A stretch of 64,000 nt of DNA from the NCBI GenBank assembly GCA_964421015.1, contig CAYQUS010000002.1, positions 72,538 to 136,537 of the forward strand. The letters run 5' to 3'. Below are positions 1-64,000 of the stretch, piece by piece. The translations under genes and the position numbers were made by a program. This stretch comes from an uncultured Planctomycetia bacterium. GTDB lineage: Bacteria > Omnitrophota > Gorgyraeia > Tantalellales > Tantalellaceae. Under the pieces are notes generated by a model, which saw only the letters and a list, made by a program, of their open reading frames with translations, ran no database searches and was not told the origin of the DNA. How positions within the stretch are numbered: the first letter of the stretch is position 1; each line of letters opens with the position of its first letter.

Positions 1-3
1 TAT

Positions 4-77
4 TGGAGGCGCGGACCGGAGTCGCACCGGTGTACACGGTTTTGCAGACCGCTGCCTAACTGCTCGGCCACCGCGCC
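4..77 (-). tRNA. tRNA-Cys (anticodon GCA)
   Basis: Reverse complement folds as a cloverleaf: 7-bp acceptor GGCGCGG/CCGCGCC, anticodon loop CTGCAAA, T-arm ACCGG-TGCGACT-CCGGT, 3' CCA. Very similar to E. coli tRNA-Cys. Unusual G at T-loop position 55. Confidence 0.6.
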
Positions 78-289
78 ATTATGCTTATAACGCTTTTATT
101 GGACACATGTTACCCTCAACGAACAAGAGAACTCCCTTCCGGGAATCCCCCTGACGGGCTGTGATTTTATCATATATCGGGTGTTTTGAGAAGGATTTAT
201 TGTCCGGGATATCCCTGGGACAAGGGATATAAACATAACACTATTCCCTAAAGGGGGTTACGTTAAACCTTTTGGATTTTTCTCCGCCC

Positions 290-847
290 TTATTTTTTTC
301 GTATCTTTGTTATCTTGGCTCCTTCGAGAGTAAGGTTGTACATAAGCCCTTTCTGCCCGAAAACGACTCCGACTATGGGTTCATTGAGACTCGCTGAATC
401 TATGGCCCCGCCGGCGCCTATGGCTATGACCGCCACTGAAGCATCAGCACCTATCTTCCACCCGGAACTTTCACGAAACCGCCTTAGAGCGTTTTCGTCA
501 AGAAACGCTATTATTATTGTTTTTTTCTGCCCCCCAAGCTGAAATCCTATGGACGCGGCGGCGGTGTTATAGTAATCTACGGTCTTTCCGTTTATTCTCA
601 GGGCTCCCTCTCCGAATTCCCCTCCTATTCCCAATCCCGCCTTGAGGACTATAGGGAACACCAGTATTCCCTTCGCTTTTGTCAGAACATTGTCAGCCCC
701 CTTTATATCCTTGAAAATCTCTATTGCTCTGTCAACGTCAGCGTCGATAGCTTCGGCGGTAGCGGCCAGGGACTTTTCAACGGGAAAAACGAATATGGAC
801 GCGGCAATGACCGCGGCCGTTAAAACTTTTATCAGTTCCCTTCTCAT
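290..847 (-). CDS. SYLF (Ysc84/DUF500) lipid-binding domain protein with signal peptide
   Basis: Gly-rich repeats (GLGIGGEFGEGAL, IGFQLGG, IAIGAGGAID) typical of SYLF/Ysc84. N-terminal hydrophobic signal. Start at M18 of the track ORF, preceded by AAGGAG. Confidence 0.55.
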   Translation of the reverse strand: MRRELIKVLTAAVIAASIFVFPVEKSLAATAEAIDADVDRAIEIFKDIKGADNVLTKAKGILVFPIVLKAGLGIGGEFGEGALRINGKTVDYYNTAAASIGFQLGGQKKTIIIAFLDENALRRFRESSGWKIGADASVAVIAIGAGGAIDSASLNEPIVGVVFGQKGLMYNLTLEGAKITKIRKK

Positions 848-899
848 TTCACTTCTCCTTTTTTGTTCGGAAAGTTTTATCGCCCTTATTACCGGCAAC

Positions 900-1343
900 C
901 TACTCCTGCCAGACTATCTCCCCGTCAAGGAAAAGAACGTTCCTTCCCGGGGCAACATGGTTTCCTTCCTTGTCATAGACCATAGGCATATTTTCCGAAG
1001 TTTTCACCGAGAGGTCCGGCACATAAACATAATCCGGATCGTCTATCGTCCCTACGGGTCTGGACGCCGGACAGTTCATTATGTTCTTGTCGGACAGATA
1101 TTTTTCCTCATAAAGCGTTTTAAGCGACGGCGGGAACCTGCCGTCATTCCTGTTGGCATACATGTAGAGCGCTACCCCTATCTTCTTGAGATTACTGTCG
1201 CATTCCACTCTCATGTGCCTTTGATTTACATGCCTTATCACGGGCGCGAAGACCATTATAAGCACCGCGGCCACGGCCAGAACAACAGCCAGTTCTCCGA
1301 TAGTGAACCCTTTTTCTCCCAGACCTGTTTTATCCCGCATCAT
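900..1343 (-). CDS. Prepilin-type N-terminal cleavage/methylation domain protein, DUF1559-like (H-X9-DG)
   Basis: N-terminal GFTIGELAVVLAVAAVLI prepilin motif. C-terminal H-x(9-10)-DG (HVAPGRNVLFLDG) as in PVC-superphylum DUF1559 proteins. Confidence 0.55.
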   Translation of the reverse strand: MMRDKTGLGEKGFTIGELAVVLAVAAVLIMVFAPVIRHVNQRHMRVECDSNLKKIGVALYMYANRNDGRFPPSLKTLYEEKYLSDKNIMNCPASRPVGTIDDPDYVYVPDLSVKTSENMPMVYDKEGNHVAPGRNVLFLDGEIVWQE

Positions 1344-2010
1344 ATCGCTTCTCTCCCAGAAGACCGGCGGTTTTTCTGAATATGATACCAGCTATCTTTC
1401 TTTTGCCGGCTCCTCTCACCTCTTGCCTGTCTCCGTTCTTCCCGATGAGTATGTAGTCGGTCACTGTTTCCCCGAACGGGAGATCCCCTTTACCGGCGCT
1501 ATTTAGCACCACAAGGTCCAGCGACTTGTTTTTAAGCTTCTTCACGGCATTTTCTTCGTTAAGCCCTGTCTCCAGAGCGAACCCTACTTTCACTAAACCG
1601 CGGGAGCGCCCCAGTTCCTTGAGTATATCGGGGTTTTTCACGACCTTTATCGCCGCCACCCGGTCTTTTTTTATTTTTTCCTTCGAGACATCTACGGGCC
1701 TGAAATCACAAACCGCGGCGGCCATTACAAGACACCTGGCGCCCCTTATTCTTTTTTTCAATTCCCGGAGCATCTCCCGGGCGGTGGTAACGTTGATGAC
1801 TTCGGCTCCCATTGGGGTACGGATCCCCACGGGTCCCGTTATCAGACATACTTCATACCCGGCAGAAAGGAATTCCCTGGCTATTGAATATCCCATGACC
1901 CCGGTGGACCGGTTGCTTATGTACCTTACAGGATCAAGGTATTCCACCGTGGGCCCGGCGGTAATAAGGACTTTCCCCGTCTTTTTGCGCGGCGCTGTTT
2001 CCGCTCTCAC
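1330..2010 (-). CDS. coaB: Phosphopantothenate-cysteine ligase (CoaB domain of Dfp), GTG start
   Basis: ITAGPTxExxDPVRxISNRSTG CoaB signature. Begins 1 nt after the coaC stop, in the +1 frame. Confidence 0.85.
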   Translation of the reverse strand: MRAETAPRKKTGKVLITAGPTVEYLDPVRYISNRSTGVMGYSIAREFLSAGYEVCLITGPVGIRTPMGAEVINVTTAREMLRELKKRIRGARCLVMAAAVCDFRPVDVSKEKIKKDRVAAIKVVKNPDILKELGRSRGLVKVGFALETGLNEENAVKKLKNKSLDLVVLNSAGKGDLPFGETVTDYILIGKNGDRQEVRGAGKRKIAGIIFRKTAGLLGEKRYDAG

Positions 2011-2011
2011 G

Positions 2012-2569
2012 TTATTTTTCTTTTTTTTGTTTTTTTTGAAGAAGTTTTTCCGCTATCTCGGCTATATTCTCCACCGGGGCTAGATGCCCCAGCCCGGATC
2101 GTCCGCAGGCCAGACGCCCTTCAACGGGATCGGCAAAAAAATACCCTTTGCTTCGGAGATATTCGATCTTGTCCTGTATTATGGGGTTAAGGAACATTCT
2201 CGTGTTCATTGCCGGAGCTATCAGGACCGGGCACGAGCAGGCCGCGACCGTGCAGGTAAGAATGTCATCGCATATTCCTGAGGCTATTTTTCCTATTACG
2301 TCCGCGGTGGCCGGGGCTATGACGATAAGATCCGCTTCGTCGGATATGGAGATGTGCTCCGGCGTCATTTTCTCCGGCCTTTTGAACATATCAGAAACGA
2401 CTTTCTCGCCGCTCAGTGTTTCTAGGGTGGTCCTGGTAACGAACCATTTGGCATCCCTGGACATGAGGCACTTCACGGAATGTCCCTTTTTCCTTAAGAC
2501 ACCGATGAGGTCGCAGGCCTTGTAGGCCGCTATGCTGGCGGTCACTCCCAGTACTATTTTTTTTGACAT
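2012..2569 (-). CDS. coaC: Phosphopantothenoylcysteine decarboxylase (CoaC flavoprotein domain of Dfp)
   Basis: N-terminal flavoprotein fold (IVLGVTASIAAYK...PAMN). Ends in a lysine-rich tail encoded by A8 runs. Confidence 0.85.
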   Translation of the reverse strand: MSKKIVLGVTASIAAYKACDLIGVLRKKGHSVKCLMSRDAKWFVTRTTLETLSGEKVVSDMFKRPEKMTPEHISISDEADLIVIAPATADVIGKIASGICDDILTCTVAACSCPVLIAPAMNTRMFLNPIIQDKIEYLRSKGYFFADPVEGRLACGRSGLGHLAPVENIAEIAEKLLQKKQKKEK

Positions 2570-2592
2570 TGTTCCCCGGTTCCGGGTTCAGT

Positions 2593-2790
2593 TTACTTGC
2601 TTTTCTTCAGAGAGACCACGTCCGCGGCTATCTCCCTTATCGCCGTAGTCGTAACTTTTTCTTTCGGATCCGAATCCAGCAGTTTGCGCGCGCCGCTATT
2701 GAGCTCCATAGCCCTTACGGCTGCCATGTTGCAGAGTTTATAGATACTTCCTGTTTTCGCGAAGAGCTCGTCCATTGATATATTTTTCAT
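2593..2790 (-). CDS. rpoZ: DNA-directed RNA polymerase subunit omega
   Basis: 65 aa, conserved omega core (LCNMAAVRAMELN), directly downstream of gmk. Confidence 0.7.
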   Translation of the reverse strand: MKNISMDELFAKTGSIYKLCNMAAVRAMELNSGARKLLDSDPKEKVTTTAIREIAADVVSLKKSK

Positions 2791-3392
2791 CTTTCCGCCT
2801 TTTTGTTTATTTTTTTGCGGTTGTCCCTTTCTTTCTCAATTACCTGCCTCACCTCGTCCACCGCTTCCTCTATCCGGTTGTTCACCACCAGAAAATCGTA
2901 CTCGTCGGAAGCCGCCACTTCTTTTTTTGATTCCCTGAGCCTTATCGCCACCTGGTTCTCGGCGTCGGTCTTCCGTTTTCTGAGGCGTGACTCCAGCTCC
3001 TGCATCGATGGGGGCATAACAAAAACACTTATGCTTTCCGGGAACTCTTTTTTTGCCTTCCTGGCTCCTTTCACGTCTATGCTCATCACTACGTCGCGCC
3101 CGGAATCGAGAAGTTTTTCCACCTGCTCGCGGCTGGTCCCGTAAAAATTCCCGAAATTCTCCTCCCACTCGAGAAACTCCCCGTTATCCCTCATCTTATC
3201 GAAAACCTCTCTGGAAACGAAGATGTAATCCTCACCGTTCTTTTCGCCGTCCCGGGGCGGCCTTGTAGTGTAGGAGATGGACCTTGATATATTGTCCATG
3301 CTTTCCATGAGCCGCGATACTATCGTCGTCTTCCCGCTTCCCGATGGAGCGGAAAGTATCACAACTATGGACTCTCTTCTTTTATCCGTCAT
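2787..3392 (-). CDS. gmk: Guanylate kinase
   Basis: P-loop SAPSGSGKTT, GMP-binding region, canonical length. Confidence 0.9.
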   Translation of the reverse strand: MTDKRRESIVVILSAPSGSGKTTIVSRLMESMDNISRSISYTTRPPRDGEKNGEDYIFVSREVFDKMRDNGEFLEWEENFGNFYGTSREQVEKLLDSGRDVVMSIDVKGARKAKKEFPESISVFVMPPSMQELESRLRKRKTDAENQVAIRLRESKKEVAASDEYDFLVVNNRIEEAVDEVRQVIEKERDNRKKINKKAER

Positions 3393-3413
3393 GGATCCCC
3401 CGGGAATATCCCG

Positions 3414-4295
3414 TCACTCTATGTTCTTTATCTGTTCCCTCATTTTCTCTATCTCGCTCTTTATCTCTATCACGGCCCGGGACATCCTTATGTCCGCCGA
3501 TTTCGACCCTATGGTGTTCGCCTCGCGCTGCATTTCCTGAGCTATGAAATCAAGTTTTTTCCCGGCCTCTTCTTCCTCCGCCTTCATGGCCTCCATGTAA
3601 GACGCTATGTGCCCTCCGAGACGGGTCACTTCTTCCGTCACATCCGTGTTCCTGGCGAAAAGGGCAACTTCTGTCTCTATCCTGCCGCGGTCATGGTCCG
3701 CGCCGTTCTTTATCTGAGAAACTGTTTCCGTAAGCTTTTTCCGGAATTCCTCTGAGCTTTCCAGGCTATACTTCGCTATCTCGCCGTTAAGTTTCTTAAG
3801 TTTGGCGAGCCTTGCCATAAAATCTTTCGCCAACCTTCTGCCCTCGGCCTTGCGGAAACGGACCAGTCTGTCGACAGCCTTTACAAGAGCTTTTTCCATG
3901 TAAGGCCATATTTTGTCCTCGCTCTCCTCGGAGGCCGTCTCTACTATTCCCGGAAGCGCGAGAAGTTCCTTTATGCCTATTTCCCCTCCAAGTCCCAGGG
4001 CTTTCTGTACCGACCTTACCTGTTTCAAAAATTCACGGGCGGCAGCCTTATTTATTTCCGTATGTTTAAGCGGTTTGTGCTCTCCTTTTATCTCCCGTCC
4101 TATCCTGACAAAGGCCTTACCCCTGTGAACCTTGCCTTCAAAAATTTCCTTTATCTTTTCTTCCAAAAGGAAAAACCCGTTAAAAGGGCTGCAGGCTATG
4201 CTAAGGCTTTTGTGATTAAGCGTCTTTATCTCGGCTATTATCTTTCCGTAAGGGCTTTTCTCGGAAGCCTTGCCGAACCCTGTCATCGATAACAT
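3414..4295 (-). CDS. yicC: YicC family stress-induced protein
   Basis: N-terminal MxxMTGFG motif, length and conserved yicC-gmk-rpoZ synteny. Confidence 0.8.
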   Translation of the reverse strand: MLSMTGFGKASEKSPYGKIIAEIKTLNHKSLSIACSPFNGFFLLEEKIKEIFEGKVHRGKAFVRIGREIKGEHKPLKHTEINKAAAREFLKQVRSVQKALGLGGEIGIKELLALPGIVETASEESEDKIWPYMEKALVKAVDRLVRFRKAEGRRLAKDFMARLAKLKKLNGEIAKYSLESSEEFRKKLTETVSQIKNGADHDRGRIETEVALFARNTDVTEEVTRLGGHIASYMEAMKAEEEEAGKKLDFIAQEMQREANTIGSKSADIRMSRAVIEIKSEIEKMREQIKNIE

Positions 4296-4326
4296 TCTCG
4301 CGTCTCCTTTTGCGTCCGTTCCCGGA

Positions 4327-4830
4327 TCAGGCCCAGACTCTGGTTTTTGCCAGGGTCTCGACCTCTTTGGTCTTGTACATCTCTTTAAGCACTTCCGCCG
4401 GAGAAAACCACAGTTTTATCTCTCTTTCCGCATCCTCTTCATTAGCGGAAGCATGTATCACATTCTCATAAACTCCCTTTGTGGTTATTCTTCCGTAAGA
4501 CCCTCTTATTGAAACCGAGTCCGCCTCTTCCGGGTTGGTCTTCCCGCAAAGCTCCCTGACCTTCCGTATGGCTCCTTCTCCCCAGTAAACAAGGGCCATT
4601 ACTTTTTTCTTATGGTATTCTCCCATTATGTACTTTATAAGTTCTTCGAAGAAGGGCTGGCCTTTAAGCGCTTTGTAGTGTTCCTCTGCCAGTTCACGGG
4701 ACACTTTTACCATTTTTGCGCCTACTATCTCCAGTTTTGTCTCCGAAAGCCTTGTTAGAATGTTGCCTGTAAGCGATTTTTTCAGCCCGTCCGGCTTTAT
4801 CAATATTAATGTCTGATTAATATCTTCCAT
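4327..4830 (-). CDS. ndk: Nucleoside diphosphate kinase
   Basis: ERTLILIKPDG-like N-terminus and NxIHASD active-site region. Confidence 0.9.
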   Translation of the reverse strand: MEDINQTLILIKPDGLKKSLTGNILTRLSETKLEIVGAKMVKVSRELAEEHYKALKGQPFFEELIKYIMGEYHKKKVMALVYWGEGAIRKVRELCGKTNPEEADSVSIRGSYGRITTKGVYENVIHASANEEDAEREIKLWFSPAEVLKEMYKTKEVETLAKTRVWA

Positions 4831-4954
4831 GTTCTCGTCCCTCTTTAGGTTAGTTTTTGATTTTTCTCTGTTTCAGGTACGTTATTCTACCAGCTTGCCG
4901 TCAAAAGTCAAGATAGGTATCTTTTTCCCTAAAATGCTCTCCGAAAAGCCTATC

Positions 4955-6616
4955 TCACTTCCCGCCGCTGTCGGCCTCCGGAAGCTTTATGCCGTATCTG
5001 TCGCTTAACTGCCTTATTTCCTCCGTGAAATGTCCCCCGGCAGTCTCTTCCATGGTATCTTTTCCCACAAGATCGTACAGTTTATTGAAAGCCCAGGACC
5101 TTTCAATGTCCTCCGTCCCGGGATCTGCCTCGCTCAGCTTTTTCTTGAAAATTATCTCTTTAACCGCCCCGTCAACTTCCCCCAGGACCTGCATTGAAAA
5201 AACGTCTTCATCTCCGTATTTGCCGTATATTGTGATGCCCTTGGAATGAAAAAAGTCGGGGAGCTCTCTCGGGAAGACCTCTTTCTGTCCCATGCCACTC
5301 ATCCTGTATCTTACGTCGGTCATTATAGGAGAAGCTATCTCCGCGTACATCTTAACAAGGTCCCTGCCGGCGCTGTCGCTGGCGTTGGCGAAACCGCTCC
5401 ATGCCCTGTTCTGACAGGACACGAAGTCTAAAAGATACTTGTTCACCCGTAACCCTACCCCGAAAGAGAATATCGACCTTTCCCCGGAATTGATCCTGGT
5501 TATGGTCTGTATTATCTTTCTGGAATTTATCATACCCAAGGTGGGCCGTCCGTCCGAGACCAAAAGCACGTATGCCGGTTTTTTCCTGGGCTTCTCGCTC
5601 ACTATCCCCAAAAGAGCCGTCTCTATATCAGTCCTTTCCCCCGCTTCAAGAGTGCCTATAAAAGCTCGTGCCTCCGTTATTTTTTCCGGGGTGGCCCTGA
5701 CAGAGTATCCGGAGAACCTGTTGATCTCGTTCTTGAAAGAAACGATATTGAACGAGTCTTTTTCGCCGAGTTTACCCAGTATCTCAATGAGCCCTTTTTT
5801 TGCGTTCTCGAACCTTAACCCAGTCACGCTTTTCGAGGAATCCATCAGGAACACTATTTCTTTCGGCATGGCTTCGATTCGGATGCCTTTTTTGACGCCG
5901 ACGTGAACGCTGAAGAACTTTTCTCCCGTAGCCTTGTTTTTGAAGGTTTGAAGCGTAGCCTCGAGATATGAAGCCATATCCTCGTATTTACCCACTCTTT
6001 CCACTTTTTTTACGGCGTCCTCTTCGCCCCACCCGGCCTCGACCTCCATCCTTCCTTCTCCCTCGAACGATATCCCCTCTTTCTCGTTCTGGAGAACCTC
6101 CCTTCCTTCATATCCCGGTTCCTCGAAATTTATCTTCGGAGCTTCGGCCACGCTGGAAGGCCCTTTCGCCAGAACGACCTCCACAAGAGCTCTGGCCTCG
6201 GGCCTGGCAGTTTCCTGTATCCTTTTTTCGGAAGGCTTCAAAAGATCTTCCGGGGCAGGGTTCTCTTTCGCCGACTCCACGGGCTCCCTGGAATTATCAA
6301 GCATATTCTTCTTTTTCTTGGTCTTAAGCGCCTTTTCCTGCTGTTCAAGGGCTTCCGAATGTTCCAGGGCTATTTCTTCCGTTATTTTTTCGCTGTCCGG
6401 TCTTGCCGAAGGCGGGGCGGTCTTTTCGGTTTCCCTGAAAAGAGCTATAGCTTCCGGGGTATTATCCACGTCCTTTATGCGGAATATCTTTTTTGTCCGG
6501 TCCTCCATGGCTCCCATGCCCGGCATTACAAGGTGCCTGGACCAGGCGAAAAAAACCCCGTGCAGGAAGATGGATATTGAAACCGCCAAGAGTATTTTAC
6601 TGTGTCTTCGATCCAT
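4955..6616 (-). CDS. Membrane-anchored von Willebrand factor type A (VWA) domain protein
   Basis: N-terminal TM helix, long E/K-rich linker, C-terminal VWA with MIDAS DSSKS motif (FLMDSSKSVTG). Confidence 0.65.
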   Translation of the reverse strand: MDRRHSKILLAVSISIFLHGVFFAWSRHLVMPGMGAMEDRTKKIFRIKDVDNTPEAIALFRETEKTAPPSARPDSEKITEEIALEHSEALEQQEKALKTKKKKNMLDNSREPVESAKENPAPEDLLKPSEKRIQETARPEARALVEVVLAKGPSSVAEAPKINFEEPGYEGREVLQNEKEGISFEGEGRMEVEAGWGEEDAVKKVERVGKYEDMASYLEATLQTFKNKATGEKFFSVHVGVKKGIRIEAMPKEIVFLMDSSKSVTGLRFENAKKGLIEILGKLGEKDSFNIVSFKNEINRFSGYSVRATPEKITEARAFIGTLEAGERTDIETALLGIVSEKPRKKPAYVLLVSDGRPTLGMINSRKIIQTITRINSGERSIFSFGVGLRVNKYLLDFVSCQNRAWSGFANASDSAGRDLVKMYAEIASPIMTDVRYRMSGMGQKEVFPRELPDFFHSKGITIYGKYGDEDVFSMQVLGEVDGAVKEIIFKKKLSEADPGTEDIERSWAFNKLYDLVGKDTMEETAGGHFTEEIRQLSDRYGIKLPEADSGGK

Positions 6617-8963
6617 TTATCCCCGCGATCTCTTTTTCCGCCTTCTCTGACAGTGGATGAGAGGGGTATCTCTTCACAAGTTCCTTAAAAAGTTTTTCCG
6701 CTTCTTTCTCCTGTCCGGATTTCATATAGCTCTCTCCGGCCTTAAAGAGCGCCGATGGAACCGTCTCGGCGTCGTCGTAAAGGATGCCCACCATCGCGTA
6801 CTGCCTGGCTGCCTCTGAAAAATCTTTTTCCCCGGCGTAAAGATCCCCCATTTCCATCCTGGCAAGGGCTCCCGTAACGTTATCTCTGTCCCCGGAAAGA
6901 GCTTTGCCGAGGAACTCAATCGCTTTTTCCCTGTCGCCGGAACGCGCGTAGGTCCTGCCCATGCCCAGATAACATCTTTCTTTTCTTGGCGAAACCGCGC
7001 CTTTGTCGATCGCCATAGTAAAATATTTTACGGCCTCTTCCGACTCGCCTGTATTCCTCAAATTCTCGCCCATAAGATAAAGAACATCGGGGTCGCTTTC
7101 CGCCGGATAGATCTTTGCCATGGCCCTTAGCACTTCAAGGGCCTTTTCGTTCTCTTTCTTTTCCGTGTAATATTCCGCCGTCCACATATAGACCTCTTTT
7201 TTTATCCCGGCGTGAGTTCCTATGCTTTCCGATATCACCGCGTAGTAGGCTTCGGCGGCGGCCTCCTCTTCTCCTTTCTGGAACAGGCTGAAAGCGACGG
7301 CCTCAGAGGCTTTAACCGCAAGCTCTCCCCCTTTGTTGGCCGCTTCCCTGAAATCAAGTATGGCCCTGTCCCAATCCTGTTTTTTCTGGTACGATATGGC
7401 CCTCCAGTAAAAGACGTTGCCGGTTATCTCCGAAAAAGGGAACTCTTCAAGAAGCGTATCGTAAGTTGCTATGGCTTCGTCATATCTTCCCTGCTCGTAA
7501 AGAGCCCTGGCCTTCTGATATATGGCGAACTGCCTCTGCGGATCTTTTTCATATTCGTTCAGAAATCTCTCGTAAACATCGGCGGCTTCGTCGTATTTCC
7601 CGCCTTTAAGGGCTTCCTGTCCTACTTTAAGAAGAACCCCCGGGCTCCTCTCGTCTTCCGGGAACTCTTCGACGAATTTTTTATGTTCTTCCGCCCCCTG
7701 GGACGTCTCTCCTTTCTGATAATGCGCCCAGCCTTTGTCGTAAAGGACCTCTCTCCTGAAAAGCGTGTCGGGATATTTTTTCAGTATTTCTGCGTAGACC
7801 TTTATGGCCTCGTCCCAATCACCCTTGGCTCCAAGCACCTTCCCCTTCATGTACACGGCCTCGTCGACATCCTGTTCTTTTTCCTCTTCAAGATACTTCT
7901 CCGTTTCCGCAAGGCATTTTTCGTATTCCCCCGTCTTGTAAAGCGTCCAGCAGTTATTTACCCTGGCCCTTCTCTCTATCCTTTTGTCCCTCGCTCCCGC
8001 TATTATCTCCCCGTAAAGTTTTCCCGCCTCATCAAAGATCTCTTCGTTAAGACAGCTGTTGGCCATGAGGAATTTAACGCGGAACTTGGCTTCCTCATTC
8101 TCCATTCCGGCAAGCAGTATCTTCCCCTCGTTTATTACGTCCCCGTCCCGTCCTTCTCTGGAGAGGACCGCTACTATCCCTATCGAGGCCCTGTCGACAA
8201 AATCCCCAGAGGCAGCCGCGCCAAGAACCTCTCGGTATTTTTCTATCGCCCTCTGCGCGCTTCCCGAAAGCGAAAATGCCTCGGCCGCCCTGAGAGCGGC
8301 TTCCATTGCCGCCTCCGGGGTTTCCGCCGCGGAAGATGTTTCCGTGTATACTTCGGCGGCCTCCGAAAATTCTTTTTCTTCCGACAGAATGTCTCCCAGC
8401 GCCAGACCCGCGAAGTCTCGGTAACCCCCCTGGGGGTACCTTTCCAGAAAGTCCTCAAAGGCCTCTCTGGCCTCTTTCTTTTTCCCGGATTTAAGAAGAA
8501 TATCGGCAAGGTAGTATTCCGCGGTCTCGGCTGTCTCGGCGGAAACGCCTTCGGTGTCCATCGCCTCTTTGAAATATCTTTCAGCCTGTTCCATCTCTCC
8601 CATGGAAAACCTGATCTGCCCGAGCCTTAACCTGGCATCGGCGGCTACCCCGGCGGAAGGTTCTCCTTCAAGAAGGCTTTCGAACTTTTCCGCCGCTTTG
8701 CCGTTCTCCCTCATCAGAAAATAACTTTCCGCCAAACGGTATCTTGCTTCTTCCGAGTACCTGCTTGAGGGATACTTGGAAATAAATTCCCCGTAGGCCT
8801 CGGCCGCCATATCGTACATGCCCCTTGAGAGAAGCCCGTTAGCGAAATCGTAAGATTCTTTTTCCTGCCTTGCGTCGGGCTGCGCCGAAAAAGCCGTATC
8901 CCGAGGGAGGGCGGCCGCGGTGATAATTACCGCGAAAACCGCCGGTCGCAGAATTTTTGTCAT
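6597..8963 (-). CDS. Secreted tetratricopeptide (TPR) repeat protein
   Basis: Signal peptide followed by about 20 TPR-like repeats (recurrent W-LG-Y-G-A-F patterns). Confidence 0.75.
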   Translation of the reverse strand: MTKILRPAVFAVIITAAALPRDTAFSAQPDARQEKESYDFANGLLSRGMYDMAAEAYGEFISKYPSSRYSEEARYRLAESYFLMRENGKAAEKFESLLEGEPSAGVAADARLRLGQIRFSMGEMEQAERYFKEAMDTEGVSAETAETAEYYLADILLKSGKKKEAREAFEDFLERYPQGGYRDFAGLALGDILSEEKEFSEAAEVYTETSSAAETPEAAMEAALRAAEAFSLSGSAQRAIEKYREVLGAAASGDFVDRASIGIVAVLSREGRDGDVINEGKILLAGMENEEAKFRVKFLMANSCLNEEIFDEAGKLYGEIIAGARDKRIERRARVNNCWTLYKTGEYEKCLAETEKYLEEEKEQDVDEAVYMKGKVLGAKGDWDEAIKVYAEILKKYPDTLFRREVLYDKGWAHYQKGETSQGAEEHKKFVEEFPEDERSPGVLLKVGQEALKGGKYDEAADVYERFLNEYEKDPQRQFAIYQKARALYEQGRYDEAIATYDTLLEEFPFSEITGNVFYWRAISYQKKQDWDRAILDFREAANKGGELAVKASEAVAFSLFQKGEEEAAAEAYYAVISESIGTHAGIKKEVYMWTAEYYTEKKENEKALEVLRAMAKIYPAESDPDVLYLMGENLRNTGESEEAVKYFTMAIDKGAVSPRKERCYLGMGRTYARSGDREKAIEFLGKALSGDRDNVTGALARMEMGDLYAGEKDFSEAARQYAMVGILYDDAETVPSALFKAGESYMKSGQEKEAEKLFKELVKRYPSHPLSEKAEKEIAGINGSKTQ

Positions 8964-8985
8964 CGGAGATCTCTCCTTGTGGTTT

Positions 8986-9411
8986 TTATCTGTCCTCTTC
9001 TCTCATTGTTGCGAAAGAAACGTTCCATATATCCGCTCCGGCGCATATGTCGAGAACTCCCACTACATTCTCGTGATAGGTCATTCTGTCGGCCCGTATT
9101 ATGACCGGCTGGCTTTTATAGAGCTTCGAGATCCTTCCAAGCATTTCTCTGAGCTCTTCTCTCGAAAGCTGCCGCTGGTTGACGACTATCGTTCCGTCTT
9201 TGCGGATGTTTATTATTATTTCCCCGGGAGCCCTTTTTGTCTCAGAGACCGTCTCCGCCGTCGGGACGGTTATGTTTATTTCGGTCTCCAGCTGATAAAA
9301 GATGGACGCCGACATGAAAAACACCAGAAGAAGGAACACTATGTCTATAAGCGGCGCCATCTGGATAGCAGGGCGGTCGGGTATATTCTGCCTTACGCTG
9401 GAAAAGTTCAT
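8986..9411 (-). CDS. exbD: ExbD/TolR biopolymer transport protein
   Basis: N-terminal TM (IDIVFLLLVFFM) and periplasmic domain typical of ExbD/TolR. Confidence 0.8.
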   Translation of the reverse strand: MNFSSVRQNIPDRPAIQMAPLIDIVFLLLVFFMSASIFYQLETEINITVPTAETVSETKRAPGEIIINIRKDGTIVVNQRQLSREELREMLGRISKLYKSQPVIIRADRMTYHENVVGVLDICAGADIWNVSFATMREEDR

Positions 9412-10169
9412 TAATGTCCTCCCTGAGAGGCTTTTTTGACGACAAGGTGGTAGAACTCCGTGGATATGTTCTCGAGCCTTGCGGATACCGTCTCAACTAT
9501 GCCTCTGAAGTAGGAATAGAATATCATCGCGGGAACAGCTATTATAAGCCCTCCCGCTGTCGTTACCATCGCTTTGGATATGCCGCTTGCCAGAAGGACC
9601 GGCTTCACGGATCCGGCTTGAAAAGCTATCACGTTAAAAGCCTGTATCATCCCTAGAACCGTCCCGAGAAGACCTACCATGGGAGCTATGGCCGCTATGT
9701 CCGCAAGATAGCTCAATTTTCTCCAAAGCCCGTCTATCTCTCTTTTGCCTTCGTCCTCTATAGCTTCTTTCACGATAACGGGCCCCCTGGAAACCCTGGA
9801 TAGCCCGGCGTAAAAAACCCTGCCGGCCATGTTATCCCCGCTTTCCGCTATGGCAGAGGCCTCGTTGATCCTTCCGGATTCAATGAGATCGAAGACCCTG
9901 CTCAGAAAATCCTGGGGCAGAAGTCTGTCCTTTTTCATGGAGAGAAAATAAAAGACGACGAGGCTGAGCGCCGCTATGGAGAGCGCGGCAAGAACGATCA
10001 TGACCCCTCCCCCCGAAACCATTATCTGCCATACCGTCATACCGGCGTACTCGGCATCCACGTCGGGTATATATTTTTCTTCCTTTGACGCGGCCAGCGC
10101 CATCGCCGCCGGAGCCGCCGCGAAAACCGCCGCTAAAAGCGCCGTTCTAAGCCTTTCTACTGCTCTCAT
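9411..10169 (-). CDS. exbB: MotA/TolQ/ExbB proton-channel protein
   Basis: Three TM helices and conserved C-terminal region of the ExbB/TolQ family. Start/stop coupled with exbD. Confidence 0.8.
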   Translation of the reverse strand: MRAVERLRTALLAAVFAAAPAAMALAASKEEKYIPDVDAEYAGMTVWQIMVSGGGVMIVLAALSIAALSLVVFYFLSMKKDRLLPQDFLSRVFDLIESGRINEASAIAESGDNMAGRVFYAGLSRVSRGPVIVKEAIEDEGKREIDGLWRKLSYLADIAAIAPMVGLLGTVLGMIQAFNVIAFQAGSVKPVLLASGISKAMVTTAGGLIIAVPAMIFYSYFRGIVETVSARLENISTEFYHLVVKKASQGGH

Positions 10170-10197
10170 TTTCTCCTCCGTGTTTTCCTTTTTCCTT

Positions 10198-10869
10198 TCA
10201 CAATATGACCGTGAATTCCCCTCTGGGCCGGACCTTGCTGAAATGCTCCGCCAGTTCGCTCACTTTTCCCCTTTTTATCTCCTCGAATTTCTTGGTGAGC
10301 TCCCTGGCCACGCTTATCTGCCTGTCTCCAAGAACTTCCAGCACATCGTTCAAAAAAGCGACCAGTCGGTGGGGAGATTCATATATCACCACCGTCCTGG
10401 TCTCGTTTTTAAATTCCTCAAGCTGTTTCTTTCTTCGCGCGCTTTTATTGGAGAGAAAACCCTCGAAAACAAATTTGTTTACCGGTCTGCCGGAAACCAC
10501 AAGAGCCGCCATCACCGCGGTAGCTCCCGGCACGGCCGTTACCCCCAGCCCCGCTTTCACGCATTCTTCAACCAGGACCCCTCCCGGATCCGATATCCCC
10601 GGCGTCCCGGAATCCGAAACCAGGGCAACCGTTTTCCCTCCCTTCATTTCCTCTATTATCCACGCTACCTTCTGCCTGGAATTATGGGCGTTAAAACTCG
10701 TCATCCTTGCGGATATACCGTGCGCCGTCAAAAGCACACCCGTTCTTCGGGTATCCTCCGCCGCCACTATGTCCGCCTGGCGCAGAACGCTGATAGCCCT
10801 TATGGTTATGTCCTCAAGGTTGCCTATGGGAGTGCTGACGACGTAAAGCGTCCCCGGGTCCAGAGCCAC
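10198..10869 (-). CDS. rsmI: 16S rRNA (cytidine1402-2'-O)-methyltransferase
   Basis: LYVVxTPIGNLxDIT tetrapyrrole-methylase-type motif. Confidence 0.85.
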   Translation of the reverse strand: MALDPGTLYVVSTPIGNLEDITIRAISVLRQADIVAAEDTRRTGVLLTAHGISARMTSFNAHNSRQKVAWIIEEMKGGKTVALVSDSGTPGISDPGGVLVEECVKAGLGVTAVPGATAVMAALVVSGRPVNKFVFEGFLSNKSARRKKQLEEFKNETRTVVIYESPHRLVAFLNDVLEVLGDRQISVARELTKKFEEIKRGKVSELAEHFSKVRPRGEFTVIL

Positions 10870-10883
10870 TTGCCCTCCTCGAT

Positions 10884-11321
10884 TTATTTAGGCAGAGCGG
10901 TCATGGCAAACACCATGACAAATAGCGCCACCGTCTCTATGACACCCAGTACCATTATGTAGTTCCCGAAGCCCTTTCCGGTTTCGGCGAGAGCGTCCGA
11001 GGCGCTGGCTCCGGCTTTACCCTGCATCCATGCCGACATTCCCAGAGCAAGACCCGCGCCGAGACCCAGGATTATCTGATACGGATAAGTTGCGGGGTCC
11101 AGATTCGCCGTTATGATCGCGTTTCGCAGGATCATGCCGTATATGGTCTGTGAAAGCGGCGCTCCCACAAAAGCTACCAGAATAAAAGGAGCAAGTTTAT
11201 TCTGCATAAAAGCTCTCTTCCAGGCGCCTATAGCCGCCATCCCGGCCGCGCCGGCTCCCAAAGCCGAACCTATCGCCGCCAGCGACAGCGAAAGACCCAT
11301 ATCTCCCAGACCTGATGTCAT
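10884..11321 (-). CDS. atpK: V/A-type ATP synthase subunit K (proteolipid, duplicated hairpin)
   Basis: 145 aa, four predicted TM helices in two Gly/Ala-rich repeats. Confidence 0.7.
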   Translation of the reverse strand: MTSGLGDMGLSLSLAAIGSALGAGAAGMAAIGAWKRAFMQNKLAPFILVAFVGAPLSQTIYGMILRNAIITANLDPATYPYQIILGLGAGLALGMSAWMQGKAGASASDALAETGKGFGNYIMVLGVIETVALFVMVFAMTALPK

Positions 11322-11375
11322 TACGTACCTCCTCTTATTATTGCGTCTTTTTTTCCTTTAACCCTACTTTGACCA

Positions 11376-13154
11376 TCAACTGAAAGGCTCATATTTTTTC
11401 CCGGACCACTGCATCCCGAGGTGTCCGGAAAACTCAAGCATATTAAGTCTTACCCCATGCACTATCACCGCCATGCACCCTAGAAGGATGTTTAAGGTAT
11501 GCCCGAGAAAAAGCACCAGAGCGGCAAGGAACCCGCTGAGAAGATTTGCCGGAGCTCCAGGCAAGGCTATTCGGTTAAAACTTTCCGCGACCACAACGGT
11601 GGCGTACCCCACGGCGAACAGCCTTAGATAGGAAACCACATCCGAAAATGAACTGATCACGCTCAAAGGCAGCTGCCCGGCTGTTGCCAGCGCCCCCTTT
11701 ATTATCCCCTTTTCGGCGGAGGTGAAAAAGAGAACTAGAATTATCCCTGCCGCCAAGGCCCATCCGGCGGCTTGGGGGAAATCTCCTCCTATCACGAATT
11801 TTCGGGCCGCGAAGAACATTCCCCAAAGTATCATTATCCATCCCGCTTCAGCCGCAGCGGTAGGGGAATTTATTTGCCTGGCTATCCTCATTAAATGCGC
11901 CACGGTAAGGTGAACGGCTCCTATGATAAAGCATATCAGTATGATGAAATTCTGGTCGCTGCCGGTAAAACTCCCTATTTTCTGTATCACGAGGTCCCGG
12001 AGCACAGGCAAACGCGCAAGTTCCGCCGACCCGAACCAGGTTCCCGTGATAGCCCCCCAGACCACAGTGCTCCCACCGAGAAGGTAAGTCAGAAAGAAAG
12101 GCTCCGCCGGGGCTTTGGGGAATTTTCTTCTCGCTAAAAATGCCGCGGAAATGAATATAAGACCGTACCCCGCGTCTCCTATGAGCATCGCGAAAAACAA
12201 ACTGAAAAACACCAGAAAAACAAAACTTATGTCAAACTCGGCGTAGCCCGGCAGCGTATTCATGAAAGTGAACACCGGTTTTATTATTTCTATCCACCTT
12301 GGATTCGTTATAAGAGTGGGTGTCTCATCCGGGTCGTCCGGGTCCTCAGAAATAAACCCGGCTTCGTGTTTTTCGCATATTTTCTTTATTTTCGGGATCT
12401 TCCTCTCCGGACAAAAACCTTGAACGTAAAAAAAACTTTCCTCGTTCTTCATCCCGAACCTTACTCTTAAAGCCACTATCTCTTTTTTCAGCCTGGCAAG
12501 GCATTCCCGGCAAGAGCTGATCCCTCTTCCCCTTTCTTTCATCCTTTCCTCGACCGATTCTATCTCCCGGTGGCAGCCCAGAGCCTCTTCTTCCATTTCC
12601 TTTTCGGTCTTAGCCGGGAAAGCGACCTCCGGGAAGAGAAGCTTTTCTTCCTTGTCTCCGCTTATAAAGACTACTCTGACCCGGCCCGAAGATCTGCCGG
12701 CAAGCAGTATTTTTCCCGGATCGATCTTCCCCAGGTCTTTAGCCGGGACGGAATAAAGCCGCACATTTACCCCGGCGTCCGAAAGCTCCCGGACTTCCCT
12801 GGGGTCTATATGTTCCCATTCCTCGTACCATAATTTCTCTTTTCTAAGTTTCTCCAGCTTCTCTTCGGCATCCCTTTTGGTCTTCAGATCTTCGGCCGCG
12901 TCCTCGTAGCAGCTCAGTACGTCTCTTTCATTCGACGACCTTCTTCTGTCGGGCCTTTCACCAGAATACGGCTCTATCTGGGCGATGAATTTCTCTATTC
13001 TCGATATGCGTTCCTCTACGAAAGATATTTCATGAGCCTCCGGAGGGACTACATGCTTAACATGCAGGACTCCCAGCGCCCGAAGCTCGGAGACAAAAGC
13101 TTCCCGTTCTTTAGCGGATACCGGAATGGTTATTTTTTTCATTTTTTCTATCAT
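11376..13154 (-). CDS. atpI: V/A-type ATP synthase subunit I
   Basis: 592 aa, hydrophilic N-terminal half plus multi-TM C-terminal half, operon position. Confidence 0.8.
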   Translation of the reverse strand: MIEKMKKITIPVSAKEREAFVSELRALGVLHVKHVVPPEAHEISFVEERISRIEKFIAQIEPYSGERPDRRRSSNERDVLSCYEDAAEDLKTKRDAEEKLEKLRKEKLWYEEWEHIDPREVRELSDAGVNVRLYSVPAKDLGKIDPGKILLAGRSSGRVRVVFISGDKEEKLLFPEVAFPAKTEKEMEEEALGCHREIESVEERMKERGRGISSCRECLARLKKEIVALRVRFGMKNEESFFYVQGFCPERKIPKIKKICEKHEAGFISEDPDDPDETPTLITNPRWIEIIKPVFTFMNTLPGYAEFDISFVFLVFFSLFFAMLIGDAGYGLIFISAAFLARRKFPKAPAEPFFLTYLLGGSTVVWGAITGTWFGSAELARLPVLRDLVIQKIGSFTGSDQNFIILICFIIGAVHLTVAHLMRIARQINSPTAAAEAGWIMILWGMFFAARKFVIGGDFPQAAGWALAAGIILVLFFTSAEKGIIKGALATAGQLPLSVISSFSDVVSYLRLFAVGYATVVVAESFNRIALPGAPANLLSGFLAALVLFLGHTLNILLGCMAVIVHGVRLNMLEFSGHLGMQWSGKKYEPFS

Positions 13155-13765
13155 GCCGCCGCTTTCTCCTCTTCCGATTTCAGTATCTTGCCCTTGGCTA
13201 TCTTCCCGGTGACTACTGCCGCTGTCTGCATATCCCCAAGATATATCTGTATCTTTTTTATCTTCCCTTTTGTTTCCGGGATCATTACTTTCTCGAACAG
13301 ATTGACCCTCTGCGTGGTGACATTAAGTTCTTCCCGCACGAGTTCCTGTTGGGCCCTGAGAACTTCCCGCGCCGCGGAAAGCTCCATATCCTTTTTCAGC
13401 GCTTCTACCGCAAAGTCCTGCCATATCGCGGACCTCTCCAGATCATATTCTTTTTCAGAAAAGACCGCTTTGACGAAAACGGGGATATCTATCCCGGCAA
13501 TGTTCCCCTTCTCGGTGACTATTTCCCGAAGTTTGAGGACCTCCCCGAGATCAGGTCTTTCCCCAAAAACCTCGACCCATTTATAGACTCCCGCCTCCAG
13601 GTAATCTTTCTCCTGGGTTATCCTGTCTATCTCGGCTCCGAGCTTTATTATTTCCGCCTGCAGCTGCTGTTTTTTAAGAACAAGCGTCGGGAGGTACTGC
13701 CTGAACCTTTTAAGCGCGTCTTTCTGTTTCTTAAGCTCGTTCTTGGTGAGTCGCAGTTTGGCCAT
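13151..13765 (-). CDS. atpD: V/A-type ATP synthase subunit D
   Basis: MAKLRLTKNELKKQ N-terminus and coiled-coil central stalk protein. Confidence 0.8.
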   Translation of the reverse strand: MAKLRLTKNELKKQKDALKRFRQYLPTLVLKKQQLQAEIIKLGAEIDRITQEKDYLEAGVYKWVEVFGERPDLGEVLKLREIVTEKGNIAGIDIPVFVKAVFSEKEYDLERSAIWQDFAVEALKKDMELSAAREVLRAQQELVREELNVTTQRVNLFEKVMIPETKGKIKKIQIYLGDMQTAAVVTGKIAKGKILKSEEEKAAA

Positions 13766-13769
13766 TGTC

Positions 13770-15071
13770 CTATCCCCGGTTTTTGGGCCAGAATTCTTCT
13801 ACAAGCTCCGTTCTGAAATTCGTTTCCTCGGGCTTGAAACATTCCGCCAGGATATTCCAGCCGGAGTCAAGAGCCTCTTCCAGGGGAACATTCACCTTAA
13901 GGTCCATCATCTTCTTCTCGAAAAGGTCGCCGTATTTCAGGAGTTTTTTATCCCAATCGCTCATCCTGAACCCCATTGACCTTTTTTCTTCTGTTTCCCT
14001 GTACTGGGCGTAAAGCTGTATCATGCCGTCCATTATGGCCCTGTGGTCTTTCCTGGTGGTGCTGTTCACCTGCTGTTTTAACCTGCTTAGCGATCCGAAA
14101 GGCTCTATTCTTCCGTTCCTCAGATAGAACTGTCCTTCGGTGATATACCCTGTGTTATCCGGCACAGGGTGAGTTACATCGTCTCCGGGCATTGTGGTCA
14201 CGGCCAGAACGGTGATCGATCCGGCTCCCTCGAAATCCACGGCCTTCTCGTACCTCGAGGCCAACTGGCTGTACAGGTCTCCGGGATACCCTCTGTTCGA
14301 AGGGACCTGTTCCATCGTTATGGATATTTCCTTCAGGCCGTCCGCGAAATTCGTCATGTCCGTAAGTAGCGTAAGCACCCTCTTACCTTCAAGAGCGAAC
14401 TTTTCGGCCACGGCCAAAGCCAGATCCGGTATCATAAGCCCTTCGACTACGGGGTCTCCCGCGGTATGGATGAAGATCACCGACCGGGAAAGCGCTCCGC
14501 TTTCTTCCAGTGTGTCCCTGAAATACATGTACTGGTCGTATTTAAGACCTATGCCCCCCAGGACGATCACATCAACCTCGGCCTGCAGGGCTATCCTGGC
14601 CAGAAGCTCGTTATACGGTTCGCCCGAAACGGAAAAGATAGGAAGTTTCTGCGACTCAACCAGCGAATTAAACACGTCTATCATGGGTATATTGGTCCTT
14701 ACCATTCTCTTGGGTATTACTCTTTTCGCCGGGTTTACGGCCGGCCCGGCTATCTCTATCGTGTTTTCCGTTATCTCGGGGCCGTTGTCCCTGGGTTTCC
14801 CGCTGCCGTTAAAGATGCGTCCGAGTATGTTTTCGGAAAACCCTACTTCCATGGGCTTACCCAGGAACTTTACCTCGTCTCCCGTGGAAATACCGCCGGA
14901 TCCGGCGAACACCTGAAGGGATACCATTTCCCCGTCAAGCCTTATGACCTGGGCCAGAGAAACCCCTCTTGAGGTGTCTATCTCGGCCAGCTCTTCATAT
15001 GAAACCCCGCCCGTTTTCACCATTACAACGTTCCCGGCGATCTTAAGTATCTTCGTGCAGACTTTTCTCAT
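13770..15071 (-). CDS. atpB: V/A-type ATP synthase subunit B
   Basis: Strong similarity to the V1/A1 B subunit. Confidence 0.9.
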
Positions 15072-15090
15072 CTTTCCCCCGTTTCAGGAA

Positions 15091-16821
15091 TCACTTCGTT
15101 TGAGCTCCGGCTATCATGCCGTCCAGTTCTTTTTCCTGTTTTTTGAATTCCTCGCTGTCCCATTTTTTATAGTTCCAGTCTATGAACCTGTACCTCAGGT
15201 TATAGAAAAACTCTCTGGCTTCTTTTTTCCCGGGAAAAATAAAATCGTTCCTCAGGACATTCACGACTTTCCCGAAAACGTACTTCTGCCTTTCCGCCCC
15301 CGTGGCCGCGTCAACTTCATCGAACCCGTTCTGCTGAAGGTACACCGCGTCCAGGAACTCTCCCTTCATATAAACAACAAAGTCTTCCGTGGAAGTTCCT
15401 TCCTCTCCTATAACTTTCATCATCTGGCTGACGTCTTTTGCCTTTGCCAGAACTTCCCTGGCAAGTTCCCTCGAATGCGCGTCTATGAAACTATGGTATT
15501 TGCTCCAGCTTTCAAGAGGATCTATGGAAGGGAATTTCCTGGAATCGGCTCTTTCTTTCGAGAGCCCGTGAAAAGCTCCCACCACTTTGAGCGTGCTCTG
15601 GGTCACAGGCTCTTCAAAATTCCCTCCCGCCGGGCTTACCGTTCCCCCTATCGTAAGGCTTCCTACGGACCCGTCCCAGAGCTTTACCACCCCGGCTCTC
15701 TCGTAAAAAGCGGCTATGCGCGATTCCAGATAGGCCGGGTACGCCTCTTCCCCGGGGATCTCTTCTAGCCTGCCGGAGATCTCTCTCATTGCCTGGGCCC
15801 ACCTGGAAGTCGAATCAGCCAAAAGAAGGATGTTAAGCCCCATCTCTCTGTAATACTCGGCTATCGCGGCGGCGGTATATACCGAAGCCTCTCTCGCCGC
15901 CACCGGCATGCTTGATGTGTTGCATATGATTATGGTCCTTTCCATCAGGGATTTCCCGGTCCGGGGATCCTTTATCTTGGGGAATTCTCTCAGCGTCTCG
16001 ACAACCTCTCCCGCTCTTTCGCCGCAGGCGGCTATTATAACGATATCTACATCGGCATGCCTGCTGGTTATTTGCTGAAGAACCGTCTTCCCGGCGCCGA
16101 ACGGCCCGGGTATACAGTATGTCCCTCCCTTTGCCACGGGAAACATGGTATCAAGTATCCTTATTTTAGTTACGAGCGTTTCTTTGGGCTGGAGTTTTTC
16201 CTTGTACGCGGTAACAGGCAGTTTTACCGGCCAGTCGAACATCATAGATACGCTGTGCTTTTCTCCCCGGGCGTCCTTTATCACGGCTATTTCGCTCCCG
16301 GCCTTACGGGCGCCTTTCCCGGCTACGCTTTCCACGGTAAAATCCCCCGACATAAAAAACGGCACCATTATCTTGTGCTTGAATATTCCTTCTTCGACCT
16401 GGCCAATCACGGACCCGGCGGTCACTCTTTCCCCGGGACCCGCTTTGGGTTCGAAATTCCATTCTTTTTCTCCCGATATGGCCTCTTTTTCCTCTCCTAC
16501 CGGCAGAAAGAAACCGAACTCCTCGGCCAGCTCGGGAAGCGGGTTCTGAAGCCCGTCATAGATCTGCCCGAGAAGCCCCGGCCCAAGCCGCACGGAAAGC
16601 ATCTGACCGGAAAAATCCACTTCGTCCCCGACCTTTATTCCTTTTGTGTACTCGAAAACCTGCATGAATGCCGTGTCTCCGGTTATCTTGATAACTTCGG
16701 ATTTAAGTTTTTTCCCCCGGCAGAGAACATATCCCACCTCGTTCTGGATTATGTTCCCCTCGAGCCTCACCGTTACCATGTTCCCGTTAACCGACTGTAT
16801 CTTACCCCGCCGTGTAGTCAT
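15091..16821 (-). CDS. atpA: V/A-type ATP synthase catalytic subunit A
   Basis: P-loop GPFGAGKT and the non-homologous insert typical of A subunits, 576 aa. Confidence 0.9.
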   Translation of the reverse strand: MTTRRGKIQSVNGNMVTVRLEGNIIQNEVGYVLCRGKKLKSEVIKITGDTAFMQVFEYTKGIKVGDEVDFSGQMLSVRLGPGLLGQIYDGLQNPLPELAEEFGFFLPVGEEKEAISGEKEWNFEPKAGPGERVTAGSVIGQVEEGIFKHKIMVPFFMSGDFTVESVAGKGARKAGSEIAVIKDARGEKHSVSMMFDWPVKLPVTAYKEKLQPKETLVTKIRILDTMFPVAKGGTYCIPGPFGAGKTVLQQITSRHADVDIVIIAACGERAGEVVETLREFPKIKDPRTGKSLMERTIIICNTSSMPVAAREASVYTAAAIAEYYREMGLNILLLADSTSRWAQAMREISGRLEEIPGEEAYPAYLESRIAAFYERAGVVKLWDGSVGSLTIGGTVSPAGGNFEEPVTQSTLKVVGAFHGLSKERADSRKFPSIDPLESWSKYHSFIDAHSRELAREVLAKAKDVSQMMKVIGEEGTSTEDFVVYMKGEFLDAVYLQQNGFDEVDAATGAERQKYVFGKVVNVLRNDFIFPGKKEAREFFYNLRYRFIDWNYKKWDSEEFKKQEKELDGMIAGAQTK

Positions 16822-17314
16822 ATTTTACCTCGCGTATCCTGTTGAAATACATTTCACCATTGTCCTTGTCAAACTTTGAGAGCCTCTCCAGTATGTCGAG
16901 TTTCTGATAATAGACGATCAGTTTACCTATGTCAAAAAAGTGTCCTCCCTCGAGCGAGCTGAGAAAGTCCCATCTTATTTTTTCGAAAAAGAGCTCCATC
17001 TCCAGAGGGTTGGCCTGTTCCATTACCCTGGCGGCCCAAAAAGACGGTTTAAGTTCCGTCCGGTCTTTTCTGGCCCTCCTGGCCTCGGCCAGATCTTTTC
17101 TTAGAGAGTCGTCAAACTCTCTCCAGGCGGCACCCACAGCCGGAAGGCTTTCCTTTTCCGCGCCGTCTTCCTTCGAGATGCTAAGGTCCCGCATTTCTTT
17201 TTCGGAAAGCCATTTGCCGCATTCCTCGAGGAATTTCTCCTCCGTTATGGGAGGCTCTTCCCGGAAAGACAGAGAAGGCAGCGACGCCACGAGATAGTAG
17301 TGCTGCGCCGACAT
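16802..17314 (-). CDS. V-ATPase operon-associated hypothetical protein
   Basis: 170 aa. Sits between atpE and atpA, like the conserved hypothetical of chlamydial/spirochaetal V-ATPase operons. No motif recognised. Confidence 0.45.
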   Translation of the reverse strand: MSAQHYYLVASLPSLSFREEPPITEEKFLEECGKWLSEKEMRDLSISKEDGAEKESLPAVGAAWREFDDSLRKDLAEARRARKDRTELKPSFWAARVMEQANPLEMELFFEKIRWDFLSSLEGGHFFDIGKLIVYYQKLDILERLSKFDKDNGEMYFNRIREVKYDYTAG

Positions 17315-17922
17315 TATTTTTTCTCCTCCGAAAGAATAGACAGGATCCCCTTATTGAGGAACGTTCCCAGGGCTTCACTTATGGCCTCGTCCGTGAAATC
17401 GTAATACACCCCTTCGTCTTTTTTCCCTATCCTGAACCCCCCGGTTATCTCCTTTGAGCATGACAGAGTGACCCCGGAAGCCATCTCTCTGCCGAGCGCC
17501 GCCGCAAAAATTTCCTGCAGGTCTTTCTTATCCTTTTCGCCCAGCATCGCCTCGATGCCCCCTTCCTTGCCCGGATCGAATTTTTCGGAGAGAAGCACCA
17601 TCATTTTCTTTATGGTCTCCTGATCAAGGGCCCTGGATATTTCGCGTTTCATCACGCTGTCAAAAAGGGCCGTTATCGCGGCTCTTAGCCCGAGCTTCGC
17701 GTCCCTTGCAGCCTGCCTTATGGCCGCCTGGGCGTTCGTCCTCATTTTCTCGGCTTCTTTTTCCGCTTCCTTCATTATCGCGGCTTCTTTCTCCCGGGCT
17801 TCTTTCAGTATCCGTCTGCTTTCTTCGTTCGCGTTAGCGATTATTGCGGCTGCTTCTTCCCGGGCCTTTTCAACCCCTTCTTTTTTTATCTTCTCTATTA
17901 TTCCCTTTACGCTGGTTTCCAT
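17314..17922 (-). CDS. atpE: V/A-type ATP synthase subunit E
   Basis: About 200 aa, E/K/A-rich coiled-coil N-terminus and globular C-terminus typical of stator subunit E. Confidence 0.7.
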   Translation of the reverse strand: METSVKGIIEKIKKEGVEKAREEAAAIIANANEESRRILKEAREKEAAIMKEAEKEAEKMRTNAQAAIRQAARDAKLGLRAAITALFDSVMKREISRALDQETIKKMMVLLSEKFDPGKEGGIEAMLGEKDKKDLQEIFAAALGREMASGVTLSCSKEITGGFRIGKKDEGVYYDFTDEAISEALGTFLNKGILSILSEEKK

Positions 17923-17946
17923 TACCGTTACCTCCTTAACGCCCGA

Positions 17947-18534
17947 TTAGGATTTTTTGTCTTGCCGTGACCCGGGTTTTTCTATGGGGATACCCTCCTG
18001 GCATAGCGGGCATACCTCCGGCTCAAATGTTGTTATGTTGAGCTTTACAAGTCCTTCGTGTTTTATTCCGCCGAAGTCCAGTTTCTGCCCCGACCTGTCG
18101 ACCAGCGCCGCTACGCCTACGGGGACCACCCCGTCCTCTTTTAGAAGCGTTATTACCTCTCTGACGGATTTCCCGGTGGTCAGAACGTCCTCGGCGACAA
18201 GAACCCTTGACGAAGGCGATACCCTGAATCCCCTGCGCAGTTTCATTTCCCCGGAAGAGTCTCTCTCCGTGAAAATAGCCCTGGCCCCGAGAGCCCTTGC
18301 AAGTTCATATGCTAAGACCACCCCTCCGAGCGCCGGCCCTACGACCACGTCCGGTGAAGAACCCACAAATTTCGTCGCCAGAGAAGCGCATAACCTGGCG
18401 GCCACGATGGGGTTCTGGAGAACAAGGGCGCATTGAAGATACGCGCCGGAATGAAGCCCGCTGGAAAGCTTGAAATGCCCCTGCTTATAGGCTCCTGTCT
18501 GCCTGAATATCTCCATTATTTCCATTTCCTGCAT
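17947..18534 (-). CDS. pyrE: Orotate phosphoribosyltransferase
   Basis: PRPP-binding motif VLVAEDVLTTGKS. Confidence 0.85.
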   Translation of the reverse strand: MQEMEIMEIFRQTGAYKQGHFKLSSGLHSGAYLQCALVLQNPIVAARLCASLATKFVGSSPDVVVGPALGGVVLAYELARALGARAIFTERDSSGEMKLRRGFRVSPSSRVLVAEDVLTTGKSVREVITLLKEDGVVPVGVAALVDRSGQKLDFGGIKHEGLVKLNITTFEPEVCPLCQEGIPIEKPGSRQDKKS

Positions 18535-18551
18535 ATTTGCTCCTGTGGATT

Positions 18552-19262
18552 TTATTTTTTTATTTCCCGAATGATATTTCTGGCGGCCTCGGCTGGATCG
18601 GGAGAATCTACTATGGGTCGGCCGACAACTATATAATCGGACCCGAGGCGGAACGCCTCGCTCGGGGTAGAGGTTCTTTTCTGATCCTGCTCGGGAGCCC
18701 CCGAAGGACGTATGCCCGGCGTCACGACTATAAAATCTTTCCCGAACTTTTCTTTTATATTCCCGGCTTCCATGGCCGAAGCCACAACGCCGTCAAAACC
18801 GCAGTTCTTGGCGAGAGACGCGAACTTGATCACCTGCTCGTCGATGTCAGGCTTAAGACCTATACCTTCCATGGCGCGTTTGTCCATGCTTGTAAGTACG
18901 GTGACTCCCAACAGGATAGGCTTTCTTCTCGCCCCTTTCACCGAGTCTGCTCCTTCCCGGGCCGCCCTCAGCATTGCTTCTCCCCCGAGGCAGTGAAAAT
19001 TCATCATAAAAACTTCTTTTTCGGCGGCGGCGCGCGCCGCGTTCCTGGCCGTGTTGGGGATATCGTGCACTTTCAGGTCCAGAAAAACTTTTTTCCCCGC
19101 CGATGATATTTTTTCCAGTATCCTTTCCCCGAAAGCCGTAAAGGGGGCTATCCCGACCTTAAAGACATCTATTTCCTCCCTTAGAATGTCCACCAGGTCC
19201 GAAGCCTTTTTGTATGTTTCTACGTCCAGAGCCGCTATTATCCTTTCTTTCATCCCCGCCAT
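18552..19262 (-). CDS. pyrF: Orotidine 5'-phosphate decarboxylase
   Basis: IIAALD...DLKxHDIPNT active-site region. Confidence 0.85.
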   Translation of the reverse strand: MAGMKERIIAALDVETYKKASDLVDILREEIDVFKVGIAPFTAFGERILEKISSAGKKVFLDLKVHDIPNTARNAARAAAEKEVFMMNFHCLGGEAMLRAAREGADSVKGARRKPILLGVTVLTSMDKRAMEGIGLKPDIDEQVIKFASLAKNCGFDGVVASAMEAGNIKEKFGKDFIVVTPGIRPSGAPEQDQKRTSTPSEAFRLGSDYIVVGRPIVDSPDPAEAARNIIREIKK

Positions 19263-19284
19263 CCGTCAGCCGCCTTTTTCTTTT

Positions 19285-20208
19285 CTATATTTTACCAACA
19301 AGATCCCGGGACCTCTTCACTCCGTGTCTTCCGAGATATTCCAGAAATTCATCCAGGATCCTTCCGTGAGCCGATGGATCCCTTAAGCTGGCCGTTCCCA
19401 CCTGCACCGCGGAGGCGCCGGCAAGCATGAATTCAGCTACATCCGTACCGTTCATTATTCCGCCTATCCCCACAACCGGTATTTTGACGGCTTTGTATAC
19501 GTCCCTGACAGCTTTAAGAGCAAGAGGTTTTATGGCCGGGCCGCTGAGTCCGCCGACAACTCGGTTAAAATAAGGCCTCTGTCTTTCGGCGTCGACCACT
19601 ATACCCTGATAAGTGTTTACAGCGGCTATGGCGTCAGCCCCGGCGGTTTCGGCCGCCACCGCTATTTCCCCTATATCCGTGACGTTGGGGGAAAGCTTTA
19701 CTATGATGGGACGCCTGGTGGCCTTTCTTGCTTCCTTAACGGTTTTTGCGACGGCCTTGGCGTCCTGCGCCAAAAGCCGGCCGCTTTTTTCCCCGTGAGC
19801 CACGTTCGGGCATGACAGGTTCATTTCAACGGCATCCGGGAAATCGCCGTCAGAAAGGATTTCGGCGCATCTAGAGGCATCTCCTTTCTGCATTACGGAA
19901 AAACTCACGACTATTTTCGCTTTCTGTTCTTTAAGCCATCCGTACTTGTTTTCCCGGAACCACAAAGCGCCCTTATTTTCAAGCCCTATGGAATTCATCA
20001 TTCCCGAGGCAGTCTCTATTACTCGCGGCGGAAGGTTCCCTTCTCTTTCGGTCAGCGTAACCGTCTTGGTGACAATAGCCCCGACCCTGCCCAGGTCTGT
20101 ATAGCTTTCGAGCTCCTCTCCAGATCCGCATGTCCCCGACGCCAGCCATACAGGGTTATGAAATCCGGAAGTTCCTATCGCCAGCGAAAGATCCGTCACG
20201 GGGAACAC
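19285..20208 (-). CDS. pyrD: Dihydroorotate dehydrogenase (class 1B) catalytic subunit
   Basis: NPVWLASGT motif and FMN-binding TIM barrel. Confidence 0.9.
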   Translation of the reverse strand: MFPVTDLSLAIGTSGFHNPVWLASGTCGSGEELESYTDLGRVGAIVTKTVTLTEREGNLPPRVIETASGMMNSIGLENKGALWFRENKYGWLKEQKAKIVVSFSVMQKGDASRCAEILSDGDFPDAVEMNLSCPNVAHGEKSGRLLAQDAKAVAKTVKEARKATRRPIIVKLSPNVTDIGEIAVAAETAGADAIAAVNTYQGIVVDAERQRPYFNRVVGGLSGPAIKPLALKAVRDVYKAVKIPVVGIGGIMNGTDVAEFMLAGASAVQVGTASLRDPSAHGRILDEFLEYLGRHGVKRSRDLVGKI

Positions 20209-21080
20209 CCCTCTTTTTTTTCCCAGATGATCTCATCTGAGTAAAACACAGGGCCGTCCTTGCACGCGAGACGCAGGCCCGTAACCGTTCTCACCGCGCA
20301 GCCCCGGCAAACACCCGTACCGCAAGCCATATATGGATCCATCGAGACCTGGGTCCGTAAACCTTTTTGCGCTGTTACTCGTGCCAGCGCGGCAAGCATG
20401 GGTTCGGGCCCGCAGGCATATATCTCCGGGGTTTTCCCTCCGAGCTCTTTTTCAAGAAACTCATTTACCGCGCAGGTTACAAATCCTTTTATCCCTGAAC
20501 TCCCGTCATCGGTGGCAACCCTTACCTCGCAGCCGGCTGTCCTGAATTCTTCCGCCAGCGTCACGCAATTTTTGGAGGACGCCCCGATGAAAACCGTTAC
20601 CTCGCCGCCTCTTTTGACGAGCTCTTCCGCCAGAGCGTACAAAGGAGCTGTTCCGTGCCCTCCGGCTACAAGCAGACTCGGCTTTTTATCCTCCGGGGTT
20701 TCTTTTCCAAGATCAAATCCGTTGCCGAGGGGCCCCAGGACATTCAGTTTCTCTCCGGGGATTTTGCCTGAAAGCATTCTAGTCGCGGTGCCGACAACTT
20801 TATAAAAAAGGGATATACCTTTTTTTGTTATACGGTGCACTCCCAGGGGGATCCTTAAGAAGGGGTCCGTAAGTTCTTCCGAGACCAGAACGTTGACAAA
20901 CTGCCCGGGCGCTGCTTTTACCGCCAGGCCGGGACTTTCCAGTTCCATTAGATAATGCCCGGGGCACACTCTTTCATTGGATATTATCCCCGCAGATACG
21001 ACTTTCCCTTTTGTTTCCATTTTTACTGACCGGCTTCCCTCGTCTATTCCAGGACGACTTTTCCGTCTACTATAACACAA
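20196..21080 (-). CDS. pyrK: Dihydroorotate dehydrogenase electron-transfer subunit
   Basis: FAD/NAD-binding domain plus C-terminal CxxGxCxxC [2Fe-2S] motif (CGTGVCRGC). Confidence 0.85.
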   Translation of the reverse strand: MCYSRRKSRPGIDEGSRSVKMETKGKVVSAGIISNERVCPGHYLMELESPGLAVKAAPGQFVNVLVSEELTDPFLRIPLGVHRITKKGISLFYKVVGTATRMLSGKIPGEKLNVLGPLGNGFDLGKETPEDKKPSLLVAGGHGTAPLYALAEELVKRGGEVTVFIGASSKNCVTLAEEFRTAGCEVRVATDDGSSGIKGFVTCAVNEFLEKELGGKTPEIYACGPEPMLAALARVTAQKGLRTQVSMDPYMACGTGVCRGCAVRTVTGLRLACKDGPVFYSDEIIWEKKEGCSP

Positions 21081-22315
21081 ATCACTCTAGCTTTCATCTT
21101 TTTCCCGATAAAGGGAGTGTTCCTGGAAAGCGATCTTATGTCCTCTTTTCTGTAAACCCATTCCTCTTCTGGGTCTATCACCGCTATATCGGCCCAGGAC
21201 CCTTCTTTTATGCTGCCTCTGTCCAGCCCGAGTATCCCCGCGGGATTTTGCGTAAGCTTCTGTATCAGTTGCGGCCAGGTGAGCTGTTTTGTTTCGACAA
21301 GGCTCTTGACCGCGAGCGACAACGCCGTTTCAAGCCCTATCATCCCGAAAGGTGCGTGATCGAACTCTTTCTGTTTCTCGTTCTCGGGATGAGGAGCGTG
21401 GTCGGTGGCGATAACATCAATGGTTCCGTCTTTCAGTCCTTTTCTTACCGCCGAGACGTCGCTCTTTGCCCTGAGGGGAGGATTTACTTTCAGATTAGTG
21501 TCGTAAGTCTTAAGGTCCTCGTCGGAGAGGGTGAAGTGATGCGGCGTTACCTCCGCGGTAACCTTCACTCCCCTGGCCTTGGCTCTTCTTATGATCTCCA
21601 CGCTTTCACCGCAGGAAACATGCGCTATGTGCAGCCTGGCTCCGGATATTTCCGCCAGAGCGATATCCCTTTCCACTATCGTCGTCTCCGACACCGCGGG
21701 GATCGGCGCGAGCCCTAGAACCGTCGACCAGTACCCCTCGTGCATTACTCCGTCCCCGGCCAGGCTTTTATCCTCGCAATGCGCTATTACCACCAGATCG
21801 CACATCGCAGCGTATTCCATCGCTTTTCTTGCTACCCCCGAATCCTTCACCGAATCTCCGTCATCAGAAACCCCAAGGCATCCGGCCTCTTTAAGCTCCG
21901 CCATTTCGGTTATTTCTTCTCCCTTTCGGTCCTTTGTTATGGCTCCGATAGGGATAACATGGCCTTTTCCCGTGGCCGCGGCTTTATCGATTATAAATTT
22001 CGCGTCTCCCGCCGTCTGGCACGCGGGTCTGGTGTTCGGCATGGCGCATACCGTCGTGAACCCTCCCCGGACGGCGCATTCCAAACCTGTCGCTATTGTC
22101 TCCGCGTCCTCGCGTCCGGGTTCCCTTAAATGCGTGTGCATATCTATGAACCCGGGGGCGACTATTTTTCCCGAAGCGTCTATCACCTTGGCCGCCTGCT
22201 CTTTTATTTTTCCTCCGAGCTTAACAACCTTGCCCTTGTCTATCAGTATGTCGCCGACGGAATCCATTCCCGAAACCGGATCTATCAACCTTCCGTTCTT
22301 TATCAGAATTTTCAT
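21044..22315 (-). CDS. pyrC: Dihydroorotase
   Basis: DxHTHLREPG metal-binding motif. Confidence 0.9.
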   Translation of the reverse strand: MKILIKNGRLIDPVSGMDSVGDILIDKGKVVKLGGKIKEQAAKVIDASGKIVAPGFIDMHTHLREPGREDAETIATGLECAVRGGFTTVCAMPNTRPACQTAGDAKFIIDKAAATGKGHVIPIGAITKDRKGEEITEMAELKEAGCLGVSDDGDSVKDSGVARKAMEYAAMCDLVVIAHCEDKSLAGDGVMHEGYWSTVLGLAPIPAVSETTIVERDIALAEISGARLHIAHVSCGESVEIIRRAKARGVKVTAEVTPHHFTLSDEDLKTYDTNLKVNPPLRAKSDVSAVRKGLKDGTIDVIATDHAPHPENEKQKEFDHAPFGMIGLETALSLAVKSLVETKQLTWPQLIQKLTQNPAGILGLDRGSIKEGSWADIAVIDPEEEWVYRKEDIRSLSRNTPFIGKKMKARVICVIVDGKVVLE

Positions 22316-22344
22316 CTTTCCCTTCCGTTTTTTGTGGTCCTTCT

Positions 22345-23289
22345 CTAATTTTTTATCTGACTGAGGAGAAACAGCACCGCCATCCTTACCGCCACGCCGT
22401 TTGTAACCTGGTCAAGTATCACGGCGTGTTCGCTGTCCGCCGCGTCCTGGCTGAGCTCCACCCCCCTGTTTATCGGACCGGGATGAAGGATAAGCATTTT
22501 TTTACCGGCGAACCTTTCCAGTTTTTCTTTGTCTATTCCGAAACACCTGGAGTATTCTCTTATGCTCGGGAAGTTCCCCTTTTTCTGCCTTTCCAGCTGT
22601 ATTCGAAGAACGTTCACCGCGTCGGCTTTTGCCAGGGCTTCCTTGAGACTGTACGTGACTTTTACTCCCATCTTTTCTATCTCCGCCGGGATAAGGGTCT
22701 TGGGACCGCATACCGTCACGCTGGCGCCGAGCCTGGTAAGCGCCAGTATGTTGCTTCTGGCCACTCTGGAGTGAGCGATATCCCCTATTATGCTGACATT
22801 AAGTCCTTTTACTCGCCCGAGCTTCTGTCTTATGGTCATAATGTCCAACAGCGCCTGTGTCGGGTGCTCGTGCGCTCCGTCTCCCGCGTTCACCACCGAG
22901 GAGTTCACGCATCCCGCGAGGAAATGCGGGGCTCCCGGACACGAATGCCTTATCACTATCATGTCCGTCTGCATGGCTTCTATGTTCCTCGCGGTATCTT
23001 TAAGCGTTTCCCCTTTCAGAAAGCTCGAAGAGGAAACCGTGAGGCTGAGCGTGTCCGCGCTCAACCTTTTCGCGGCCAGCTCGAAAGAAGCCCTCGTCCT
23101 GGTTGATGGTTCGCAGAAGAGAGTGACGATCGTTTTGCCTCTAAGTGTCGGGACTTTCGGGATAGGCCTTGTAAGGACTTCTTTAAACCCCTCGGCCTGG
23201 TCAATAATGACCGTTATTTCCTCGCCGGAGAGTTCTTCTATCCCTAAAAGGTGCTTCTTTGTCCATTTGACGCTTTCGGTTTTTTTCAT
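22345..23289 (-). CDS. pyrB: Aspartate carbamoyltransferase catalytic subunit
   Basis: STRTR carbamoyl-phosphate motif and HPxQ motif. Confidence 0.9.
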
Positions 23290-23846
23290 TTCCTGTCTTC
23301 TCCAGTGTTTTTGATAAGGACCACTTCCTCTTTGCCGTCGGACTCCTCAAGCCTTACTTCGATGCTTTCTTTTCTCCCGGTGGGAAGATTTTTCCCCACA
23401 TAATCAGGCCTTATGGGCAGTTCTCTGTGCCCTCTGTCGACAAGCACCGCAAGCTGTATGTTCGCGGGCCTCCCGAAATCTATGAGCTCATCCAGCGCGC
23501 ATCTTACTGTCCTCCCCGTGAACAGAACGTCGTCCACAAGCACTATTTTCACCCCGGTTATATCGAACTCTATCTCCGTGGAGTGGACCACAGGCTGCTC
23601 TGCCACTTCGGTAAGGTCATCCCTGTAAAGGGTTATGTCCACGGCTCCCACCGGGACTTTTTTCCCCTCTATTCTCTCAAGGTCGGCGGCTATCCTTTCG
23701 GCCAGGAAAGCTCCGCGGGATTTTATCCCTATTACCGCGAGGTTTTCCACTCCCTGATTTTTTTCGACTATCTCATGGGCGATCCTTCGGGTAACCCTCT
23801 TTATCGCCTCTTTGTCCATCACTTTTGATTCTTTTGCCGTTTTCAT
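23286..23846 (-). CDS. pyrR: Bifunctional pyrimidine operon regulator / uracil phosphoribosyltransferase PyrR
   Basis: PRTase fold with [12 protein letters not shown]. First gene of the pyr operon. Confidence 0.85.
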
Positions 23847-23888
23847 TTATCTGCCCGCCTTTTGTCTCCCTTGCCTGAAAAAAATCCC

Positions 23889-24034
23889 TAAAATAAAAAA
23901 GCCTCCCTGTCAAAAGACAAGCAGGCTATCGTGTTATCGTCATACATCCTTTCCCCTTTTGCTGCTTCTCAGAGCAGCATTAAAAGGCAAACTTCGCTTT
24001 TATCGATGATACTACCCCCTTAAGGGGTTGTCAA
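23889..24034 (-). promoter_or_regulatory. pyr operon leader: sigma70-like promoter, hairpin, and strong intrinsic-terminator-like hairpin (candidate PyrR attenuator)
   Basis: On the minus strand: TTGACA (24034-24029), 17-nt spacer, TATCAT (24011-24006). 6-bp hairpin GCUGCU-CUGAGA-AGCAGC (23978-23961). 12-bp hairpin AGCCUGCUUGUC-UUUU-GACAGGGAGGCU (23927-23900) followed by a U-rich tail (UUUUUUAUUUU, 23899-23889) 43 nt before the pyrR ATG. The 3' arm ACAGGGAGGCU resembles the PyrR box ARUCCNGNGAGGYU. Confidence 0.4.
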
Positions 24035-24048
24035 GCTTTATCCTCCCT

Positions 24049-24912
24049 TTAAGATAAACTCTCGCCTTCCAGGAGCATTCTCAGTATCCTGTCCAGATCT
24101 TCTTTTGAAAAATACTGTATCTCTATCCTTCCTCTCTTTTTCCCGTGTTTTATCACTACTCTCGTTCCGAACTTGTGCTGAAGCTTTTCTTCTACGCTTT
24201 CTGTTTCAACGTCCTTTTTCTTTCCCTCTCTTGAGAGAGACATTCCGAACCGGCGTACCATGTTCTCGGTTTCTCTTACCGAAAGTCCTTTCTTTAAAAT
24301 AGCTTGCAGAACTTTTTTTCTTCTCTGATCATTCGGCGCGGATAAAAGAGCTTTGGCGTGCCCTGCCGATATTCTCCCTTCTTCCAGAAGGTCCAGGGTC
24401 TCCTTTGCCAAGGTTAAAAGGCGCAGACTGTTAGACACGGTGGTTTTATCTTTGCCCATCATCTGACCCACCTTGTCAAGAGTGTACTCGAACTTATCAA
24501 TAAGCTCTTTGTACGCTGTTGCCTCTTCTACCGCATTCAGTTCTTCTCTCTGAATATTTTCTATCAGGGATATTTCCAAAGAATTAGCATCGTCAATATC
24601 TCTTCTGACTATTACCGGAACCTCTTCCAGTTTCAATTCTTGGGCGGCTCTCCACCTTCGTTCTCCTGCTATTATTTCGTATTTTTCCCCAAAAGGCCGG
24701 ACTAAAATGGGCTGTATAATCCCCTTCTCTCTTAGAGAATTTACTAATTCCTCCATTTTGTCTGTGGAGAAACGTTTTCTTGGCTGAAATGGATTTGGAA
24801 TTAAGAGGTTGGTATTTACTCTTTCCACTTTTTCCTTACTTTTTGTTACATCTCCCGAAATAAGAGCATCCAGGCCCTTACCCAATCTCTTTTCCGTATT
24901 CTTGATTTCCAT
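24049..24912 (-). CDS. parB: Chromosome partitioning protein ParB/Spo0J
   Basis: GLDALI N-terminal box, ParB box II (GERRWRAA), HTH. Confidence 0.9.
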   Translation of the reverse strand: MEIKNTEKRLGKGLDALISGDVTKSKEKVERVNTNLLIPNPFQPRKRFSTDKMEELVNSLREKGIIQPILVRPFGEKYEIIAGERRWRAAQELKLEEVPVIVRRDIDDANSLEISLIENIQREELNAVEEATAYKELIDKFEYTLDKVGQMMGKDKTTVSNSLRLLTLAKETLDLLEEGRISAGHAKALLSAPNDQRRKKVLQAILKKGLSVRETENMVRRFGMSLSREGKKKDVETESVEEKLQHKFGTRVVIKHGKKRGRIEIQYFSKEDLDRILRMLLEGESLS

Positions 24913-25720
24913 TTATTTCAACTCCTTTATTTAAAACTGGTTCTGCACATTTTTCTTCATTATTTTTTAGCCCAAGTATTTCTTTTACGGCATCCTCGTA
25001 TTTTTTTGCCCCGATGGACGTCGGATCGTACAAGGCTATGGGTTTCCCGAAGCCCGGAGCTTCTGTCAGTTTTACTGTTCTTGGTATAATTGACTTATAA
25101 ACCTTTTCTCCAAAATGCTTTATTACTTCATTGATCACTTCTTTTGTGAGATTGGTTCTGTAGTCGGCAAGAGTCATCAATACACCTTCCACAAACAGTT
25201 TTTCATTAAGATTATCTCTTATAAGATCTAGTGTTTGCATAAGTTGGCTTAGTCCCTCTAGAGCATAATATTCGCATTGTATTGGTATTATAACAGAGTT
25301 TGCGGCGGTAAGCCCGTTTATCGTCAAAAGACCAAGTGATGGGGGACAGTCCAAAACAACAAAATCAAAACGGCTTTTCATCTCTTGCAGGGCTTTTCTG
25401 AGCCTGTATTCACGCCCCATAACATTCACAAGCTCAACTTCAGCTCCTGTCAGGCTTATGCTGGAAGGAATTATTTTAAGTTTGTCTATTTCTGTAGCCA
25501 TAATCGCCATATCTATGGGAATATGCTCGTGTAAAACATTGTATACACTGTTAGTTATCTCGCGCTTATTTATTCCCACACCGCTTGTAGCGTTTGCCTG
25601 TGGATCAAGATCTATTAGGAGAGTATCTTTGCCGTACAATGCCAGATATGCGGCTATATTGATAGCCGACGTCGTTTTAGCCACGCCGCCTTTCTGATTA
25701 CAAAAAGCTATTTTTTTCAT
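24878..25720 (-). CDS. parA: Chromosome partitioning ATPase ParA/Soj
   Basis: Deviant Walker A KGGVAKTT. 3' end overlaps parB by 35 nt. Confidence 0.9.
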   Translation of the reverse strand: MKKIAFCNQKGGVAKTTSAINIAAYLALYGKDTLLIDLDPQANATSGVGINKREITNSVYNVLHEHIPIDMAIMATEIDKLKIIPSSISLTGAEVELVNVMGREYRLRKALQEMKSRFDFVVLDCPPSLGLLTINGLTAANSVIIPIQCEYYALEGLSQLMQTLDLIRDNLNEKLFVEGVLMTLADYRTNLTKEVINEVIKHFGEKVYKSIIPRTVKLTEAPGFGKPIALYDPTSIGAKKYEDAVKEILGLKNNEEKCAEPVLNKGVEINGNQEYGKEIG

Positions 25721-25816
25721 ATGAGTCTCTTTGTTATTGGAGGGGGTAATTTTAATTGTCTGGAGTATACCATATATAAGGAAGGTATGTCAATAATTAA
25801 AACTTTTTCCTTCTGA

Positions 25817-25836
25817 AAGTTTCCACGTGGAAACTT
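25817..25836. promoter_or_regulatory. parS-like perfect palindrome AAGTTTCCAC|GTGGAAACTT (copy 1)
   Basis: Perfect 20-bp inverted repeat with CACGTG core, upstream of parA. Confidence 0.45.
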
Positions 25837-25883
25837 TTTTAGCCTATGTTTTCTTGCAGGGGAGGGGGCGCGGATTTTTCGGA

Positions 25884-25903
25884 ATGTTTCCACGTGGAAA
25901 CTT
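25884..25903. promoter_or_regulatory. parS-like palindrome AATGTTTCCAC|GTGGAAACTTT (copy 2)
   Basis: Identical 16-bp core GTTTCCACGTGGAAAC, 67 bp from copy 1. Confidence 0.45.
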
Positions 25904-25943
25904 TGGGCATTCATCTGGAAAAGTTTTCTGCTGTAATGGGGAA

Positions 25944-26159
25944 TTACTCTGCTTTTAGCGGCTTGTGTTCGAGGGTAACTCTTACTTTCGCGGGCTCAGC
26001 CCCTTGCATGCCAAAAAGACCTTTTTGCTCTTCTTTAAGAACCTCTATTGAAACTTCTTGTTCGGTAGCGTTGAGCTTTTTTAGCGCTTTCTTTATGGCG
26101 TCTTTTACGGTTTTTCCTTCAACTTCTATTGTTCTTTCCTGATTTCTTTGAGGATTCAT
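25944..26159 (-). CDS. Jag_N (KhpB N-terminal) domain-only small protein
   Basis: 71 aa. TIEVEGKTVKDAIKKALKKL...AKVRV matches the Jag_N fold. Sits where jag/khpB normally follows yidC, but no KH or R3H domain. Confidence 0.55.
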   Translation of the reverse strand: MNPQRNQERTIEVEGKTVKDAIKKALKKLNATEQEVSIEVLKEEQKGLFGMQGAEPAKVRVTLEHKPLKAE

Positions 26160-27769
26160 TTTTCTTCCTCCAAGCGTACGCTTATTATTTTCTGTCCGGT
26201 AGTCATCAAAATGGTGTTGGTGAGCCAGTAGAGCACCAGACCCGACGGCATCCCGTAAAACATAAAACCGAAAATTACAGGCATCATTAGCATCATCATT
26301 TTTTGCTGGCTTTTCTGATCTTCGGTCATATCTTTCGCTGCTGCTGTTTGTGTGAACTTTTGCTGCAACGCCATCATCGCCACCATCATTAGCGGCAGGA
26401 TGTTAATACTATTCCCAATAACCGGCAGTTTAAAGGGCAAGGGTACCGCATCGGGTTTTGCCAGGTCTTTTATCCAGAGAAAAGACGCTCCTTTGAGCTC
26501 TATGGATCTTATTAACCCCTGGTACAAGGCAATGAAAATTGGCATCTGAAGCAGGAGGGGAAGACATCCCCCCAGAGGGTTAACGTTATTTTTTTTGTAC
26601 AGTTCCATTGTCTCTTTGTTAAGTTTCTGCGGGTTATCTTTGTGAAGTTCTTTTAACTTCATTATGTGCGGCTGAATTTTTTTCATCTGGTGCATAGATA
26701 CGAAACTCTTAACCGCAAGGGGGAAAAGCAACAGATTTACGCTTATTGTAAGCAGTATTATGGCTACTCCCCAGTTGTGAGTAAGGCCGAAAAAGAATCT
26801 AAGAACAACCAGTAGAGCTTTGCTGACTCCTCCGAAAAATCCATAGTTCACAGCCGAGGTCATATCTTTGCTGACCTTGGCTATTTCTTTTTCATTGAGA
26901 GGCCCCGCGTATAGTATATACTCCTGTCTTATCTCTGCTCCCGGGGCGATAGTCCACGCGCCGAAGGAAAGCTCTGTCATCAGGCTTCCAGGCGTATCTT
27001 CTTTTATGGTAGCGCTTTTTGTAGAGATCTCTGGCTTCAAAATTATCCCGTAGTACCTGTTTTTTACGGCAGCCCATTCAGCAAGGCCCTTTCTTTCTTG
27101 CGGACCTTTAACTTTTGAGGCTTTCCATATCTTTCCGTCCATCAGTACGTTGGCTTCCAGAAAACTTCTTCCCGAAACGCTCCCGTTTTCCTGTATACCT
27201 CCGGGACCTGAGAGGGAATACTCTATTTCTTTTTTGCCTTGTGACAGATTCTCTATCTTTACTTCCATTTTGACGGCATGATCGTTCTGCCCATATGTGT
27301 ATGTTTTTGTGACCTTAAGCCAGTTCTCTTCAATTCGTGTAAATTCCACAAAGCCGGGACCTTCTTTTATTTCAAACTTTGCTGTTTCTATCCCGTTTAA
27401 AATAGGTAAGTTAAGAGTAAATATCCTGTTCTCAAGCTGTTGCTGGAAGTAGATCCTCTCTTTAACATCTGCTTTCCCGGTTTGCTCATAAACGCTTATT
27501 TCTTTAAGATTTGCTCCCAGATCCGAGAAAACAAGTTCCGTAACACCGTTCCTTATTGTTACTGTATTTTCAGGATCACGGCTTTGCTCTATATCTTTTG
27601 CCTTTACCTTGTCCTCGAAGAGCTTTTCTTTTTCCGTGTTTTGAGTGTAAGTATTTTTATTGTAAGTAGTTGCGATTTTATTTTGGGAAGGTTTGGGAGA
27701 AATTAGCTGAAAACCAAAGAGTATCAAAAGGGACAGCCCGACCGCTATTACCATTCGCTTTTCCATCAA
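26156..27769 (-). CDS. yidC: Membrane protein insertase YidC
   Basis: Large periplasmic domain plus conserved C-terminal 5-TM core (GGCLPLLLQMPIFIALY). Confidence 0.9.
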   Translation of the reverse strand: MMEKRMVIAVGLSLLILFGFQLISPKPSQNKIATTYNKNTYTQNTEKEKLFEDKVKAKDIEQSRDPENTVTIRNGVTELVFSDLGANLKEISVYEQTGKADVKERIYFQQQLENRIFTLNLPILNGIETAKFEIKEGPGFVEFTRIEENWLKVTKTYTYGQNDHAVKMEVKIENLSQGKKEIEYSLSGPGGIQENGSVSGRSFLEANVLMDGKIWKASKVKGPQERKGLAEWAAVKNRYYGIILKPEISTKSATIKEDTPGSLMTELSFGAWTIAPGAEIRQEYILYAGPLNEKEIAKVSKDMTSAVNYGFFGGVSKALLVVLRFFFGLTHNWGVAIILLTISVNLLLFPLAVKSFVSMHQMKKIQPHIMKLKELHKDNPQKLNKETMELYKKNNVNPLGGCLPLLLQMPIFIALYQGLIRSIELKGASFLWIKDLAKPDAVPLPFKLPVIGNSINILPLMMVAMMALQQKFTQTAAAKDMTEDQKSQQKMMMLMMPVIFGFMFYGMPSGLVLYWLTNTILMTTGQKIISVRLEEEK

Positions 27770-28038
27770 ATATCCTCTTCTGTTTTTGTTTGTTTCACTA
27801 CCGGATCATATCCGCCCGGGGAAAAAGGGTTACATCTTAACACTCTCCATAAAGCTCTTCTCAGGCCGCCTAAAACCCCATATACTTCCACGGCTTCCCG
27901 GGCATAATCAGAACACGTAGGCTCAAATCTGCAACTACTACCAAATAAAGGACTTATAAACTTTTTATAGCCGCCGAGAATTTGTATAACGGCCTCTTTG
28001 CCTTTCTCAGAAAAAGCCGTTCCCGACCGCTTTTTCAT
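27766..28038 (-). CDS. yidD: Membrane protein insertion efficiency factor YidD
   Basis: YxxxISPxxGxxCRFxPTCSxYA motif. Confidence 0.85.
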   Translation of the reverse strand: MKKRSGTAFSEKGKEAVIQILGGYKKFISPLFGSSCRFEPTCSDYAREAVEVYGVLGGLRRALWRVLRCNPFSPGGYDPVVKQTKTEEDI

Positions 28039-28385
28039 GTTTTCTCCGATATTCTTTCCAGGACGTCCGTAAGATCGTTCCGAAGGGCCCCGTAGATCTC
28101 TTTTCTGCTTTTGTTTTTAACGGGGCCGTCCAGTCTGACCACGATCTCGGTTTTTCTTTTGAATCTGTCCGCTTTCTCGCCGCAGACAGCGTAGATTATC
28201 CTGCGAAGGTAATTTCTCCCAGTAGCTAGCGGTTCTGTCTTTTTTGAAACTATCACCCCTGCCGAAAGCCTCGAGATTTCAGGACATATCCTGAAAAACG
28301 CCGTTATCCAGCCTTTCCTTATTTTTTCCCCTTTTTTCAGGATCTCGGCGAATTCAGCGGATTTGCGGACATGCTTTATCTTCAC
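28035..28385 (-). CDS. rnpA: Ribonuclease P protein component
   Basis: RNR-like basic motif region. GTG start overlapping the rpmH stop (GTGA). Confidence 0.85.
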
Positions 28386-28519
28386 ACCGACAGAACTTTT
28401 CGTCCTTTTTTCCTTCTTCTGGACAGAACGGCCCTTCCGTCCTTTGAGCTCGCTCTTTTGAGAAAACCGTGTTTTCTCTTCCTTTTAAGGTTGGATTTCC
28501 TTGTAAGATTCTTTTTCAC
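28382..28519 (-). CDS. rpmH: 50S ribosomal protein L34
   Basis: Absent from the track (45 aa). Hand translation of the minus strand gives [45 protein letters not shown], a canonical L34, GTG start 5 nt after AAGGAG. Confidence 0.85.
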
Positions 28520-28849
28520 CGCTTCTCCTTCTTTTTCTGTTTCTCGTCTAACAAGACCCGCTGATTATATCATACCTTAATATCAAGTCAAGATAATTAG
28601 GTTCCTGTTTTTCCCGGCACCGGAACCCTTTTTCTCCCTTAAAACGGCCTGATTATGTCTACTCTATTTTTTTCTCCTTTAGATTTCTCTTGCATAGCAT
28701 TTTCTTTCCAGATATAATGCTCTTCGCGGGATTTTTCTCTTGTTTTTACACTTTTGTCTGTGGATAACTTGTTGATATCTGCTCTTGGTGCTGTGGAAAA
28801 CTCTCTTTTTTCTGTTGATAACATTCGTTCTATCTTTCCGTATAAAAAT
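28520..28849. other. rpmH-dnaA intergenic region: candidate oriC / dnaA control region
   Basis: Point of gene-strand inversion. Perfect DnaA box TGTGGATAA at 28759-28767 and a 1-mismatch box TGTTGATAA at 28813-28821 (both lie inside the 5' extension of the track's dnaA ORF). Confidence 0.5.
28690..28718 (+). promoter_or_regulatory. Putative dnaA promoter TTGCAT-17-TATAAT
   Basis: Sigma70-like hexamers with 17-nt spacing upstream of dnaA. Confidence 0.35.
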
Positions 28850-30247
28850 ATGCAGACTATCTGGGACAAGACCCGTTCTTTACTGAAGACTGAATCCGAT
28901 GAGTTCATGTTTGACACCTGGTTTTCTCCTATATCTCAGGTTTCCGTGTCTGATACGGCTATAACTCTCGGGGTGCCCAGCAAGTTCCATGAGGATTGGC
29001 TTCGGGACAAATATCTGGATCTCCTTAAAAAGGCGGTGCTCCGCTCCTGCGGAAAACCTCTCGAAATAAACTTCATCGTCCATGACTCGCCTGCCCTGGA
29101 ACATGCGGGAAGCTTTGCCTCCGCGGTTCCCGGGCCTTTGACCCAAGACAAAAAGAAGGATCAATCGGTAGGATGGCTTAAGTCTGTTTTTTCCCAGGCT
29201 CGGCCGGCAGCCGAAAATAAAGCTAAAGAGATAGGGCTTAAAGGCGCTTACACTTTCGCGAATTTTGTGGTCGGCCCAAGCAATCAGTTCGCTCACGCAG
29301 CGGCGATGGCCGTTTGCGAGAACCTTTCCAAGGCCTACAACCCGCTTTTTCTATACGGAGGCGTGGGGCTTGGCAAAACTCATCTTATGCAGTCCCTGGC
29401 CCATGAGATAATAACGAGATATCCGAAGGCCAAGATACTTTACATAACCAGCGAGGACTTCACCAATCAGCTTATCTCCGCCATAAGGACCAAGACCACT
29501 CAGAAATTCCGTTCTCTTTTCCGTTCCGTGGACGTTCTTCTTGTCGATGATATACAGTTCATCGCCGGGAAGGAATCCACACAGGAGGAATTTTTCCATA
29601 CTTTTAATTCTCTGCACGACGCCCATAAACAACTTGTTTTTTGCAGCGACAGGTCTCCTAACGAGATCCCCGACCTTGAGGACCGCCTTGTTTCAAGGTT
29701 TTCCTGGGGTTTGACCGCCGACATACAGCCGCCGGATTTTGAGACCAGATCCGCTATTCTTGAGAAAAAGTGCGAGAACGAGAACATAAAGATACCGCAG
29801 GATGTCCTTTTTTTCCTGGCCGACAATATAAAAACGAACATAAGGGAGATGGAGGGCGCTCTTATCCGAGTGGTCGCTTACTCCCATTTGACTGGTAAGG
29901 AAATGTCCGTGGACCTTGCCAGGAACGTTCTTAAGGGAATGATATCTTCCGGGTCCAAGACCATTTCCGTGGACCTTATACAGAAAAAGGTTTCTGAGTT
30001 TTTTGGTATAAGCGAAAATGAAATGAAAACCAAAAAAAGGTCCAGATCTGTATCTTACCCAAGGCAGGTGGCGATGTTCCTTTCCAGGGAATTGACAAAT
30101 TTTTCCCTGCCCGATATAGGCGGGTTTTTCGGAGGAAGAGACCATTCCACGGTTGTTCATGCCTGTGATAAGATAGGAAAGGAAATAAAGGCTAATGGAG
30201 AAACAAGAGGCCTTGTTGAGAAGCTTACTCGGATAATTAAGTCCTGA
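28850..30247 (+). CDS. dnaA: Chromosomal replication initiator protein DnaA
   Basis: AAA+ Walker A GGVGLGKTHL, DnaA C-terminal DNA-binding signature. Start at M33 of the track ORF (MQTIWDKTRSLLK...FDTWFSPI matches the conserved DnaA N-terminus). Confidence 0.9.
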   Translation: MQTIWDKTRSLLKTESDEFMFDTWFSPISQVSVSDTAITLGVPSKFHEDWLRDKYLDLLKKAVLRSCGKPLEINFIVHDSPALEHAGSFASAVPGPLTQDKKKDQSVGWLKSVFSQARPAAENKAKEIGLKGAYTFANFVVGPSNQFAHAAAMAVCENLSKAYNPLFLYGGVGLGKTHLMQSLAHEIITRYPKAKILYITSEDFTNQLISAIRTKTTQKFRSLFRSVDVLLVDDIQFIAGKESTQEEFFHTFNSLHDAHKQLVFCSDRSPNEIPDLEDRLVSRFSWGLTADIQPPDFETRSAILEKKCENENIKIPQDVLFFLADNIKTNIREMEGALIRVVAYSHLTGKEMSVDLARNVLKGMISSGSKTISVDLIQKKVSEFFGISENEMKTKKRSRSVSYPRQVAMFLSRELTNFSLPDIGGFFGGRDHSTVVHACDKIGKEIKANGETRGLVEKLTRIIKS

Positions 30248-30465
30248 TCTTTGGATCTACTGTTGATATCCTGTTTTTGTTATTGACCTTAAAAAACCGG
30301 GTTATGTAAAGATATCCACAGGCTTTTTGGGTTGTAACTCTTTTATTTTAAAGAAAAAATGTAAGTTATCCACACAAAAAAAGGCACCTATTACATCTAT
30401 TACTGCTGTTTTTATTTAAAAACCAGTTGTTGTTGAAGGAGCTTAAGACCAATTAAGGGGGAAGT
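30248..30465. other. dnaA-dnaN intergenic DnaA-box cluster with AT-rich stretches (candidate oriC/DUE)
   Basis: Perfect TTATCCACA at 30366-30374, ATATCCACA at 30312-30320, TGTTGATAT at 30261. AT-rich TTTTATTTTAAAGAAAAAATG and TGTTTTTATTTAAAAACC. Confidence 0.5.
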
Positions 30466-31569
30466 ATGGAATTAACCGTATCAAAAGATGTCCTTGTAGG
30501 GGGTATACAAACCGTTCAAAATGCCGTATCGCAAAAAAGCAGCCTGCCTATACTTAGCAACGTTCTTCTTGAGGCCGGTCAAGGGAAATTAAAAATGACG
30601 GCAACCGATCTTGATATAGGGATAAGTTTTTCCTGCGAAGCGGCCGTTGAAGCCGAAGGAGCGATAACTATCCCGGCAAGGAAATTCTTCGACATAGTAA
30701 AAGCGCTTCCGGACGAGAACCCTATATCGATCTCAATGAAAAAAAGCAACTATGTTACAATAAAAAGCGCTAAAGCCCAGTTCAGGATAATAGGCCTTCC
30801 AAAAGAAGAGTTCCCGAACCTTCCGGTTTTTAAAGACCAGGACTCGATCTCTATAGAGCAAAAAACACTTAAAGAAATGATCTCCTTGACAGATTTCGCG
30901 ATCAGCAAGGACGACACCAGATACGTTCTTAACGGTACTCTCATGGTCGTTAAAGAAGACACGATAACCCTGGTTGCTACCGACGGAAGAAGGCTTGCTA
31001 CGATAGACAAAAAACTCGGCAAGAAGACCCTTGTCGACAGAACGGTCATAATACCGACAAAAACCGTGCAGGAAGTGAAAAGGATGCTTGCCGACGAAGG
31101 AGAAGTGAAAGTAAAGTTCAGCGACAATCAGATAATGTTCGAGTTTTCTTCCAGCGTGGTTATTTCAAGGCTTATAGAAGGAGACTACCCGAGCTATAAA
31201 AAAGTGATCCCTGAAAAAACCGGGAGCGAACTGAGAATAGACAGGGACGCTTTTCTTAACGCCACAAGAAGGGCAAGTATTTTCACGGAACAGGATTCGA
31301 TGGCCATAAAATTCAGCATAAAGAAAAAGAAAATGGTGATAGAAAAAGAAACGGCCTACATTGGAAAGGCCACGGAAGAAATAGACGCCGATTTCTCCGG
31401 GAAAGAGGATATCGATATCGGTTTCAATCCGAGATATCTTATAGATGTCCTTAAAAATCTTGAGGAAGACGAGATCGTATTTGAAGTCAGCGATCCGTCT
31501 AAACCCGGGGTCATAAGAAGAGGAAGCGAGTACACGTACGTTGTTCTGCCAATGCAGCTGGCGGAATAA
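30466..31569 (+). CDS. dnaN: DNA polymerase III beta sliding clamp
   Basis: 367 aa, three-domain clamp, conserved N-terminus (LxLxATDLDIGI). Confidence 0.9.
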   Translation: MELTVSKDVLVGGIQTVQNAVSQKSSLPILSNVLLEAGQGKLKMTATDLDIGISFSCEAAVEAEGAITIPARKFFDIVKALPDENPISISMKKSNYVTIKSAKAQFRIIGLPKEEFPNLPVFKDQDSISIEQKTLKEMISLTDFAISKDDTRYVLNGTLMVVKEDTITLVATDGRRLATIDKKLGKKTLVDRTVIIPTKTVQEVKRMLADEGEVKVKFSDNQIMFEFSSSVVISRLIEGDYPSYKKVIPEKTGSELRIDRDAFLNATRRASIFTEQDSMAIKFSIKKKKMVIEKETAYIGKATEEIDADFSGKEDIDIGFNPRYLIDVLKNLEEDEIVFEVSDPSKPGVIRRGSEYTYVVLPMQLAE

Positions 31570-31589
31570 GACAAAAAGGGCCGCGCGAG

Positions 31590-34476
<2,887 letters not shown>

Positions 34477-34509
34477 TAAAAAGCCCGAGGAATAAGGGAA
34501 AGGACGATT

Positions 34510-37023
34510 ATGTACACAAGAAACGAAAAAGTGATCCCGGTACACATAGAAGATGAAATGAAGGACTCCTACATAAATTACGCTATGAGCGTGATCGTGG
34601 GAAGAGCCCTGCCGGACGTGCGGGACGGCCTTAAGCCGGTGCACCGGAGGATACTCTACGCTATGAAGGACATGGGGATAACCTATAACAGGTCCTATAA
34701 AAAGAGCGCGAGAATAGTCGGAGAGGTGCTCGGTAAATATCACCCCCACGGGGACAGCGCTGTTTACGACGCGCTTGTTAGGATGGTGCAGGATTTTTCT
34801 TTGAGGTATCCCCTCGTGGACGGGCAGGGAAACTTCGGTTCTGTGGACGGGGACGCGGCCGCGGCAATGAGGTACACCGAAGCCAGGACACACCGGATAA
34901 CAGAACTTATGCTCAAGGATATAGAAAAGGAAACCGTAAAGTGGGTGCCTAATTTTGACGGCTCGCTCCAGGAACCGGCGGTTCTGCCGGCGGTTCTGCC
35001 CAATCTTCTTCTGAACGGTTCAAGCGGTATAGCGGTAGGAATGGCTACGAATATCCCCCCGCACAACATAGGAGAGATAGTCGACGCCGTGTGCTATCTG
35101 GCGGATAATCCGGACTGCCGGGTGGAAGATCTTCTTAAGATAGTCAAGGGCCCGGATTTCCCGACGGGAGGTCTTATCTGCGGGCACGACGGGATAAAAA
35201 GCGCCTACAGGACCGGACGAGGGTCGCTCAAGATGCACGCCAAAGCGCATATTGAACAGAAAAAGGGCGGGAGAGAGTCCATCATCGTAACGGAAATACC
35301 CTACCAGGTCAACAAGACCAGGCTTATTACTTCAATAGCCGATCTTGTAAAAGCGAGAAAGATCGAAGGCATACAGGACATAAGGGACGAATCCGACCGC
35401 GACGGCATGAGAATTGTGGTGGATGTTCGCAAGGGCCAGAACGCCCAGGTTGTAATGAACCTCCTCTACAAGCACACGCAGATGAAAGAGACCTTTGGAG
35501 TCATAATGCTCGCCCTGGTGGACGGGCAGCCGCAAATACTCAACCTGAAACAGGTTCTTGAGGAGTTCATACGGCACAGGAAAGAGGTGATAATAAAGAG
35601 GACAAAATACGACCTGGCCCAGGCGGAGGAAAGGGCACATATCCTGGAAGGTCTCAAGATAGCGATAAAGAACCTGGACGAGGTCATAAGGATAATAAAA
35701 AAATCCAGCGACAAGGAAACCGCCAAGCTCGCGCTTATGAAAAAGTTCGCGCTCAGCGAAAGACAGGCCGTGGCCATTCTGGAAATGAAACTTCATCAGC
35801 TGACGAGCCTTGAAACCGAGAAAATAGAGGAGGAATACCTTGAGCTCCTGAAGCTGATAGAAAAACTTAAAGGGATACTGGCCAGCGACAGGAAGGTCCT
35901 GGAAATAATAAAAGAGGAAACCCGCGAGATCAAAGAGAAGTTCGGGGACCAGAGGCGCACCGAAATAACCGGGGCCGCGGAGGATATGGATATAGAGGAC
36001 CTCATCGCGGAAGAAGACATGGTGATAACTCTAAGCCATGAGGGGTACATAAAGAGGTTCCCGGTAAGTTCGTATAGAAAGCAGAGAAGAGGCGGCAAAG
36101 GAGTGACCGGGGCAAAGACAAAAGACGAAGATTTTATAGAGCATCTTTTCATAGCATCGACGCATGATTACATGCTTGTTTTCACCAACGAAGGGAAACT
36201 GCACTGGCTTAAAGTACACGAGATCCCGCAAGCCGGGAAAATGACGAAGGGCCGGCCGATAGTTAACGTGGTGGGGCTTACCGCCGAGGAAAAGATAACA
36301 TCGGTAGTTCCGGTAAGAGAGTTCAAGGACGGGATGTTCGTGGTAATGGCCACAGAACAGGGAAAGATAAAAAAGACGGACCTGTCGGCTTTTAAAAACC
36401 CGAGAAAAGGCGGGATAATCGCCATCACCCTCGATAAGGGAGATTCGCTCATAAGTTCCGTTCTCTCGAACGGGGATGACGAGATAGTCATCGCGACATG
36501 GGCGGGTAAAGCCATAAAATTCAACGAAAAAGGAATAAGAGCCATGGGGAGATCCGCCCAGGGAGTGAGAGGCATAAGCCTTGGGAAAAAAGATAAAGTG
36601 GTGGGAATGGTAAAAGTGGTTCCCGAAGGGACATTGCTTTCCGTAACCGAAAAAGGGTATGGAAAAAGGACCGAATTCGGCGAATACCGCCTCCAGTCAA
36701 GAGGGGGAAGCGGTGTAATAAACCTGAAGGTGGTTGACAAGAACGGGAACGTGGTCGGGATAAAGAGCGTCAAGGAACTCGACGAGATAATGCTCATTTC
36801 CCAGCAGGGGATGATAGTGCGCGTCGCGGTCGCCGGAATAAGCAGCGTGGGCAGGGCCGCCCAGGGAGTTAAGGTCATATCCCTGAAGAGCGGGGACAGG
36901 CTTACTTCGGTGGCGAGTGTTGTGGCCAAGGAGAACGGAGACTCGGAAGAAGGGGACGACGAAGGAGAGGAAGAAGGCCCCGAAAACGAAGCCGGAGACG
37001 CGGCTGAAGAAAGCGAAGCATAA
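34510..37023 (+). CDS. gyrA: DNA gyrase subunit A
   Basis: Active-site region and QRDR ([10 protein letters not shown]), C-terminal beta-pinwheel, acidic tail. Confidence 0.95.
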
Positions 37024-37078
37024 AAGAAAAAAACAGTTGAAAACGGGACAGGTATTTTGTAGAATACTGCCCTTCAGC

Positions 37079-37156
37079 GTCCCCATCGTCTAGCCTGGTC
37101 TAGGACATCAGATTTTCATTCTGACGACAGGGGTTCGAATCCCCTTGGGGACGCCA
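37079..37156 (+). tRNA. tRNA-Glu (anticodon TTC)
   Basis: Acceptor GTCCCCA/TGGGGAC, anticodon loop TTTTCAT, T-loop TTCGAAT, CCA encoded. Close to E. coli tRNA-Glu. Confidence 0.8.
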
Positions 37157-37162
37157 AAAAAA

Positions 37163-37205
37163 GAAGGGCCCTGAACAGGAGACATCCGAGCGGGGCCTTT
37201 TTTAT
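37163..37205 (+). terminator. Weak hairpin + T-tract after tRNA-Glu
   Basis: GGCCC ... GGGCC stem with a large loop, followed by TTTTTTATT. Confidence 0.3.
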
Positions 37206-37225
37206 TAACTGTTCCGGGGAGAACA

Positions 37226-37750
37226 ATGGACATAGAAGAGCTCTGGGAAAAAGCGCAGCAGAAAACAGAGATAGTAAGAGGAAGGGTCAAGGCTCTGCCG
37301 ACATTCGATTCCACCAAGGTGCCGTATGTTTTTCTCGGGGAATCGGTGGTTAACGAGGGACATACCGTCATAAGAAAAGGCAGCGTAATGATAGAAAAAC
37401 CCATGATAATACTTCCGGAGGACCTTCCCCAGTTCGAAGGGTTCGATTTCAAGGAAAATTTCGACGTGGAACACGGGACCATGCAAATGTTCTTTCTTAT
37501 GAGAGGAATAAGGTTCCCGTCCCTTAAGTACAACAACACGGTGGACAAACTTTCTCTCGAGGAAGCGTCTCTTTCCAAAACCGCGGAGAAATACCGCAAA
37601 GGGCTTGAAAGAAGGGAGAACGTCAATACGGCTCTTCTTATAGGGCCGGAGGACTGCTGGCAGTTCTCGGTGCTTTTGTACATGGCGTCGCTGGTGGGGC
37701 GATGCGCCAGGACCGACATCATTAATCTTATGGAAAAATTCAACGGGTAA
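37226..37750 (+). CDS. Hypothetical protein (no recognisable family)
   Basis: 174 aa ORF with GGGGAGA RBS and ordinary composition. Confidence 0.5.
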   Translation: MDIEELWEKAQQKTEIVRGRVKALPTFDSTKVPYVFLGESVVNEGHTVIRKGSVMIEKPMIILPEDLPQFEGFDFKENFDVEHGTMQMFFLMRGIRFPSLKYNNTVDKLSLEEASLSKTAEKYRKGLERRENVNTALLIGPEDCWQFSVLLYMASLVGRCARTDIINLMEKFNG

Positions 37751-37773
37751 AAGCCCTCCGGCAGGGAGATACC

Positions 37774-39633
37774 ATGTGCGGAATAATAGGGTACACGGGG
37801 CAAAAAGAAGCGGCAAGGATCCTGATAAAGGGTCTTTCCAGGCTGGAATACCGGGGGTACGATTCGGCTGGCATTGCCGTTCTTGACGGCGGAGAGATGA
37901 CCGTAAGGAAAAAGCAGGGAAAACTGCAGGTCCTGTCGGAAGATCTTAAAAAAACACCCGTGAAAGGAACAACAGGTATAGGGCACACCAGATGGGCCAC
38001 CCACGGAGTGCCCAATGACGTCAACGCCCATCCCCACGTGGACCATGCCACACAGATAGCCGTGGCGCATAACGGCATAATAGAGAATTATAAGGTCCTG
38101 AAGGAACAACTTATATCAAAAGGATATAAGTTCCGCTCGGAAACCGACACGGAGGTCATAGCGCATTTAATAGCCGAATATTACAAGGGAGACCTGAGAG
38201 AGGCCGTTCAGAAAGCCGTCAGGAGACTTTCCGGCTCCTTTGCCCTGGCCGTTGTGCATAAGGGAGAACCCGGAAGAATAATAGGCACAAGACAGGACAG
38301 CCCGCTCATCCTCGGGATAGGGAAAAAAGAGAACTTTATAGCAAGCGACATTCCCGCCGTTCTGGACCACACTAAAAACGTTATATATCTCGATAACGGG
38401 GACCTTGTGGACGTTCGGCCGGAGAACTTTTCCGTTTATGACAGAGGCGGTAAAAAGAAAAACCCGAAAACAGTTCCCGTAAAATGGGACATTTCCCAGG
38501 CGGAAAAAACCGGGTACAAACATTTCATGCTCAAGGAGATATTCGAACAACCGGAAGTCTTGCGGAACATCTTCAAAGAAAGAATAAAGAACGGGACCAA
38601 GGTGGTTTTCCACGAACAGAAAATAAAAGACGACGTACTGAAGAAGGTCCGCGGGATCGTAATAGTGGCTTGCGGGACAGCGTATCATGCCGGGCTTACC
38701 GGAAGGTACATAATAGAGAAAATGACTGGACTGCCGGTATGGGTCGACCAGTCCAGCGAGTTCAGGTACAGGGATCCCATCGTAGGGAAGGACACTCTTG
38801 TAGTGGTAGTTTCGCAGTCCGGGGAGACGGCGGATACTCTCGCGGCTCTCAGGGAGGCAAAGAAAAGGGGAGCCCCAGTTCTCGCGGTATGTAATGTCCT
38901 GGGATCCTCCATAGCCAGGGAGGCCGACGGGGTCATTTACACTCATGCCGGTCCGGAGATAGCCGTGGCTTCAACAAAAGCCTATACGGCGCAGCTGGCG
39001 ATATTGTACCTTTTCGCCTACTATATGGCGGATATTAAAAAGAAAAAACCACAAGGGCAAAAAAGTTTTCTCAGAGAGCTGGCGAAGATCCCCGCTTTGG
39101 CCGAAAAACTTCTGCAAGAATACAGGCACAAGAGCAACGCCATATCGAAGTATGCCGGAGAGTTCCAGAAGTATTATCTTTCCAGGAACAATAAGAGCTG
39201 TTTTTTATATTTAGCAAGGAACATAAATTATCCCAACGCCCTGGAAGGGGCGCTCAAGCTCAAGGAAATATCATACATAAGCGCCGAAGGGTATCCGGCG
39301 GGAGAAATGAAGCATGGCCCCATAGCTCTTATAGACGAGAACCCGTGGGTCGTATGCATCGCCCCGGTCTCGGAAACCCATGAGAAAATGATGGCCAACA
39401 TGGAGGAAATAAGCGCGCGAGGCGGGATAATAATAGCGATAGTTTCCGAGGGGGACACGTCTATCCCTCCCGGAAAAGTCAAGTACGTTATAAGAGTTCC
39501 CCGGTCCAGCGAGGTTTTTTCCCCTATGCTGGTAGTAATACCTCTCCAGCTGCTGGCATACTATGTGGCCGCGGAATTCGGATACGATATTGATCAGCCC
39601 AGGAACCTGGCCAAATCCGTTACGGTCGAGTAG
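37774..39633 (+). CDS. glmS: Glutamine--fructose-6-phosphate aminotransferase
   Basis: N-terminal MCGIxG glutaminase nucleophile, two SIS domains, C-terminal ...VE. Confidence 0.95.
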   Translation: MCGIIGYTGQKEAARILIKGLSRLEYRGYDSAGIAVLDGGEMTVRKKQGKLQVLSEDLKKTPVKGTTGIGHTRWATHGVPNDVNAHPHVDHATQIAVAHNGIIENYKVLKEQLISKGYKFRSETDTEVIAHLIAEYYKGDLREAVQKAVRRLSGSFALAVVHKGEPGRIIGTRQDSPLILGIGKKENFIASDIPAVLDHTKNVIYLDNGDLVDVRPENFSVYDRGGKKKNPKTVPVKWDISQAEKTGYKHFMLKEIFEQPEVLRNIFKERIKNGTKVVFHEQKIKDDVLKKVRGIVIVACGTAYHAGLTGRYIIEKMTGLPVWVDQSSEFRYRDPIVGKDTLVVVVSQSGETADTLAALREAKKRGAPVLAVCNVLGSSIAREADGVIYTHAGPEIAVASTKAYTAQLAILYLFAYYMADIKKKKPQGQKSFLRELAKIPALAEKLLQEYRHKSNAISKYAGEFQKYYLSRNNKSCFLYLARNINYPNALEGALKLKEISYISAEGYPAGEMKHGPIALIDENPWVVCIAPVSETHEKMMANMEEISARGGIIIAIVSEGDTSIPPGKVKYVIRVPRSSEVFSPMLVVIPLQLLAYYVAAEFGYDIDQPRNLAKSVTVE

Positions 39634-39688
39634 AGCTTGACCGACGGAGGTTCGTGGGATATAATGCTGAGGCTTTGGGAAAGGCGAC

Positions 39689-39766
39689 GGGCGCTTAGCT
39701 CAGTTGGTTTAGAGCGCTACCCTTACAAGGTAGATGTCATAGGTTCGACTCCTATAGCGCCCACCA
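39689..39766 (+). tRNA. tRNA-Val (anticodon TAC)
   Basis: Acceptor GGGCGCT/AGCGCCC, anticodon loop CTTACAA, T-loop TTCGACT, CCA encoded. Confidence 0.8.
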
Positions 39767-39838
39767 GTTTTCAAGAACGCGAAAATTGTCCCCGGAAGAT
39801 TGACGGGAACAAGGTTCTGTGATATAAAAATGCAACGC

Positions 39839-39915
39839 GGGGCGGTAGTTCAGTTGGCTAGAACGTCGGACTGTCGATCCGAAGGTCGCGGGTTCGAGCC
39901 CCGTCCGCCCCGCCA
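39839..39915 (+). tRNA. tRNA-Asp (anticodon GTC)
   Basis: Acceptor GGGGCGG/CCGCCCC, anticodon loop CTGTCGA, T-loop TTCGAGC, CCA encoded. Close to E. coli tRNA-Asp. Confidence 0.85.
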
Positions 39916-39940
39916 TTAACTGACAAAAAAGCAACGCCGG

Positions 39941-39970
39941 AGGACTACAGAGGTAGTCCTTTGTTTTTTT
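39941..39970 (+). terminator. Rho-independent terminator after tRNA-Asp
   Basis: Perfect 8-bp stem AGGACTAC-AGAG-GTAGTCCT followed by TTGTTTTTTT. Confidence 0.7.
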
Positions 39971-40007
39971 ATAGGTTCCTGCGCGAGGAAAGAAAAAGAA
40001 GGGTCAA

Positions 40008-41627
40008 ATGATAACAGCGAGCGGAGTTTCACTGCAGTTCGGCAAAAGAAAACTTTTTTCGGGAGTGAACATAACTTTCGACAAAGGGAACTGCTACGGG
40101 CTCATCGGGGCGAACGGATCGGGAAAATCCACGTTCCTCAAGATACTCTCCGGGGAAATAGAACCCTCCACGGGAGAGGTCTTTGTCACTCCCGGGGACA
40201 GGATCTCGGTCCTTAAGCAGGACCAGTTCGCTTTTGACGAATACACGGTCCTTGATACGGTTTTAAGGGGGCACAAAAAACTGCATGATGTCATGACCGA
40301 AAGGGAGAAGCTTTACGCTAAGGAAGAGCTTACGGACGAAGAAGGGATGAAAGCGGCCGACCTGGAGTCGGAATTCAGCAATCTTGACGGGTGGAATTCG
40401 GAATCCGACGCGGCGAAACTGCTTAAGGGACTCGGGATATCGCAGAATTTTTTGTCGGCGAAGATGGCCACCCTGGAATCCGGGCAGAAAGTCAGGGTGC
40501 TTCTGGCGCAGGCTCTTTTCGGGAACCCCGACGTGCTTCTTCTGGACGAGCCTACCAACCATCTTGACATGGATACTCGTATGTGGCTTGAGGAGTTTCT
40601 CTGTAATTTCAATAATACCGCTATCGTTGTATCGCACGACAGGCATTTTCTGGACAAGGTCTGCACGCATATAGCGGACATAGACTACGATAAGATACAG
40701 CTGTATCCCGGGAACTTTACTTTCTGGATGGAAGCCAGCGAACTTGCTCTCAAACAAAAAACGGAATATAACAGAAAAACCGAAGAGAAAAGAAAAGAGC
40801 TGCAGGAATTCATACAAAGGTTCAGCGCCAACGCCTCAAAGTCGCGGCAGGCCACAAGCCGGAAAAAAGTTCTTGAGAAACTTACCCTCGAAGAGATAAC
40901 TCCTTCCACCAGAAGGTACCCGTACATCAATTTCGAATTCGAAAAGGAGGCGGGGAACAGTATCCTTACCATAAGCGGTCTTTCCAAGGACCTTGGCGGA
41001 AAGGTGATGTTCCGGGATCTCGATATAACTGTCCGCAAGCAGGATAAAATAGCTTTTGTCGGGCACGAAGATCTTTCCAGGACTACGCTTTTCAGGATAC
41101 TTATGGGGGAAATGGAGCCGGACAACGGGAACTACCGATGGGGAGTGTCCACGACAAGAGCCTATTACCCCAAGGACAGCGCGGGATATTTTACCGACGA
41201 ACTGAGCATAATGGACTGGCTGGCCCAGTATTCGGCAAACACCGAAGAAAATTTCATAAGGGGATTTCTGGGACGCATGCTTTTTTCGGGGGAAGAGTCT
41301 TTCAAGTCCGTCAGGGTACTTTCCGGAGGAGAAAGGGTAAGATGCATGCTTGCAAGGATGATGCTTTCTCAGGCAAATGTTCTGATACTGGACGAACCTA
41401 CAAACCATCTTGACCTGGAATCAATAACGGCTTTAAACAAAGGACTTACGGCTTTTAAGGGGCCGGTGCTTTTCTCCTCTTTTGACCATCAGCTGGTTCA
41501 GACCGTAGCCAACCGTATAGTGGAAATAACCCCCAGAGGGTACATAGACAAGCCCGACACCACTTTCGACGAGTATCTTGCCGACCCCAAGGTCCACGCA
41601 AGGCGGGAACAGCTCTACGAAGACTGA
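40008..41627 (+). CDS. ABC-F family ATPase (EttA/YbiT-like, two ABC domains, no TM)
   Basis: Two Walker A (GANGSGKST, second cassette) and two LSGGE signature motifs separated by a linker. 539 aa. Confidence 0.85.
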   Translation: MITASGVSLQFGKRKLFSGVNITFDKGNCYGLIGANGSGKSTFLKILSGEIEPSTGEVFVTPGDRISVLKQDQFAFDEYTVLDTVLRGHKKLHDVMTEREKLYAKEELTDEEGMKAADLESEFSNLDGWNSESDAAKLLKGLGISQNFLSAKMATLESGQKVRVLLAQALFGNPDVLLLDEPTNHLDMDTRMWLEEFLCNFNNTAIVVSHDRHFLDKVCTHIADIDYDKIQLYPGNFTFWMEASELALKQKTEYNRKTEEKRKELQEFIQRFSANASKSRQATSRKKVLEKLTLEEITPSTRRYPYINFEFEKEAGNSILTISGLSKDLGGKVMFRDLDITVRKQDKIAFVGHEDLSRTTLFRILMGEMEPDNGNYRWGVSTTRAYYPKDSAGYFTDELSIMDWLAQYSANTEENFIRGFLGRMLFSGEESFKSVRVLSGGERVRCMLARMMLSQANVLILDEPTNHLDLESITALNKGLTAFKGPVLFSSFDHQLVQTVANRIVEITPRGYIDKPDTTFDEYLADPKVHARREQLYED

Positions 41628-41853
41628 TCTTCCCAACAGGCTTTCAATAAACGACATACAACGATATCCACAGGATTTAAGACGTATTTCCCGGCAGATT
41701 TTTCCCTGAAAAGAAAGGAATCACGGAAAACCTTTTGCGCAAAGACAGGTGAACTTTCGCGGGACGGGATTTTCTCCGGGGGTTTACTTGTCGCCGTTAG
41801 TAATGTATAATACCATAGTGTTTTTATCGAAAACCCAAAGAGAGGAGCCTATA

Positions 41854-42072
41854 ATGAAGGATAGAGTAAAAAAGGCGATAGAAAAGATAAGGCCGATGCT
41901 TCAGCAAGACGGAGGAGATATAGAGTTTGTATCGGAAGAGAAAGGTGTGGTGAAGGTCAGGCTTAAAGGGGCGTGTTCGGGTTGTCCCATGAGCCAGATG
42001 ACGCTCAAGGGGGCGGTGGAGAGGACTTTGAAAAAGGAAGTACCGGAGGTAATAAGCGTAGAAGCCGTCTAA
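41854..42072 (+). CDS. nfu: NifU-like (Nfu-type) Fe-S cluster scaffold domain protein
   Basis: 72 aa, CxxC (GACSGCP) Nfu motif. Start at the internal ATG with GAGAGGAG RBS rather than the track start. Confidence 0.75.
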   Translation: MKDRVKKAIEKIRPMLQQDGGDIEFVSEEKGVVKVRLKGACSGCPMSQMTLKGAVERTLKKEVPEVISVEAV

Positions 42073-42074
42073 TA

Positions 42075-42722
42075 ATGATACTCGGAAGAATTAATATGAT
42101 AACGCAAGCCGTAAAAAGATTTTTTAGTTCCGGGACAAAGGTGTCCCGGGAGAATCTTGTCAAACAACAAAAGAAAAAGATACGAGAACAAATACTGAGG
42201 CGTCTGGAGAAGATCTCTCCCCAACAAAGGGAGGAGAAGAGTTTCAGGATAACCGAAAAACTTCTTTCCTCGGGGGAGTTCGCTGACGCGTCGACGGTAA
42301 TGGTTTATGTTTCGCTGCCTCAAGAGGTAGACACCAGAGAGATAATCCAGGAGGCGCTGAAACAGGGCAAAAGGGTAGGGGTTCCGTACATGATCCCCGG
42401 GGGAAATAAAATGGTAGCCTCGGAGATAACTATGAATTACCGCTTGGAAAAGGGTCCTTTGGGCGTTTCTCAGCCCGCGGGCTCTGAGGTCAAAGCGATA
42501 CCTTTGGACGAGATAGATCTTGTTGTGGTTCCCGCGCTGGCGTACGACAAGGCCAACAGGCGCCTTGGCAGAGGGAAGGCTTTTTACGATTCCTTTCTCG
42601 CGGGAGCAAAGCCCGGGTCTATCAGGACAATAGGAATAGCTTTTGACGAACAAGTGGTGGAGAACCTCCCCCAGTCATCCCATGACATTCCCGTGGACAG
42701 GGTGATAACCGACAGGAACTGA
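42075..42722 (+). CDS. 5-formyltetrahydrofolate cyclo-ligase
   Basis: MTHFS family length (about 215 aa) and C-terminal GxGxGxYD motif (LGRGKAFYD). Confidence 0.8.
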   Translation: MILGRINMITQAVKRFFSSGTKVSRENLVKQQKKKIREQILRRLEKISPQQREEKSFRITEKLLSSGEFADASTVMVYVSLPQEVDTREIIQEALKQGKRVGVPYMIPGGNKMVASEITMNYRLEKGPLGVSQPAGSEVKAIPLDEIDLVVVPALAYDKANRRLGRGKAFYDSFLAGAKPGSIRTIGIAFDEQVVENLPQSSHDIPVDRVITDRN

Positions 42723-42773
42723 CGGTATTACCCGGCTAAATCTCCGTGACGCCCTTGAAAAAGGGGGCAACAG

Positions 42774-44345
42774 ATGAAAAACGAAATTTCGGCGCTATAC
42801 CTGGGATTCGCCGTTCTGGGCGGAGCCTTTTTGTTCTTTCTGGGATATGTTCTCAGAAAGTACACCGCCAAGATGAAGGTCAAAAGATCCGAAGATAAGG
42901 CCAGGACGATAATAAACAACGCTAAAGTAGAGGCGGAGAGAAGAAAGAGAGAGTCCCTTATCGAGGCCAAGGATATAACTCTCAAAATAAGGGCGGAGAT
43001 AGACGAGGAGACCAGGGAAAGGCGCAAGGAACTTGCCGCGATGGAAAAGAGGCTTTTGCAGAAAGAAGAGAACCTGGAAAAGAAAGTCGAGTACATAGAT
43101 CAGAGGGAAAAGAAAGCGGAAAAGGACGAGATGGTCTTAAGGACCAGATTTGACGAAATGAGGAAAAAAGAGGAAGAGGTACAGGCGGTAATAGCCCTCG
43201 AAAAACAGAAGCTTCAGGAGATCTCGGGAATGAGCAAGGAACAGGCCAAGGAGATGCTTGTGGCCAAAATGCAGCAGGAAGCCCGGGAGGAAGCCGCTTA
43301 CGAGATAAGAAAGATCCAGGAAGAGACCAGGGACAAGGCCGACCGGGAAGCGAGAAAGATAGTGGGGCTTGCCATCCAAAGATGCGCGGTCGACCATACC
43401 GTGGAATCGACGGTCAGCGTCGTCAATCTACCCAGCGATGAAATGAAAGGAAGGATAATCGGGCGAGAAGGAAGGAACATAAGGGCCCTGGAGATGGCGA
43501 CAGGAGTGGACGTCATAATAGACGATACTCCGGAAGCCGTTATAATCTCGGGATTCGATAAATTCAGAAGAGAGATAGCGAGGCTGTCGCTGGAACGGCT
43601 AATAGAGGACGGAAGGATACACCCGGGCAGAATAGAAGAGGTGGTGGAAAAAGTAAAAAAAGAAATGGAAGCGGAGATGAAAGAAGAAGGAGAGAACGCG
43701 CTTCTCGACCTTCGTATACACGGCGTTCACGCCGAGATAGTAAAGCTGCTCGGTAAACTGAAATACAGGACAAGTTACGGGCAGAACGTCCTCCAGCATT
43801 CCAAGGAGACGGCTTATCTAATGTCGGCTATGGCCGGAGAGTTGAGGCTGGACACGTCCCTTGCGAAAAGAATAGGCATATTGCACGATATAGGCAAAGC
43901 GGTTTCGCACGAAATGGAAGGGTCCCACGCCAAGCTCGGAGCAGATATTGCCCGAAAATACGGGGAACCCGATGTTGTTGCGCACGCGATAGAGGCGCAT
44001 CATGCCGACGTAGAACCCAAGACTCTTCTTGCCGTTCTTGTCCAGGCCGCGGACGCCATCAGCGCTTCAAGGCCGGGGGCAAGAAGGGAGACCCTGGAGT
44101 CTTACGTGAAAAGGCTCGAGGAACTCGAGGCTATAGCGAATCAGATGGAAGGGGTGGATAAGACATACGCCATACAGGCCGGAAGGGAAATAAGGATAAT
44201 AGTGCAGCCGGAAAAAATAGACGACGCCAAGGCCGCGGTAATGGCGATGGAAATAAGGAAAAAAATAGAAGCGGGAATGCAATACCCCGGGCAGATAAAA
44301 GTGGTAGTTATCAGGGAAACAAGGTCCGTGGAATACGCTAAGTAG
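42774..44345 (+). CDS. rny: Ribonuclease Y
   Basis: N-terminal TM, coiled coil, KH domain, HD domain (HSKETAY...HDIGK). Confidence 0.9.
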   Translation: MKNEISALYLGFAVLGGAFLFFLGYVLRKYTAKMKVKRSEDKARTIINNAKVEAERRKRESLIEAKDITLKIRAEIDEETRERRKELAAMEKRLLQKEENLEKKVEYIDQREKKAEKDEMVLRTRFDEMRKKEEEVQAVIALEKQKLQEISGMSKEQAKEMLVAKMQQEAREEAAYEIRKIQEETRDKADREARKIVGLAIQRCAVDHTVESTVSVVNLPSDEMKGRIIGREGRNIRALEMATGVDVIIDDTPEAVIISGFDKFRREIARLSLERLIEDGRIHPGRIEEVVEKVKKEMEAEMKEEGENALLDLRIHGVHAEIVKLLGKLKYRTSYGQNVLQHSKETAYLMSAMAGELRLDTSLAKRIGILHDIGKAVSHEMEGSHAKLGADIARKYGEPDVVAHAIEAHHADVEPKTLLAVLVQAADAISASRPGARRETLESYVKRLEELEAIANQMEGVDKTYAIQAGREIRIIVQPEKIDDAKAAVMAMEIRKKIEAGMQYPGQIKVVVIRETRSVEYAK

Positions 44346-44365
44346 TTATTCCGGGAGAAAATGAG

Positions 44366-45145
44366 ATGAGAGTACTTTTTATCGGGGACATAGTGGGCGA
44401 GGCCGGAAGGGAAATAGTCCGGAAAAAGCTCAGGGATCTCAGGCAGGAGAAAAAAATAGACGCCGTAATAGCCAACGCCGAAAATGCCGCCGGGGGAAGC
44501 GGGATCACCCAGAGAATAGCCGAAGAACTTAAAGAGTTCGGAGTTGACGTTATAACATCCGGGGACCATATCTGGAAAAAAAGAGAGATCTATGATTTTC
44601 TCACAAGATCCGATTTCGTGGTCCGTCCCGCGAATTATCCCGTTGGGGCTCCCGGTAGAGGCGCGACGATAGTAGAGATAAAAGGCAAAGGGCAGATAGG
44701 GGTGTTAAACCTTATGGGTAGGGTTTTCATGGAGGCGCTGGACTGCCCTTTCCGTAAAGCCGAAAAAGAAATAACGGAACTCAGGAAAAAAACGGCGGTG
44801 ATACTTGTTGATATGCACGCGGAGGCGACAAGCGAAAAAGTAGCCATGGGTTGGTTTCTGGACGGTAAGGTCACGGGAGTGGTAGGCACGCATACGCACA
44901 TACAGACCGCCGACGAGAAGATCCTTCCCGGGGGTACGGCGTACATAACCGACTGCGGGATGACGGGGCCTTACGACTCGGTCATAGGAAGAAAAAAGGA
45001 ACTCATAATAGAGAGGTTCCTGACACAGCTTCCCAATAAATTCGAGGTTGCCGACAGGGATATCCAGATGCACGGGGTCATGATAGACGTGGATACTTCC
45101 AGCGGGAAAGCGACGGCCGTTAAACGAGTGCAGGTGAAGGAGTAG
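44366..45145 (+). CDS. ymdB: YmdB-family 2',3'-cyclic-nucleotide phosphodiesterase (metallophosphoesterase)
   Basis: Near-collinear with B. subtilis YmdB (MRxLFIGDxVG...GNHxWDKKEI...DFHAEATSEK...GTHTHxQTAD). Conserved rny-ymdB pairing. Confidence 0.85.
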   Translation: MRVLFIGDIVGEAGREIVRKKLRDLRQEKKIDAVIANAENAAGGSGITQRIAEELKEFGVDVITSGDHIWKKREIYDFLTRSDFVVRPANYPVGAPGRGATIVEIKGKGQIGVLNLMGRVFMEALDCPFRKAEKEITELRKKTAVILVDMHAEATSEKVAMGWFLDGKVTGVVGTHTHIQTADEKILPGGTAYITDCGMTGPYDSVIGRKKELIIERFLTQLPNKFEVADRDIQMHGVMIDVDTSSGKATAVKRVQVKE

Positions 45146-45148
45146 AAA

Positions 45149-46423
45149 TTGCCCGGCAGGAAATCAAAAGAGAAATGTCCCGGGGAGATATACACGGTCA
45201 CCAGGCTGACCCGGGAAATAAAGGATGCGCTGGAAGGGAGTTTCCCCGAGGTGTGGGTCGAAGGAGAAATGACCAATTTCAAGCAGTACCCTTCCGGGCA
45301 CCTGTATTTCAGCTTGAAAGATGAGGCCAGCATCATAAACTGCGTTCTTTTCAAGAACAGCGCCGTCAAGCTGGGGTTCGTACCGGCAGACGGGGAAAAG
45401 ATGCTGCTCAAGGGAAGAGTCAGCCTATACGAAAAAAGAGGGCAATACCAGCTATATGTTTCCGAGATGGAGCCCCGGGGTAAAGGGGCTCTGCAGCTGG
45501 CGTTCGAACAGCTCAAGGAAAAGCTCAGGAAAGAGGGGCTTTTCGACGAAGAAAGAAAACGCGCGCTGCCACTTTTACCTTTCAGGGTTGGCGTTGTTAC
45601 CTCGTCCTCGGGCGCGGCGATAGAGGACATACTTAACGTCGCCAGAAGAAGGTTTGCAAATGTCGAGATAACTTTAAGGCCCGTAAAGGTGCAGGGAGAA
45701 GGCGCCAGGGAAGAAATAGCCGCAGCGATAGAAGAGTTCAACGAGTACAACGGGCTTATAGCAAAAGGGGAAATAAAGGAAAATCCGGTAGATGTTCTTA
45801 TAGTGGGGCGCGGAGGAGGGAGCCTTGAAGATCTTTGGGCTTTCAACGAGGAGGAAGTGGCAAGAGCGATATTCGCCTCCGATATCCCCGTGATAAGCGC
45901 GGTCGGGCACGAAGTCGATTACACTATATCGGATTTTACGGCCGACTTCAGAGCTCCCACGCCCTCGGCGGCCGCGGAACTTGTAATGCCGAAAAAAACC
46001 GATCTGGAAGAGGCCATCGAGTCTTTTACCGCCAGGATGACCGCGGCAGTCAGGTCGGCGGTAGGGATGAGAGAAAAGGAGCTGGGAGGAATAACGTCCA
46101 GGTATGTTTTAAAGGATCCGATGAACGTGTTCCTGCGGAAAGAGGAAGAGGTCGACGAGCTTCTTAAAGAGATGATATCCGCGGGACAGAGGCTCACGGA
46201 AGACAGAGAGAAAAGCATGGCAGGACTTGCCGGCAGGCTCAAAGCCCTCAGCCCTCTCGGGGTTCTTGAGAGGGGATACAGCATAACTTTTCTTCGGGGC
46301 GAGCCGCTTACGGATACCGCGGCGGCGCGGCAGGGCGACCATCTGGAGACCAGACTGGCCAGGGGAAGAATAACTTCCGTGGTTCAAAAGGTAGAAAGCG
46401 ACGCATCCGGGGAGGCGGAATGA
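45149..46423 (+). CDS. xseA: Exodeoxyribonuclease VII large subunit
   Basis: OB-fold N-terminus (IYTVTRLTREIKDALE) and catalytic core. Probable TTG start. Confidence 0.85.
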   Translation: MPGRKSKEKCPGEIYTVTRLTREIKDALEGSFPEVWVEGEMTNFKQYPSGHLYFSLKDEASIINCVLFKNSAVKLGFVPADGEKMLLKGRVSLYEKRGQYQLYVSEMEPRGKGALQLAFEQLKEKLRKEGLFDEERKRALPLLPFRVGVVTSSSGAAIEDILNVARRRFANVEITLRPVKVQGEGAREEIAAAIEEFNEYNGLIAKGEIKENPVDVLIVGRGGGSLEDLWAFNEEEVARAIFASDIPVISAVGHEVDYTISDFTADFRAPTPSAAAELVMPKKTDLEEAIESFTARMTAAVRSAVGMREKELGGITSRYVLKDPMNVFLRKEEEVDELLKEMISAGQRLTEDREKSMAGLAGRLKALSPLGVLERGYSITFLRGEPLTDTAAARQGDHLETRLARGRITSVVQKVESDASGEAE

Positions 46424-46644
46424 AGGACATTTCTTTTGAAAAGGCGTTTGAGACCCTCGAAAAGACGGTAGAGGAACTGGAGTCGGGAGGGTTCACCCTT
46501 GATACCGCGCTGAAGAAATATGAAGAAGGGATAAAGATGGCCCGGATATGCCAGGCTAAACTGGAAAAGGCCAAAGAAAGAATAGAGATACTGGTAAAGG
46601 AAAAGAACGGGAAATTCACGACCAGTAAGTTAGACGAGGAATAA
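46420..46644 (+). CDS. xseB: Exodeoxyribonuclease VII small subunit
   Basis: 74 aa helical protein (FExALxxLExIVxxLE), start overlaps the xseA stop. Confidence 0.85.
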   Translation: MKDISFEKAFETLEKTVEELESGGFTLDTALKKYEEGIKMARICQAKLEKAKERIEILVKEKNGKFTTSKLDEE

Positions 46645-46665
46645 ACAATAACTCCAGGGGAAAAA

Positions 46666-48558
46666 ATGGCGGGGAAGCTTCATAGCATGAGGTTGCCGGA
46701 GGGACTGAAAGAGCTTGGGGTAGACGAGCTTAAAGCTCTTGCCGGAGAGATCAGGGAAGAGATAATAAGGGTCACCTCGAAAAAAGGGGGGCACGTTGCC
46801 TCGAGCCTTGGAGCCGTAGAGCTGGCGGTGGCGCTGCATTACTGCCTGAACAGCCCCGAAGATAAGATAATCTGGGATGTGGGGCATCAGAGCTACGCTC
46901 ACAAGCTTCTTACCGGCAGGGCGGCGAGGTTCGAGACCCTGAGAGAAATGGGAGGGCTCAGCGGTTTTCCCAATAAGGATGAAAGTTCTCATGACCACTT
47001 CACTCTGGGACATAGCGCTACGTCAATATCCGCAGCCCTCGGTATGGCCAAGGCGCGGGACATAAAGAAAGAAAAATATAAAGTTGCCGCTGTCATAGGG
47101 GACGCATCTCTTTCTACGGGGCTGGCCTTTGAGGGGCTCAACCAGGCAGGACATATGGGGACGAGCATGGTGGTCGTGCTTAACGATAACGAGCACTCCA
47201 TATCAAAGCCCGTGGGCGCGATGAGCAAGTACCTGACATCTCTTATGGCCAACCCTCTCTACAACAAAGTTAAAGAGGAAACCGAGAAAGCCGTAAAAGG
47301 TATCCCCAGGCTGGGCCCGCAGGCGCACAAGGCTATCAAAAAATTTAACGAGGGGTTGAAGAACCTGCTGGTACCCGGGATACTTTTCGAGGAACTCGGG
47401 TTCAGGTATTTCGGCCCCATAGACGGGCATGATCTGGGTCAGCTTATCGCCGTCATGAGCAGGATATTCACTCTCAAGGAACCGGTTTTGCTGCACACCA
47501 TAACCCGAAAAGGAGAGGGATACCGTTTTGCCAGGAGCAACCCCGTGAAATTCCACGGGGTTTCGGGATATGACGAGGAGTCAGGCGAAATAAAAAAAGA
47601 AGGAGCGAAAGGAGAAAAGCATTTCACGGCATTTTTCGGGGAAAAGATCCTGGAGCTCGGCGGAAAGAACAGGGATGTAGTCGCTATAACCGCCGCCATG
47701 ACAGACGGAACGGGGCTGGTGGGTTTCGCTGAAAAGTTCCCGGACCGGTTTTACGACGTGGGGATAACCGAACCGCACGCCGTTACCTTCGCGGCGGGAC
47801 TGGCCAGGGGAGGGCTAAGGCCGGTGGTGGCGATATATTCCACTTTTCTGCAAAGGGGGTACGACCAGCTTCTCCACGACATAGCTTTACAGAAGCTGCC
47901 GGTCGTGTTCTGTCTCGACAGGGCCGGTATAGTGGGCAAAGACGGGCCGACGCATCACGGGGTGTTCGATATAAGCTTCATGAAAAGTCTTCCGGGGTTC
48001 GTGGTCATGGCTCCCAAAGACGGGAGGGAACTAGAAGAGATGCTTGAGAAAGCTCTTCTCTGGGAAGTCCCGGTATCAATAAGGTACCCGAGAGATATAG
48101 CCGGGGAAATAGTCCCGGCGTCGTCATGCGCTCCGCTTAAATTAGGGTTTTCCGAAAAACTGAGAAAGGGAAAAGACGCCGCGGTGATAGCGGTCGGGAG
48201 CATGGTCAACTCCTGCCTCAAGGCGGCCGATATCCTCTCTCACGAGGGTATAGAGATAGAGGTGATAAACTCAAGGTTCATCAAACCTCTGGATAAAGAA
48301 ATGATAGAAGAGACAGCGTCAAGTTTCAGGTATATTTTCACGGCCGAGGAAGGGATTGCGGACGGCGGGTTTGGGTCGGCGGTGCTGGAATTCTGCGAGA
48401 GAGAGAACATACCGACGTCTAAAATAAAAAGAATAGCGCTCCCGGACGAGTTCATAGAGCATGGGTCGAGGGAAGAACTTTTAAGGAAATATCATCTTGA
48501 TCCCGCGGGGATAGCCGGGATGATCCGAGCGGAGATAAGAGAGCGCCATGGGAAATGA
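46666..48558 (+). CDS. dxs: 1-deoxy-D-xylulose-5-phosphate synthase
   Basis: TPP-binding GDG...N motif and transketolase-like domains, 630 aa. Confidence 0.95.
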   Translation: MAGKLHSMRLPEGLKELGVDELKALAGEIREEIIRVTSKKGGHVASSLGAVELAVALHYCLNSPEDKIIWDVGHQSYAHKLLTGRAARFETLREMGGLSGFPNKDESSHDHFTLGHSATSISAALGMAKARDIKKEKYKVAAVIGDASLSTGLAFEGLNQAGHMGTSMVVVLNDNEHSISKPVGAMSKYLTSLMANPLYNKVKEETEKAVKGIPRLGPQAHKAIKKFNEGLKNLLVPGILFEELGFRYFGPIDGHDLGQLIAVMSRIFTLKEPVLLHTITRKGEGYRFARSNPVKFHGVSGYDEESGEIKKEGAKGEKHFTAFFGEKILELGGKNRDVVAITAAMTDGTGLVGFAEKFPDRFYDVGITEPHAVTFAAGLARGGLRPVVAIYSTFLQRGYDQLLHDIALQKLPVVFCLDRAGIVGKDGPTHHGVFDISFMKSLPGFVVMAPKDGRELEEMLEKALLWEVPVSIRYPRDIAGEIVPASSCAPLKLGFSEKLRKGKDAAVIAVGSMVNSCLKAADILSHEGIEIEVINSRFIKPLDKEMIEETASSFRYIFTAEEGIADGGFGSAVLEFCERENIPTSKIKRIALPDEFIEHGSREELLRKYHLDPAGIAGMIRAEIRERHGK

Positions 48559-48772
48559 AAAAGTGACGATAAAAATAGACAGCGAAAAGTGCAAGGGGTG
48601 CCTGCTTTGCGTGAAAGTATGCCCGAGGGGGGTTATACGGCAGGCTGACGGCGTGAACAGTTCAGGGCAGAGATACGTAGTGGTGGATGACCCCGAAAAA
48701 TGCGTAGGATGCGGGCTTTGTTTTATCATGTGCCCCGACTGCGCCATAGAGATAGAAAAACTCACTCAATGA
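48548..48772 (+). CDS. 2-oxoacid:ferredoxin oxidoreductase delta subunit (2x[4Fe-4S] ferredoxin)
   Basis: Two CxxCxxCxxxCP motifs in 74 aa. Overlaps the dxs stop. Confidence 0.75.
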   Translation: MGNEKVTIKIDSEKCKGCLLCVKVCPRGVIRQADGVNSSGQRYVVVDDPEKCVGCGLCFIMCPDCAIEIEKLTQ

Positions 48773-48781
48773 GGTAACGGG

Positions 48782-49888
48782 ATGAAATCTAAAAGATCCG
48801 CGAAAACGGCAAAAAGGTATCTTTCCTCGGGTAATGAGGCTTGCGGGGAAGGCGCGATAAGGGCCGGATGCGCTTTTTACGCGGGGTATCCTATAACCCC
48901 GCAGAACGAGCTTACCGCCTATATGTCAAGACGCATGGAGGAAACAGGCGGAGTTTTTATCCAGGCGGAAAGCGAGATCGCGGCTATAAGCATGGTACAC
49001 GGCGCCGCGGCCGCCGGGGCTAGGGCGATGACAAGTTCATCAAGCCCCGGGATAAGCCTTAAACAGGAAGGGATATCTTATCTTGCCGGGACCGAACTTC
49101 CCTGTGTTATCGTGAACGTTATGAGAGGAGGGCCCGGGCTCGGGAATATATCTCCTTCTCAGGGGGATTATTTTCAGGCCACTAAAGGAGGAGGTCACGG
49201 GGACTACCGTCTCATCGTCCTTGCTCCGTCCACGGCGCAGGAGATGTTCGATTTTACATACAGGGCGTTCGCGCTTGCCGAAAAGTATACCAACCCCGTA
49301 ATGATCCTTTCCGACGGGATGCTGGGCCAGATGATGGAGCCGGTGGAGATCTCTCCCTCGATAAAACCCCAGCCCCTCGGGCAAAGGCCATGGGCCCTTA
49401 CTGGAGCCCGGGGAAGGGGATCCAGGAGCAAGAAAAGCATGCTTCTTGTCCCGCCGGTCTTAGAAGAACACAATAACCGCCTGCAGGAAAAATACCGAAG
49501 AATAGAGAAAAAGGAAATAGAATTCGAAGAGTACAGGACAGCCGGGGCGGAAGTGGTGATCTGCGCTTACGGATGCGTCGCCAGGATAGCCAGAGCCGCG
49601 GTTGACGCGTTAAGGGCCGGGGGAATAAAAGCGGGGCTTTTCAGGCCCATAACACTGTGGCCTTTCCCAAAACAGGCTCTCGCGAAACTGGCCGCCTCCG
49701 GGAAGCGGTTTCTTGTCGTGGAAATGAGCGCCGGGCAGATGGTGGAAGACGTTAAACTCTCGGTTGAAGACTCTTCCAGAGTATCCTTCTACGGCAGAAT
49801 GGGAGGGGGGATCCCGGAAGAAAAAGAGATCATGCGCCTGGCGGAAGCCTGTGCCGGGAAGAAAAGCAAAAGGAAAAAGCGAGGGTAA
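48782..49888 (+). CDS. 2-oxoacid:ferredoxin oxidoreductase alpha subunit
   Basis: GYPITP motif and transketolase-C-like domain. Confidence 0.85.
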
Positions 49889-49889
49889 A

Positions 49890-50627
49890 GTGAATAAGAA
49901 GTTTTCGAGACCGGTATCCATGAAGCCGGCGGCTAACCACTACTGTCCGGGATGCGGGCACGGGATAGTCCACAGGCTTGTATGCGAGGTAATAGATGAG
50001 CTCGATGTACGGGAAAGGACAATAGCTGTGGCTCCGGTGGGGTGTTCGGTGCTGGCGTACGATTACTGGGATTTCGACACGCTGGAGGCCGCTCACGGCA
50101 GGACCCCTGCGGTAGCTACGGGGATAAAGAGGGTCCTCCCTGACAGGCTGGTATTTACTTATCAGGGAGATGGCGACCTGGCCGCGATAGGCACCGCCGA
50201 AATAATCCATGCGGGAAACCGCGGAGAAAACATATCGGTAGTTTTTGTCAATAACGGCGTGTACGGCATGACCGGCGGACAGATGGCGCCTACCACGCTT
50301 ATTGGGCAGACAACCGCTACTTCGCAGTACACAAGAAGGGCTGCAAAAGAAGGGTTTCCCATAAAGATACTCGAGATGATGTCTCATCTTACCGGAGTGG
50401 TATACCTCGAGAGAACATCCGTGCATTCGCCCGGCGAGGTCCTTAAAACAAAAAGAGCCATAAAAAAGTCTTTCGAGACCCAGCTTGCGGGGAAAGGGTT
50501 TTCGATGGTAGAGGTCCTTTCCCCATGCCCCACTTACTGGGGGCTCAGTCCGGAAAAGTCCATGGAAAGAATAGAAAAAGAGGTAGGGAAAGAATACCCC
50601 CTCGGCGTGGTCAAGTGCGTTGTGTAA
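49890..50627 (+). CDS. 2-oxoacid:ferredoxin oxidoreductase beta subunit (TPP-binding)
   Basis: CPGCGHG and GDGD TPP motifs. Preferred GTG start 1 nt after the alpha stop, with GAGGG RBS. The track ORF starts 126 nt earlier, inside alpha. Confidence 0.85.
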   Translation: MNKKFSRPVSMKPAANHYCPGCGHGIVHRLVCEVIDELDVRERTIAVAPVGCSVLAYDYWDFDTLEAAHGRTPAVATGIKRVLPDRLVFTYQGDGDLAAIGTAEIIHAGNRGENISVVFVNNGVYGMTGGQMAPTTLIGQTTATSQYTRRAAKEGFPIKILEMMSHLTGVVYLERTSVHSPGEVLKTKRAIKKSFETQLAGKGFSMVEVLSPCPTYWGLSPEKSMERIEKEVGKEYPLGVVKCVV

Positions 50628-50648
50628 AAAAGTTGTTCGGAGGAAAGA

Positions 50649-51230
50649 ATGGTTGGCGGAAGAGTGGATGAGAGGATAATATGCGCGGGGTTCGGAGGGC
50701 AGGGAATAATGGTCATGGGAAAGGTCCTTGCCGAGGCCGCCATGCTGAGCGGGTTTAACGTGACATGGATGCCGGCATACGGGGCCGAGGTTAGAGGAGG
50801 AACGGCTTACGCCATGGTGAGGTTCAGCGATTCTCTCGTGGCCAATCCCGTGGTGGAAAAAGCCGGAACGGCTATAATTATGAACGGGCCCTCTATGGAA
50901 AAGTTCATTTCCTCGGTAGAACCGGGAGGACTGGCCGTGGTGAATACTTCGCTCGTGGCCGGAGAAATCAAAAAACGCGGGCTTGATATCCAGGCGCACC
51001 CCATCACCGAAGAAGCGATAAAGCTGGGTAATGTGAAAGTAGCCAACATGATAGCCGCAGGCATTTACGCGGCCCGGAAAAAACTTCTGGATCCCGGAGT
51101 TCTCCGCGAAACCATAAAAATAATGGCGGGCGAAAGAGAGGAAATAATCCCCGTGAACATAAAAGCCCTTGAAAGAGGGCTAGAGCTTGGATGCGGGAAG
51201 AAGCTCGCGTCAAGGGAAGGGAAAAAATGA
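50649..51230 (+). CDS. 2-oxoacid:ferredoxin oxidoreductase gamma subunit
   Basis: ICAGFGGQG motif. Substrate specificity (pyruvate, 2-oxoglutarate or 2-ketoisovalerate) not assignable from sequence. Confidence 0.85.
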   Translation: MVGGRVDERIICAGFGGQGIMVMGKVLAEAAMLSGFNVTWMPAYGAEVRGGTAYAMVRFSDSLVANPVVEKAGTAIIMNGPSMEKFISSVEPGGLAVVNTSLVAGEIKKRGLDIQAHPITEEAIKLGNVKVANMIAAGIYAARKKLLDPGVLRETIKIMAGEREEIIPVNIKALERGLELGCGKKLASREGKK

Positions 51231-52507
51231 TCAACGTACGCTTCGCTCCGAGCCCCACAGGGTTTTTGCATCTGGGCAGCGCGAGAACGGCTCTTTTCAA
51301 CTGGCTTTACGCCCGTCACACCGGCGGGAGGTTCCTTCTTAGGATAGAGGACACCGACAAGGTGCGGTCGGAAAAGAGGTTCCTCGATGAGATCCTGGAT
51401 GACCTTAAATGGATAGGTATAGACTGGGACGATGAGCCTGTTTTCCAAAGCAGCAGATTTGACGTGTACAGGGCCAAGGCCGAGGAGCTGGTCGCCAGAG
51501 GAAAAGCCTACAGGGAAGGAGAGGCGCTGATATTCAGGGTGGAGAAAGGCCGGGTAATAGAGGTTGAGGACATGATACACGGCAGAATAACTTTCAACAC
51601 CGACGAGATAAAAGACCAGGTAATGATAAAGTCGGACGGTTCCCCGGCGTATAATTTCTGCTGCGTCGTGGATGACTCCGAACTGGGGATAACCCACATA
51701 ATAAGAGGCGATGACCACTTATCGAACACACCGAAACAGGTGCTTTTCTACGAGGCTATGGGAAAGGCTCTACCCAGTTTCGCCCACATACCTCTCATGA
51801 TGGGGCAGGACGGGTCCAAACTGTCCAAAAGGCACGGCGCGGTTTCCGTCGAGGATTACCGCAAAGAAGGCTACCTGCCCGAAGCGCTGGTGAATTATCT
51901 TACGCTTCTCGGGTGGAATCCCGGGGGAGAAAGAGAGATACTTACCAGAGAAGAAACGGTGAAGCTTTTCGACGTGAAGGACATGAGCGACGTTCAAGCC
52001 AAGTTCGACACGGCCAAACTGAAATGGATAAACTCGGAGTACATAAAGGCCAGGGAGGCGAAGGATCTTCTGCCGGAGGTAAAGAGGCAGTTTGTCAGAG
52101 CGGGGTACAGCCTTGATGAAGCTTCCGATGAAAAGCTTCTCAGGATAATCGATCTTTACAAGGTAAGGGTCAAAATCCTGAGCGAATACCCTGTTATGGC
52201 CGGATGTTTTTTCAGGGACGATTACGAGACAGAGGAAAAAGGGGCGAAAAAATATCTCTCGCCCGGGAATTTCAGGGAAAACCTCCGGGATTTCGCCGCG
52301 AAAATAGAAAAAACTGCAAGCTTCTCCGCGGAAGAACTTGAGAGCGCCTGCCGGGAGCTTGCCGAGGAGAAGGGGATAAAGGCCGGAGACGTAATACACC
52401 CCACGAGAATGGCCATAAGCGGCACTACGCAGGGAGCCGGACTTTTTGAGATGATGGAGGTCCTTGGCAAGGATAAGGTCCTTGAAAGGATGAAAAGATC
52501 TTTTTGA
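51227..52507 (+). CDS. gltX: Glutamyl-tRNA synthetase
   Basis: Class I HIGH (PSPTGFLHLGSA) and KMSKS (KLSKR). Start ATG overlaps the gamma-subunit stop (ATGA). Compact 426 aa. Confidence 0.9.
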   Translation: MINVRFAPSPTGFLHLGSARTALFNWLYARHTGGRFLLRIEDTDKVRSEKRFLDEILDDLKWIGIDWDDEPVFQSSRFDVYRAKAEELVARGKAYREGEALIFRVEKGRVIEVEDMIHGRITFNTDEIKDQVMIKSDGSPAYNFCCVVDDSELGITHIIRGDDHLSNTPKQVLFYEAMGKALPSFAHIPLMMGQDGSKLSKRHGAVSVEDYRKEGYLPEALVNYLTLLGWNPGGEREILTREETVKLFDVKDMSDVQAKFDTAKLKWINSEYIKAREAKDLLPEVKRQFVRAGYSLDEASDEKLLRIIDLYKVRVKILSEYPVMAGCFFRDDYETEEKGAKKYLSPGNFRENLRDFAAKIEKTASFSAEELESACRELAEEKGIKAGDVIHPTRMAISGTTQGAGLFEMMEVLGKDKVLERMKRSF

Positions 52508-52537
52508 GAAAATGAATTGAATCCGAGGCTTGGAAAG

Positions 52538-54247
52538 ATGGAAGAGAAAAAGACGAATTTCATACGCGACCTGATCACCAGGGACCTTGAACAGGGAAAA
52601 AACGGGGGCAGAGTGCATACCAGGTTCCCCCCGGAACCCAACGGGTATCTTCATATCGGTCACGCCAAATCCATATGCCTTAACCACGGTATAGCCCGCG
52701 ACTATAACGGGAAGTTCAATCTGCGTTTCGACGACACCAACCCCTGCAAGGAAGAGAAAGAGTACGTGGATTCCATAATAGAAGACGTGAAATGGCTGGG
52801 CGCCGACTGGGAAGGGAGGCTTTTTTACGCTTCCGACTATTTCGATAAAATGTACGAGTTCGCCGAACAGCTTATAAAGAAAGGCAAAGCGTACGTGTGC
52901 GATCTGTCTCTTGAGAAGGTCAGGGAATACAGAGGAACGATATCTGAACCGGGCAGGGAAAGTCCCTTCAGGACGAGGACCGCGGAGGAGAACCTGGAAC
53001 TTTTCAGGAGGATGAAAAACGGGGAGTTCCCGGACGCTTCCAGAACTCTCAGGGCCAAAATAGACATGAAACATCCGAATCTTCTGATGAGGGATCCCGT
53101 GATGTACAGGATACTGCACGCGGAACATCACAGAACGGGGAACAAATGGAAGATATATCCCATGTACGACTGGGCTCACGGACTTGAGGATTCCCTCGAG
53201 GAGATAACGCATTCCATATGCACGCTGGAATTCGAGACGCACAGGGAACTTTACGACTGGTTTCTGAAAGAGCTGGGGATCTTTCATCCCAGACAGATAG
53301 AGTTCGCGAGGCTCAACCTCTCCCACACGGTCTTGAGCAAAAGGAAGCTCCTGGAACTTGTCGAAGAAGGACGGGTCCGGGGATGGGATGATCCGCGGAT
53401 GCCCACGATCTCGGGCCTCAGAAGGAGAGGGTACACCCCCGGGGCGATAAGGAATTTCTGCGAAGGGATCGGCGTCGCTAAAATGAACAGTATTGTCGAT
53501 ATGACGGTCCTTGAGAATTCCATAAGAGAAGAACTTAATCTCACGGCAAAACGGGTAATGGCGGTACTTGATCCGGTGAAGGTCGTAATAACCAACTATC
53601 CCGAGGGGAAAACCGAGGAAATGGAAGCCGTCAATAATCCGGAGAACGAGAAGGACGGCAAAAGAAAGATAACTTTCTCGAGGGAGATCTTTATAGAAAA
53701 AGCCGATTTCAGCGAAAACCCGCCGAAAAAATTTTTCCGGCTTTCACCGGGGACGGAGGTGCGGCTCAGGTACGCGTATTTCATAAAGTGCGAAAGCGTC
53801 ATAAAAGACGTATCCTCGGGAGAGATAAAGGAAATAAGGTGCGTATATGATCCGGCTACCCGCGGAGGGGATTCCCCCGACGGAAGAAAGGTCAAGGGAA
53901 CCATACACTGGGTGAACGCCGCCGATTCTTGCCAGGCCGAGGTAAGGCTTTACGAGAGCCTTTTTACGGAAAGAGACCCGCAGGATGTAGCCGAGGGGGA
54001 AGACTATAAAAAGAACCTGAACCCTGGTTCCGAGAAGATAATAAAAGCTTGCCGGATGGAACCGCATCTTCGGTTCGCGGAAAAAGGAGAGAGGTTCCAG
54101 TTCGAAAGACAGGGATATTTTTGCGCCGACCCGAAAGATCACGGCGAGGGAACGCCTGTGTTCAACAGGATAGTTTCTTTGAGGGATACCTGGGCCAAGA
54201 TAAGCTCGAAGGCGGATCCCGGCAAAGACGGGCAAAAAGTTCTTTAA
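52538..54247 (+). CDS. glnS: Glutaminyl-tRNA synthetase
   Basis: [20 protein letters not shown] region and MSKR, GlnRS-type anticodon-binding beta barrels. Start aligned to E. coli GlnRS ([11 protein letters not shown]). Confidence 0.9.
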
Positions 54248-54282
54248 AAAAAAGAGACGTATTGTATAATGTCATTCGCCGC

Positions 54283-54357
54283 TGGGATGTGGTGTAATTG
54301 GTAACACAGCTGACTCTGGATCAGCCATTCCTGGTTCGAGTCCAGGCATCCCAGCCA
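54283..54357 (+). tRNA. tRNA-Gln (anticodon CTG)
   Basis: U1-A72 acceptor TGGGATG/CATCCCA (characteristic of bacterial tRNA-Gln), anticodon loop CTCTGGA, T-loop TTCGAGT, CCA encoded. TATAAT 13 nt upstream. Confidence 0.8.
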
Positions 54358-54470
54358 ACAAAGAGCGCTGTTTCGAGAGATTTTCCCCGGGCGCGGTCCC
54401 AACCAGCCCGGCAACGGCGAACGGAGAAAAACGCAGGTTTTTATTGTCCGTTTGAACAGGCTAACAGAAA

Positions 54471-55580
54471 ATGAAAACAGCCCCGGGAGCTTTCAGGTTT
54501 GCCGCGATATTTTCCGCTATCTTTTTCCTGTCATATTTTTCACAAGCCCAGCTGGACATAGAAAAGCCCAAGCTCGGAGAAAAACCCGACGGTCCCTTCA
54601 GGACCTACTATCGCAGCGGCAAGCTGGCTTCAGAGCTTACCTATAAGAACGGAAAGCTTCACGGCCCGGTCCGTCTTTATTACGAGAGCGGGGTTCTCAA
54701 GGAAAGGTCAGATTTCGATCAGGGACTGCAGGACGGACCCGTGAGAAAATACTACGAAAACGGCCAGCTTTCAGCCGAACTTTTTTACAGGAACGGCCAG
54801 GAAGACGGGATACACAGAAACTACTATGAAAACGGTAAACTCAAGACGGAAGTTAACTACAGAGCGGGCAAAAAAGAGGGTATTTCGCAGCTTTATTACG
54901 ATAACGGCCAGAGATCGGGAGAGTTCGTTTACGTTTCAGGGAAAGAGGACGGCCCCTTCAGAACATACTACAGGAACGGGCAGGTCTATATGGAGGGAGC
55001 CTACAGGGACGGGAAAGCCGAAGGCCCGTACCGGAGCTATTACGAGAACGGGCAGCTGCAAATAGAAGGATCTTACGTTTCCGGAAAGGAAAACGGCCCC
55101 TACAGGTCCTACTACAAGAACGGACAGGTGCACGCGGAAGGAAACCACGGGGACGGGAAAGAGAACGGTCCCTACAAAAGCTATTACGAGAACGGGAAGC
55201 TCCAGGCCGAAGGCGTTTTCAGGAACGACAAAATGGACGGGCCCTACAGGGAATATTATGAGAACGGCCGGCTTAAAGAGGAAGGCACATGCGTTAACGG
55301 GGAAAAGGAAGGTCTTTCAAGAGGATACTATGAGAACGGTGAACTTCTGTATGAAGGATATTTTAAGAACGGCAGAAAAGACGGCGGCATGAAAGTGTTC
55401 TACGATAACGGCAATTTGAGGGAAGTCGGCAACTACAGGGGAGGCGTCCAGGAGGGATCCGTCAGGGTCTACTGGGACAACGGGTCCCTGGGATATGTCG
55501 ATGTCTGGAGAGAAGGAACTCATATAAGCAGGAAAAGTTACGACGCGAACGGCGCTCTGGAAAATTACCAGAGCTTTTAA
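54471..55580 (+). CDS. Secreted MORN-repeat (YwqK/MORN_2-like) protein
   Basis: Signal peptide, then about 13 tandem 23-aa repeats with consensus YYENGxLxxEGxYxNGKxDGPxRxYY. Confidence 0.7.
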   Translation: MKTAPGAFRFAAIFSAIFFLSYFSQAQLDIEKPKLGEKPDGPFRTYYRSGKLASELTYKNGKLHGPVRLYYESGVLKERSDFDQGLQDGPVRKYYENGQLSAELFYRNGQEDGIHRNYYENGKLKTEVNYRAGKKEGISQLYYDNGQRSGEFVYVSGKEDGPFRTYYRNGQVYMEGAYRDGKAEGPYRSYYENGQLQIEGSYVSGKENGPYRSYYKNGQVHAEGNHGDGKENGPYKSYYENGKLQAEGVFRNDKMDGPYREYYENGRLKEEGTCVNGEKEGLSRGYYENGELLYEGYFKNGRKDGGMKVFYDNGNLREVGNYRGGVQEGSVRVYWDNGSLGYVDVWREGTHISRKSYDANGALENYQSF

Positions 55581-55598
55581 AGAAAAAAGAAAGGGACT

Positions 55599-57140
55599 AT
55601 GAAAAAACAAGGCTCCCGCCCGGCGGTCAAAAAAAGACAAAAGCTTCCCGGGAAAAGAACCGGACGAAAAACAAAGAAGCGCAGCGTATTGTTCGTTTCT
55701 TCAGAGGCGGTGCCCTTTTCAAAAAGCGGAGGGCTGGCCGACGTATGCGGGGCGCTACCTAAAGCTCTTGCCGAGAGGGGGCATGACGTCAGGGTGGTGA
55801 TCCCAAGGTACTGGTGCATAAACCCGGCTGACAAGAAGACCGTGATAGGTTCCATGGGAGTTCCCATGGGGACAGGAACGGTATGGTGCAAGGTCCTCGG
55901 GAAGTCTGCAGGGAAGGTAAAATATTATTTCATAGAGCATGACGGATACTTCGGCAGGGCGGGGCTTTATGACGACGGGAAATGGGAGTATCCGGACAAC
56001 GCCGAGAGATTCGGGTTTTTCTCCAAGGCCGCCATACAGCTTGCCAAGGATATCTCGTTCCGCCCTGACATAGTCCACTGTAACGACTGGCAGAGCGCTC
56101 TTGTTCCGGCGTATCTGAAGATAGAGGAGACATCAAATCCGTTTTTCGCCGAAACCGCATCCGTTTTCACGATCCACAACATAGCCCATCAGGGGGTTTT
56201 CCCACGCGAGAAATATCCATTTCTCGCTCTGGGAGAGGAAAACTTCACCGAACCGAAGTTCGAGAGCTGGGGAAAAATACATTTCATGAAAGGCGCTATA
56301 TTCTACGCCGACGCCATAACCACGGTTAGCCCGAGCTATGCCGGAGAAATACTCAGCCCCGAAGGAGCTATGGGGCTTGCGCCGTATCTTGAAAGAAGAA
56401 AAGAAGACATCTCGGGGATACTCAACGGAGCCGATTACGAAAAATGGGACCCTTCAAAGGACGAAATTATCCCGGCCGGATATTCCCTTAAGGATATGTC
56501 GGGGAAAGCCGAGTGCAAAAAAGCGCTGCAGAAAGAATTCGGGCTTGAGATCTCGCCAGATGTGCCGGTAATAGGCATGGTCACGAGGCTTGCCCACCAG
56601 AAAGGGCTTGATCTTGTGGCCCCGGTGATAAAGGATATAGTGAGGAACATGGCCGTTCAGATAGTTATGCTTGGAAGCGGGGAAAAGAACCTGGAAGATT
56701 TTTTCGGACACCTGCCGGCGGAGTTCCCTGGAAAGATAGGCGCGTGGATAGGGTTTAACGAGCATAAAGCCCATCTTATAGAAGCCGGGTCTGATCTTTT
56801 CCTGATGCCCTCTCTTTTCGAGCCATGCGGACTTAACCAGATATACAGCATGAGATACGGCACGCTCCCGATAGTAAGGGAAGCCGGGGGCCTTAAAGAT
56901 ACCGTAGAGCAATACGACGAGAGGACCGGGAAGGGAACGGGTTTCCGTTTTGAAAAAGCCGAGCCCCTGGCCGTTTACTATACCGTAGGATGGGCGGTCA
57001 GCACCTATTATGACAGAAAGGAACATTTCCGGTCCATGCGCAGGCAGGCCATGGAAAAAAACTACTCGTGGGAAAAATCAGTCCCGCGGTACGAGGAAGT
57101 ATACGAAAGAGCTCTTGAAAGGCGGGCCTCATGGAAATAA
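55599..57140 (+). CDS. glgA: Glycogen synthase (GT5) with basic N-terminal extension
   Basis: FVSSEAVPFSKSGGLADV ADP-glucose-binding N-terminal motif, preceded by a 30-aa Lys/Arg-rich segment. RBS GAAAGGGA before the ATG. Confidence 0.9.
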   Translation: MKKQGSRPAVKKRQKLPGKRTGRKTKKRSVLFVSSEAVPFSKSGGLADVCGALPKALAERGHDVRVVIPRYWCINPADKKTVIGSMGVPMGTGTVWCKVLGKSAGKVKYYFIEHDGYFGRAGLYDDGKWEYPDNAERFGFFSKAAIQLAKDISFRPDIVHCNDWQSALVPAYLKIEETSNPFFAETASVFTIHNIAHQGVFPREKYPFLALGEENFTEPKFESWGKIHFMKGAIFYADAITTVSPSYAGEILSPEGAMGLAPYLERRKEDISGILNGADYEKWDPSKDEIIPAGYSLKDMSGKAECKKALQKEFGLEISPDVPVIGMVTRLAHQKGLDLVAPVIKDIVRNMAVQIVMLGSGEKNLEDFFGHLPAEFPGKIGAWIGFNEHKAHLIEAGSDLFLMPSLFEPCGLNQIYSMRYGTLPIVREAGGLKDTVEQYDERTGKGTGFRFEKAEPLAVYYTVGWAVSTYYDRKEHFRSMRRQAMEKNYSWEKSVPRYEEVYERALERRASWK

Positions 57141-57823
57141 CAAGCTCCCGAAAATATAACGGAGGATTGTCGTGCAGGCTATGTTTTTCAAGCTCTCCGG
57201 GGAATTTTGTTTCGGGCGGAGACAACCGGGAGCATTTTATTTGCCAGAGGTGTTCTCTCATAAACACCGTTGAAACTCATTTCATGTCTCCCGAGAAAGA
57301 AAGGGCAAGGTACATTCTTCATCGCAACAGCCCCGAAGACAAGCTTTACAGGGCTTTTCTTGCCCAGGCGATCGATCCGGCGATGAAATTCATAGCGGAA
57401 GGAGAAAGGGGGCTTGACTATGGCTGCGGCACTTCGCCGGTTTTATCCGAGATGCTGGCGGAAAAGGGGCTAAGGTGCGCGTATTACGACCCGTTCTTCT
57501 TTCCGGCATGCCCTCCGGGGCCCTTCGGGTACGTTTTTGCCACTGAGACGGCCGAACATTTTTTCAATCCGGCCAAAGAAATTGAAAGGATGAACGGCCT
57601 TTTAAAAACAGGAGGAATACTGGTCATTATGACCGAAAGATGGGAAGATCTGGACAAATTCCAGGCCTGGCATTATGCCAAGGATCCTACCCATGTCTGT
57701 TTTTATCATGCGGCCACATTCGATTTTATTTCGGAAAGGTTTTCTTTCGAGAAAATATTCGATGACGGGAAAAGAGTCGTGATATTCCGGAAAAAAAATA
57801 AAACCGGGAGATCTATTTTTTAG
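57131..57823 (+). CDS. Class I SAM-dependent methyltransferase with N-terminal Cys4 zinc-ribbon
   Basis: CRLC...CQRC ribbon, motif I LDYGCGTSP, motif post-I, ILVIMTE. Confidence 0.6.
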   Translation: MEITSSRKYNGGLSCRLCFSSSPGNFVSGGDNREHFICQRCSLINTVETHFMSPEKERARYILHRNSPEDKLYRAFLAQAIDPAMKFIAEGERGLDYGCGTSPVLSEMLAEKGLRCAYYDPFFFPACPPGPFGYVFATETAEHFFNPAKEIERMNGLLKTGGILVIMTERWEDLDKFQAWHYAKDPTHVCFYHAATFDFISERFSFEKIFDDGKRVVIFRKKNKTGRSIF

Positions 57824-59480
57824 CGTTTTCCAGCATGTTCTTCGCGTGTGTCACGGCGATAACGCTTTCTTTTTCGCCGCTCATCATTTTAGCGAGTTCC
57901 TTGGTCCTTTCCTCCGGAGAAAGAGCTGACACCGAGACCGACGTTCTGCCTCCGGATACCGTCTTGGAAACTTTTATGTGCCTGTCCCCGAAGGAGGCTA
58001 TCTGGGGGAGATGGGTTATGAGGATGACCTGTCTTGACGAGGAAAGCTCTTTGAGTTTTTTCCCGGTAACGGTTCCCAAACGACCGCCTATCTGGGAATC
58101 TATTTCGTCAAAAACAAGACAGGGAACGGGATCCGCCTTGGTAAGGGCCTTTTTCAGGGCCAGCATGACCCTTGCCGCTTCTCCAGACGAGACAATGTCG
58201 GCCAGAGGTTTCAACTCTTCTCCGGCGTTCGGGCTGATAAAAAAGGTCACCTTGTCGGCTCCGGTGGACGAAAAAGGAGCCTTATCCACTCTGCATTCGA
58301 ATTTAACATGGGGAATACCGAGGTCTTTGAGCTCTTTTTCTATTATGTGCTTAAGGGTTTTAGCGGTTTTTATCCGGACCTCCGAAAGAGCCTCCGCTGC
58401 TTTACGGAGAGCTTTTTCAGAGGCCGCCATTTTCCGGGAAAGTTCACGTGAAGAGGAGTCCATGTCGGAAAGAAGCTCAAACTTTTTTTTGGCGGAAAGA
58501 TAAAAATCTTTAGCCGATTCTACCGAGGGGCCGTATTTTCTGAGAATGTCGTAATAAATGTCGTATTTGCGGTTTATTTCGGCCGCTTCCGCCGGGCTGA
58601 ATGAGAGGTTTTCCAGGTAATCGGAAAGCTCGGAAACAACGAAATCGCAGGAAGATTGTATACCCTCAAGCTCAGAGGACAGTTTTCCGGTAGAGGGATC
58701 TACTTCCATAACGGAACGCATCCTCGAGAAGGCTTTTTGCGAAAGCGCCGATATGCCGGTATCCTCTCCCCCCAGGATGTCGAGCACTTCTCGGGCTTTC
58801 TGGTAAAGTTTTTCGGAGTTTGCTACACGGGAGCTTTCCTCCAGAACTTTCTCATAGCTTGTTCTATCAAGAGGCACCTGTTCGAGTTCCTTTATGGCCG
58901 ATGAAAGATGATCAAGGTCCCTTTCTCTGGACGATGAAAGCTCCCGGAGTTGAGCGAGTTCCTTTTCCAGGGAAGAAAACCCGGCGAAAGCCTCGTCGTA
59001 AACCCGTTTTTCCCCGGTAATGTCGGAAAGCCGGTCCAGCATACCTATGTGGGAGTTTTCCGCGAAAAGGGTCTGATGGTCGTGGGGCCCGGCTATGTCC
59101 ATAAGACGCTCTCCGAGTTCCTTGAGCTGAGAAAGAGTGACGGAGAGACCGTTGACCGCGATCTTGCCGCGTCCGTCGGGAAGGAACGACCGCCTTATTA
59201 TGAGGGTCTTATCTTCTTCCTGGAGGAATTCCGAGAAAGAAGGCAGGCTACAGACCTCGCTGTTTTTGGAGAGGTCGAAAACCGCCTCCACGGAAGACGG
59301 TTTGGAACCGTCTCTGACCAGAGAAGAATTCATTCTTCCCCCCAGCGCCACGCGCATCGCGTCTATCAATATGGATTTTCCGGCGCCAGTCTCTCCTGTA
59401 AAGACGTTAAGGCCTCGGCAGAACTCCGCCTCGAGGGTGTCTATTAGACCGAAATTGGTGATAGTCAGAAGAGAAAGCAT
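57813..59480 (-). CDS. recN: DNA repair protein RecN
   Basis: Walker A GETGAGKS, long coiled coil, C-terminal signature/Walker B, 555 aa. Confidence 0.9.
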   Translation of the reverse strand: MLSLLTITNFGLIDTLEAEFCRGLNVFTGETGAGKSILIDAMRVALGGRMNSSLVRDGSKPSSVEAVFDLSKNSEVCSLPSFSEFLQEEDKTLIIRRSFLPDGRGKIAVNGLSVTLSQLKELGERLMDIAGPHDHQTLFAENSHIGMLDRLSDITGEKRVYDEAFAGFSSLEKELAQLRELSSSRERDLDHLSSAIKELEQVPLDRTSYEKVLEESSRVANSEKLYQKAREVLDILGGEDTGISALSQKAFSRMRSVMEVDPSTGKLSSELEGIQSSCDFVVSELSDYLENLSFSPAEAAEINRKYDIYYDILRKYGPSVESAKDFYLSAKKKFELLSDMDSSSRELSRKMAASEKALRKAAEALSEVRIKTAKTLKHIIEKELKDLGIPHVKFECRVDKAPFSSTGADKVTFFISPNAGEELKPLADIVSSGEAARVMLALKKALTKADPVPCLVFDEIDSQIGGRLGTVTGKKLKELSSSRQVILITHLPQIASFGDRHIKVSKTVSGGRTSVSVSALSPEERTKELAKMMSGEKESVIAVTHAKNMLENAKK

Positions 59481-59561
59481 ATTTTATAAAACGGGCTGTA
59501 AGATCTTATACGGGAGCATTCTACCACCCCCTGCGGGATTTTGGAACAACATGTTTTTCAT

Positions 59562-59593
59562 AAAAAAACCCGGGCGGTTAAACCCGGGTTTTT
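59562..59593. terminator. Bidirectional rho-independent terminator (csp 3' end)
   Basis: AAAAACCCGGG-CGGTTAAA-CCCGGGTTTTT. On the minus strand the hairpin is followed by UUUUUUU. Confidence 0.65.
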
Positions 59594-59615
59594 CGTCAGC
59601 TGTATGCAAAGCAGG

Positions 59616-59816
59616 CTATATCTTGGAAACGTTGGCGGCTTCCTGTCCTTTCGGACCTTCTTTTATTTCGAATTCGACCGCCTGGCCTTCTTCGAGGGAT
59701 TTGTAGCCATCCCCGGTTATGGCGCTGAAATGAACGAAAACGTCATTTCCGTTTTCCGGAGTTATAAAGCCGTAACCTTTTTTGTTGTTGAACCATTTGA
59801 CAGTGCCCTTTACCAT
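59616..59816 (-). CDS. cspA: Cold-shock protein (CspA family)
   Basis: [18 protein letters not shown] with RNP1/RNP2 motifs. Start at M12 of the track ORF, preceded by GGAGGT. About 180-nt 5' leader upstream. Confidence 0.9.
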
Positions 59817-59988
59817 TTTCGGTACCTCCTTTTGCGCGAAAGCGGACAAGTCATGAAAAAAACCGCAAGGCTGAAATCTTACGCCTTACGGTAACGACCC
59901 TTAACACATTATCACCTCGATATTGTTCGCGTCCAAACTTTCGCAATTGCTTGTTAATAAATGAATTATACACCCTGGGCCGGGCAAG

Positions 59989-60025
59989 TCAAGAAAAAAG
60001 AAACTCCGCGGGATTTACCCGCGGA
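59989..60025 (-). terminator. Rho-independent terminator after tRNA-Leu
   Basis: 9-bp stem CTCCGCGGG-ATTTA-CCCGCGGAG, then a U-rich tract on the minus strand. Confidence 0.55.
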
Positions 60026-60030
60026 GCTGT

Positions 60031-60118
60031 ATGGTGCGCGAGGCGAGATTTGAACTCGCACAAGGTTGCCCCCGCTAGCCCCTCAAGCTAGTGCGTCTGC
60101 CAGTTCCGCCACTCGCGC
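60031..60118 (-). tRNA. tRNA-Leu (anticodon GAG)
   Basis: 88-nt type II tRNA: acceptor GCGCGAG/CTCGCGC, anticodon loop TTGAGGG, long variable arm, T-loop TTCAAAT, CCA encoded. Close to E. coli tRNA-Leu. Confidence 0.8.
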
Positions 60119-60308
60119 GTAGATCGGAAAAATATCCAAAGTGCCTTTGTCTCGAAAGCAAGAACCCCACAATTATAGGCGAATCGGCAAAAAAAAACAA
60201 CAAATTTTGCGATCACAAGCCCGAGAGACGCCGAAACAAGGAAAATGCGACAGCAAAACACATTAGAAGAATAAAAAGCTTAAAATTAGTAATAATATGT
60301 TAAAATCT

Positions 60309-64000: not shown

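Follow-up and report, generated by a model that had tools for sequence, protein, structure and literature searches.

Replicon-specific ParB/parS pairs of plasmids and secondary chromosomes, such as ParB2/parS2 of Vibrio and those of multi-replicon Burkholderia, combine private centromeres with diverged ParB-family HTH proteins. Chromosomal parS is described in reviews as 'highly conserved... mainly TGTTNCACGTGAAACA' (PMC7022226), and guanine 1 of GTTTCAC is contacted by Arg173 of ParB (Caulobacter numbering) through a hydrogen bond (PMC7383237). R173 was reported as absolutely conserved and indispensable for parS binding, and was kept in all parS-binding variants of a 160,000-variant screen (Jalal et al. 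2020, PMC7383237), the specificity residues at positions 173/179/184/201 in parS-type ParB being R-T-A-G (PMC7383237). In Noc/NBS of Firmicutes, a ParB paralogue has been re-specified to TATTTCCCGGGAAATA via Q173, K179, K184 and R201 (Jalal et al. 2020, PMC7383237).

The locus studied here lies in a 64-kb stretch of DNA, analysed at its full length and called the window below, in which two palindromes are located between a short jag gene and parAB. The features on which the analysis relies are as follows.

24049-24912, minus strand: parB, 287 aa, with ParB_N, HTH_ParB and ParB_C domains (Pfam) and the CTP-binding boxes QPR, GERR and ENxQR.
24433..24456, minus strand: start of the ParB recognition helix, GKDKTTVS, residues 153-160, from the alignment to characterised ParBs.
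24878-25720, minus strand: parA, a Soj-type partition ATPase of 280 aa (AAA_31 9.8e-66, CbiA, MipZ).
25764..25793, minus strand: predicted sigma-70-type parAB promoter, with the -35 element TTGACA at 25793-25788, an 18-nt spacer and an extended -10 element TG-TATACT at 25769-25764 (11/12 consensus matches).
25816..25837, no strand assigned: putative variant parS site 1, a 22-bp perfect palindrome, AAAGTTTCCACGTGGAAACTTT, with its core at 25819-25834; the same core is found in the jag-parA gap of relatives.
25884..25903, no strand assigned: putative variant parS site 2, ATGTTTCCACGTGGAAACTT, with a perfect 16-bp core at 25886-25901.
25944-26159, minus strand: Jag_N-only gene, 71 aa (Pfam), bordering the site-bearing gap; the same short gene is present in relatives.
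28754-30247, plus strand: dnaA, from gene context.

Both sites are origin-proximal and beside parAB, 97-184 bp upstream of parA and ~2.9 kb from dnaA, so that the context given in an earlier note on this DNA, a 223-bp gap between the Jag_N gene and parA at about 3 kb from dnaA, was borne out. The genes yidC, yidD and rnpA come after the Jag_N gene, all on the minus strand, the predicted parAB promoter is placed between site 1 and the parA start codon, and the GC skew switches sign near 30 kb of the window. Matches to the DnaA box (TTATCCACA, at most one mismatch) clustered at the 5' end of dnaA (28759-28821) and in the dnaA-dnaN gap (30312-30374), with 21 observed in the whole window against 9.3 expected; these clusters are consistent with an oriC flanking dnaA. 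The Jag/KhpB homologue is only 62-71 aa long in the window and in loci L200-L208, where it comprises the Jag_N domain alone, and this form, without KH and R3H RNA-binding domains, is conserved across Omnitrophota.

The 16-bp core, GTTTCCACGTGGAAAC, was present in the window as two exact copies (25819-25834 and 25886-25901) with 67 bp between the cores, and no further match to the 16-mer was found in the 64 kb with up to three mismatches allowed, confirming both the pair of CACGTG-centred palindromes with a common core and the spacing claimed for it. The coordinates held for site 1, first noted as AAGTTTCCACGTGGAAACTT at 25817-25836, a perfect palindrome whose perfection in fact reaches 22 bp (25816-25837), while those of site 2 (25884-25903) had to be corrected: the string reported, AATGTTTCCACGTGGAAACTTT, is 22 nt long and spans 25883-25904, one base more at each end, and its perfection is limited to the 16-bp core at 25886-25901. 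Because two exact 16-mers were present and none of 100 dinucleotide-preserving shuffles of the window yielded any exact match, a chance origin of the pair is excluded. The canonical TGTTNCACGTGAAACA was absent from the 64-kb window, where a search allowing up to three mismatches gave as its best candidate a poor match with two.

We then compared the sites with canonical parS. The central 12 bp, TTCCACGTGGAA, are identical to those of the canonical C-type site TGTTCCACGTGGAACA, and the differences in each half are confined to ±7 (G→T) and ±8 (T→G), amounting to 4 of 16 positions. With respect to the canonical consensus (TGTTNCACGTGAAACA, 14-bp core GTTNCACGTGNAAC), the sites present two mismatches to the 14-bp core, at ±7, and are variant, non-canonical members of parS. 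The conserved variant block reads G(-8) T T T Y C A C(-1), an 8-bp half-site G-T-T-T-(C/T)-C-A-C, and the canonical half-site in loci whose ParB carries R173, including the symmetric TGTTCCACGTGGAACA, reads G(-7) T T Y C A C, 7 bp, with the naturally variable C/T position at -4 in both. Since the central 12 bp and the Y at -4 are unchanged, the inner register of the half-site is kept and the outer conserved G alone has moved, from ±7 to ±8. The extra base per half described earlier is better placed in the T-tract than beside the dyad, and displacement of the outer G is a more economical description than half-sites sitting 1 bp further from the dyad.

On the protein side, the window ParB was aligned to the ParB proteins of Thermus, Caulobacter and Myxococcus (identity 43-48%), with residue roles taken from Jalal et al. 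2020 (PMC7383237). It is a full-length protein (ParB_N with the GERR box, HTH and C-terminal dimerisation domain) encoded together with ParA, and its CTP-binding boxes are intact, the invariant alignment columns being Q43 P44 R45, G83 E84 R85 R86 and E118 N119 Q121 R122. In the recognition helix, whose comparison with characterised ParBs had been proposed earlier, Lys and Ser replace R173 and A177: K156 (codon 24445-24447) aligns with Caulobacter R173 and S160 (codon 24433-24435) with Caulobacter A177. At positions 173/179/184/201 the window ParB reads K-S-T-G, and its K173 breaks the reported absolute conservation of R173. Given that the parS binders of the published screen all kept R173 (PMC7383237), a K173 ParB is expected not to use canonical parS. 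K173 was found in all 117 top homologues with a readable helix (three others did not match the pattern) and in 20/20 full-length ParBs from motif-bearing parAB loci. R204K was considered as a second determinant and rejected because several K173 proteins retain R204.

To evaluate whether the site is kept together with this protein, we turned to its relatives. All named ParB relatives at 60-77% identity were 'Candidatus Omnitrophota/Omnitrophica bacterium', and the window is assigned to a Candidatus Omnitrophota genome. The search for canonical parS near oriC and for the palindrome in other genomes gave no canonical site in the 64-kb window and the exact 16-mer in at least 119 stretches of species-representative genomes, a sample chosen by motif; in 28 of those listed, it lay in the yidC-jag-[site]-parA-parB gap or at the visible edge of that arrangement. 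The ParBs of these 28 motif-fetched loci were 39-66% identical to the window ParB, and the records were labelled Omnitrophota, 'Planctomycetia' and, in one case, Elusimicrobiales.

As this sample was chosen by motif, loci were also fetched by protein, blind to the motif. All of the K173 loci obtained in this way carried the variant palindrome in the same gap (8/8): six ParB homologues at 61-70% identity (L200-L205) had two variant sites each in the jag-parA gap, one of those in L205 being a hybrid with the halves GGTTTCAC and GTGAAAAC, while L227 and L228 had one variant site each. Canonical parS, at up to one mismatch, was found in no K173 locus. The aligned gaps of relatives were otherwise unalignable, the only conserved blocks being the palindromes and a CTTGAC...TATATT promoter element, and the position of the site relative to the promoter varied, since both sites of the window are upstream of it, L227 has its site downstream and L200-L202 have sites on either side. 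In a profile pooled from 61 sites of 36 K173 loci, G was present in 97% at -8, T in 98% at -7 and C or T in 88% and 11%, respectively, at -4; conservation ended at G(-8), with only a weak A (56%) at -9. The site is thus kept at the orthologous position, where it replaces the canonical parS of R173 relatives.

The complementary set came from scanning metagenome contigs with a ParB profile, which yielded 80 diverse ParB loci (identity 38-51%), every one of them with R173 (80/80). Canonical sites (at most one mismatch to GTTNCACGTGNAAC) were present in 35 of these 80 loci, and the variant palindrome was present in none of them. The nearest R173 relatives, L120 and L123, have the dnaA-yidC-jag-parA-parB synteny in common and carry two canonical sites in the same jag-parA gap. 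All 48 protein-fetched loci having a site paired either K173 with a ±8 G or R173 with a ±7 G, and the split of recognisable sites (8/0 versus 0/40) gave a Fisher p = 2.7e-9, with shared ancestry ignored. When 66 K-type and 83 R-type sequences were compared, column 173 was the sole fully partitioned column (K 66/66, R 83/83), followed by column 177 (S 95% versus A/T) and column 162 (L 82% versus Q 90%). Among the nearest 150 representatives at 50% identity, out of 1.84 billion proteins, R173 was found in 140 and K173 in five, each of the five also carrying S177 (5/5).

The number of times that the switch occurred is uncertain, since a rough NJ tree scatters K173. In a distance tree, L041 (K173) was closest to L122 (R173), and the L122-type subclade of Omnitrophota had R173 in 120/120 listed proteins, mostly with T177, K184 and A201. 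A few K173/S177 proteins are related to this subclade, and both P0241 (L041) and P0296 (L227 and L228) were accompanied by the exact AGTTTCCACGTGGAAACT; the P0296 site is at the orthologous position, enclosed by the same TTGACA-N17-GATAAT promoter on one side and the same CGTAACT...CAATGGGTA leader on the other. In the rough NJ tree, P0296 and P0328 were nested inside the R173 subclade and P0241 and P0242 formed a small group beside it, and a single K173 clade was not supported. The scatter may reflect either repeated switching or retained ancestral states, and there was probably more than one independent R/K event. Since most of the K173 sequences could go back to a small number of events, the co-variation may amount to some two to four independent contrasts in the rough NJ tree. 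One R173 locus, L121, had neither site class but degenerate, overlapping mixed sites (AGTTCCCCGTGGAAAAGTTTCCACTGGAACA; L121:7480-7545) behind its promoter, and ~450 bp of extra sequence lies between these mixed sites and parA.

The L122-type R173 subclade was itself seen to depart from the canonical site in another way. Five of its loci (L206-L208, L229 and L230) contained 16-bp-spaced sites in their jag-parA gaps, with G at ±7 and unusual centres: TGTTCCCTGTGGAACA, TGTTCCGCGTGGAACA, TGTTCCCCGGGGAACA, GTTTCCCGGGGAAC, TGTTCCTCGCGGAACA and GTTTCGCGTGGAAC. The centres in this R173/T177/A201 subclade are CCCGGG, CGCGTG, CCTGTG or CTCGCG, and not CACGTG, and its proteins (P0121-P0240) are ParBs with R173, T177, K184 and A201, G201 being another residue reported as absolutely conserved. 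The subclade has phylum, synteny, promoter and site position in common with the K173 loci, but its guanine is at ±7, its centre is altered and its residue 201 is A, where the window ParB has G. The R173/A201 subclade is a second, different departure from canonical parS. On the Omnitrophota contig of L229, gyrB (L229:1-1193) encodes a 1787-aa product with intein and LAGLIDADG domains (Pfam).

The palindrome was also found in other lineages. A Kiritimatiellae MAG carried six copies of the 16-mer in 600 bp (L093:7299-7911) and a Lentisphaerae MAG carried two (L065:250-595, with dnaA ~4.4 kb away), in both cases inside or at the 5' part of gidA/mnmG and flanked by T...A (TGTTTCCACGTGGAAACA). In a Planctomycetota contig (L045:4270-7956), four exact copies fall within 300 bp, bounded by a 469-aa ParB/SopB-like gene on one side and a phage-type integrase on the other, and adjoin an MmeI-type restriction-modification gene; this cluster looks like the partition site of a mobile element, and the ParB/SopB-like protein had K and S at positions 173 and 177 in a low-identity alignment. 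Two gammaproteobacterial MAGs (L040:218-1026 and L097:5970-6766) encoded orthologous, divergent ParB-like proteins of ~250 aa (HTH_ParB and ParB_C with a degenerate N domain), with the helix GL(S/A)RSMVCNLVR and R at the aligned position 173; TATGTTTCCACGTGGAAACATA precedes each start codon by 35-60 bp, and the ParB-like gene of L040 is followed by one for a hipA kinase. This protein may be a ParB-HTH autoregulator or antitoxin using the same palindrome. Because this R-bearing family carries TGTTTCCACGTGGAAACA just upstream of its gene, K173 is not the sole protein context of the palindrome, which other ParB-HTH solutions can apparently also use.

A different distribution was observed in CASFZN01 ('uncultured bacterium SI.B36.metabat-bins.38', 26-30% GC), where at least 19 exact copies of the 16-mer, mostly intergenic and often as AAAAAAGTTTCCACGTGGAAACTTTTTT, were spread over a 426-kb contig and four others (L003, L006, L017, L022, L025, L035, L050, L066, L073, L074, L081-L083, L102, L103, L110 and L114). 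This genome is not from Omnitrophota (its DnaA is 30% identical), and its copies are too many and too dispersed for the usual ori-proximal parS cluster; they could be a repeat element or a scattered ParB/Noc-like site. The 16-mer was also present in Gemmatales and Gaiellales/Thermoleophilia MAGs, and four exact copies were found in 520 bp of the cultured Burkholderia sp. Ac-20353 (L109:250-785), a cluster with no match in the plasmid collection, no Pfam match on three nearby ORFs and alpha-amylase on a fourth. The 18 matches in viral contigs were mostly single and were judged to be near chance.

Taken together, these comparisons of sequence make it likely that the two palindromes are an origin-proximal parS centromere in a lineage-specific form, read by a ParB that co-varies with it. 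A parS read by a co-evolved ParB is the most economical reading, since the sites stand in for canonical parS, their one difference from it is the base pair that residue 173 reads, and this residue has changed along with them. The first of the two explanations put forward in the earlier note, a modified parS read by this lineage's ParB, is therefore strongly favoured by the conserved position, the complete co-variation with the guanine-contacting residue and the lack of canonical parS. In the mechanism we propose, the ParB encoded 0.9 kb downstream would nucleate on the sites as a dimer and would then close and slide in the usual CTP-dependent manner, forming a partition complex moved by ParA, and it would probably exert feedback on the neighbouring parAB promoter as well. 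The pair K156 (173) and S160 (177) is proposed to read the displaced guanine at ±8, although how the Lys would reach it is not obvious, as Lys is shorter than Arg and the guanine lies one base pair further out.

Such feedback could also be the main function, the ParB-bound sites being mainly autoregulatory operators of parAB and the true centromere lying elsewhere in the genome. The 64 kb of genome covered contains only two sites, both hugging the parAB promoter, as this would predict, but two to four ori-proximal sites beside parAB are the normal parS arrangement, the R173 metagenome loci show the same layout, the ParB has a complete CTP-clamp N-domain and the ±30 kb around oriC contain no site of another type. 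The roles of centromere and operator are, moreover, not mutually exclusive, and we regard this alternative as unlikely.

Less probable still, and in our judgement very doubtful, is that the palindromes are operators of an unrelated dimeric transcription factor controlling parAB, with ParB using some other site. Their location in the parAB promoter region and their size, typical of operators, would fit this proposal, the second one of the earlier note, yet it found no support: the presence of the site follows the identity of the ParB residue in contact with the altered base, and the site stands where the R173 relatives carry canonical parS, from which it differs at two positions per half and no more. 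Unlike that of a classical operator, its position relative to the promoter is not fixed, and the 64-kb window contains no other candidate site for ParB. A role of the palindromes as hairpins in RNA, terminating or attenuating transcription between jag and parA, can be dismissed as extremely improbable, for although a perfect palindrome necessarily folds (-9.7 and -7.1 kcal/mol on the transcribed strand), these energies have z-scores of just -2.1 and -0.6, the sites were not flagged by the terminator scan and a hairpin would conserve pairing, not exact sequence, across ParBs 39-66% identical, and the hairpin reading and a Rho-independent terminator, which has a G+C-rich stem and a U-tract, were rejected because the stems are weak and neither is followed by a U-tract on the transcribed (-) strand.

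Returning to a parS read by a co-evolved ParB, the K173 loci and the R173/A201 subclade raise the tentative proposal, to which we give somewhat less than even weight, that the chromosomal ParB-parS interface, textbook-invariant across bacteria, has been re-specified more than once in one phylum by a simple residue-base code, giving naturally orthogonal chromosomal centromeres in Omnitrophota. In this code, a ±7 G would be recognised by R173 and a ±8 G by K173 together with S177, and A201 would accompany a centre that is relaxed or altered. Such centromeres would probably extend to Kiritimatiellae and Lentisphaerae, since the variant also forms clusters in gidA beside dnaA in those lineages. 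The residue-base rule is directly testable by K156R/S160A swaps against 16-bp and 18-bp-type sites.

Chromosomal parS is among the most conserved DNA sites in bacteria, and this lineage provides a natural experiment in the drift of an essential protein-DNA interface that keeps its function. The variant also explains why motif-based parS finders would return 'no parS' for these genomes, and it would provide a new orthogonal ParB/parS pair for the multi-colour DNA-labelling tools that rely on such pairs (ParSite, mParSpot). In the searchable literature, the 16-mer and its 14-bp core appeared in no relevant context, and nothing relevant was found on parS in Planctomycetes or Omnitrophota/Omnitrophica or on non-canonical parS. 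The variant form of parS is thus unreported in that literature, while the system itself is the known ParABS with the recognition pair R173/G ±7 changed.

Compared with the replicon-specific pairs, the cluster of 16-mers beside the divergent ParB/SopB-like gene of L045, on a putative mobile element, is alike; those pairs belong to accessory replicons with strongly diverged ParBs, whereas here it is the ParB of the primary chromosome that is concerned. With Noc/NBS, the system has in common that specificity is re-programmed via residue 173, the reader of the outermost specific base of the half-site. It is not a member of that class, having a CACGTG centre with an outer G and the residues K, S, T and G: the ParB is the orthologous chromosomal protein and not a paralogue, the site remains at oriC, G201 is unchanged alongside the replacements R173K and A177S, and the base is displaced rather than substituted, with the CACGTG centre retained. 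The closest likeness is to canonical parS (TGTTNCACGTGAAACA; symmetric C-type TGTTCCACGTGGAACA as in Pseudomonas) and ParB/Spo0J. The sites are CACGTG-centred palindromes with an identical central 12 bp, in few copies at an ori-proximal position beside parAB, and their cognate ParB matches the canonical one in its three domains and its CTP-binding boxes. They differ in having the guanine at ±8 and not at ±7, with T at ±7, so that the conserved block is 16 bp instead of 14 bp, and in being paired with a ParB that carries K173/S177 in place of R173/A(T)177.
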